A stretch of DNA of 64,000 bases, taken from the IMG/VR virus record IMGVR_UViG_3300021255_000109, positions 64,001 through 128,000 of that record. One strand, written 5' to 3'. A program made the position numbers and the translations under genes. Of this stretch, positions 1-64,000 are shown one piece after another (within the stretch, counting starts at the first letter, position 1; the number at the start of each line of letters is the position of its first letter). Source of the stretch: a virus. Lineage: Duplodnaviria > Caudoviricetes. The notes below the pieces were generated by a model, which ran no database searches, was not told the DNA's origin, and saw only the letters and a list, made by a program, of their open reading frames with translations.

Positions 1-470
1 ATGGCAAACTTCCTTATTAGCATTTCCTTGGTTTGTGCCAGGCGGCCAGCCTAACACCTAACAAGGATTATTCTCCCACTGGGAGCGTCTATTGCGGAAG
101 CGACAAGACACCGTCCTAACTTGAGAAATATATTTTGCGCTAACTACCCCCGACACCTTACGTTCGTAAGGTATCATTCTCTTGTCACCAAGAGAATGAT
201 TCATCTTCATCCTGGCTATCGTCAGGGTAGATATAGTCGACACCTAAGTGTGGTAGTTACCTCAGCACAATGGTATTTGCTCTGCACTGAGTTACACATT
301 TTTTCAAAGTTCAATAGGAATCAGTCAAAATCAGCATCGCCACGAGAAGGCTTCCTATATGATGCCATGCGGTTTTGAGGTTAACCGTAAACCTTGATAG
401 TGTGGCTCTCGCCCAAAGGAATACCCGGCCGCCGCACTCCACTCTTTGAATGATGAACTCTTCTAATCCT
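1..470 (-). ncRNA. large structured ncRNA candidate (possibly GOLLD/ROOL-like), may extend past window start
   Basis: No credible ORF. Successive hairpins, e.g. ATCATTCTCTTG-GTGA-CAAGAGAATGAT (GNRA loop on minus strand) and CCTTAC/GTAAGG. Lies downstream of tRNA-Gln. Confidence 0.5.
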
Positions 471-530
471 ACATCCTATCATATGTCTATTGGACTTACA
501 TACAATTTCTAACTGTAAAGCCGAGACAAA

Positions 531-603
531 CAGCCCCGGACAGAATCGAACTGTCACATTGCGGGTCAAAGCCGCATGCGCTCAACCATTACGCTACGGA
601 GCT
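531..603 (-). tRNA. trnQ: tRNA-Gln(TTG)
   Basis: Cloverleaf; anticodon arm TGCGG-CT TTG AC-CCGCA; T-loop TTCGATT. Confidence 0.9.
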
Positions 604-611
604 ATCTATTT

Positions 612-734
612 CAAGGCTGCTTACTTTTTGGAGTTATTAATCTTCCAATTGATTTACAATTGCTAAGCAAAAGACAGGACTCGAACCTGCAACGCATAAC
701 TTGGAATAAAGCTACTATTTGCTGTCACAGCCTT
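612..734 (-). ncRNA. skipping-rope-like element enclosing a circularly permuted tRNA (Gly TCC / Trp CCA ambiguous)
   Basis: AAGGCTG-TGA-CAGCAAAT ... CAGCCTTG; inside, T-arm and 3' acceptor precede 5' acceptor and D-arm. Confidence 0.7.
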
Positions 735-765
735 AAATATATTATAATGTTTAATTAGTTTTCAA

Positions 766-887
766 CAAGACACTTTAGAAAAATGATTATCAGTCATTCG
801 CGTCAACCATTGCGCCAATTTGCCTAAGGTGGCAAATATCGGATTTGAACCGATACTCTCTAAAAAGAGATTTGCTGTATGTGTCTT
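766..887 (-). ncRNA. skipping-rope-like element enclosing a circularly permuted tRNA-Ile(GAT)
   Basis: AAGACAC-ATA-CAGCAAAT ... GTGTCTTG; inside ATCGG-TTCAAAT-CCGAT, ATTTGCC-ACCTTA-GGCAAAT, D-arm, AATGA-CT GAT AA-TCATT. Confidence 0.8.
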
Positions 888-893
888 TTTTAT

Positions 894-1268
894 TTATTCT
901 TGAATACAATACTTTCTTACAAAATGACCATAAGACATACGATTACACATCTTATTTAACTCCTCAGTAGAATACTGACCTGCTACTAATTCATCAACAA
1001 GCGCCCAATAACAATCGACGTCGTCTCTATAGACGTCATCGTACATCTCTTCAATCTCATCTTCAGTCATATCGTCGTCGATATATTCTTTTGCCTCTTC
1101 ATCTAAAGCATTATAAATCTCAGCATAAGACTGAATAACATCAAAGGCTAAGCTAATAGCATTCTCTCTGGCTTCCTCTTCGTTGTCTGCATCAATTACT
1201 TCCATCTCATACATACCGTGTAAACCACCATACATCTGGTCACAGCCATAAACTACATATCTAGCCAT
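894..1268 (-). CDS. hypothetical acidic phage protein
   Basis: 124 aa ORF, AAAGGA RBS, upstream TTGATT/TATAAT promoter. Confidence 0.8.
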   Translation of the reverse strand: MARYVVYGCDQMYGGLHGMYEMEVIDADNEEEARENAISLAFDVIQSYAEIYNALDEEAKEYIDDDMTEDEIEEMYDDVYRDDVDCYWALVDELVAGQYSTEELNKMCNRMSYGHFVRKYCIQE

Positions 1269-1359
1269 TGATTATAATTTCCTTTCTTTTTTTATTTTAC
1301 ATAAATATTATACCAAATTTTTTCTAAAAAATCAATTTAAACTTTTTTATTTGTGATAG

Positions 1360-1434
1360 TCGGGGTGACAGGATTCGAACCTGCGGTCTCGTGATCCCAA
1401 ATCACGCGCCTTAACCAAACTGGGCCACACCCCG
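1360..1434 (-). tRNA. trnP: tRNA-Pro(TGG)
   Basis: Cloverleaf; CGTGA-TT TGG GA-TCACG. Confidence 0.92.
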
Positions 1435-1438
1435 TAAG

Positions 1439-1995
1439 TAGGAGAGATGGGAATCGAACCCATGACCTCAGGTTTGATTCCAAGATGTTATTCATTAATT
1501 ATTTTATTCACCACCTTTTCTAATTCATATTCAGTAGCAAATGTAATTCCTCTAATTTGTCCATTCTTAGGCGGAATAAATCTTAATCTTTTTATCCCAG
1601 AACTACAACATTCATCTACTGGAATTAAATAAGTTTTACCTTCATAAGAAGTCATAAAATAATCAATTTGTTCTTTTGTATAGGCATGTTTTACAAACTT
1701 TCCATTTCTCGTAGTTTTATTTGCGGTATTAAATTCTATATATCCGTTGTCTATATGTGAAGTATTAGCTGTTTTAACTTGAATTTTATAAAATTTATTA
1801 TTTATTTCAACTACGAAATCATAACGTTCACAATCTCCATATGGAGTTAAAACATTATAACCTAATTTTAAAAATGATAACATACATTCTACTTCTGTAA
1901 TATTACCTTTTTGTTTTGACATTAACATATTGTTAATAATCAATGAATAATTCTTTGAATCAGACCTGCACTCTAACCTTCTGAGCTACTCTCCT
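1439..1995 (-). tRNA. trnI: split tRNA, most likely Ile(GAT); exons about 1959-1995 and 1439-1475
   Basis: 5' half AGGAGAG..CAGGT-CTGAT and 3' half AA-ACCTG..TTCGATT..CTCTCCT-A flank a ~483-nt insert. Confidence 0.75.
1488..1943 (-). CDS. PD-(D/E)XK endonuclease inside the tRNA insert (group I intron-associated PD-(D/E)XK-like family)
   Basis: Motifs KGNITE...YDFVV...KIQVKT...IDYF; true start may be an ATG at about 1928 or 1922. Confidence 0.8.
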   Translation of the reverse strand: MIINNMLMSKQKGNITEVECMLSFLKLGYNVLTPYGDCERYDFVVEINNKFYKIQVKTANTSHIDNGYIEFNTANKTTRNGKFVKHAYTKEQIDYFMTSYEGKTYLIPVDECCSSGIKRLRFIPPKNGQIRGITFATEYELEKVVNKIINE

Positions 1996-2006
1996 ATATT
2001 TATATC

Positions 2007-2087
2007 CAAGGCACTTAAAGTGAGCACATTTGTATAAGTAAAAGTTATATAATTTGCATCCTTGTAAATATTTGCTGTATGTGCCTT
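2007..2087 (-). ncRNA. skipping-rope-like element (no tRNA cargo)
   Basis: AAGGCAC-ATA-CAGCAAAT...GTGCCTTG directly downstream of promoter at 2105-2142. Confidence 0.7.
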
Positions 2088-2139
2088 AAATTTCTTATTT
2101 CTTTATCTTACTAATTATATCAAAATTTTTCTAAAAAAT

Positions 2140-2265
2140 CAACTTGCGGGTACTTTCCGCGACAGCCGCTTAACCAATTCGACTTTCTTAGCTTTCACTA
2201 ATGAGAACCTCACGCATTGTCGGTCTTGTCCTCCCTATCGTTAGGCTTCCACTTGCCGCAAGTTG
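2140..2265 (-). ncRNA. structured RNA candidate closed by 10-bp stem
   Basis: CAACTTGCGG...CCGCAAGTTG terminal inverted repeat with internal hairpins. Confidence 0.45.
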
Positions 2266-2272
2266 ATTTTAG

Positions 2273-2391
2273 TGGGGGACAGAGGACTCGAACCTCCAAA
2301 CACCGGCTCCCTAAGCTTTGTAAAAATTGCTGACACGGTTTTTATTCAAGACCAGACATAACGGCGGCTTTTCCTATTTGCCTAATCCCCC
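2273..2391 (-). tRNA. Leu-like tRNA whose anticodon arm is interrupted by an inside-out skipping-rope element
   Basis: GGGGGAT/GTCCCCC acceptor, GGC/GCC D-arm, GGAGG-TTCGAGT-CCTCT T-arm; insert GGTCTTGA-ATAA-AAACC-GTGT-CAGCAATT then ..CT TAG GG.. Confidence 0.65.
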
Positions 2392-2394
2392 AAA

Positions 2395-2466
2395 TACCGG
2401 ATCTCGGATTCGAACCGAGAAAACAACCTTCGTAGGGTCGCAGTTTATCCATTAGCTTAATCCGGC
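2395..2466 (-). tRNA. trnR: tRNA-Arg(ACG)
   Basis: Cloverleaf; CGACC-CT ACG AA-GGTTG. Confidence 0.88.
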
Positions 2467-2658
2467 TTATGCGCGCTCGATTGGCGTCAAGCGCACGACT
2501 TCATATGCGCCAACATATGAAGGTTTTGGTTTAATATCGGGAAAACCACGACACGCCTCAAGAGCAATGCCAAAACCCGCAAGCACTTACCTCTTAATCC
2601 GTCTATTGCCTCGCTTCTCATCTTCGAGCATAAGCTACTACAATCGCTTTTAAGAGAA

Positions 2659-2730
2659 TATCCCAGAAAGGACTCGAACCTTCATCCAATCGCTTAGAAG
2701 GCGATTGCTCCTCCATTGAGCTACTGGGAC
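2659..2730 (-). tRNA. trnR: tRNA-Arg(TCT)
   Basis: Cloverleaf; ATCGC-CT TCT AA-GCGAT. Confidence 0.92.
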
Positions 2731-2912
2731 TCAATTTTTCTTTCCTTTTTTATCTTACATAAATATTATACCAAATTTTTTCCAAAAAAGCAAATCATTC
2801 TTTTTAACTGGGGGTCTTGATCGCGATGGGCTACCCCCAAGCCATGGTTTTCGGCTGGTTATCGTTGTTCACAGCTCCCGGCGAGGCTCTACGACGCTCC
2901 ACTGCCGCGGAG

Positions 2913-2985
<73 letters not shown>

Positions 2986-3085
2986 AAATGAGAGTATATC
3001 CACCGCCTCAACTCTCTATACCTGCCGGCTTTGCATCTGTGCGCACAGACCTCAGACATTAACCGATGGATTTCCAGTAGTTTAA

Positions 3086-4261
3086 TTAAATTAAGTATTT
3101 ATAAGCAAAGCTTGAACTGTAATAATTTTTAGCCTTATTAAACTCAATCTCTGCGATTTCAAAACTGTTTAAAAAAGCTTTAAGAGCATCTTTTAACTTC
3201 TTTTGTTCTTCGTTATCATCACTCAAATATTCATAATCATCATCCCAGCCAAGTTCAACCTTAGAAGGGTCAATATGATAACCATTTTCGTCAATGATAA
3301 TGTCACGAGTGTAAAATCTGACCTGAACATTATTGCAATAACGAGCAAACTCAGCAGGAAAAGCTTTCTTATCAAAATTCAGCCATTCATAATTATTTCG
3401 GTTATCAAACATATCAAGGTCTATATTCTGAGAACTTGTTGCAACTAAGCCATTTGTAAAAATAACTTTCATTGATAATACAAGATAACGCTCTCTCTCA
3501 ATATTCAAATCTAACATGGTCTCAGACAAATCATATCCCTGATTTAGTTCAAATGCAATAGCCCTAAGTACATCATATGTAAATGAAGACATACCACTAA
3601 GAGCTACAATTTTATCAATATACTGACGAGCATCTCCAACTAGATTATCATTCATATACTCTCTTACTTCGTCTCCTGTTGGAGTGCTAAGCATAAAATG
3701 ATAATGAAATCTTCCTGGTCTATTCAATAGGAAAGGACTTAATCCTCTGGTATCATTACAAGTAATAATATATAATTTCTTACCATCATCAATACCATCG
3801 AATAATGATAAAAGATTATCTTGCGGTGAATAATCACTGTCTTTATCAGTTTTAAAAGTTTTTTCGAACTCATCAAAAAGCACAATACATTCTTGATGAA
3901 TAGAAGAAATAAAATCTTCAATACCAGGCGCAGGAGTATCAACAATTAAAAGCGGTAAATTTGATTTCTTACCAGCTTCTGCTAATAAACGTGCAAACAT
4001 TGACTTACCAACACCTTTTGGTCCTGATAAGATAACACCCATATTACGATTGAAATGGCTAAAAGTATTCATAACCTTATTAACCTTTTCAGCATACGGT
4101 CCATAAACTTTTTCTCTTGTAACGAGGTCATTATGCTTAGATAGGTAATAACCTGATAACTTACTAAATTCTACTCGATATGTATCTGCGGGGAGCGACT
4201 TATATGTTTGCACATCCTCGCCATACACCATAAACTTATCGCCTGCATTAACTATATTCAT
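3086..4261 (-). CDS. AAA+ ATPase
   Basis: Walker A GPKGVGKS, Walker B VLFDEFEK, SRH LLNRPGRF. Confidence 0.9.
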   Translation of the reverse strand: MNIVNAGDKFMVYGEDVQTYKSLPADTYRVEFSKLSGYYLSKHNDLVTREKVYGPYAEKVNKVMNTFSHFNRNMGVILSGPKGVGKSMFARLLAEAGKKSNLPLLIVDTPAPGIEDFISSIHQECIVLFDEFEKTFKTDKDSDYSPQDNLLSLFDGIDDGKKLYIITCNDTRGLSPFLLNRPGRFHYHFMLSTPTGDEVREYMNDNLVGDARQYIDKIVALSGMSSFTYDVLRAIAFELNQGYDLSETMLDLNIERERYLVLSMKVIFTNGLVATSSQNIDLDMFDNRNNYEWLNFDKKAFPAEFARYCNNVQVRFYTRDIIIDENGYHIDPSKVELGWDDDYEYLSDDNEEQKKLKDALKAFLNSFEIAEIEFNKAKNYYSSSFAYKYLI

Positions 4262-4280
4262 TTATCTTTTCCCTTCTTCC

Positions 4281-4484
4281 TTAATCTTCAAACATTTCAT
4301 CATCCCAATCTTCATAGTTATCGTTATTGTATAACGCATCGCCATCATTCAAAACAGCACGCATTAAAGCTGAAAGTTCTAACAACTGACGAGCTTGCTT
4401 ATGTTTTTGCTTTTTATCTTTAGCTTTTGCAGATTCGTAAGCATCACTGTTATCACCGATTTGGTCCAAAACATATGGATGCAT
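4281..4484 (-). CDS. hypothetical protein
   Basis: 67 aa ORF with AGGAG RBS. Confidence 0.7.
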   Translation of the reverse strand: MHPYVLDQIGDNSDAYESAKAKDKKQKHKQARQLLELSALMRAVLNDGDALYNNDNYEDWDDEMFED

Positions 4485-4513
4485 AATTACTCTCCTTTTT
4501 TTCTTTGGTTAAG

Positions 4514-4588
4514 GGCGAATAGAGAGATTCGAACTCTCGATCTTCAGAGCCACAATCTGATGTGCTAGCCAACTGCACCATATCCGCC
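4514..4588 (-). tRNA. trnH: tRNA-His(GTG)
   Basis: Cloverleaf with G-1; TCAGA-TT GTG GC-TCTGA. Confidence 0.9.
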
Positions 4589-4616
4589 ATACATATCCCT
4601 CTCATTGGACACATTA

Positions 4617-4853
4617 CTAAGAGGTGTGAGAGGGTTTATTAAAATGAATTGAAGACTCTTTTACTATTGATTCACGGCTTTTCCAAACAATAGCTCGTAA
4701 ATCTTCTAATGCTTCTTGTTCTGTTTGATAAATTCTTTTATCAATTCTATTCCAAGGTAATGATACTAATTGATATGTACCTTGATCATTATGACAAATT
4801 ATGAAATAACTTTCTAATTTTCCGTCTTTAGAATAAACAGCATAAGTCTTCAT
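4617..4853 (-). CDS. hypothetical protein
   Basis: 78 aa ORF with AGGAG RBS. Confidence 0.7.
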   Translation of the reverse strand: MKTYAVYSKDGKLESYFIICHNDQGTYQLVSLPWNRIDKRIYQTEQEALEDLRAIVWKSRESIVKESSIHFNKPSHTS

Positions 4854-4866
4854 TCTAACTCCTTAA

Positions 4867-5406
4867 TTACGGCCACTCACCAAGAGGCTTACCAAGCTGA
4901 CCACGTTCAACATCTGTATTGAAAAATACTCCAACTGAACCAGGTCCAGTAAGAATCTCTTCTGCAATATCCTGATACAAAGTGCTTACAACACCATGAC
5001 AATCATTTAAATTATCATTGAAGAACTGTACAACACAATTCTTAAACACTACATATACCATAGAGAACCAGTTATATCCTTCATCCGCAGGAGATACTGC
5101 ATATGCAAAAGCGGGATTCTTTGCAAAAGCAACTTCAAATAATTCTTTCTTATTTGCGAAAGCACGATTCGATGGGACGCCATCAACAGCAATCTTCAAA
5201 GTAATATTACCAAACACTACCGCGCTTGGAAGTAGCTGAATTAATGCTGCAACCTTATCTCCATTATTGCAAGAAAGGGTAATAGATGGATTCGGAGCGT
5301 TCCATTCTACATTACAAGCAATCTACGGATCTCCATCAAAGAGAGCCTCAACCTTATGGATATAAGTAATCCAAGGCGGTGATACCTTTAATCTAACATC
5401 TGCCAT
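4867..5406 (-). CDS. hypothetical protein (one in-frame TAG read through)
   Basis: ATG at 5406 with AGGAG RBS; frame open to TAA if TAG is sense. Confidence 0.75.
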
Positions 5407-5431
5407 AAATTATTTCTCCTTAAATTTATTT

Positions 5432-6019
5432 TTACCAGTTAAACGCATATCCAAGCGCCAGATCTGTTTTATCAGCAAGCAAATCTGCATAAGCCATAAT
5501 GCGTCTAGTAAGATCGTTAACCACAATTAAAGCTAATTCCAATTTACTACCTGGAATTTGTCCATCTACTGTTGCAACAAAAATATAATTCATTCCTGTG
5601 GTAACTCTGGTTCCCAGTAAAGCAACAGGAATCATTCTAGAGCCAAGACATCTATGACAACCATCAGTCCAAATTTCCATAACCTCTTCTGGAATTTCAT
5701 CGGCCATCTTAACATCAACTGTAGTTCCTCCAAGAGGAAGTCCACCTTCAAGAATGCGCTCAATACTTACAAGAGTTGCACCATTATCATTTGGTTTCTC
5801 ATTAAAAATCAGAATAACAATATTTTTTGAATCTTTATCTGTAAGTACAATCTGTTCTGCGAGAACCGCATGATTAATACCATTAACCACTTGTGAACCA
5901 AGATAAGCGATCATTTTATATTTTATGCCAACCAAATGTGTCTCAAGTGCGGAAAACGCACTAGCTACTTTCTACGGCATAGCTGAGGTATTTATTGTTA
6001 TCTCCCAACTACCTGTCAT
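5432..6019 (-). CDS. hypothetical protein (one in-frame TAG read through)
   Basis: ATG at 6019 with AGGAG RBS; MTGSWEITINTSAMP*KVASAF continues into the tracked ORF. Confidence 0.75.
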
Positions 6020-6057
6020 TTTTAATCTCCTTTATAAAAGACTTTATTAGTAACGAG

Positions 6058-6148
6058 CGAGGAGCTTGGGACTTGAACCCAAACGCCGGTCTACCCGGTT
6101 ACTCAGACATTAGCAATGTCTTGCCTTACCAATTAGGCTTAGCTCCCC
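6058..6148 (-). tRNA. trnS: tRNA-Ser(GCT)
   Basis: Cloverleaf with long variable arm; AGACA-TT GCT AA-TGTCT. Confidence 0.92.
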
Positions 6149-6242
6149 TAAAAAATATTGTAGGTTACAACAACCTGTCAAAGTACCTTAAAGGCTTCAT
6201 AACAAAATAGTACAATTTCTACAGTGAGTAACCTACAATATT

Positions 6243-6295
6243 AACCCCTCTGCGTTTACACTGGCTTGGGAACAGTCCATTGGGCCGCATTAGTT
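6243..6295 (-). ncRNA. twister ribozyme (type P1)
   Basis: Minus strand AACTAATGCGGCCCAATGGACTGTTCCCAAGCCAGTGTAAACGCAGAGGGGTT: U^AA site, P2 TGCG/CGCA, P4 ACTG/CAGT with loop TTCCCAAGC, 3' GAGGG pseudoknot partner. Confidence 0.8.
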
Positions 6296-6504
6296 TTTAA
6301 TTTTAAGTAAGGAGTAAAAAGAAGATTTATTGTCCCCGTATTATTTGACAATAAATAGAGATAAAAAACTCTCCTTAACATACAGTTTTGTTGTTTCTAA
6401 ATCTGGCACTATATAGAAAGGATGGCACCTTACAGCCTAACCGCCAATTATTTTTGATTAGGTTTTCCAGTAGTAAGGCTTAATGTATAGTGTCAATTTA
6501 AAAA

Positions 6505-6627
6505 CAAGTCGCTTCGTTTTTTGGTGTACAAAATGGGACTCGAACCCACAATTTTTAAATCCTAAATTTAACGCCATTCCTATTTGGCTATTCGTACGAT
6601 TAACGTAACATTTGCTGTATGCGACTT
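6505..6627 (-). ncRNA. skipping-rope-like element enclosing an intact tRNA
   Basis: AAGTCGC-ATA-CAGCAAAT ... GCGACTTG. Confidence 0.75.
6522..6597 (-). tRNA. trnL: tRNA-Leu(TAG), short variable loop, encoded CCA
   Basis: GTACGAA/TTTGTAC-ACCA; TTAAA-TT TAG GA-TTTAA. Confidence 0.75.
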
Positions 6628-6631
6628 TAAG

Positions 6632-6706
6632 TTGCGGGAGAAGGATTCGAACCTCCGACCTTTGCCTTATGAGGGCAACGAGCTTCCAGACTGCTACCAC
6701 CCCGCC
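6632..6706 (-). tRNA. trnM: tRNA-Met(CAT), initiator-like (1:72 mismatch)
   Basis: TTGCC-CT CAT AA-GGCAA; G1.A72 mismatch. Confidence 0.85.
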
Positions 6707-6816
6707 ATAATAAAACGGTTTTTAATTTATATGTCCCAGATTCCGTAAAACTGGTATTCCTAACTCATTGGTTTAAATTAGCCCAACGGACCGTACCTCC
6801 ATTTCGTTAGAATAAA

Positions 6817-6887
6817 TGCCATACCAAGGGTTTGCACCTCGATTGCCAGAATTCTAGCTGGGGACTTACTTTTTAGTCGAGCATGAC
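6817..6887 (-). ncRNA. tRNA-like element with non-canonical T-loop
   Basis: GTCATGC/GTATGGC acceptor, GACT/AGTC D-arm, CCAG/CTGG arm with 8-nt loop, T-loop TGCAAAC. Confidence 0.55.
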
Positions 6888-6925
6888 ATTTTTATTAATT
6901 TTTCTTACTTATTTTTATTATCCCT

Positions 6926-6991
6926 CAAGACGAATTATAACAAGTTTTGTTTACCGACACAAATTGTTTTAAAAATTGCAGAAATCGTCTT
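6926..6991 (-). ncRNA. skipping-rope-like element
   Basis: AAGACGA-TTT-CTGCAATT...TCGTCTTG; first element after promoter 6995-7037. Confidence 0.65.
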
Positions 6992-7038
6992 TTTTATTTT
7001 CTATAAATATTATATCAAATATTTTATAAAAAATCAAA

Positions 7039-7114
7039 CCAACCATATGGGAATCGAACCCATCATCCTTCTGCCTTGCGTGACAGTGCTTGCCTCCTTG
7101 CATGCCCATGATTA
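7039..7114 (-). tRNA. degenerate tRNA-Cys(GCA)-like
   Basis: Good T-arm ATGGG-TTCGATT-CCCAT and acceptor; anticodon loop only 6 nt. Confidence 0.5.
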
Positions 7115-7381
7115 GAGGGATCTGCGCATATCCCTGTTTTGGTTTGCTTCAGTAGGGTTTCCTCCCCTCCCACTCCATTTTTATACCGAGCTGAGAAAAC
7201 ACGGTCGAGAACTTCTCGTAATAAGGTACCATCATTTGTTACAACTGTCAATCTTTCATATGGTGCTATCTACTTAACTGGCAGCCCGCATTGTACTTTT
7301 GCGTAACAATTTATAACTCCCAAATTGTTTCTAACGTCTGCTTATGTCCAACGGATAGCCAGCCGTGCTTGAAGCAGCAAA

Positions 7382-7456
7382 TACCTGAAAATGGATTTGA
7401 ACCATTGACCTTTTCCGTATGAAGGAATTGCTCTAACCGAACTGAGCTACTCAGGT
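7382..7456 (-). tRNA. tRNA-Met/Ile2(CAT)
   Basis: ATTCC-TT CAT AC-GGAAA; full cloverleaf. Confidence 0.88.
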
Positions 7457-7543
7457 AGAAAGGTTAGGTAGTTTTTTGACTTGCCCAGGTCGACACAAAC
7501 AAAGAAAGGAAGATACATTATTATGAATTTATAAAAATTCAAA

Positions 7544-7616
7544 TGACTCTTGCCCGATTCGAACGGACGACTCCTGCCTGAGAAACAGGTGACTTAGGCC
7601 TCTTGTCGAAAGAGCC
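7544..7616 (-). tRNA. trnE: tRNA-Glu(CTC)
   Basis: CCTGT-TT CTC AG-GCAGG. Confidence 0.88.
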
Positions 7617-7753
7617 AAATTTTTATTTAATATTCCGGAAACTCCTTTACTTCATCATCAATGATTTCAATCTCTTCGATGTAAACCTCTTCACACTGAA
7701 CTTCGCAATCAAATGAATCCCAGTAAAAAATTTCCTTCATTTTTAACTCCTTT

Positions 7754-7819
7754 CAAGACATTTTAGTTTTTCCCAAATTGGATGGCTGAGATAACAAACT
7801 TGTTTGCTGCAAATGTCTT
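7754..7819 (-). ncRNA. skipping-rope-like element
   Basis: AAGACATTT-G-CAGCAAAC...AAATGTCTTG; first element after promoter 7825-7866. Confidence 0.65.
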
Positions 7820-7885
7820 TTTTCATTTTCTATAAATATTATATCAAATATTTTATAAAAAATCAATTAAGCATTTTTTTATTCG

Positions 7886-7959
7886 TACTCAAGATGAGAT
7901 TCGAACTCATAAAACCTTGGGTTTGAGCCAAGTACGTTTACCAATTACGTCACTTGAGC
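7886..7959 (-). tRNA. trnL: tRNA-Leu(CAA), short variable loop
   Basis: CTTGG-CT CAA AC-CCAAG. Confidence 0.85.
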
Positions 7960-7963
7960 AGAG

Positions 7964-8035
7964 TGGACACGGTGGGATTCGAACCCAATCTTCCTGATTG
8001 CAAGTCAAGCGCTCTCCCAATTGAGCTACCGGCCC
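7964..8035 (-). tRNA. trnA: tRNA-Ala(TGC)
   Basis: CTTGA-CT TGC AA-TCAGG; G3.U70. Confidence 0.85.
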
Positions 8036-8131
8036 ATAGTGGCAACTTCACTATTGGTCTGGATGGTTGCCGCACCCTAATGTCTTTCCATTAAGTCAAT
8101 TATCCTAAATTATTTGGCGATAATTACCTAA

Positions 8132-8206
8132 GCAGGTTGGCAGGATTTAAACCTGCGACCTCCGGGTCCCAAACCAAGCGCTCTGGCCAAACTGAGCTAC
8201 ATCCTG
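8132..8206 (-). tRNA. trnP: tRNA-Pro(TGG), second copy, variant T-loop
   Basis: CTTGG-TT TGG GA-CCCGG; T-loop TTTAAAT. Confidence 0.75.
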
Positions 8207-8237
8207 CTATAAATATATTTGGCAATAATTGCCGAAG

Positions 8238-8310
8238 CGGGGACAGGAGGACTCGAACCTACAACAACCCGGTTAACAGCCGGGTGCTCTACCAATTGAG
8301 CTATGCCCCC
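8238..8310 (-). tRNA. trnN: tRNA-Asn(GTT)
   Basis: CCCGG-CT GTT AA-CCGGG. Confidence 0.92.
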
Positions 8311-8365
8311 AAATTGACCTACCCTGGTACGCATTGTTAAGAGGCGTGATAGGTACTGATATAAT

Positions 8366-8512
8366 CTAGACACGTAGTTCCTTTTTTTAACGCTATTGCG
8401 CACATCTTTTCAAATTAGAACTATTAAACGTCGATGCTATTTTACAGGGACACGTCCCTATATTCTTCTATCCTAATCTTGAGTTAAAATAGAATTGCTG
8501 TGCCCGTGTCTA
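8366..8512 (-). ncRNA. skipping-rope-like element with long loop
   Basis: TAGACACG-GGCA-CAGCAATT...CGTGTCTAG. Confidence 0.6.
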
Positions 8513-8560
8513 TGTGATAGTTTAATTTACCGCCGCCGAACTCTATCAAACTAGGCATAA

Positions 8561-8633
8561 TGCGCCAAATGGGATTCGAACCCACGGTCCTACGATTAAA
8601 AGTCGTATGCTTTACCATCTAAGCTATTGGCGC
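8561..8633 (-). tRNA. trnK: tRNA-Lys(TTT)
   Basis: TACGA-CT TTT AA-TCGTA. Confidence 0.95.
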
Positions 8634-8974
8634 TAATTTTTATGAACCTCTTTATCAAACTAACGTTTTCGCTTCATAACTTTATCTCCTTTTTTCATTT
8701 TCTATATATATTATACTAAATTTTTTCTAAAAAATCAATAGATCAGAAAAATGACTAGATCAACTTCAAACTAGTCATGCCCGACCGTTTGGCTGCAAAC
8801 AACAGGTCTCGGGCTTATCAACGCAACAGACTTGCAGAATCTGACGTGGGAAGCTTTTACCCCATATGCACCTCAGCTCTGTTCTTCCCCACTGTACTAG
8901 GGGTGTCCACCTATTACATATGTTTTTCTTAGGGCTTGCCGCGCTTATCGCGAGTGGAGGCGGATCTCCACTAA

Positions 8975-9047
8975 TACTCAATATAGGACTTGAACCTATG
9001 ACCCTCCGTTTGTAGGACGGACGCTCTCCCAACTGAGCTAATTGAGT
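8975..9047 (-). tRNA. trnV: tRNA-Val(TAC)
   Basis: TCCGT-CC TAC AA-ACGGA (C33). Confidence 0.85.
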
Positions 9048-9100
9048 AAAATGCCCTAATTTCTTATTACGATGAACACGCGGGCCGCCAAATCTCGAAA

Positions 9101-9172
9101 TATGCTATGCGGGATTCGAACCCTATGCTCCTTCGATTGAGAATCGAACGCTTTACCTGTTAAGCATAGCAT
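9101..9172 (-). tRNA. atypical tRNA with CTC anticodon
   Basis: TTCGA-TT CTC AA-TCGAA; shortened acceptor-D junction. Confidence 0.55.
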
Positions 9173-9490
9173 AGAATTAAAATGCGCTAAAAATGAAACT
9201 GCCAAACTCTTTTCAACGCTTTGAAAAAACCATATCGCCAAGATTTTTCCAGGATAGTTTTTCAAGGAGTTCTCCCGTCGCGATTTTGGTGGGAGCTTAT
9301 TACCTGGATTCCAACCAGAACCTCTCTTGCAGTAAAATGTGCCTCCAGGAGGGCTGTTAAGAAACGAGCCTGGATATTTGGACATAAATAGCAGTTTAGG
9401 TTTCCACGACGAACTCTGCCAAACTTGGAGAACGAAACCCATTTCATTGCAAGCAAATCCATGGTAAAAACACTTAAGTTTTTGTTCCAA

Positions 9491-9563
9491 TGACTCCTAC
9501 TGGATTCGAACCAATGACTCTAGCGTGAGAGGCTAGCGGCTTAGACCACTTGCCGAAGGAGCC
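9491..9563 (-). tRNA. trnE: tRNA-Glu(CTC)
   Basis: CTAGC-CT CTC AC-GCTAG. Confidence 0.92.
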
Positions 9564-9567
9564 TTAA

Positions 9568-9640
9568 TAGCCCGTAGGAGAATCGAACTCCTGACTCAAC
9601 CGTGAAAGGGTTGCGGCTTAAACCACTTGCCGAACGGGCC
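9568..9640 (-). tRNA. trnE: tRNA-Glu(TTC)
   Basis: CAACC-CT TTC AC-GGTTG. Confidence 0.92.
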
Positions 9641-9991
9641 TTTACATCGCTTTTGATAACAGAAGGGAGCGATAACCCCACCTGGTCTTACAACAGTTCA
9701 GTTTAAAGTCCTAACTGGGATGGCAGCAAACTGTAAAGGACTATTAAAGTTATATAAAGTTTTATCTTACTTTGTAAGATTCAACAGTAATCTCACCAAA
9801 CCGGTCTCTAATGAATTCAACTTCTGCATAAGATTTCACAAAAGTCATGTGCTTCTTGTGATGGTCATCGACATAATATACTACATACATCATGTGCGCT
9901 TTCTCCTTCTTAAATTGTGAAATTGATTTTTAGTGACTTTTCATTTTCTATAAATATTATACCAAATTTTTTACAAAAAATCAAACGTGCA

Positions 9992-10282
9992 TCATTTTCG
10001 TTTGCAACATTTTAACCAGTAGCGATAGAACTCCTTCAGCGTAGGATACCGCTTTCTGAGATACTCATTATCTCCTCGCTCCCACTCTGCTTTAGCTTCA
10101 TCCCATGTCCAACGAACGATATAATCATGAATATCATAGGATTCATACACCTTTTTATAGGCGCCACCATTTGGCATGTCTTCTGTATTTCTGACTTTCT
10201 TGTTGGCAAACTTTTTTGATTCTTTTGTGGTACCAGGATTGCCATCAGTATAAACTGGACATCTCTTGTAAGATCGACTCAT
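9992..10282 (-). CDS. hypothetical basic phage protein
   Basis: 96 aa, AGGAGG RBS. Confidence 0.8.
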   Translation of the reverse strand: MSRSYKRCPVYTDGNPGTTKESKKFANKKVRNTEDMPNGGAYKKVYESYDIHDYIVRWTWDEAKAEWERGDNEYLRKRYPTLKEFYRYWLKCCKRK

Positions 10283-10312
10283 ACTTTATCCCTCCTGTTT
10301 ATTTTATAGAAG

Positions 10313-10387
10313 CAACCATGACGGGACTCGAACCCGCGACCTCCGAAGTGACAGTCCGGCACTCTGAACCAGCTGAGCTACATGGCT
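10313..10387 (-). tRNA. trnD: tRNA-Asp(GTC)
   Basis: CCGGA-CT GTC AC-TTCGG. Confidence 0.92.
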
Positions 10388-10711
10388 ATATAAAGGCTAT
10401 TTAAAATACTTTCGTACGCTCTGCCCAAAGCTCATATGTCTCCAAACAAAGAGTCTACTCATATTTAAGGCGCCACCCTTTACCCGTTTTCCATTGAGCA
10501 TATTTCCCTCGTAAGGACGCATACACTCACACGCACCCATGGATTGTCAGTTTTTATCCCTATTGTAACAAGCAGGTAAAACTTCCCAGAAACGCTCTCG
10601 ACGACGCGACATCTTTATTCTTATTGAATTAGTGAGGAGCATCGCATACAATCTCTAAGTCACCAGGACCAGAAGTTTAAAGTCTTATGTTCCCTGGATG
10701 TAAAGACTCAA

Positions 10712-10786
10712 TACTCTAGAAGGGATTCGAACCCATACTGTCCTGATCCTAAGTCAGGTGCCTCCTGCCAATTGGGCTACTAGAGC
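10712..10786 (-). tRNA. trnL: tRNA-Leu(TAG), short variable loop
   Basis: CCTGA-CT TAG GA-TCAGG. Confidence 0.85.
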
Positions 10787-11145
10787 ATATTTCAGATAGA
10801 TGGCCGCCACGCCTTTAGCCATGCTCGGATATCTATCATACCCTATTCTCATTCTATCTGAGATGCGATAAAAGTTTAACCTATATCACTTTCAAAGATA
10901 CTTGGCCTAGACCGGGCGCCAAGAACCTGACCACTCTTGCTTAACTCCCCCGATAGTGCTCGCGGCTGTATTCTCGACAGCTGAGATTTACATTGGCTGA
11001 GGTAAATCAACTCACATGTTTGGTTATTGTTCCAATATCAACTACTTACAGGGCCTTCTTACCCAAGCCAGAGAATAGGATTTACGTGTCGTTGCTAGGT
11101 TCTCCACGTGGTTAGTGGGATATGGCTGCTCTACCTATTCTTTTT

Positions 11146-11282
11146 CAAGACGGTTACGACATTTTATGATATATTCCTCGTAAGGCGATTATGAAAAAGC
11201 CTGCATCAACACATAATCCTTTTAAATTGACAGCACCACGCCATATCTGAATTTTTGAATTTATTTGCAGTTCAATCGTCTT
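11146..11282 (-). ncRNA. skipping-rope-like element with long loop
   Basis: AAGACGATT-GAA-CTGCAAAT...AACCGTCTTG; first element after promoter 11285-11328. Confidence 0.6.
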
Positions 11283-11796
11283 TTTTATCTTACATAAATA
11301 TTATAACAAATTTTTTCCAAAAAATCAATTTGGCGATTTTTTAATTGATAGCTATAAATACAGCATCATTAGTACCACCATCAGTTATCTCTATAATATC
11401 AAAATCGTTTGGATAATCTGAATCAAAGTTGCCCTGGATATATATTTCTGCGTCAAGGTTAGGAGCTTCTGTCAATAACTTTTGAATTACTTCTCGAACT
11501 GTCATTTTTTCTCCTTTCTTTATCTTACATAAATATTATACCAAATTTTTTACAAAAAATCAAAAGTGCAATTTTTTACTTGAAGTAGCATTGAGAGCAT
11601 CTACTAGTGTTCTTCAAGATTAGTGTTTGGTTTCTCTTCAGAAAAGGAGTGCTTGTTGATATTCGGTCTTTCAGCTCTTCATCTCCGTTACCTTCATCAA
11701 GATATATTTTAAAAGGCTACTTGAGTTTCCTTTCTTTATCTTATATAAATATTATAACAAAAATTTTCCAAAAAATCAATAATGATCTTTTTCTTT

Positions 11797-12057
11797 TTAT
11801 TCAGGAGTATCCTCAGGATCAGGTGTCGCAGTAGTATGAATATAACATTGATTCATAATTAGCCTACCGTCACAAGTTAATAATGTTGCACTGTGTGATG
11901 GTAATGTACTAATTGCCGCAGAGGCTAAAACCTAATGATATTTACTTTCAGCTTGTAATCTCGCTATTGTAGGATTTTCGTCATATGCAGAATGTACAAT
12001 ATTACCATATGTACCATCTTCATATTTTTGAATTTCAATAATATAATATTGGTTCAT
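11797..12057 (-). CDS. small protein downstream of fibre-like genes (TAG read through)
   Basis: MNQYYIIEIQKY...ESKYH*VLASAAIS...; AGGAG RBS; ends TAA. Confidence 0.75.
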
Positions 12058-12075
12058 ATTTAATCTCCTTTATAT

Positions 12076-13428
12076 TTAATTATCATATCCAGCAATAAAC
12101 TCCGCATTACCAATAGATGGATTAAAAGTTTTATTTACTAAATCATAAAATCCTGCTTTTTTATCAGTATTGCGTACCACTGGAATATAATATCTAATTA
12201 ATTCATTCTGTTTTTTAATTTTAAAATAATAAAATTTATGGCTTGGTGCGCTAGTATCACCAACACCAGAACCAACACGATTTTTTCCAATTGTAATATT
12301 TAATGCACTCATTTCAGATTCATCTGTTGCAGTAGTAGCAGTGTGTGATTCACCATTATAAGTTGCAGTTGCGCTACCATATTCCATATGTATATCTACT
12401 GGTGCATTAATAAGATGACCTAAACCACCAGCATTTAAGCCTGCACTAGCACCAGCTCGTCTATTATTTAATGTTATCGTATAACGACCATTATCAGAAC
12501 TTCCATGAATAAGTCTCCAACAAGCTTTTGATTCGCCATCATAATTAGCAAAAACATAAGCATATTTTTTATATTCTACTGGTTGTACACGTAAATCAAT
12601 TTGAATTGTAACATCATTACCAGCTACGCCAGTATCAATAAACGATGCTGTACCAACTGTTTGAATATAATCACAGAGTGAATAACCAATTAAATCAGTA
12701 TAAGTCCAATATGTTAAAGATAAATCAATTGCACTAGCACTACTAATAGTATTATTACCACGAACAGTTTTTAATTGTTCTGGTGTTAAAGTATAATAAA
12801 CTGGTGTTGCTGTCGTATCAATAAACTCAATAGGATTAGCATTAAGATAAACTCCTATAGATTCTTTAGTATCACCAACTAAATCAGTTGAAAGTCTTTG
12901 TACAGTTGATTTAGGATAATTCTCGTTTACACGTATACCATTTAAAGTAGCATCAAGAAAAGGCTCTGGATGCAAATAATTACAACATTTAATAGCATTA
13001 TGAGCTAATGAAGTATCTCTATCATCGCCATCCCACCAAAGCCAAAACTAAGTATAACCATTATTAGTTGCAATTGATGTAATACGTGATGTAACATCTT
13101 CTGGCTACGTTCTTAATATATATGGACAAATTAACTATCCAGTTGCTAAGTCAAGACTTCCGCCATAAATTAATGTAGGAAACTAAGTAACTATATTAGT
13201 ATTATTAAAAATTGTAGTAATTTGATTCCAGCCTGAAAAAGTTCTTACATTATCTGGACTTGCTTCTCCAGAACCATGCCATATAGGATCAAAATTAATT
13301 ATACAATGTTTAACTTTTGCGACCAAATCAGCATCAAAACTCATTGATGTATTATAATTAATAGTTCTTAAATGGGGAGTATTTAACAATATCTATCTGC
13401 GTATTAATTCCATATTTAAACTACCCAT
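12076..13428 (-). CDS. putative virion/receptor-binding protein (code 15)
   Basis: Single 450-codon frame once internal TAGs are read; C-terminal DYIQTVGTASFIDTG...GFYDLVNKTF beta-rich domain. Confidence 0.65.
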
Positions 13429-15029
13429 GACATCACCGCCCCATATACTCCATTTAAAATAGAAATTTCATAAGTCCTATTAGTTTCAATTTCAAACCAT
13501 TCTGGCATTTTTACTGTATTTGGCAAAGTTAATACAGTAGGAGTAGAACCAGAAGTAAACAATATGTTACAAATACCAGTAGCAGATGGAGTAAAAGATA
13601 ATGTTAATACTGTGCCACAAATATAACGGTAGTTTCCTTGTGCGGTAATTACTGGATCTGTGCCTGTAACTGTCTATTCAGTTATTCCGCTACCACTTGA
13701 TGATGATCCACTATTAACCATCTAATCTACATATCCTTTAGTAGCAACATCCATATTATTAGTAGGTCCAATACCAACAGTTAATTTACCTGCTAATACT
13801 TCATTACCATTCCAATCTAAAGTTCTTGCATTAGAACGATTTATAATAGTATTATCTTGCGGATCTTGTATTCCATTACCAACAATTTCAATATAAGTTC
13901 CTTTATTATTCGCCTCTGCTGTTGTAGCATTTGTTTCTATTACATTATATTCTCCAAAAACAAACTAAGAGCGTTTTGCCGCTTCAGTTCCATAGCCTTG
14001 ACTATGAGAAAATCTTCCGCTAGCAACAGTTTGAATACCTTCAGCATGTGCGCCAAGACCTGTAGCTTGACTTTGGCCTCCTTCTGCATGCGTATAATAA
14101 CCACTAGCAATAGTATATACCCCTTCTGCGTGTGCAGATTGACCACTCGCTGTTGTATGTTCTCCTTCTGCATGAGATGCTAAACCGCTAGCTTCAGAAT
14201 AATCACCTTCTGCATGAGATGCTGCGCCACTTGCTGTTGTCTAATAACCACTTGTAAATGAATTTTCTCCTTCTGCAATAGTTAATTCTCCAATCGCAAT
14301 AGCTCCATATTCTCTTGCGACATTATTAAGTCCAATAGCTATTGCATTATCTTCAGAAACTGTATTACCTTCACCAATAGCAACAGTAGCTACTCTTGAT
14401 TCTAATTTATTCGCCACACCAATAGAATAGCCAAAATATTTGCTTGTTTCACCATCTCTAGCTATTTGTAAAGGAGTATCTGTATATCCATATATTAAAG
14501 ATTTTGGCAATTCAACTTTTGTATTATTTATCTATTCTACTAAAAACTTATATGTGCCAGCTTCACTTGTTAAAATATCAAGCGTTCCATCATCATCTGT
14601 CTCAACAATTATAAATGGACAATTATCAGTTTTATATGGTATACTAGCGTCAATGTCAATATATAGATTTAAGTTCCCTAAATAAGAATATAATCGCGTT
14701 GAACACCATGTCTTACCATCTAAAATATACTGTTGTGATTCATTCGTTGTAGCATTAGTAAATGTGACTCGAAATTGATAATAGGTTGGCCTTTGAGTTT
14801 TAGTAACAGTTGCTTTTGGACTTTTATATCCTTCTGTTACCGCAGTTGTTACTGTAAATTCTCCTCCATAAACTGTAGTATATGTACTATTAATAATACC
14901 TGCATTACCTATTGCGCTTTTATCAACTTTTATATTATCAATAATATTTACAGCAGTTTCTAAAGTATCCAACTAATCTTTTTTTAATCGAGTTATACCA
15001 TTTGCATCTAAAAATTTTTTAGTTGGCAT
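13416..15029 (-). CDS. putative tail fibre/adhesin with YadA-head (Hep_Hag)-like repeats (code 15)
   Basis: 537-codon frame with TAG read through; AIAIG and SHAEG repeats; NARTLDWNGNE motif. Confidence 0.7.
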
Positions 15030-15091
15030 AAAACACATTTCCTCCTTTTTGTCATATAAAAAAGAGAGGATAATTTCCTCTCTTCAAAATC

Positions 15092-15226
15092 AAATTGAGT
15101 GCTTTTGGCGGGAGCAGTCTCGTTTGCGCTACGACACCCAGTATTCATACTTTCCGCTTCGCTTCTCACGGAGTTATGAATCCATATGGCAGAACTTCTA
15201 CTGCACTCCCCAAAAACACTCAATTT
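15092..15226 (-). ncRNA. structured RNA candidate 3' of tRNA-Trp
   Basis: Long closing stem AATTGAGTGTTTTTGG/CCAAAAGCACTCAATT with multibranch interior. Confidence 0.5.
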
Positions 15227-15238
15227 TTCACTAACTAA

Positions 15239-15309
15239 CAAGAGCGCAAGGACTCGAACCCTGACCTGGAGTTTTGGAGACTCATATGCTACCATTACAC
15301 TACGCCCTT
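15239..15309 (-). tRNA. trnW: tRNA-Trp(CCA)
   Basis: TGAGT-CT CCA AA-ACTCC. Confidence 0.9.
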
Positions 15310-15314
15310 ATATA

Positions 15315-15402
15315 CAAGACGCCGACCTGATTTGTTTCTTTTATTCAGGATTTAATTAATTAATTAATTTTGGCGAAACTAGTAATTGCCGTACAGCGTC
15401 TC
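15315..15402 (-). ncRNA. skipping-rope-like element (variant CGGCAATT)
   Basis: GAGACGC-TGTA-CGGCAATT...GCGTCTTG; first element after promoter 15405-15451. Confidence 0.55.
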
Positions 15403-15452
15403 TCTTTTTATCTTATATAAATATTATATTAAATTTTTTTTAAAAAATCAAG

Positions 15453-16295
15453 TTATTCATGGCCCCAAGCTGTACGCCCATCACCCCAATAGACTAAATA
15501 AGTTGGAAGATAAGCTAAACCCCAACCAGGAATTTCTAAATTATAGCTTACAAATATATCTATGCATCCAGATGGTACTCCGCGATCGCGCACTTCAAAT
15601 TCACCTAATCCTTCAACATATAAATGTGTACCAAAAGGAATATCATATCCTGCAGCGCATGTAACCCAAGGAATAGACCCAAAGCCATTTGCAGATCCTG
15701 AATTGTGCATTTGTTCCGCGCTATAAAAAGTTACTCTAAAATTACCTAAGTATTGTCGTGCGGGAGCAACTGGTGCGGGTGGAGGAGCTGCCTCAACTGT
15801 TACTGGAACAGGGGGTGGAGCGATCTCAGAAGCGGGCACCGCACTCTCTGTAACAACAATAATTTCTTCTTCCAATTCTATTACTTCTATTGGATTTTCT
15901 GGCTCGGCAGATGTTAAATAGCTATCCCATACAAAAAATTTTTCTAAACCAATGGCTATAATATCCCATCCACAAGATTTACCTACTACTCTTACTTTTG
16001 TATCTCTCAATAAATAATTCCATCTATTACTGTCAGTAGATGGAATAGTTCTTACATTTAACACGTCACAATTGACATACATTATTTCATTAACTTTTAT
16101 ACAACTAAATATAATTTGATTCTCTGGATTATGGACTCTATAACTTGCATCTTCTTCTGTGATAGTTACATATTCCACTGTATATTTAGTACGAATTTCT
16201 TGTAGTCGGTCATCCTAATTAGGCTAAGCAACTACAACAATAGAAAATGACATAATTAAACAAATGAGGATACTAATTATTCGTTTAAATTTCAT
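15453..16295 (-). CDS. secreted SH3b + 3D-domain cell-wall protein (code 15)
   Basis: Signal peptide MKFKRIISILICLIMSFSIVVVA, two TAGs, SH3b-like LNVRTIPS, 3D motif IPFGT..VRDRG..IDIF. Confidence 0.8.
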
Positions 16296-16321
16296 AATTA
16301 TACTCCTTTATTTTAATTCAA

Positions 16322-16412
16322 TACGCGCTCTGGGACTCGAACCCAGCTTAACAACCTTGCTAGGGCCTACTGCTTATAAGGCAGGGGCTCTCACCGAATG
16401 AGCTAAGCGCGC
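16322..16412 (-). tRNA. tRNA with TAT (Ile) anticodon and long variable region
   Basis: CCTGC-CT TAT AA-GCAGT, ~22-nt extra arm, CTGGG-TTCGAGT-CCCAG. Confidence 0.75.
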
Positions 16413-16425
16413 ATATAAATGGGGC

Positions 16426-16731
16426 TTAAAGCCCCAACTGTTTCATCAACTCTTCTACTGTTTTTCGCTCATTATCAGTGAATTCCGCAGGTTCAAAACT
16501 AGTTGGTCTAACAGCATTATTCATATTATTTTCAAAATTCAACTCATTTGATTGATTTACTATGCCCACAGGTACTTTAGGACAGGTCATTGCAATAGCC
16601 ACTTGCATTTTTTCGCCACCTTCTGTAGACCAGACATAAATTTTTTTATCAAATTCTCCGATGTAATCTGTACCAAAAGCTGCTGCAATTTTTTCGATTA
16701 CGTGCAGCTTAGCCTCCGCGCCTTTTGCCAT
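16426..16731 (-). CDS. hypothetical protein
   Basis: ATG overlaps upstream stop; GGAGG RBS. Confidence 0.75.
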   Translation of the reverse strand: MAKGAEAKLHVIEKIAAAFGTDYIGEFDKKIYVWSTEGGEKMQVAIAMTCPKVPVGIVNQSNELNFENNMNNAVRPTSFEPAEFTDNERKTVEELMKQLGL

Positions 16732-18128
16732 TATTTTTCCTCCATACATTCATCTGCACAAGATAAACAATAACATTTTTCTTGCTTTTCATCATATACT
16801 GTTTCGCTTGCCATAAACCAAGCTTCGCAGTTGTCACAATATACCACTTCTCCATTATCAACGCAATTCATACATACAATTTCGCCGCGTTCAGTGACTA
16901 CAAAATCTTCATTTTCGTAAATACGTTCGCCGCATACATCACATATCTGATAATTCGTAGATAACATTAATTCATTATCACAATCTTCGCACACCATAAT
17001 TGCGGCGCCTCCTCCTCTAATAGGACGTTTACCACAACATAAGCATGGTACTTCAGCACCAATACGAATTTTTACGTGTCTATAATTACTAAAACCTGCC
17101 ATTACATTATTATTGTAATAAGGATTTTTATAATAACTTGATAATAGTAAATCATTATAATGCAAATCACTACCATCTTCAATAATATCATTCATAGGTA
17201 ATAATTCGTAGCCTTTATAAGTATACAAAGGCACATATCTATCACTTAAACCAATATTATAGTTACAAGAAGCTCTGCCAATCATTGGGTCATAAACTGC
17301 ATTAATATATTTATTAGAAAAACCCACCCAATCGTTAGATAAAAAATCTTTCTGAATTATTGGTAAAATGCCTTCAACAGTAAATGGATACTGCCGGCCC
17401 AAAAAACAATGCATCCTTGCATTATCCATAAATAATAACATGCGCCATTTTTTAGAATTCCATAATACATTATCTGGAAACTGAGGAATTTGTACCTCAT
17501 TTTCACCTTTTAAATAGCATACAATAGTAGAATTATCACACATATAACTTAAATTACCCGCACGATAATCTCCATCTAAAGCATGACAAGAGCGCCAATT
17601 ATATGTATTTTCGCTGGAAGAAAGATAATCCAAAGGATGAACTGAAAAACATAAAATGCCTTTTACTTTATCTCGCTGAATATAGCTACTCGCCAATTGT
17701 TGGATTTGTACTAATAATTCAGGAGTTTTAATAAAAAATTTTAAACAACGTATTAATTTCATGCCTGATTTAATATCTGCTGGCATATTATCTGTAACAT
17801 TTGTTACTATATTAGAAAAGAAGCCTTCAGCATTTATATTTAAAAATTCAATTACTGATAGACGTACTTTATCATCTAAAATCATATCACCAAGTTGGTT
17901 TAAAAAATCTTCAAACATTGTTGATTTTTTTTCTACGTCTAAATGCAACTCAACAGGGCCATATTCATATATTAATTGATTATGTAAAAACTCTCGTATA
18001 AGATATGATTTTTGTCTTGCCCACATATCAAAAATCTGAGTTATAACGTCTTGGTTAGGAGTAAATTCCTGAGAATATTTAATAACATCTGTAAACTGCT
18101 GCTTTATTAAATCAAGATTTTCAAACAT
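16731..18128 (-). CDS. conserved phage protein, HPLDY motif with C-terminal Cys clusters
   Basis: 465 aa; SVHPLDYLSSSEN..WRSCH; several CxxC. Confidence 0.8.
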   Translation of the reverse strand: MFENLDLIKQQFTDVIKYSQEFTPNQDVITQIFDMWARQKSYLIREFLHNQLIYEYGPVELHLDVEKKSTMFEDFLNQLGDMILDDKVRLSVIEFLNINAEGFFSNIVTNVTDNMPADIKSGMKLIRCLKFFIKTPELLVQIQQLASSYIQRDKVKGILCFSVHPLDYLSSSENTYNWRSCHALDGDYRAGNLSYMCDNSTIVCYLKGENEVQIPQFPDNVLWNSKKWRMLLFMDNARMHCFLGRQYPFTVEGILPIIQKDFLSNDWVGFSNKYINAVYDPMIGRASCNYNIGLSDRYVPLYTYKGYELLPMNDIIEDGSDLHYNDLLLSSYYKNPYYNNNVMAGFSNYRHVKIRIGAEVPCLCCGKRPIRGGGAAIMVCEDCDNELMLSTNYQICDVCGERIYENEDFVVTERGEIVCMNCVDNGEVVYCDNCEAWFMASETVYDEKQEKCYCLSCADECMEEK

Positions 18129-18133
18129 AAATT

Positions 18134-19087
18134 TTATTTTGCTCCATTAAAATATTTTATTTTCTTACCTTTTTTACAATTCGGACAAACACCTTTATCT
18201 AATATACCAGGCAAATATCCTTCATAACATTCATCACACCATTCTACCGGTATTTTACCAATACAATTCCCACAATACATGAATTGTTTTTTCCCATCAG
18301 ATATTGGAATTTGTTCATATGCATGTAATATCTTCCCGCAACTCGCGCATTTAGCATCAAATTTACACATTCGTATCCATTTAAACGAATGTTGAGGAAT
18401 ATTTTCTGGATTTAACATGCGAATTACACGCTTAATAGTTCTAAACATGTGATCAACATGTAACAACTCAATGTATGAATGTTCGTTTACATATCCAATA
18501 GATAAATTCACGCCGCATACATTCCACTGAGGACATAGTTCTACTATATCTGAAAAAGAACCTAATTCTGTAACAAAACCAAAACTTTCAATAAAATCTA
18601 TAAAATCCTGATTACCGCACTCATAAAACACGCAATCATTTTTTCCTCGTCTATCCAACTCAATAATATATCGAATACTATTTTTTGCTGGAGTATAACT
18701 TAAAGACAAATTTGTAGCACCAACACACCCTATCTCTTCATCTGTCGTAAAAGCAATATGAGGTCTATAATTTGTGCAAGAGAGAATATGCAAAATTGCA
18801 AATACACCAGCTCTATCATCTGCACCAAGCCCTTCAGGACTCCATATTACATTATTTTCTTTATCATAATATATATTCTGAGGAGGACTATGAAAAACCG
18901 TATCCAAATGCGCAACTAGCATAATTGGTGTTGTACCTTTCGCAATAATTCCATTAGAAGAGGCAATAACATTTTTCTTTCCATAAGTTTGCTGTAATAT
19001 AGTAACTAATGTTTTATGCAATTGCGGTTGAGTCATTTTTACTATCGTTTTAAAATTCTCATATTCTCGTGTACTTAATTCATGCAT
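18134..19087 (-). CDS. M28/M20-like zinc peptidase with C-terminal Cys clusters
   Basis: LVAHLDTV, GLGADDRAG, TDEEIG, ELDRRG, YVNEH. Confidence 0.8.
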   Translation of the reverse strand: MHELSTREYENFKTIVKMTQPQLHKTLVTILQQTYGKKNVIASSNGIIAKGTTPIMLVAHLDTVFHSPPQNIYYDKENNVIWSPEGLGADDRAGVFAILHILSCTNYRPHIAFTTDEEIGCVGATNLSLSYTPAKNSIRYIIELDRRGKNDCVFYECGNQDFIDFIESFGFVTELGSFSDIVELCPQWNVCGVNLSIGYVNEHSYIELLHVDHMFRTIKRVIRMLNPENIPQHSFKWIRMCKFDAKCASCGKILHAYEQIPISDGKKQFMYCGNCIGKIPVEWCDECYEGYLPGILDKGVCPNCKKGKKIKYFNGAK

Positions 19088-19150
19088 TATATTCCCTCTT
19101 TCTTTCCATTTTCTATATAAATTATACTAAATTTTTATAAAAAAATCAAC

Positions 19151-64000: not shown

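What the first reader, a model, noticed from the sequence alone, without database searches (positions are those of the whole stretch)
612..734. Second permuted tRNA, opened in the anticodon loop with TCCAA on both ends
Order: TTCCAA-GTTAT, T-arm GCAGG-TTCGAGT-CCTGT, CTTTTGC-TTA-GCAATTG, D-arm AATC/GATT, ATAAC-TCCAA. Joining at the duplicated TCCAA rebuilds an anticodon loop readable as Gly(TCC) or Trp(CCA). The breakpoint differs from the neighbouring element, implying independent permutation. The acceptor stem has two mismatches, so it may be a mimic rather than a chargeable tRNA.
Basis: partly seen in the sequence, partly recalled or inferred. Interest (0 to 1): 0.75.

Follow-up and report, generated by a model that had tools for sequence, protein, structure and literature searches.

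The report
Phage Y-like RNA mimicking tRNA
This 123-base phage gene holds all the arms of a tRNA in back-to-front order, but it is most likely a tRNA look-alike partner RNA of a Ro60-shaped phage protein, one member of a widespread uncatalogued phage RNA family, and not a tRNA gene that gets re-joined.

Summary
On the minus strand, 734->612 reads: 7-bp closing stem, conserved ACAGCAAAU, anticodon-stem strand, T arm, acceptor-like hairpin (3-nt loop, 5 of 7 pairs), D arm, other anticodon-stem strand, closing stem.

The reading as a permuted tRNA gene is only partly supported.
- A covariance model built only from 40 such elements of other phages finds 612-734 as its best full-length hit (73.6 bits, E 6e-12).
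- Rfam's YrlA (tRNA-like Y RNA) has the same order of arms, but the match is far below threshold (26.4 against 69 bits).
- The closing stem plus CAGCAA "handle" recurs about ten times in this phage and hundreds of times in others. Its cargo varies: whole tRNAs, permuted tRNAs, anticodon hairpins, non-tRNA hairpins.
- The handle travels with a DUF2828-vWA protein. This phage encodes one 6 kb downstream, and its predicted fold matches only Ro60 proteins at full length. Of 80 loci chosen by that protein alone, 66 carry handles on the gene's strand and 4 on the other.
- The phage has no splicing endonuclease and no RtcB. The element has no CCA and no defined anticodon, and I found no sequence orthologue.

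Binding to the protein is inferred, not shown. The scan has met this system before, beside this stretch and in at least 41 other genomes.

The parts
728..734 (-). 5' strand of the closing (handle) stem, AAGGCUG
   Evidence: Pairs 7 of 7 with 613-619. In the family this stem covaries: all 7 pairs show changes on both sides. 242 of 422 motif instances have a fixed-register partner against 23 in shuffles.
717..725 (-). Conserved single-stranded handle motif ACAGCAAAU, two bases after the stem
   Evidence: ACAGCAA is invariant in alignments A1 and A3. It recurs in this phage with covarying stems.
696..716 (-). Linker, TTCCAA, and GUUAU (700-696), the strand that pairs with AUAAC 637-633 like an anticodon stem
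   Evidence: Sequence reading. A possible extra helix GCUUU 712-708 with AAAGU 627-623 is my reading only; RNAfold prefers a local hairpin here.
674..690 (-). T arm GCAGG-UUCGAGU-CCUGU
   Evidence: Matched by the Rfam tRNA, Rfam YrlA and R1 models. The T stem covaries in the family.
657..673 (-). Acceptor-like hairpin CUUUUGC-UUA-GCAAUUG (5 of 7 pairs, 3-nt loop, no CCA)
   Evidence: two mismatches marked. In the family a perfect 7-bp hairpin follows the T stem in 38 of 116 unselected cases against 3.1 expected.
639..654 (-). D arm AAUC-AAUUGGAA-GAUU, preceded by UA (656-655)
   Evidence: D-arm columns are conserved and covary.
620..637 (-). AUAAC (637-633), the second TCCAA (632-628) and an A-rich 3' linker
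   Evidence: Sequence reading.
612..619 (-). 3' strand of the closing stem CAGCCUU plus the conserved following G (612)
   Evidence: G follows the 3' strand in 212 of 242 family elements.
766..887 (-). Neighbouring element of the same family: same handle, T arm, perfect acceptor hairpin, D arm and an intact GAU anticodon arm
   Evidence: R1 67.3 bits. Orthologues in L119, L143, L026.

Best explanation
612-734 (minus strand) encodes a small non-coding RNA of the Y-RNA kind. Its two ends pair into a 7-bp stem. Together with the adjacent unpaired CAGCAA motif, that stem forms a 'handle'. The handle is inferred to be bound by the phage's Ro60-shaped ring protein (DUF2828 + vWA, G000:57021-58577, same strand, 6 kb downstream). 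The rest folds as a tRNA body without an anticodon loop: T arm, capped acceptor-like hairpin and D arm, in the topology of bacterial YrlA. The tRNA-shaped module would then hold the ring next to, or compete for, factors that recognise the tRNA elbow, such as an exonuclease like PNPase, RNase P, or tRNA-modifying or tRNA-cutting enzymes. It is not re-joined into a decoding tRNA. Shown here: the anatomy, membership of a covarying RNA family, the Ro60-like fold of the protein, and the genomic linkage of RNA and protein. Inferred: binding, processing and the downstream partner.
For: The architecture equals the YrlA consensus. It is the top full-length hit of R1, whose seed holds no window sequence (73.6 bits). 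All four helices covary, both in the seed and in an independent set found beside DUF2828 genes (90% of cells paired against 63% shuffled and 36-45% slid; 22 of 23 pairs compensatory). The DUF2828/DUF7788 protein has a vWA MIDAS-like DxSxS motif, invariant D318, S320 and S322. Its AF2 model (pLDDT 80) has 13 top PDB matches that are all Ro60/TROVE over the full length: 9KOP and 9L5Y of a Thermus phage, 2NVO, 1YVP. PHROG 850 is named 'RNA-binding protein'. Linkage: 36 of 50 handle-bearing records, and 16 of 17 that are at least 90% complete, encode DUF2828. Of 80 loci picked by the protein alone, 66 have closed handles on the gene's strand against 4 on the other, 161 against 5 elements. Of 44 R1 hits there, 43 are co-oriented, many directly upstream of the gene. 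Precedent: YrlA with Rsr (PMC4201824), and phage phiLo Ro60 binding two Y-like RNAs and host PNPase (PMC12135203).
Against: No binding or expression data. The Rfam YrlA score is far below the gathering score (26.4 against 69), and the canonical GNCGAA motif is replaced by CAGCAA. Pfam TROVE does not hit the protein. This copy has no detectable sequence orthologue: a relative whose Ro60-like protein is 84% identical goes straight from the 766-887 orthologue to a tRNA. Its acceptor hairpin is imperfect, so this particular copy could be young or decaying. The thermodynamic fold alone does not give the cloverleaf-like structure.
Confidence: 0.68

Rival explanations
1. A genuine permuted tRNA gene. 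The transcript's ends are cut and ligated, directly or through a circle, to rebuild an anticodon loop (Trp-CCA or Gly-UCC). The acceptor loop is then opened by RNase P and 3' trimming plus CCA addition, giving a working tRNA.
For: All arms are present, and ARAGORN accepts the re-joined sequence. TCCAA lies on both sides of the stem. No tRNA-Gly gene was found in the window. M. smegmatis YrlA is cut by RNase P and receives CCA in vivo (PMC4201824). Seven of 45 family members carry N-CCA right after the acceptor 3' strand (my count).
Against: The flanks are the conserved handle, not a bulge-helix-bulge motif. The phage has no splicing endonuclease and no RtcB. The acceptor has 5 of 7 pairs, a 3-nt loop and no CCA. 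A join at TCCAA gives a 5-nt loop, and the anticodon changes with the join. A normal tRNA-Trp exists at 15238-15310. The same handle encloses non-tRNA cargo.
Confidence: 0.06
2. The 3' half of one split tRNA lying next to the 5' half of another. That is, a tRNA at 823->666 interrupted by a 110-nt insert, as the Rfam tRNA model suggests.
For: RF00005 aligns 823-666 at 27.2 bits.
Against: The score is below the gathering score (29), and the acceptor pairs only partly. The 5' half belongs to 766-887, which has its own perfect 7-bp acceptor partner and is conserved as a closed unit in L119, L143 and L026. In L143 no counterpart of 612-734 follows it. R1 models each unit separately at 67 and 74 bits.
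Confidence: 0.02
3. A recent, possibly decaying, duplicate of the handle family with no function of its own.
For: No orthologue found, two acceptor mismatches, the shortest acceptor loop among those seen.
Against: The handle, T loop, D loop GG and both stems are intact, and it scores highest of all window elements with R1.
Confidence: 0.12
4. The stem + CAGCAA module is a processing or stability signal read by some other factor, for example a host or phage RNase that matures the tRNA array. On this reading the Ro60-like gene is linked only because both belong to a tRNA/RNA-repair island.
For: One element encloses a normal CCA-ending tRNA (6505-6627). The elements sit inside the tRNA array.
Against: The linkage is tight and strand-specific even in loci chosen by the protein alone, with elements directly upstream of the gene. 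A terminal stem with a bulged conserved motif is the known Ro60 binding mode (PMC12135203).
Confidence: 0.1

Closest known systems
YrlA, the tRNA-like Y RNA bound by bacterial and mycobacteriophage Ro60/Rsr (Rfam RF02553; Chen et al. 2014, PMC4201824)
   Same: Same size class and same topology: a 5'-3' terminal stem with a conserved bulged motif, then T arm, acceptor-like hairpin and D arm, with the anticodon stem replaced by the stem that leads to the ends. Encoded in a genome with a Ro60-fold ring + vWA protein on the same strand.
   Different: Handle motif CAGCAA instead of GNCGAA(N)G. Score far below Rfam's threshold. The protein is DUF2828/DUF7788, which Pfam TROVE does not recognise. About ten handle RNAs per phage instead of one to four, with the handle attached to tRNA bodies at several different positions and to non-tRNA cargo.
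Thermus phage phiLo Ro60 with Yrl1/Yrl2 (PMC12135203; PDB 9KOP, 9L5Y)
   Same: A phage-encoded Ro60 ring with phage-encoded partner RNAs that have a terminal stem and a bulged motif. It is the best structural match of the protein here.
   Different: The phiLo RNAs were picked by their CGAA motif; in the passages I read they are not described as tRNA-like, and YrlA is not mentioned. Sequence identity of the proteins is about 16-17%.
Circularly permuted tRNA genes of Cyanidioschyzon merolae, some green algae and archaea (from my own knowledge: Soma et al. 2007; Chan et al. 2011)
   Same: The 3' half is encoded upstream of the 5' half, and the acceptor strands are joined by a short linker.
   Different: Those have a bulge-helix-bulge motif cut by the splicing endonuclease, a defined anticodon loop after ligation and a processable acceptor linker. 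None of these is seen here, and neither a splicing endonuclease nor RtcB was found in the phage; weak sub-threshold RNA_ligase matches were not followed up.

Membership tests
YrlA / Y RNA (Rfam RF02553) | Terminal 5'-3' stem, then T arm, acceptor-like hairpin, D arm (tRNA-like domain without anticodon loop) | tested here: met
   The cmscan alignment covers model positions 1-114 in that order. R1 alignment.
YrlA / Y RNA (Rfam RF02553) | Score at or above Rfam's gathering threshold | tested here: not met
   26.4 bits against 69.
YrlA / Y RNA (Rfam RF02553) | Conserved GNCGAAN0-1G (CGAA) motif on the 5' strand of the Ro60-binding module | tested here: not met
   The corresponding position holds ACAGCAAAU. 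Motif as defined in PMC4201824 and PMC12135203.
YrlA / Y RNA (Rfam RF02553) | Encoded near a Ro60 (TROVE + vWA) gene | tested here: inconclusive
   No Pfam TROVE in the phage. A DUF2828-vWA protein with a Ro60 fold lies 6 kb downstream on the same strand, and the family-wide linkage is strong.
YrlA / Y RNA (Rfam RF02553) | Physically bound by Ro60 | not testable with these tools
   Needs pull-down or gel shift.
Circularly permuted tRNA gene (Cyanidioschyzon type) | 3' half upstream of 5' half, all arms present | tested here: met
Circularly permuted tRNA gene (Cyanidioschyzon type) | Bulge-helix-bulge motif at the leader/trailer and a splicing endonuclease plus ligase to join the ends | tested here: not met
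   The flanks form a 7-bp stem with a one-sided bulge carrying CAGCAA. No tRNA_int_endo and no RtcB in the phage. Host enzymes were not examined.
Circularly permuted tRNA gene (Cyanidioschyzon type) | A defined 7-nt anticodon loop after joining, and a 7-bp acceptor stem with a processable linker | tested here: not met
   5-nt loop at the TCCAA join, anticodon call changes with the join. Acceptor 5 of 7 pairs, 3-nt loop, no CCA.
Canonical tRNA (Rfam RF00005) | Contiguous cloverleaf scoring above threshold | tested here: not met
   ARAGORN and cmscan find nothing within 612-734 alone. The only hit spans 666-823 at 27.2 bits, below 29.
CAGCAA-handle RNAs of phages with a Ro60-like DUF2828 protein (uncatalogued; defined here by model R1) | 7-bp covarying closing stem, ACAGCAA two bases after it, G after the 3' strand, tRNA-derived cargo | tested here: met
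   73.6 bits, E 5.8e-12, full length, with a seed that excludes this window. Features read.

The most novel reading that the evidence does not exclude
The CAGCAA-handle RNAs, this one included, are display stands. The Ro60-like ring holds out tRNA bodies or tRNA parts (elbow-only bodies like this one, Lys-UUU anticodon hairpins, whole permuted tRNAs) to trap or redirect host enzymes that attack or modify tRNAs during infection. Members with a good 7-bp acceptor and an encoded CCA would be opened by RNase P into two-piece, possibly chargeable tRNAs clamped by the handle.
Probability: 0.2. Interest if true: 0.85.

Novelty: new variant of a known kind. Interest (0 to 1): 0.6.

Why it matters
Y RNAs and Ro60 are known from animals, some bacteria and a few phages, but what their tRNA-like modules do is still open. 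Here a divergent Ro60-shaped protein found in many large phages comes with a whole set of partner-like RNAs. They share one handle but present different tRNA pieces. That makes the question testable: what does the tRNA mimic recruit? It also flags a large RNA family absent from Rfam 15 and from the papers I could search. Finally, it warns annotators that 'permuted' or 'split' tRNAs in phage tRNA arrays may be protein-partner RNAs, not tRNA genes.

Tried and rejected
- blastn of 560-960 against GenBank phages found nothing.
- Pfam TROVE in the phage: no match. RtcB and CCA-adding enzyme: none. tRNA-splicing endonuclease: none. RNA_ligase: only weak sub-threshold matches, not followed.
- The single-sequence AF2 model of the protein was useless (pLDDT 38) and was replaced by a model with a 26-sequence alignment. 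phmmer against PDB sequences found no Ro60.
- Orthologue hunt for 612-734: blastn against all fetched loci gave only 20-nt T-arm matches. An exact-pattern scan of IMG/VR gave 0 hits.
- I considered a self-cleaving ribozyme or intron role for the handle. No Rfam ribozyme or intron family matches 500-1000 even at E up to 10.
- Literature searches for permuted tRNA in phages, ACAGCAA, DUF2828 and DUF7788 gave nothing relevant.
- My first loose search for closing stems had a high chance rate, about 0.4 per motif by my estimate, so I replaced it by a fixed-register test with shuffles. The alignment-based acceptor test used sequences preselected for pairing and is superseded.
- The script machine was lost. 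The comparison of this tRNA-like body with the phage's own tRNAs (to test an origin from tRNA-Trp) was therefore not done, and the CCA and anticodon-loop tallies are hand counts.

Full report
SETTING. The window is bases 64001-128000 of a complete 180,778-bp IMG/VR phage genome with terminal repeats. Its first 17 kb carry, on the minus strand, 24 ARAGORN tRNAs and a ROOL RNA. The finding lies between a neighbouring odd element (766-887) and tRNA-Gln (530-604).

OBSERVATION. Read on the minus strand, 734->612 contains in this order:
- AAGGCUG, UG, ACAGCAAAU and a linker ending in UUCCAA;
- GUUAU and the variable stretch GCGUU;
- the T arm GCAGG-UUCGAGU-CCUGU;
- CUUUUGC-UUA-GCAAUUG, then UA;
- the D arm AAUC-AAUUGGAA-GAUU, then A and AUAAC;
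- UCCAA and an A-rich linker, then CAGCCUU and G.

If I re-join the halves, ARAGORN calls a tRNA. It calls Trp-CCA, Gly-UCC or Leu-CAA depending only on how I build the loop. A join at the duplicated TCCAA with the full 5-bp stem leaves a 5-nt loop.

WHAT IT RESEMBLES. With permissive thresholds Rfam gives two sub-threshold hits. One is YrlA (Y RNA-like) over 614-714 at 26.4 bits (gathering 69), covering the whole model. The other is a tRNA spanning 666-823 at 27.2 bits (gathering 29), which borrows the 5' half of the neighbour. The YrlA consensus has exactly this order: outer stems, T arm, acceptor-like hairpin, D arm (Chen et al. 2014, PMC4201824).

A FAMILY. The motif ACAGCAAAU with a preceding 7-nt strand and a distal complement recurs in this phage, with stems that differ in sequence but stay complementary:
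- AAGACAC/GUGUCUU at 766-887;
- AAGGCAC/GUGCCUU at 2007-2087;
- AAGUCGC/GCGACUU at 6505-6627, which encloses a normal CCA-ending tRNA;
- further copies with degenerate motifs at 6926-6991, 7754-7819 and 15315-15402.

In those loci, 242 of 422 non-identical motif instances have a perfectly complementary 7-mer in a fixed register 30-210 nt downstream, against 23 (maximum 32) when the strands are shuffled among instances. G follows the 3' strand in 212 of the 242. Among 116 unselected motif + T-arm cases, 38 have a perfect 7-bp hairpin starting right after the T stem, against 3.1 expected. So the permuted order T arm, capped acceptor, D arm is a common cargo layout.

Other cargos are lone anticodon-like hairpins, hairpins with no tRNA likeness, and permuted bodies that keep an anticodon arm either before the T arm or after the D arm. 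At least 18 of the 89 short elements carry the loop CUUUUAA, that of tRNA-Lys(UUU); this is a hand count.

MEMBERSHIP OF THIS ELEMENT. I aligned 40 elements from other phages (A3) and wrote the four helices as the structure. From this I built model R1. In the window its best hit is 612-734, full length, at 73.6 bits and E 5.8e-12. The neighbour 766-887 is second at 67.3 bits. The seed was preselected for pairing, so its 98% pairing is by construction. I therefore ran R1 on 80 loci fetched only through the protein described below. The 44 hits show 90% paired cells, against 63% in shuffles and 36-45% when partners are slid. Twenty-two of 23 pairs have changes on both sides.

THE PROTEIN. Pfam TROVE finds nothing in the phage. 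A note of this scan (e1-5822122) pointed to a DUF2828-vWA protein, which I then tested.
- The phage encodes a 518-aa DUF2828 + DUF7788 protein at G000:57021-58577 on the minus strand, downstream of the array.
- An alignment of 26 relatives shows an invariant DxSxS vWA motif.
- The AF2 model built with that alignment has pLDDT 80.
- Foldseek against the PDB returns Ro60/TROVE proteins as the 13 best matches, over 530-607 alignment columns with probability 1.00: Thermus phage phiLo Ro60 (9KOP, 9L5Y), Deinococcus Rsr (2NVO), Xenopus and human Ro60. Only after these come isolated vWA domains.
- PHROGs names the family 'RNA-binding protein'.

LINKAGE.
- Of 50 records carrying the RNA pattern, 36 encode DUF2828, as do 16 of the 17 that are at least 90% complete. 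None of 14 control genomes does.
- Conversely, of 80 loci chosen only because they encode a relative of the protein (gene plus or minus 6 kb), 66 hold at least one closed handle on the gene's strand and 4 on the opposite strand. That is 161 against 5 elements.
- Of the 44 R1 hits, 43 are co-oriented with the gene, many within a few hundred bases upstream of it. This is the arrangement known for rsr and its Y RNAs.

INTERPRETATION. The best reading is a Y-like RNA. The stem plus the bulged CAGCAA plays the part of the Ro60-binding module; published Y RNAs have 'a 5'-3' stem flanking a bulge with CGAA' (PMC12135203). The tRNA-shaped domain is the effector module, as in YrlA. Binding is inferred from fold, anatomy and linkage only.

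What the tRNA module recruits is unknown. Precedents are PNPase (RYPER; also the phiLo phage, PMC12135203) and tRNA enzymes acting on YrlA (TruB, DusA, RNase P, CCA-adding enzyme; PMC4201824). For this copy, the 3-nt acceptor loop and two mismatches make RNase P opening unlikely.

RIVALS.
- A true permuted tRNA gene is unlikely. There is no bulge-helix-bulge motif, no endonuclease or RtcB in the phage, no CCA and no defined anticodon. The same flanks also enclose non-tRNA cargo.
- The '666-823 split tRNA' is contradicted by relatives. The 766-887 unit is conserved as a closed unit in L119, L143 and L026, and in L143 it is followed directly by a tRNA, with no counterpart of 612-734.
- That same fact, together with the empty pattern scan, means this copy has no known orthologue. 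It may be a recent or decaying duplicate.

LIMITS. There are no expression data. The promoter-like site at 765-736 just upstream is no better than chance. RNAfold alone does not recover the tRNA-like fold (z -1.96). The script machine failed, so the origin of this body (for example from tRNA-Trp by tandem duplication, which the two TCCAA copies would fit) was not tested.

EARLIER NOTES OF THIS SCAN. The same handle/Ro60-like pairing was noted beside this stretch and in at least 41 other genomes. My tests were run independently of those reports and agree with them.

Noticed in passing
window 1-315 (-): ROOL RNA, 149 bits, model positions 1-302 of 574, cut by the window edge. It lies just downstream of the tRNA array and the handle RNAs.
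   Followed up: no
window 1439-1995 (-): The two halves of a tRNA (GAU-like anticodon loop) are separated by an insert holding a 151-aa PD-(D/E)XK endonuclease ORF (1488-1943, PDDEXK_5, E 6e-29). No Rfam intron family matches there.
   Followed up: partly
window 6242-6296 (-): Twister-P1 ribozyme-like match at 47.7 bits, below the gathering score of 67.2 but E 5e-8, inside the tRNA array.
   Followed up: no
window 8317-8353 (-) and 52743-52985 (+): abiF RNA motif just above threshold (39.1 against 37 bits) next to tRNA-Asn, and a full-length group I intron (106.5 bits) far from the array.
   Followed up: no
window 6505-6627 (-): The same handle encloses a normally ordered, AT-rich tRNA with an encoded CCA (ARAGORN Leu-tag, 6522-6597). 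So the handle is also attached at the acceptor end.
   Followed up: partly
L012:7222-7331, L012:1807-1943, L053:2571-2679, L058:1691-1812, L067:1019-1135, L086:4226-4345, L105:2363-2474: In 7 of 45 permuted family members, the loop capping the acceptor hairpin starts with N-CCA exactly where a tRNA 3' end would be; about 1% would be expected by chance. This hints that some members derive from, or are opened into, CCA-ending molecules (hand count).
   Followed up: partly
short elements of L002-L120, e.g. L029, L043, L111, L114: Many 55-70-nt handle elements carry only an anticodon-like hairpin. At least 18 of 89 have the loop CUUUUAA of tRNA-Lys(UUU); others have CUUGAAA, CUGCAAA or CUGAUAA (hand count). 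These are possible mimics of the targets of anticodon nucleases.
   Followed up: partly
window 23500-50000: Under table 11 the window has only 31 ORFs of 150 aa or more in 64 kb, with long stretches nearly empty of them. I did not test whether another genetic code or many small genes explains this.
   Followed up: no
window 2225-2468 (-): A normally ordered tRNA-like sequence with an extra insert in its anticodon arm, and weak R1 matches (29.1 and 15.6 bits), next to tRNA-Arg.
   Followed up: no

What the first reader, a model, noticed from the sequence alone, without database searches (positions are those of the whole stretch)
766..887. Complete circularly permuted tRNA-Ile(GAT) opened at the variable loop
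Minus-strand order: T-arm ATCGG-TTCAAAT-CCGAT, 3' acceptor ATTTGCC, linker ACCTTA, 5' acceptor GGCAAAT, D-arm, anticodon arm AATGA-CTGATAA-TCATT. The new ends TTTAGAGA/TTTCTAAA can pair as an 8-bp helix at the variable-arm position that leads into the CAGCAA module. Acceptor, T and anticodon stems are perfect, which suggests selection. Permuted tRNA genes are known from some algae and archaea; I do not know of a phage example with this architecture.
Basis: seen in the sequence. Interest (0 to 1): 0.88.

Follow-up and report, generated by a model that had tools for sequence, protein, structure and literature searches.

The report
Back-to-front tRNA on Ro60-like handle
A large phage encodes a complete tRNA look-alike written in back-to-front order and closed at its amino-acid end; it is conserved in related phages and is most likely a partner RNA of a phage protein shaped like the RNA-surveillance protein Ro60, not a working tRNA gene.

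Summary
On the minus strand, 887-766 reads T arm, 3' acceptor strand, 6-nt loop, 5' acceptor strand, D arm, then a full anticodon arm (CUGAUAA). Re-ordered, ARAGORN calls it tRNA-Ile(GAT). Twelve orthologs from independent assemblies keep the same permuted cloverleaf (96.5% of cells paired, 23 of 31 pairs with compensatory changes), so it is neither chance nor an assembly error.

The conserved pairing at the variable-arm position is a local hairpin, not the proposed 8-bp helix. The element is one of about nine RNAs in this tRNA array that share a "handle": a covarying 7-8 bp closing helix, ACAGCAA(A/U) and a 3' G. This handle co-occurs with a DUF2828/vWA protein whose model has the Ro60 fold (Z 19.7), and it often lies just upstream of that gene.

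On one conserved body the anticodon changes freely (GAT, GAA, TAA, TAT, TCT, AGA, GTA). Eight of eight relatives also carry an ordinary tRNA with the same anticodon.

Best reading: a Y-RNA-like tRNA mimic tethered to a Ro60-like protein. Binding, processing and function are inferred.

This scan has already met the same handle/DUF2828 system in at least 130 other genomes. I found no paper or Rfam family for it.

The parts
881..887 (-). Handle helix P1, 5' strand (AAGACAC)
   Evidence: Pairs with 767-773. In 12 orthologs the 8 P1 pairs are 99% paired and 5 show compensatory change. The same helix covaries in 68 modules from viral contigs.
870..880 (-). Handle motif AUACAGCAAAU (one-sided bulge; CAGCAA invariant)
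   Evidence: Exact 11-mer at 870-880, 2070-2080 and 6610-6620. C11-A16 are invariant in alignment A2. The motif is strand-biased and clustered beside DUF2828 genes in other phages.
857..870 (-). P2: local hairpin UCUCU-UUUU-AGAGA at the variable-arm position
   Evidence: It is in the RNAalifold consensus, and all 4 counted pairs show compensatory change. Hairpin energy beats shuffles in every ortholog (p <= 0.014).
838..854 (-). T arm ATCGG-TTCAAAT-CCGAT
   Evidence: 100% of cells paired in orthologs, 3 of 5 pairs compensatory.
831..837 (-). Acceptor stem, 3' strand ATTTGCC
   Evidence: A 7-bp stem with 818-824. All 7 pairs show compensatory change in orthologs.
825..830 (-). Loop ACCUUA closing the acceptor stem, where a tRNA would have its free ends
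   Evidence: In orthologs the loop is 3-9 nt, its sequence is not conserved, and its first base is a purine in the 12 full orthologs.
818..824 (-). Acceptor stem, 5' strand GGCAAAT
800..817 (-). U8-G9 and the D arm (GCG-C AAUGGUUGA-CGC)
   Evidence: ARAGORN drawing. The string TGGCGSAATGGTTKACGC is shared by the orthologs and was used to find them.
782..798 (-). Complete anticodon arm AAUGA-CUGAUAA-UCAUU (anticodon GAU)
   Evidence: The stem covaries. The loop is always 7 nt with C32, U33 and A38, but the anticodon differs among orthologs.
774..781 (-). 3' tail UUUCUAAA, U/C-rich then A-rich; a possible alternative partner of the P2 3' arm
   Evidence: The duplex with 857-864 is -5.4 kcal/mol (p 0.012 in this copy) but is not in the consensus and is weak in most orthologs.
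766..773 (-). Handle helix P1, 3' strand GUGUCUU, plus the conserved 3' G
   Evidence: A G follows P1 in 68 of 78 candidate modules.
612..734 (-). Sister handle RNA with YrlA-like cargo (T arm, closed acceptor, D arm, no anticodon arm)
   Evidence: Same handle. It is the only element with an Rfam YrlA hit, at 26.4 bits, below the gathering score of 69.
2007..2087 (-). Sister handle RNA whose cargo is a lone anticodon-stem-loop-like hairpin (UAUAA-CUUUUAC-UUAUA)
6505..6627 (-). Sister handle wrapped around an ordinary tRNA-Leu(UAG)
6926..6991 (-). Sister handle RNA with a relaxed motif (CUGCAAU) and a short cargo
7754..7819 (-). Sister handle RNA (GCAGCAAAC) with a short cargo
8366..8512 (-). 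Sister handle RNA (UAGACAC ... ACAGCAAUU) with a long non-tRNA cargo
15315..15402 (-). Probable sister handle RNA with a divergent motif (ACGGCAAUU)
   Evidence: This is the weakest member.

Best explanation
The 122-nt element is a Y-RNA-like small RNA. It has a conserved handle: the closing helix P1, the one-sided bulge AUACAGCAAAU, and a 3' G. The handle carries a complete, acceptor-closed, circularly permuted tRNA look-alike as cargo. The handle is most likely the binding site for the phage's own Ro60-shaped DUF2828/vWA protein. That gene lies on the same strand at the downstream end of the tRNA array, at genome 57,021-58,577, about 6.2 kb from this element. Because the handle is attached at the variable-loop position and the acceptor stem is closed by a loop, RNase P or RNase Z cannot release the tRNA-shaped body. 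The body, including a canonical anticodon loop, would therefore stay tethered to the protein. I think it is displayed there either as a bait or decoy for a factor that reads tRNA anticodon arms, such as host anticodon nucleases, or as a tether for such a factor, such as modification or repair enzymes. This would parallel the way Y RNAs tether Ro60 to PNPase. Which anticodon is displayed is swappable. Shown here: the sequence, the fold by covariation, the family, the Ro60 fold of the protein, and genomic co-occurrence and adjacency. Inferred: that the protein binds the handle, that the RNA is made and stable, and what the display is for.
For: (1) The permuted cloverleaf is real and conserved.
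(2) The same handle closes about 9 RNAs in this array and 68 or more modules in viral contigs. P1 covaries strongly, and the cargo is made of tRNA parts: full permuted tRNAs, YrlA-like bodies, lone anticodon stem-loops, or ordinary tRNAs.
(3) P0001 is DUF2828+DUF7788 with an invariant MIDAS motif. Its AF2 model has pLDDT 93. Against the PDB its top 13 Foldseek hits are all full-length Ro60/TROVE. VIA-align gives Z 19.7 to Xenopus Ro60 and 14.8 to phage phiLo Ro60, while vWA-only rows reach at most 10.2.
(4) DUF2828 is present in 33 of 44 module-bearing records, and in 15 of 15 complete ones, against 3 of 47 controls. Those 3 controls turned out to carry modules, which gives 36/47 against 0/44, Fisher p 6e-16.
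(5) In 9 of 15 complete genomes, handle motifs lie within 2 kb of the DUF2828 gene on the same strand, mostly directly upstream (also L229).
(6) G098 has the same permuted body but a handle without CAGCAA, and it has no DUF2828.
(7) The anticodon varies on one body. L242 (TAT) and L243 (TCT) are about 95% identical, and the window (GAT) differs from L227 (GAA). In 8 of 8 relatives an ordinary tRNA with the same anticodon and an identical 7-nt loop is present.
(8) Precedent: YrlA tRNA mimics bound by Ro60 (PMC4201824), and phage Ro60 with Y-like RNAs encoded upstream of its gene that have a stem plus a bulge motif (PMC12135203).
(9) In relatives, the neighbours of the DUF2828 gene are RNA-repair-type genes: Thg1, RlaP, Metallophos, RNase_T and an RNA-ligase-like gene.
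Against: Co-occurrence is partly confounded by the relatedness of the phages. In 4 of 15 complete genomes the nearest motif is more than 17 kb from the gene. Pfam TROVE does not match the protein, and the handle lacks the Ro60 motif GNCGAAN0-1G. G098 keeps the permuted body without the protein, so the cargo may have a function of its own. The exact 7-bp acceptor stem, the purine at the discriminator position and the canonical anticodon loop are more tRNA-like than a mere scaffold needs. In this phage the ordinary tRNA-Ile(GAT) gene is interrupted.
Confidence: 0.68

Rival explanations
1. It is a working permuted tRNA-Ile(GAU) gene. RNase P would cut 5' of G1 in the ACCUUA loop, the 3' side would be trimmed, and CCA would be added. 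The result would be a two-piece tRNA, or a ligated one, with the handle as an oversized variable arm. It would be charged by IleRS and would decode AUU/AUC.
For: It has a full cloverleaf, an exact 7-bp acceptor stem, A at the discriminator position followed by CC, U8, A14, G18-G19, a T loop, and C32-U33...A37-A38. The first loop base is a purine in all 12 full orthologs. M. smegmatis YrlA, which has a 7-bp acceptor stem, is cut by RNase P and receives CCA in vivo (PMC4201824). In this phage the only ordinary tRNA-Ile(GAT) gene is split by a 483-nt insert.
Against: The anticodon changes on the same body among close orthologs: Ile, Phe, Leu, Arg, Tyr and others. Eight of eight relatives already have an ordinary tRNA with the same anticodon. 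The closing loop can be as short as 3 nt, and no CCA is encoded. No CCA-adding enzyme, RtcB or Thg1 was found in this genome. A 58-kDa protein on the handle would hinder entry into the ribosome. There is no bulge-helix-bulge for circularisation.
Confidence: 0.12
2. The handle is a leader-trailer processing or quality-control signal for the phage's tRNA precursors, recognised by a nuclease or chaperone. The permuted copies would then be by-products of duplication and deletion between tandem handle-tRNA units, with no role of their own.
For: The same handle wraps ordinary, releasable tRNAs: tRNA-Leu(UAG) here, and Phe, Lys, Gly and Val elsewhere. Modules occur in tight tandem arrays spaced by GAUA. 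Tandem duplication is the accepted origin of permuted tRNA genes (my knowledge).
Against: The permuted bodies are conserved with compensatory changes in every stem across 12 orthologs, so they are selected in their own right. Most cargos are not releasable tRNAs. The permuted body also survives with a different handle in G098.
Confidence: 0.1
3. It is a chance resemblance, a decaying tRNA pseudogene, or an assembly rearrangement.
For: The window sequence comes from a single metagenome assembly, and AT-rich sequence forms many weak helices.
Against: The same order is found in 12 or more independent assemblies, with covariation far above shuffled and slid controls and an MFE z-score of -3.99.
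Confidence: 0.02

Closest known systems
YrlA-type Y RNAs with Ro60/Rsr in bacteria and mycobacteriophages (Rfam RF02553; Chen et al. 2014, PMC4201824)
   Same: It is a tRNA mimic written in the order T arm, closed acceptor hairpin, D arm. Its 5' and 3' ends pair in a protein-binding stem with a conserved bulge motif. It is encoded near the gene for a Ro60-fold protein. A 7-bp acceptor version of YrlA is known to be cut by RNase P.
   Different: This element keeps a complete anticodon arm and is opened at the variable loop, not at the anticodon loop. The handle motif is ACAGCAA(A/U), not GNCGAAN0-1G. The partner protein is DUF2828/DUF7788 and is not matched by Pfam TROVE. The element does not score with the Rfam model.
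Thermus phage phiLo Ro60 with Yrl1/Yrl2 (PMC12135203; PDB 9KOP, 9L5Y)
   Same: It is a phage-encoded Ro60-fold protein with Y-like RNAs encoded upstream of its gene, built as stem, bulge with a short motif, then stem. It is the best Foldseek match of P0001.
   Different: The phiLo protein is a TROVE-family Ro60 whose RNAs carry a CGAA motif. Its RNAs are not described as carrying full tRNA cloverleaves or swappable anticodons.
Circularly permuted tRNA genes of Cyanidioschyzon merolae and other algae, and of Thermofilum pendens (my knowledge; reviewed in PMC4090602)
   Same: The 3' half lies upstream of the 5' half in one transcription unit, and the re-ordered sequence is a good tRNA.
   Different: Those genes mature through a bulge-helix-bulge cut, circularisation, and RNase P/Z, and each is the cell's working isoacceptor. 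Here there is no BHB, the break is at the variable loop with a protein-type handle, the anticodon is not fixed, and ordinary copies coexist.
Two-piece tmRNA from permuted ssrA genes (alpha-proteobacteria, cyanobacteria; my knowledge)
   Same: It is a bacterial precedent for a permuted tRNA-like gene whose product stays in two base-paired pieces.
   Different: tmRNA has a tag reading frame and no anticodon arm. This phage has a separate standard tmRNA.

Membership tests
Circularly permuted tRNA genes (algal/archaeal type) | The 3' half (T arm, 3' acceptor strand) is encoded upstream of the 5' half (5' acceptor strand, D arm, anticodon arm) | tested here: met
   Order read directly from the sequence.
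Circularly permuted tRNA genes (algal/archaeal type) | The re-ordered sequence scores as a tRNA | tested here: met
   ARAGORN calls tRNA-Ile(gat) in 5 of 5 re-orderings. An Infernal score of the re-ordered sequence could not be computed with these tools.
Circularly permuted tRNA genes (algal/archaeal type) | Precursor ends form a bulge-helix-bulge motif for the splicing endonuclease, giving a circular intermediate | tested here: not met
   The ends form a continuous 7-8 bp helix with a one-sided 11-nt bulge and no 3-4-3 BHB. Circular RNA could not be tested.
Circularly permuted tRNA genes (algal/archaeal type) | It serves as a fixed isoacceptor, so the anticodon is conserved among orthologs | tested here: not met
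   GAT, GAA, TAA, TAT, TCT, AGA and GTA all occur on one homologous body. Ordinary tRNAs with the same anticodon coexist in 8 of 8 relatives.
Circularly permuted tRNA genes (algal/archaeal type) | The acceptor linker is removed by RNase P and a 3' nuclease, then CCA is added and the RNA is charged | not testable with these tools
   This needs RNA ends or in-vitro assays.
YrlA Y RNA (RF02553) | T arm, closed acceptor hairpin, D arm in that order, with the ends paired in a stem | tested here: met
   (model consensus).
YrlA Y RNA (RF02553) | The anticodon arm is replaced by the stem that leads to the Ro60 site | tested here: not met
   A complete 5-bp/7-nt anticodon arm is present and covaries.
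YrlA Y RNA (RF02553) | The Ro60-binding motif GNCGAAN0-1G is in the 5' strand | tested here: not met
   The motif here is AUACAGCAAAU; the YrlA motif is as given in PMC4201824.
YrlA Y RNA (RF02553) | Scores at or above the Rfam gathering threshold (69 bits) | tested here: not met
   No YrlA hit on 766-887 even at E <= 10. The neighbouring element 614-714 scores 26.4 bits.
Handle-tagged RNAs of DUF2828 phages (undescribed; defined here and in earlier notes of this scan) | A covarying 7-8 bp closing helix with conserved A2, G3 and C5, and a G after the 3' strand | tested here: met
Handle-tagged RNAs of DUF2828 phages (undescribed; defined here and in earlier notes of this scan) | The ACAGCAA(A/U) motif lies about 2 nt after the 5' strand of the helix | tested here: met
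Handle-tagged RNAs of DUF2828 phages (undescribed; defined here and in earlier notes of this scan) | A DUF2828/DUF7788 gene is in the same genome, usually on the same strand and nearby | tested here: met
   The gene is at genome 57,021-58,577 on the same strand at the end of the array. Family-wide co-occurrence and adjacency are shown.
Handle-tagged RNAs of DUF2828 phages (undescribed; defined here and in earlier notes of this scan) | The protein binds the handle | not testable with these tools
   No RNA-protein complex tool is available. EMSA or CLIP is needed.
Ro60/TROVE proteins (for the partner protein P0001) | A HEAT-repeat ring plus a vWA domain with a MIDAS motif | tested here: met
   AF2 pLDDT 93.2. 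Z 19.7, rmsd 4.0 A and 427 aligned residues to Xenopus Ro60. D318, S320, S322, T387 and D419 are invariant.
Ro60/TROVE proteins (for the partner protein P0001) | Matches the Pfam TROVE model (PF05731) | tested here: not met
   No match in the genome. The profile against PDB sequences hits TROVE only at E 1.9, over the MIDAS region.

The most novel reading that the evidence does not exclude
Phages use a Ro60-like protein to hold a set of tRNA-shaped RNAs whose displayed anticodon loop is programmable, as shown by single-base switches between near-identical copies. In this reading the RNAs act as tethered decoys or sensors against host nucleases that cut specific tRNA anticodon loops. The complete permuted tRNA is the fullest form of that display. 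After an RNase P nick it could even be CCA-tailed and charged, becoming a protein-tethered two-piece tRNA.
Probability: 0.2. Interest if true: 0.9.

Novelty: new variant of a known kind. Interest (0 to 1): 0.74.

Why it matters
Permuted tRNA genes have been described only in some algae and one archaeon. The known bacterial and phage tRNA mimics of Y RNAs lack an anticodon arm. Here a full four-arm tRNA is written in permuted order, is closed at the acceptor end, and is attached to a conserved handle that travels with a Ro60-shaped protein of a family (DUF2828) with no assigned function.

If the pairing holds, it defines a second, widespread branch of Ro60/Y-RNA particles in phages. It also assigns a role to DUF2828, a family that Pfam also lists from eukaryotes. 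It further suggests that phages display chosen anticodon loops on a protein platform. That idea bears directly on the arms race around tRNA-cleaving defence systems and on why large phages carry such odd tRNA arrays.

The hypothesis is easy to test: EMSA or CLIP, RNase P cleavage, and RNA end mapping.

Tried and rejected
- blastn against the phage collection, using the element plus flanks and a 6-kb coding stretch, found nothing. The tool warns that records of the window's own genome, or of one very near it, may be left out.
- Rfam at a permissive E-value gives no family for the handle or for this element.
- Infernal (27.2 bits, 666-823) and ARAGORN with introns (665-824, a 77-nt "intron") join the 5' half of this element to the T arm of the next module. 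I reject this as an artefact of two adjacent tRNA-like modules. That acceptor pairing is poorer (5 Watson-Crick pairs, 1 GU, 1 mismatch, against 7 of 7), and in orthologs the next gene is an ordinary tRNA.
- The idea that this element fills the phage's missing tRNA-Ile(GAT) is weakened. An ordinary tRNA-Ile(GAT) gene exists but is split by an insert, and all 8 relatives have both forms.
- Pfam TROVE, RtcB, Thg1 and the CCA-adding enzyme were not found in this genome. Only sub-threshold RNA-ligase-like hits were found.
- The single-sequence AF2 model of P0001 failed (pLDDT 38) and was replaced by the alignment-based model.
- A sequence profile of the DUF2828 family against PDB sequences did not reach Ro60 significantly. 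Only the fold comparison did.

Full report
**What is in the sequence.** Five in-silico re-orderings, with the 5' acceptor strand first, were all called tRNA-Ile(gat) by ARAGORN. The native, unpermuted sequence folds by itself into closing helix, small hairpin, T arm, acceptor hairpin, D arm and anticodon arm. Its MFE is -34.4 kcal/mol, z -3.99, and 0 of 200 shuffles fold as well.

**Conservation.** A search of viral contigs with the D-arm string gave 12 distinct orthologs with the same permuted order from independent assemblies. RNAalifold recovers all six helices. On that structure:
- 96.5% of cells are paired.
- 23 of 31 pairs carry compensatory changes, including all seven acceptor pairs.
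- The covariation score is 0.676, against 0.226 for shuffles (0 of 500 reach it) and at most 0.165 for slid partners.

This excludes chance, a pseudogene and an assembly rearrangement.

The consensus does not contain TTTAGAGA/TTTCTAAA. The 3' arm AGAGA pairs locally with UCUCU to give a hairpin at the variable-arm position, and its pairs covary. Per-sequence shuffles give a summed hairpin energy of -49.1 against -3.1+-2.2. The long-range duplex sums to -48.9 against -28.8+-5.3 and is individually non-significant in most orthologs; in the window copy p = 0.012. It may be an alternative conformer, but it is not the conserved structure.

**The handle family.** The outer helix and the ACAGCAAAU bulge recur in the window at 734-612, 2087-2007 and 6627-6505 with the exact motif, and at 6991-6926, 7819-7754, 8512-8366 and 15402-15315 with a relaxed motif. 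One more copy lies at genome 60,961-60,855. In viral contigs I collected 68 modules of the form [7-bp covarying helix][NN]ACAGCAAAU[cargo][A-rich][helix']G. The cargo is made of tRNA parts:
- complete permuted tRNAs opened after the anticodon arm;
- permuted tRNAs opened at position 26, with the anticodon arm in front of the T arm;
- YrlA-like bodies without an anticodon arm;
- ordinary tRNAs;
- lone 5-bp/7-nt anticodon-type hairpins, mostly CUUUUAA.

No Rfam family matches the handle. Only the neighbouring module, 714-614, has a weak YrlA hit (26.4 bits, gathering score 69).

**The protein partner.** At the downstream end of the array, on the same strand, the genome encodes P0001 (518 aa, genome 57,021-58,577). 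It is DUF2828 plus DUF7788 with an invariant MIDAS motif.
- Fold: Pfam TROVE is not matched. However, an AF2 model built on 118 homologs (pLDDT 93.2, pTM 0.93) has full-length Ro60 structures as its 13 best Foldseek hits. VIA-align gives Z 19.7 (rmsd 4.0 A, 427 residues) to Xenopus Ro60, 14.8 to Thermus phage phiLo Ro60 and 13.3 to Deinococcus Rsr. vWA-only chains reach at most 10.2.
- Co-occurrence: DUF2828 is present in 33 of 44 module-bearing viral records, and in 15 of 15 that are at least 90% complete, against 3 of 47 control records. Those three controls proved to carry modules with a G-U pair in P1. That gives 36/47 against 0/44, p 6e-16.
- Adjacency: in 9 of 15 complete genomes, handle motifs lie within 2 kb on the same strand, mostly directly upstream of the gene. 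In two genomes they are 3.8-5.7 kb away, and in four more than 17 kb away. In L229-L231 a module ends 62 nt before the start codon.
- A natural control: G098, a complete genome, has the same permuted body but a handle without CAGCAA, and it has neither DUF2828 nor TROVE. Four genomes with the CAGCAA handle have DUF2828.
- Neighbourhood: in relatives, the neighbours of the gene are of RNA-repair type, namely Thg1, RlaP, Metallophos, RNase_T and an RNA-ligase-like gene.

Caveat: these phages are related, so co-occurrence is partly phylogenetic. Adjacency, strand bias and the G098 case reduce that confounding but do not remove it.

**tRNA or mimic?**

For a working tRNA:
- The cloverleaf is complete.
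- The acceptor stem is exactly 7 bp.
- A purine sits at the discriminator position in all 12 full orthologs.
- The loops are canonical.
- M. smegmatis YrlA, which has a 7-bp acceptor stem, is cut by RNase P and receives CCA in vivo (PMC4201824).
- ARAGORN finds no ordinary tRNA-Ile(GAT) among the phage's 33 tRNAs.

Against a working tRNA:
- The anticodon differs on one homologous body: GAT in the window, L073 and L232; GAA in L227, L236, L247 and L249; TAA in L234; TAT in L242; TCT in L243, which is about 95% identical to L242; AGA in L244; and GTA in L042.
- In 8 of 8 relatives examined, an ordinary tRNA with the same anticodon and an identical 7-nt loop is also present.
- The window does hold an ordinary tRNA-Ile(GAT) gene at 1438-1995. 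It is interrupted after the anticodon by a 483-nt insert that encodes a PD-(D/E)XK endonuclease.
- The closing loop can be as short as 3 nt, and no CCA is encoded.
- The genome has no CCA-adding enzyme, RtcB or Thg1.

I therefore rank decoding as the minority reading (0.12).

**Mechanism proposed.** The handle is the analogue of the Ro60-binding stem of Y RNAs, a 5'-3' stem plus a bulge with a short motif. The motif is CGAA in known Y RNAs (PMC12135203) and CAGCAA here. The permuted topology attaches a tRNA-shaped body to the handle through its variable region and closes its acceptor end, so tRNA-processing enzymes cannot set it free. The body and its anticodon loop are thereby displayed on the protein. 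Rapid anticodon switching between near-identical copies, the frequent lone Lys(UUU)-type anticodon hairpins, and the RNA-repair neighbourhood fit a role in the conflict over tRNA cleavage, as decoy, sensor or tether. That last step is inference.

**Relation to what is known, and novelty.** The closest relatives in design are YrlA/Ro60 (PMC4201824) and phage phiLo Ro60 with Yrl RNAs (PMC12135203). Iyer et al. note TROVE proteins in a few jumbo phages (PMC7824862). No paper in the library links DUF2828 to Ro60 or Y RNAs, or describes permuted tRNAs in phages. Earlier notes of this scan report the same handle/DUF2828 system in at least 130 other genomes, with follow-up agents reaching the same reading. 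I re-tested the fold, co-occurrence and adjacency claims here.

What this finding adds:
- the complete four-arm permuted form;
- its covariation;
- the swappable anticodon;
- its redundancy with ordinary tRNAs;
- the local variable-arm hairpin;
- the handle-less variant in a DUF2828-less phage.

I class it as a new variant of a known kind, a Ro60/Y-RNA tRNA mimic, and not as a member of the algal/archaeal permuted tRNA genes.

Noticed in passing
window 1438-1995 (-); ORF 1488-1943 (-): An ordinary-order tRNA-Ile(GAT) gene (acceptor AGGAGAG/CTCTCCT) is interrupted right after the anticodon by a 483-nt insert. The insert encodes a PD-(D/E)XK endonuclease (PDDEXK_5, E 5.6e-29). It leaves only about 60 nt of non-coding sequence and is not matched by Rfam group I, so how or whether it is spliced is open.
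   Followed up: partly
window 2272-2391 (-): A normally ordered tRNA-like gene (acceptor GGGGGAT/GTCCCCC, good D and T arms) has an anticodon region that holds GGUCUUG ... CAGCAAU. ARAGORN calls it only when an intron is allowed.
   Followed up: partly
window 6242-6296 (-): There is a type-P1 twister ribozyme-like match inside the tRNA array, at 47.7 bits and E 4.6e-8, below the gathering score of 67.2.
   Followed up: no
window 1-315 (-), 8317-8353 (-), 52743-52985 (+): Three other RNA matches: the 5' part of a ROOL RNA running off the window start (149 bits), an abiF-motif RNA (39.1 bits), and a complete group I intron (106.5 bits).
   Followed up: no
window 16321-16413 (-): tRNA-Ile(UAU) is 93 nt long with a long extra arm. 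That is unusual for an Ile tRNA.
   Followed up: no
genome 61,228-61,316 and 62,709-63,008 (just before the window): A tRNA with anticodon CUA (ARAGORN labels it 'Pyl') and a tmRNA (tag ARYQYQMAA) lie in the same array. I did not test the recoding.
   Followed up: no
L251:3981-4112 (-) in G098; L259:533-681 (-): The same permuted tRNA body (acceptor ATTTGCC and anticodon stem AATGA/TCATT, as in the window) has anticodon GTG or TGA and a closing helix ATGATAC/GTATCAT. The bulge is ACAAAAU/ACAAAAC instead of ACAGCAA, and there is no P2 hairpin. G098 is complete and has no DUF2828 or TROVE gene.
   Followed up: partly
L191 and L190 (viral contigs): Five and three handle modules respectively stand head to tail, separated only by GAUA/GAAA. 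This suggests one transcript cut into units.
   Followed up: no
L229:12690-18040: In a relative, the DUF2828 gene is followed by Thg1, RlaP (weak), Metallophos, RNase_T and a 489-aa RNA-ligase-like gene, which together look like an RNA-repair cluster. Thg1 is absent from the window's own genome.
   Followed up: partly

Follow-up and report, generated by a model that had tools for sequence, protein, structure and literature searches.

Bacterial tRNA introns are, in the textbook view, self-splicing group I introns, whereas splicing of tRNA introns by proteins is assigned to archaea and eukaryotes. Archaeal BHB introns lack a ribozyme; pairing of their ends offers the splice sites to proteins, and the exons are joined by RtcB. 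Some archaeal rRNA introns of this type carry LAGLIDADG homing endonuclease genes, and in archaeal and eukaryotic pre-tRNAs the 3' end of the intron pairs with bases of the anticodon loop. To our knowledge, excision and resealing of tRNA introns by proteins is not known for bacteria or their viruses. In phage T4, Pnkp and Rnl1 reseal anticodon loops cut by PrrC, and RtcB is likewise an RNA repair enzyme; SegB of the same phage is a free-standing homing endonuclease encoded in a tRNA cluster. The group I intron in tRNA-fMet of Synechocystis PCC 6803 is 655 nt long, of which about 200 nt form the ribozyme core (PMC1995217). According to a 2014 review, all phage introns then known lay in protein genes and none in tRNA genes (PMC3984707). 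A literature search found no description of tRNA inserts like those reported below.

The window, a 64,000-nt stretch of the viral record IMGVR_UViG_3300021255_000109, contains one split tRNA with a 483-nt insert, located by ARAGORN at 1438-1995 when introns were allowed, on the minus strand, as are the parts of this locus described below. The complete but split tRNA-Ile(GAU) occupies positions 1439-1995, with the insert (1476-1958) between nucleotides 36 and 37. The 5' exon (1959-1995) contains the 5' strand of the acceptor, the D arm, the 5' strand of the anticodon stem, and C32, U33, G34, A35, and U36, and the 3' exon (1439-1475) contains A37, A38, the 3' strand of the anticodon stem, the variable loop AGGUC, the T arm, the 3' strand of the acceptor, and A73. 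Joined at 36/37, the exons are called as tRNA-Ile(GAT) with an ARAGORN score of 122.0 and have the cloverleaf, the 7-nt loop CUGAUAA, and the A73 expected of this tRNA, which bears out the first-pass annotation of a tRNA split in the anticodon loop. The split gene is the phage's only ordinary tRNA-Ile(GAU) gene. A tRNA-Pro(UGG) gene (1359-1434) lies directly downstream, and a promoter-like site, TTGATT-17-TG-TATAAT (2114-2142; a consensus match only), lies upstream. No terminator-like site precedes tRNA-Pro.

One part of the first-pass annotation is corrected here, and another is not supported. The splice register had been described as ambiguous, with Ile(GAT) favoured and Val(GAC) or Asp(GTC) as possible identities. 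Judged from related sequences, it is unambiguous, Ile(GAU) with the insert at 36/37, because two uninterrupted orthologues (L096 and L097), both called tRNA-Ile(gat) and located in the same Ile-Pro synteny as the window, read CTGAT^AA. The Asp(GTC) identity that ARAGORN assigned to the locus is an artefact. The exons of the orthologues differ from those of the window by three compensatory stem changes. It had also been suggested that a permuted tRNA-Ile at 766-887 might compensate for the split gene. That sequence lies within a Y-RNA-like stem, with its acceptor end closed by a linker, and as it stands it is predicted to be unlikely to be chargeable.

The insert is nearly all coding sequence, as had been claimed, with about 440 of its 483 nt encoding a PD-(D/E)XK homing endonuclease of the I-Ssp6803I type. 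The ORF (1488-1943) specifies 151 aa from the TTG at 1943, and the ATG codons at 1928 (147 aa) and 1922 (145 aa) are likelier starts. Its G+C content is about 28%, estimated by eye. The ORF matches Pfam PF11645 (PDDEXK_5) with an E value of 5.6e-29, and the family profile matches PDB 2OST (I-Ssp6803I) with an E value of 1e-16 in an alignment that runs through the PxGD, YD, and QVK motifs. The catalytic D...QxK motif is present, and D42, Q55, and K57 are invariant in 18 homologues. Noncoding sequence in the insert amounts to about 30 nt on the 5' side of the coding region and 12 nt on the 3' side. The element resembles the Synechocystis tRNA-fMet intron, which encodes I-Ssp6803I, in its homologous nuclease of about 150 aa, in the interruption of the anticodon loop, and in an ORF co-oriented with the tRNA. 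However, unlike that self-splicing intron, the insert is only 483 nt long with about 45 noncoding nt, lacks a group I signature, and ends in C rather than G; the anticodon is base-paired with its 3' end, and the element resides in a phage.

The ends of the insert pair with each other (GATTCAAAG/CTTGGAATC; 1953-1961 with 1476-1484), and the extension of the anticodon stem that had been noted on first inspection is confirmed by 8 of 9 pairs in this helix 1. Its 5' strand consists of the anticodon GAU and the first six insert bases (GAUUCAAAG), and its 3' strand consists of the last nine insert bases (CUUGGAAUC), of which the final AUC is complementary to the anticodon. Helix 2 (16 bp with one G.U pair) joins positions 1935-1950, in the 5' untranslated part of the insert, to positions 1488-1503, where the nuclease ORF ends with its final codons and TAA stop. 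The helix closes the ORF loop and covaries across the family, and a conserved unpaired CAU (1485-1487) follows its 3' strand. The whole 558-nt RNA folds as a cloverleaf plus rod with a z score of -4.89 relative to shuffled sequences. Both exon-insert junctions are inside a continuous helix; apart from a 2x2 loop at 32,33/37,38 and an internal loop on the far side of helix 1, there are no loops.

Comparison within the family indicates that this pairing is not peculiar to the window. The last three insert bases complement the anticodon in 44 distinct inserts with at least 10 anticodons, the anticodon/insert-end combinations including GAT/ATC, GTT/AGC, TTT/AAA, CAT/ATG, and TGG/CTG, among others. 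In an 18-sequence alignment, 92.6% of the cells are paired, compared with 66.8% in shuffles and 40 to 48% in slid controls, and the covariation score is 0.684 versus 0.211 in shuffles, with 0 of 500 shuffles reaching 0.684. The sequences of helix 2 vary freely between copies yet remain complementary. The hairpin is stabler on the sense strand than on the antisense strand in 24 of 27 elements (mean, -17.2 versus -11.7 kcal/mol; Wilcoxon P = 1.5e-5) because mismatches in the repeat are G.U on the sense strand and A.C on the other. These sequence comparisons clearly point to structural selection on the rod at the RNA level and to its re-tuning to each anticodon. Readings of the conserved CUGA/CUGAUG loop of the Asn subfamily as a K-turn, box C/D, or hammerhead motif were rejected; the spacing fits none of them, the conservation is in part that of the ORF stop codon, and the window's subfamily lacks the loop. 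A DNA-level rationale for the anticodon complement, as a target-site duplication or by 3'-overhang priming, was also discarded, as the orientation does not fit.

The element shares with archaeal introns the absence of a ribozyme, the paired ends, the 3' end lying on the anticodon, and a homing endonuclease gene. It differs from them in its Bacillota hosts, in its position at 36/37 rather than 37/38, and in its scissile bonds, which would lie in a continuous helix and not in a BHB motif; no pair of 3-nt bulges around a 4-bp helix occurs in the folds. In addition, EndA (PF01974) was not found in 17 element-bearing phage genomes, whereas archaeal controls were positive.

The family comprises at least 44 distinct elements from phages of gut and rumen Bacillota, in which it is abundant, and includes a copy in Enterococcus phage EFP01. 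All of the elements are located at 36/37, in tRNAs with at least 10 different anticodons, and the nuclease is always present and in the same orientation as the tRNA. A scan of bacterial genome contigs retrieved elements only from six Bacillota metagenome-assembled contigs resembling phage tRNA arrays, and it found no sole, essential bacterial tRNA gene carrying an element. Alleles with and without the element occur at the identical, exact site, which is consistent with the homing element suggested in the first-pass annotation. In EFP01, a 463-nt insert interrupts a tRNA-Asn gene that is present, identical and uninterrupted, in phages EFDG1 and phiSHEF16, and about 30 further Schiekvirus records match the EFP01 locus with just the insert missing. 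The interrupted tRNA-Asn of EFP01 carries no annotation. Insertion is exact and leaves no target-site duplication. The inserts of L042 and L043 are 98.5% identical, whereas their exons are only 84% and 67% identical. For the exons of the window itself, a 40-nt junction pattern representing an uninterrupted or spliced allele had no match in metagenome contigs, and a 30-nt 5'-exon pattern had no match in viral contigs. These comparisons show a mobile, ribozyme-less, intron-like element with an I-Ssp6803I-type homing endonuclease, whose family invades many tRNA species. The DNA-level steps of its spread are inferred from the family membership of the nuclease and from the presence/absence alleles; in a co-infecting phage whose tRNA allele is uninterrupted, the endonuclease would cut that allele near the anticodon, and recombinational repair would then copy the element into the cut allele.

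We lean, with slightly better than even confidence, towards the reading that proteins excise the element, a mobile intron, and that RNA-repair enzymes of the phage then reseal the tRNA. The more specific proposal, of a protein-only tRNA splicing pathway in bacterial viruses, is an evenly balanced one; the rod would mark the bonds 36/i1 and n/37, and either RtcB or a kinase, phosphoesterase, and ligase set would rejoin the exons. The split gene would be transcribed together with tRNA-Pro and its cloverleaf would fold; the insert ends would then form the rod extending the anticodon stem, with helix 1 pairing the anticodon and helix 2 closing the ORF loop. A putative endoribonuclease would cut at 36/i1 and n/37, and the phage enzymes would reseal the 7-nt anticodon loop. 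The sealing set would consist of a polynucleotide kinase, metallophosphoesterases, and an RNA ligase in the window phage and of RtcB in others, such as EFP01. The ends produced would be expected to be 2',3'-cyclic phosphate and 5'-OH because both sealing routes can join such ends. The candidate endoribonuclease might be supplied by the host, might be a phage enzyme that has escaped recognition, or might be the PD-(D/E)XK protein that the intron encodes. Four unannotated ORFs beside the ligase (144, 170, 178, and 225 aa) were considered as cutting enzymes and set aside, having no useful Pfam or PHROG match. RNases III, P, and Z were rejected by reasoning alone, as neither the 3-bp stagger nor the location of the bonds agrees with the rules known for these enzymes. 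The proposed last step, the sealing of a broken anticodon loop, resembles tRNA repair in T4, and similar enzymes are encoded. In T4, however, the break is a defence cut in a host tRNA, whereas in the element-bearing phages the enzymes would finish taking an insert out of a tRNA that the phage itself encodes.

The search for RtcB or an RNA ligase elsewhere in the genome, which had been recommended at the outset, was positive. The window phage encodes a cassette of kinase, phosphoesterase, and RNA ligase, the last matching phrog_968 with an E value of 7e-62. Among phage records with a completeness of 90% or more, all 15 with a nondecayed in-tRNA element encode either RtcB or an ATP-dependent RNA ligase accompanied by an AAA_33 kinase, which is near the ligase where positions were compared. 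The RtcB route is represented by G009, G010, and G024 (EFP01), which have none of the ATP-dependent RNA ligase families searched. The less complete records G028, G029, and G030, tested afterwards, also encode a ligase, and the exception is G022, which has a decayed copy (L064) and only a weak ligase-like match. A single universal phage ligase was rejected; homologues of the window phage's 457-aa ligase occur in only 13 of 33 records, and the idea of any RNA-sealing route was therefore preferred. None of the three ligase families was found in G032, G033, or phages My1, PM10, and 241, in which the nuclease gene is free-standing beside a tRNA gene. In G032 and G033 it lies just after an intact tRNA-Pro(UGG), whereas in the cousins L075 and L076 it lies inside tRNA-Pro(UGG). 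The PDDEXK_5 genes of Pectobacterium phage My1 and Salmonella phage PM10, with about 30% identity, adjoin tRNA-Ile or tRNA-Asn. They belong to the same protein family and presumably follow the same homing logic. However, they lie between intact tRNAs in phages without RNA ligase or RtcB, whereas the window's nuclease gene is not free-standing but lies inside an anticodon loop with a rod. The association between in-tRNA elements and RNA-sealing genes may be partly phylogenetic, with compared genomes that are not independent, because RNA-repair genes are lineage traits and RtcB is also present in the intron-less EFDG1 and phiSHEF16.

The strongest competing explanation, possible but distinctly less probable than protein splicing, is an unspliced selfish insertion, in which the homing endonuclease gene inactivates the tRNA and the cloverleaf and rod serve the element only. 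The tRNA scaffold would make the transcript a substrate for trimming by RNases P and Z and would stabilise the nuclease mRNA, and homing would refresh the exons. This explanation requires neither a ribozyme nor a bacterial tRNA-splicing endonuclease, of which none is known, and it accords with the RNA-repair genes of intron-less relatives, with distant homologues that are ordinary free-standing genes beside tRNA genes, and with recent, active mobility. Decaying copies exist, namely, L064, in its ORF and 5' exon, L059, with a D-arm duplication, and L042 and L044, which have stem mismatches and are accompanied by a second, intact tRNA-Asn. ORF-less derivatives were not found either, the anticodon-pairing rod being present in none of 96 short anticodon-loop inserts versus 37 of 53 long inserts. 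Phages can usually do without their tRNAs. It is harder for a selfish insertion to account for the re-tuning of the last three insert bases to at least 10 anticodons, as a mere closing stem needs no such tuning. Also against it, the exons match intact neighbours in quality: tRNA calls were obtained for all 27 exon-joined sequences, with a median score of 116.9 versus 115.9 for 285 intact neighbours, although repeated homing into fresh alleles could alone be enough to keep the exons looking intact. Furthermore, the split gene is usually the sole gene for its anticodon in a near-complete tRNA set, with no intact tRNA of the same anticodon within 10 kb at 27 of 30 loci, even where 26 to 31 anticodons are present. 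In L053, the ORF is broken by stops and the exons and rod have outlived it, and elements inside tRNAs occur only in phages that encode an RNA ligase or RtcB.

A special case of the protein-splicing reading, in which the intron-encoded PD-(D/E)XK protein is itself the splicing endonuclease, appears improbable. It would cut the rod at the two bonds flanking the anticodon triplet, 3 bp apart, leaving 3' overhangs, and the staggered DNA cut of I-Ssp6803I reportedly has the same geometry. A dyad that passes through the base pair of anticodon base 35 relates the two splice sites, the protein is encoded in every element and in the direction of the tRNA, and tRNA-splicing endonucleases share the PD-(D/E)XK fold (PMC3424549). 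However, from the conserved D...QxK metal site the expected products are 5'-phosphate and 3'-OH ends. RtcB cannot join such ends, and RtcB is what EFP01, G009, and G010 encode in the absence of the other ligase families searched. The intact RNA elements of L053, whose ORF is dead, also argue against this special case.

Still less credible is a cryptic self-splicing or self-cleaving RNA, in the form of a group I or II core that overlaps the ORF or of small terminal ribozymes, although the ends show conservation and structure, on the sense strand, and ribozyme cleavage would yield 2',3'-cyclic-phosphate and 5'-OH ends that RtcB can join. The first-pass annotation had seen no room for a group I or II core, and both the roughly 45 noncoding nt and the Rfam searches uphold this. 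No Rfam ribozyme family matched the insert at E values up to 5, and the group I model RF00028 had no match at window positions 300-3100 at E values up to 5 or in the family member L058 at E values up to 10. The same model detected group I introns at window positions 52743-52985 (106.5 bits) and in a phage tRNA-Leu(UAA) gene from the same arrays (E = 3.9e-11). The group I end rule, with U ending the 5' exon and G ending the intron, does not describe these inserts; the window insert ends in C, and across the family the last insert base is C, A, G, or U and the last 5'-exon base is U, C, G, or A. No group II intron was matched in Rfam, and the noncoding sequence is far shorter than the six-domain structure of several hundred nt, including domain V, of such an intron. 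A DNA-level element, whose terminal inverted repeats would be transposon-like ends or a cruciform for a resolvase-like nuclease with RNA pairing incidental, is scarcely tenable given the clearly stabler sense strand, the helix 2 sequences that differ freely between copies with complementarity kept, and the exact insertion without target-site duplication, even though the anticodon stem and helices 1 and 2 together form an imperfect inverted repeat of about 30 bp and I-Ssp6803I resembles the Holliday-junction resolvase Hjc (PMC3384342).

If the inserts are not spliced, the family would represent a natural tRNA-scaffold expression device for a selfish gene, and many phage tRNA genes would be missed or miscalled by annotation, as with the call of the window tRNA as Asp. 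If they are spliced, as we favour, bacteria and their phages would have a third way of removing tRNA introns. The RtcB and Pnkp/Rnl genes of phages would then gain a housekeeping role, with "tRNA repair" enzymes doubling as splicing ligases, and a homing endonuclease gene could inhabit tRNA genes of many specificities without a ribozyme. A member of the family is present in a culturable phage, EFP01 of Enterococcus. The spliced elements would also provide a living analogue for a possible origin of the protein-spliced mobile introns of archaea.

The window (bases 64001-128000) comes from a record of 180,778 bp with direct terminal repeats, and on its minus strand more than 30 tRNA genes form an array. 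With introns allowed, ARAGORN predicted a split tRNA at 1438-1995 (minus strand) with a 483-nt insert, in agreement with the 5' exon (1959-1995), insert (1476-1958), and 3' exon (1439-1475) read from the same strand, so the interruption reported in the first-pass annotation stands. The joined exons scored 122.0 as tRNA-Ile(gat). ORFs were listed with TAG read as Q. The insert contains an ORF at 1488-1943 (minus strand; probable ATG at 1928 or 1922) matching Pfam PDDEXK_5 (E = 5.6e-29), which leaves only ~30 noncoding nt upstream of it and 12 nt downstream within the insert, consistent with the earlier description of the insert as nearly all nuclease ORF. A profile of 18 family members matched I-Ssp6803I (PDB 2OST; E = 1e-16) through the PxGD, YD, and QVK motifs, and D42, Q55, and K57 are invariant among the 18. 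The intron of I-Ssp6803I itself takes 655 nt for a 150-aa ORF (PMC1995217). Inserts of the tRNA-Pro(UGG) subfamily (loci L068 to L076, e.g., L073:9923-10827) are 790 to 850 nt long, with a cysteine-rich (CxxC) segment following or fused to the nuclease ORF.

The splice register, previously considered ambiguous among Ile, Val, and Asp, is fixed by uninterrupted alleles. Searching for the Ile junction as a 22-nt pattern retrieved two phage contigs, L096 and L097, whose uninterrupted tRNA-Ile(GAT) genes read GCAGGTCTGAT^AAACCTGAGGTC; because they read through the junction, the insert is placed exactly at the bond that joins nucleotides 36 and 37. In both contigs, as in the window, tRNA-Pro(TGG) is the next gene; compared with the window exons, their tRNA-Ile has compensated changes at three pairs of the acceptor and T stems. 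The same orthologues rule out the Asp(GTC) identity that ARAGORN gave the split gene, and the gene body has A1-U72, A73, and the variable loop AGGUC, which we take to be characteristic of bacterial tRNA-Ile.

The array has other features. Near-identical promoter-like sites (TTGATT-17-TG-TATAAT) recur through it at 2114-2142 and 1307-1335 (both minus strand), with a third look-alike near 2755-2790. A ROOL RNA (RF03087; 149 bits), clipped by the window start, lies at the array end (1-315, minus strand), an abiF RNA motif (39.1 bits) lies among the tRNAs (8317-8353, minus strand), and the array of the related contig L096 includes a tmRNA with the tag AKPYRLAA (L096:2404-2752). An odd tRNA-Ile(GAT)-like sequence at 665-887 (minus strand), read by ARAGORN as having a 77-nt insert, has weak Rfam matches to tRNA (27.2 bits) and YrlA (26.4 bits), and a second odd tRNA (2272-2391, minus strand) has a 45-nt anticodon-arm insert carrying CAGCAA.

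Protein and profile searches yielded 44 viral loci and six Bacillota metagenome-assembled contigs resembling phage arrays, and a further 18 metagenome contigs, including some of human gut origin, contain an exact copy of a 21-nt motif taken from the Asn-subfamily 3' end. Of the 44 viral loci, ~30 have the nuclease gene within a split tRNA. The distinct inserts (n = 44; 380 to 900 nt) occupy tRNAs with at least 10 anticodons. Throughout the family, by our own parse, the insertion point is 36/37 and the final three insert bases complement the anticodon (e.g., anticodon/insert-end pairs GAT/ATC, GTT/AGC, TTT/AAA, CAT/ATG, TGG/CTG, CTT/AAG, GTC/GAT, and CCA/TGG). Full-text literature searches turned up no account of such tRNA inserts. 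Several nuclease-bearing inserts can share one array, with three or four copies in L054 (Met CAT, Lys TTT twice, and one more) and three in L088 (Met, Gly, and Thr tRNAs). A separate class of 57- to 75-nt anticodon-loop inserts, each with a T-arm-like hairpin (e.g., GAGTTCAAGxCTC), departs from the 36/37 anticodon-pairing rule (L069:7410-7549, L069:7800-7931, L073:8966-9104, L073:11489-11634, L057:5518-5666, and L041:10897-11045).

The insert ends form a rod. In helix 1 (6 to 10 bp), the anticodon and first insert bases pair with the last insert bases; a small internal loop follows, and then helix 2 (12 to 18 bp), in which the final ORF codons pair with the 5' untranslated stretch. In the window, 1953-1961 pairs with 1476-1484 and 1935-1950 with 1488-1503 (minus strand), and the full 558-nt RNA folds as cloverleaf plus rod (z = -4.89), bearing out the proposal that the boundaries extend the anticodon stem. 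When 18 elements of the Asn and Lys types were aligned, 92.6% of cloverleaf and rod cells were paired versus 66.8% in shuffles, and the covariation score of 0.684 (versus 0.211) was reached by none of 500 shuffles; sliding the partners by 1 to 3 columns reduced pairing to 40 to 48%. Of 27 distinct elements, 24 have a sense hairpin stabler than its antisense counterpart (means, -17.2 versus -11.7 kcal/mol; Wilcoxon P = 1.5e-5, indicative only since the elements are related). Because the sense-strand mismatches are G.U, the sense hairpin is stabler, and the structure covaries, the rod is an RNA feature.

The first-pass annotation saw no room for a ribozyme core, and none was detected. The window insert had no Rfam match at the gathering score or at E values up to 5, nor had a tRNA-Asn family member at up to 10, while the group I model identified an intron elsewhere in the window (RF00028; 52743-52985, plus strand; 106.5 bits) and a 218-nt insert in the tRNA-Leu(UAA) of a related phage array, L052 (47.4 bits; E = 3.9e-11). 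The last base of the window insert is C, not G. The BHB motif is absent from the window fold, both junctions lying within one continuous helix. Phage tRNA-Leu(UAA) inserts of 208 to 225 nt after U34 were seen at L052:11827-12132, L038:2624-2908, and L073:7680-7991. A 2014 review placed every phage intron then known in protein-coding genes (PMC3984707); however, the L052 match shows that group I introns do occur in phage tRNA genes.

Alleles with and without the insert at the same site indicate that the element is mobile, in line with the earlier suggestion that it might be a homing element. Enterococcus phage EFP01 has a 463-nt family member in tRNA-Asn, and the identical gene is uninterrupted (CTGTT^AACC) in its relatives EFDG1 and phiSHEF16; ~30 further Schiekvirus records match the EFP01 locus minus only the insert. 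The inserts of L042 and L043 are 98.5% identical, far closer than their tRNA-Asn exons (84% and 67%). In GenBank, the EFP01 locus (KY549443.1, 105242-105777; L066:9935-10470) is annotated only as "hypothetical protein," and the interrupted tRNA-Asn is missing. Distant homologues (~30% identity) are free-standing beside tRNA-Ile or tRNA-Asn in My1 (Pectobacterium) and PM10 (Salmonella), and another (~30%) sits in a tRNA cluster of Escherichia phage 241.

The main rival to splicing is an unspliced selfish insertion using the tRNA as a scaffold, which we regard as possible but rather doubtful. Decaying copies and the lack of ORF-less derivatives with a rod (0 of 96 short inserts versus 37 of 53 long ones) would speak for it: L064 has three stops in the ORF and has lost the 5' anticodon stem, L059 has a D-arm duplication, and stem mismatches occur in L042 and L044, both of which also carry a second, intact tRNA-Asn. 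Exon quality, sole-anticodon status, and L053, in which stops break the ORF yet exons and rod are intact, suggest that the tRNA is still used. All 27 distinct joined sequences were called as tRNAs, with a median score of 116.9; the median of the 285 intact class I tRNAs in these loci is 115.9. At 27 of the 30 loci, arrays with 26 to 31 anticodons among them, an intact same-anticodon gene is missing within 10 kb, and no other ordinary tRNA-Ile(GAU) was found in the window's genome.

The first-pass annotation had raised RtcB or an RNA ligase elsewhere in the genome; the window's phage has no RtcB but encodes, outside the window at 46.5 to 51.5 kb (G000:C1:46500-51520, minus strand; L095), a phosphoesterase, a polynucleotide kinase (AAA_33, phrog_505), a metallophosphoesterase, and a 457-aa RNA ligase (phrog_968, E = 7e-62; weak PF09414 and PF21189 matches), together with a nucleoside deoxyribosyltransferase-like protein and four small unannotated ORFs. 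The ligase bears an N-terminal OB domain. Among 17 records at least 90% complete, all 15 with a nondecayed element inside a tRNA have sealing genes, either RtcB (G009, G010, and EFP01) or an ATP-dependent RNA ligase plus AAA_33 kinase, which lie near each other where positions were compared; the compared genomes are not independent. The other two are G022 (decayed L064 copy), with a weak ligase-like match only, and G032, with a free-standing nuclease. In a forward check on less complete records, a ligase is encoded by G028, G029, and G030 (Pro-type elements), whereas the match in G025 is weak and G033 (nuclease free-standing) has none. The five phages with free-standing nucleases (G032, G033, My1, PM10, and 241) have no RtcB, PF09511, or PF09414 above the cutoff; in G032 and G033 the gene directly follows an intact tRNA-Pro(UGG), and the related nucleases of L075 and L076 lie inside tRNA-Pro(UGG). 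Since the intron-less EFDG1 and phiSHEF16 also carry RtcB, the ligases provide a permissive background and do not mark the element's presence. None of the 17 records contains EndA.

I-Ssp6803I cuts DNA at two bonds 3 bp apart, and the exon-insert bonds (36/i1 and n/37) are likewise 3 bp apart around the pair of anticodon base 35, which makes the metal-dependent intron protein a geometrically tempting RNA cutter; the expected 2',3'-cyclic-phosphate and 5'-OH ends, which both sealing routes handle, argue against it. We lean slightly toward rod-guided excision, in which the rod would steer a putative endoribonuclease to both bonds and phage RtcB, or kinase, phosphoesterase, and ligase, would reseal the cut tRNA.

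What the first reader, a model, noticed from the sequence alone, without database searches (positions are those of the whole stretch)
2273..2391. Normally ordered tRNA with the module inserted inside-out in its anticodon arm
Acceptor, D and T arms are intact, but the anticodon arm contains GGTCTTGA-ATAA-AAACC-GTGT-CAGCAATT, i.e. the module's 3' strand before its 5' strand, followed by CT TAG GG. This is the circular permutation of the 612-734 arrangement: the same composite fold opened at a different point. That argues the tRNA+module chimera, perhaps via a circular intermediate, is the functional unit.
Basis: partly seen in the sequence, partly recalled or inferred. Interest (0 to 1): 0.82.

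Follow-up and report, generated by a model that had tools for sequence, protein, structure and literature searches.

The report
tRNA-shaped RNA with Ro60-type handle
A phage gene shaped like a complete tRNA carries, as a side branch of its anticodon stem, the same short RNA "handle" found on about ten other small RNAs of this phage and always travelling with a Ro60-like ring protein, so it is most likely a tRNA-shaped partner RNA of that protein and not a broken tRNA or an ordinary intron.

Summary
Minus strand 2391-2273 is a 119-nt tRNA cloverleaf with intact acceptor, D and T arms. A 45-nt insert sits between nucleotides 29 and 30 of the anticodon stem. The insert is a 7-bp hairpin followed by an 11-nt CAGCAA motif. 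This is the circular permutation of a stem-plus-motif module that occurs about ten more times in this window and in many large phages.

The same rotated module interrupts tRNA-Asn, -Thr, -Pro and -Ile look-alikes in other phages at the same stem position, with covarying hairpin pairs.

In nine orthologues of this gene the anticodon stem keeps pairing across the insert through compensatory changes. The anticodon loop meanwhile drifts in sequence and length.

The module co-occurs with a DUF2828/DUF7788 protein, which this phage encodes. Its predicted fold matches Ro60. In several phages the interrupted tRNA lies directly beside that gene.

Best reading (0.65): a tRNA-shaped Y-RNA analogue whose side branch docks the Ro60-like protein. 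An intron removed by an unknown enzyme is not excluded (0.15). A circular intermediate has no support.

The scan has noted this system before on other DNA. I found it in neither Rfam nor the papers searched.

The parts
2273..2391 (-). whole tRNA-shaped gene, 119 nt, from acceptor 5' end (2391) to discriminator A (2273)
   Evidence: ARAGORN with introns allowed: tRNA 1-119 with a 45-nt insert
2385..2391 (-). acceptor stem, 5' strand; pairs with 2274-2280
   Evidence: 98-100% paired with both-sided changes in alignments A2 and A3
2366..2382 (-). D arm (3-bp stem, loop with GG)
   Evidence: invariant in the nine orthologues
2362..2364 (-). lower anticodon stem, 5' strand (tRNA nt 27-29); pairs with 2303-2305 across the insert
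   Evidence: 100% paired in 9 orthologues, with both-sided changes in 5 and 3 of them
2355..2361 (-). 7-nt A/U-rich linker, start of the 45-nt insert
   Evidence: 7-9 nt in all stem-inserted copies
2336..2354 (-). handle hairpin: 3'-strand-like 7-mer (2348-2354), 5-nt loop (2343-2347), 5'-strand-like 7-mer (2336-2342)
   Evidence: 92% of cells paired, two pairs with both-sided changes in 4-5 of 9 sequences
2325..2335 (-). 11-nt single-stranded CAGCAA motif directly 3' of the handle's 5' strand
   Evidence: C, GCAA invariant in alignment A2; same motif in the other copies
2317..2324 (-). 8-nt linker, end of the insert
2306..2316 (-). upper anticodon stem (2 bp) with 7-nt loop UUAGGGA
   Evidence: loop varies among orthologues
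2281..2297 (-). T arm
   Evidence: 97.8% paired, 4 of 5 pairs with both-sided changes
612..887 (-). two ordinary copies of the module: 734-613 around a T-arm/closed-acceptor/D-arm domain, and 887-767 around a permuted tRNA-Ile look-alike
2008..2087 (-). ordinary copy of the module with a hairpin cargo
6506..6627 (-). ordinary copy of the module around a whole CCA-ending tRNA (UAG anticodon)
6927..15402 (-). five further module copies with variant motifs: 6991-6927, 7819-7755, 8512-8367, about 11281-11147, 15402-15316

Best explanation
The gene makes a stable tRNA-shaped RNA. It is cut out of a polycistronic tRNA transcript by RNase P and 3' trimming. Its 45-nt insert stays in place as a side branch of the anticodon stem. 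The branch (a 7-bp hairpin plus the single-stranded CAGCAA motif) is the docking handle for the phage's Ro60-like ring protein, a DUF2828/DUF7788 protein with a TROVE-like repeat ring and a vWA domain.

The RNA is therefore an analogue of the tRNA-mimicking Y RNAs (YrlA) of bacterial Ro60. The handle holds the protein, and the L-shaped tRNA body with its exposed anticodon hairpin is what the particle presents to tRNA-binding factors. Given the neighbouring genes, these factors probably act in RNA repair or counter-defence.

Shown here:
- the cloverleaf;
- the rotated module and its covariation;
- recurrence at one stem position in several tRNA types;
- co-occurrence and adjacency with the protein gene;
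- the Ro60-like fold.

Inferred: binding, retention of the insert in the mature RNA, and the downstream role.
For: (1) Module family. A stem plus 11-nt motif plus 29-127 nt of cargo plus the closing strand occurs in over 50 distinct copies in IMG/VR phages, with freely covarying stems. About 10 copies lie in this window.

(2) Rotated form. The same order (3' strand, loop, 5' strand, motif) interrupts tRNA look-alikes of Asn, Thr, Pro and Ile type in other phages, after nt 28 or 29 of the anticodon stem. At least 15 of 47 records chosen for an ordinary module carry such a gene. The hairpin is 92% paired, with compensatory changes.

(3) Nine orthologues. All lie in the same place next to tRNA-Arg(ACG) where flanks are known. 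Acceptor, T and lower anticodon stems are 98-100% paired with both-sided changes. The anticodon loop reads seven different ways and is 7, 8 or 9 nt long. That does not fit a decoder.

(4) Redundancy. The interrupted Pro(UGG) copies in L013 and L034 sit beside normal tRNA-Pro(UGG) genes.

(5) Copies that cannot be spliced. In some the handle replaces the whole anticodon loop, so excision cannot yield a tRNA. These lie about 240 nt upstream of the DUF2828 gene.

(6) Protein. A DUF2828+DUF7788 ORF of 518 aa is in this genome. The 12 best PDB matches to its model are all Ro60/TROVE structures, followed by vWA domains.

(7) Co-occurrence. DUF2828 is present in 38 of 44 records with a closed module, and in 15 of 15 of those at least 90% complete. 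It is present in 5 of 42 records with only the chance 18-mer, and 4 of those 5 turned out to hold G.U-closed real modules.

(8) Adjacency. Interrupted tRNAs lie 200-400 nt upstream of the protein gene in G002, G003 and G035.
Against: - No binding or expression data exist.
- In this genome the protein gene is about 7.7 kb from the element, not adjacent.
- Cutting out the insert leaves a flawless 5-bp anticodon stem and 7-nt loop, as an intron would.
- An RNA-ligase-like ORF, three metallophosphoesterases and a cyclic-phosphate-processing receiver domain lie near the protein gene, so cut-and-rejoin chemistry is available.
- The proposed fold scores -21.1 kcal/mol against an MFE of -34.1, and the whole sequence folds no better than shuffles (z -0.54).
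- Co-occurrence may partly reflect common descent of the phages.
- The structure model is of moderate confidence (pLDDT 70, TM about 0.5).
Confidence: 0.65

Rival explanations
1. The insert is a new kind of tRNA intron. A phage or host endonuclease recognises the handle, cuts at both ends of the 45 nt, and a ligase joins the exons into a working 74-nt tRNA. The same chemistry on ordinary (outside) modules would circularise their cargo and so mature the permuted tRNA genes.
For: - Virtual excision gives a canonical tRNA here, and in the Asn, Thr, Pro and Ile copies of other phages.
- ARAGORN in intron mode accepts it.
- A whole permuted tRNA look-alike sits inside an ordinary module at 887-767.
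- An RNA-ligase-like ORF, phosphoesterases and a cREC domain are encoded near the Ro60-like gene.
- A twister-like ribozyme lies in the same tRNA array.
Against: - No splicing endonuclease, RtcB or group I core is present.
- The position (28-30, inside the stem) is not a known intron site.
- The anticodon loop is not conserved among orthologues.
- The interrupted copies are redundant with normal tRNAs.
- Some copies have no anticodon loop to restore.
- Most modules enclose hairpins that make no sense as circles.
Confidence: 0.15
2. The module is a small self-cleaving ribozyme or nuclease processing signal that cuts the polycistronic tRNA transcript. Its presence inside this tRNA is a by-product.
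For: Ordinary modules usually end 4-10 nt before the next tRNA and often start right after a tRNA 3' end. A twister-like ribozyme is present nearby.
Against: - Only a 7-bp stem and about 8 conserved unpaired bases are constant, which is little for a catalytic core.
- No Rfam ribozyme matches any copy at E up to 10.
- A cleavage signal inside a conserved cloverleaf would destroy it.
- This reading does not explain the link to the Ro60-like gene.
Confidence: 0.08
3. It is a dead tRNA gene, disrupted by insertion or recombination of a repeated element and now decaying.
For: The formal anticodon AGG is unusual for bacteria. Loops of 8 and 9 nt occur in orthologues. Standard tRNA finders miss it.
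Against: All stems, including the one spanning the insert, are kept by compensatory changes in nine orthologues from different samples. The D and T loops keep their tertiary-contact bases. The same architecture recurs in unrelated tRNA types at the same position.
Confidence: 0.05

Closest known systems
YrlA-type Y RNAs with bacterial and phage Ro60/Rsr (Rfam RF02553; Chen et al. 2014, PMC4201824; Thermus phage phiLo Ro60 with Yrl1/Yrl2, PMC12135203)
   Same: A protein-binding stem with a one-sided conserved bulge is joined to a tRNA-like domain through the anticodon-stem position. It is encoded in genomes that carry a ring-shaped TROVE/vWA protein, often right beside that gene. Several such RNAs occur per genome.
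   Different: - The protein is DUF2828/DUF7788. It is not detected by the TROVE Pfam model and is related to Ro60 only by predicted fold.
- The motif is CAGCAA, not the GNCGAA/CGAA motif.
- The element does not match RF02553 at all, and the 612-734 copy reaches only 26 of 69 bits.
- Here the tRNA is in normal order with free acceptor ends and a full anticodon hairpin, and the handle is a closed side branch. I did not find this topology described for Y RNAs.
Class I RNAs of dictyostelid social amoebae (Kjellin et al. 2021, PMC7919456)
   Same: A short stem joins the 5' and 3' ends, a conserved unpaired 11-nt motif lies directly after the 5' strand, and the rest is variable. The paper's invariant T, C, C, A, A at motif positions 3, 6, 9, 10, 11 fit the phage motif. 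The full amoeba motif as I recall it also contains ACAGCAA; this is from memory.
   Different: They are eukaryotic, 42-65 nt, and no tRNA parts are reported. The known direct binder is an RRM protein. I did not test the link to DUF2828 in amoebae; it is a lead from an earlier scan note.
Interrupted and permuted tRNA genes of archaea and the red alga Cyanidioschyzon (bulge-helix-bulge introns; reviewed in PMC4090602)
   Same: Short inserts lie at non-canonical positions in otherwise perfect tRNAs, and permuted tRNA genes occur in the same genome.
   Different: There is no bulge-helix-bulge motif and no splicing endonuclease or RtcB in the phage. The insert carries a conserved protein-handle-like module that also occurs outside tRNAs.

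Membership tests
Y RNA / YrlA (RF02553) | Reaches the Rfam gathering score of the family | tested here: not met
   No match on 1940-2400 at E up to 10. The permuted sister copy 614-714 scores 26.4 bits against 69.
Y RNA / YrlA (RF02553) | Genome encodes a Ro60 (TROVE + vWA) protein | tested here: inconclusive
   The Pfam TROVE model is absent. A DUF2828+DUF7788 protein is present, and the 12 best PDB matches to its model are all Ro60.
Y RNA / YrlA (RF02553) | 5'-strand Ro-binding motif GNCGAA(N)G / CGAA in a bulged stem | tested here: not met
   The bulged stem is present, but the motif is NNNCAGCAAWU. The known motif is as stated in PMC4201824 and PMC12135203.
Y RNA / YrlA (RF02553) | tRNA-like domain with T arm, D arm and acceptor | tested here: met
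Y RNA / YrlA (RF02553) | Physical binding to the Ro60-type protein | not testable with these tools
   Needs pull-down or gel shift.
Decoding tRNA | Cloverleaf with conserved D/T loop bases and paired acceptor | tested here: met
Decoding tRNA | Uninterrupted 5-bp anticodon stem and 7-nt loop; called by standard tRNA finders | tested here: not met
   A 45-nt insert lies between nt 29 and 30. The gene is missed by ARAGORN in default mode and by the Rfam tRNA model.
Decoding tRNA | Anticodon constant among orthologues | tested here: not met
   Nine orthologues show seven different loop sequences of 7, 8 or 9 nt.
tRNA intron (group I or bulge-helix-bulge type) | Ribozyme core, or bulge-helix-bulge motif with a splicing endonuclease and ligase | tested here: not met
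   A 45-nt insert with no Rfam intron match. No tRNA_int_endo and no RtcB. Only a sub-threshold RNA-ligase-like ORF.
tRNA intron (group I or bulge-helix-bulge type) | Insert absent from the mature RNA | not testable with these tools
   Needs RNA from infected cells.
Phage CAGCAA-handle RNAs linked to DUF2828 (uncatalogued) | 7-bp stem of the AAGNCNN/NNGNCUU type, with the 11-nt motif directly 3' of the 5' strand | tested here: met
   Present in rotated order with one A.C mismatch, which is U-A in orthologues L299 and L300.
Phage CAGCAA-handle RNAs linked to DUF2828 (uncatalogued) | DUF2828 gene in the same genome | tested here: met
   family-wide co-occurrence

The most novel reading that the evidence does not exclude
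The handle is the recognition element of a protein-assisted cut-and-rejoin system of large phages. Placed inside a tRNA it acts as an intron. Placed around a cargo it makes circles that mature permuted tRNA genes. The Ro60-like ring would hold the RNA, and the nearby ligase-like and phosphoesterase genes would do the end chemistry. That would be a bacterial-virus counterpart of archaeal tRNA splicing.
Probability: 0.1. Interest if true: 0.9.

Novelty: new variant of a known kind. Interest (0 to 1): 0.68.

Why it matters
Ro60 and its Y RNAs are a conserved RNA-surveillance particle whose bacterial and viral roles are still unclear. Four points follow from this finding.

- A very large protein family of unknown function gains a likely RNA partner.
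- That partner can be built onto whole tRNAs in at least three topologies: around them, around permuted ones, and as a side branch inside the anticodon stem.
- A normally ordered tRNA with free acceptor ends and an exposed, fast-changing anticodon loop on a protein handle suggests bait or substrate presentation to tRNA-directed enzymes. Anticodon nucleases of host defence and repair enzymes are candidates. This can be tested directly in phage-host pairs.
- These genes are missed by standard tRNA finders or risk being annotated as intron-containing tRNAs, so the finding also matters for annotation.

Tried and rejected
- Rfam at permissive thresholds on 1-3200, 605-900 and 1940-2400 gave no ribozyme, intron or Y RNA match on the element.
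- Single-sequence folding does not recover the cloverleaf or the handle. The MFE uses A/U-rich pairings that are not conserved in orthologues, so I set it aside in favour of comparative evidence.
- BLAST of the region against GenBank phages found only ordinary tRNA similarity.
- The exact-pattern scan for the handle hairpin of this gene found one relative in IMG/VR.
- A search for an uninterrupted (empty-site) version of this tRNA found only other tRNAs that share its D arm. One close relative has an odd 6-8-nt loop. There was no clean empty site.
- A DNA-level repeat or promoter reading was rejected. The stems covary, the motif is strand-specific, and all copies are co-oriented with the tRNAs.
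- Literature searches for permuted phage tRNAs, DUF2828 and phage TROVE/Y RNA found no description of this module.

Full report
**Where the window lies.** The window is bases 64,001-128,000 of a 180,778-bp virus record with direct terminal repeats. Its first 16 kb hold a minus-strand array of 24 tRNA genes. It also holds a ROOL RNA, a group I intron and an abiF motif.

**The observation.** On the minus strand, 2391-2273 reads as a 119-nt cloverleaf:
- a 7-bp acceptor stem;
- a D arm with the usual GG;
- a 5-nt variable loop;
- a T arm with a UUCGAGU loop;
- discriminator A, no encoded CCA.

It starts 3 nt after tRNA-Arg(ACG), so it is part of a polycistronic tRNA transcript. Three bases of anticodon stem follow the D arm. 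Then comes a 45-nt insert: a 7-nt A/U-rich linker, a 7-mer, a 5-nt loop, a complementary 7-mer (6 of 7 pairs), the 11-nt motif with CAGCAA, and an 8-nt linker. After the insert, two more stem pairs close a 7-nt loop, and the 3' strand of the anticodon stem follows without a break.

Default ARAGORN and the Rfam tRNA model miss the gene. Only the reading of the loop as CU-UAG-GG is not the best parse.

**The module is a family.** The same 7-bp stem with the motif directly after its 5' strand occurs in ordinary orientation at 734-613, 887-767, 2087-2008 and 6627-6506. Variant-motif copies lie at 6991-6927, 7819-7755, 8512-8367, about 11281-11147 and 15402-15316. One more copy lies 3 kb before the window.

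The cargo between motif and closing strand varies:
- a plain hairpin;
- a T-arm/closed-acceptor/D-arm domain, which gives a weak YrlA match of 26 bits;
- a whole permuted tRNA look-alike;
- a whole CCA-ending tRNA.

An 18-mer scan of IMG/VR, filtered for an exactly complementary closing strand, gave over 50 distinct copies. Their cargo is 29-127 nt and their stem sequences differ freely while staying complementary. This is an RNA-level structure, not a DNA repeat.

**The rotated form recurs.** I searched 49 phage records for closing strand, short loop, opening strand and motif in that order. This gave 36 matches, against 0 for the reversed control pattern. After filtering for complementarity, the real ones sit inside tRNA-shaped genes:
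- two Asn(GUU) types;
- Thr(UGU);
- two Pro(UGG) types;
- Ile(GAU);
- two class II types;
- a type in which the handle replaces the whole anticodon loop.

In the stem-inserted copies the insert always follows nt 28 or 29. It starts with a 7-9-nt A/U-rich linker and ends 5-8 nt after the motif. Virtual excision restores a perfect 5-bp stem and 7-nt loop.

In an alignment of nine such genes the hairpin is 92% paired. Its two variable pairs change on both sides in 4 and 5 sequences. No shuffle reached the observed covariation, and slid controls fall to about 50% pairing.

**Orthologues of this gene.** BLAST and pattern scans found eight further distinct orthologues in viral and metagenome contigs. 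Where flanks are known they lie next to tRNA-Arg(ACG).

Acceptor, T and lower anticodon stems are 98-100% paired. The two variable pairs of the lower anticodon stem, which forms across the insert, change on both sides in 5 and 3 of 9 sequences. The A.C mismatch of the window's handle is U-A in two orthologues.

In contrast, the anticodon loop reads seven different ways. The anticodon triplets in the 7-nt loops are AGG, GAG, UAG and UGG, and the other loops are 8 or 9 nt long. A decoder would not behave so. In L013 and L034 the interrupted Pro(UGG) genes also coexist with ordinary tRNA-Pro(UGG) genes.

**The likely partner.**
- The genome has no Pfam TROVE protein. It does have a 518-aa DUF2828+DUF7788 ORF 5.4 kb before the window.
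- A model built from 26 homologues (pLDDT 70) has Ro60/TROVE structures as its 12 best PDB matches. These include a Thermus phage Ro60 and Deinococcus Rsr. vWA/MIDAS domains follow.
- The gene is present in 38 of 44 records with a closed module, and in 15 of 15 of those at least 90% complete. It is present in 5 of 42 records that only share the 18-mer. Four of those five turned out to have G.U-closed real modules.
- In G002, G003 and G035 an interrupted tRNA lies 200-400 nt upstream of the gene. In five related records the loop-replacing type lies about 240 nt upstream and an ordinary module lies just downstream. Y RNA genes lie beside rsr in the same way (PMC4201824).
- Near the gene in this phage are an RNA-ligase-like ORF (below threshold), an RNase T-type exonuclease, three metallophosphoesterases and a cyclic-phosphate-processing receiver domain.

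**Mechanism.** I conclude that the element is a tRNA-shaped analogue of a Y RNA. The side branch docks the Ro60-like ring, and the tRNA body and anticodon hairpin are displayed.
- Shown: the architecture, its conservation, and the genomic link to the protein.
- Inferred: binding, retention of the insert, and a role in RNA repair or counter-defence.
- Speculation only: that the fast-changing anticodon loop reflects bait for tRNA-directed nucleases.

**Rivals.**
- An intron is the main rival, because excision would give a flawless tRNA and ligase-like genes are present. Against it: there is no endonuclease, RtcB or ribozyme core; the loops drift; the copies are redundant; and some relatives cannot be spliced into a tRNA.
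- A processing ribozyme does not explain a conserved position inside a cloverleaf.
- A pseudogene does not explain the compensatory changes.

**Compared with what is known.** Closest are the YrlA-type Y RNAs with Ro60, including phage examples (PMC4201824, PMC12135203, PMC7824862). This RNA differs in four ways:
- the protein family;
- the motif (CAGCAA, not CGAA);
- failure to match RF02553;
- topology, with normal tRNA order and the handle as a closed branch.

The handle's layout also matches the Class I RNAs of dictyostelids: a stem joining the ends, an 11-nt motif after the 5' strand, and conserved positions that fit (PMC7919456).

Earlier notes of this scan report the same protein-handle pairing in over 200 other genomes, and several tRNAs with the rotated handle. 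My tests agree with their reading. I found no Rfam family or paper describing it.

Noticed in passing
window 1440-2005 (-): A tRNA (Ile GAU type by eye) is split by an insert of about 480 nt that is almost filled by a 146-aa ORF (1490-1930). The insert ends can pair, and there is no room for a group I core.
   Followed up: no
window 2130-2270 (-): A structured RNA of about 140 nt lies directly after the element. It is closed by a 12-bp stem and a U-tract terminator, has no Rfam match, and keeps the same place after the orthologue in L035/L274 (75% identity across element plus this RNA).
   Followed up: partly
window 6242-6296 (-): Twister-P1 ribozyme match at 47.7 bits (E 1e-9 in a 421-nt search; below the gathering score of 67.2), upstream of tRNA-Ser in the same array.
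   Followed up: partly
window 1-315 (-): 5' half of a ROOL RNA (149 bits), cut by the window start and lying beside the tRNA array.
   Followed up: no
window 52743-52985 (+): Complete group I intron match (106 bits).
   Followed up: no
window 8317-8353 (-): abiF RNA motif, just above its gathering score (39.1 against 37 bits), between tRNAs.
   Followed up: no
window 2100-2142 (-) and many other phages: A promoter-like block (TTGA, then about 17 nt, then TATAAT) right after the terminator recurs dozens of times in related phage records (query positions 339-381).
   Followed up: no
L288:15228-15316 (-) = G000 61228-61316: An 89-nt tRNA with a CUA anticodon (a possible amber suppressor; ARAGORN labels it Pyl). 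ARAGORN also calls a tmRNA at L288:16709-17008.
   Followed up: no
window 2470-2655 and 2780-2910 (-): G+C-rich, ORF-free stretches between tRNA genes that look like further structured RNAs. No Rfam match at E up to 5.
   Followed up: no
L293:50-125 (-): An uninterrupted relative of this tRNA family (same D arm, variable loop and T arm) with an abnormal anticodon loop. ARAGORN reports a two-base anticodon.
   Followed up: partly
G023:49642-51404: In this 99%-complete relative the DUF2828 matches fall in two separate ORFs (148 and 414 aa) about 1 kb apart. The gene may be split or interrupted.
   Followed up: no
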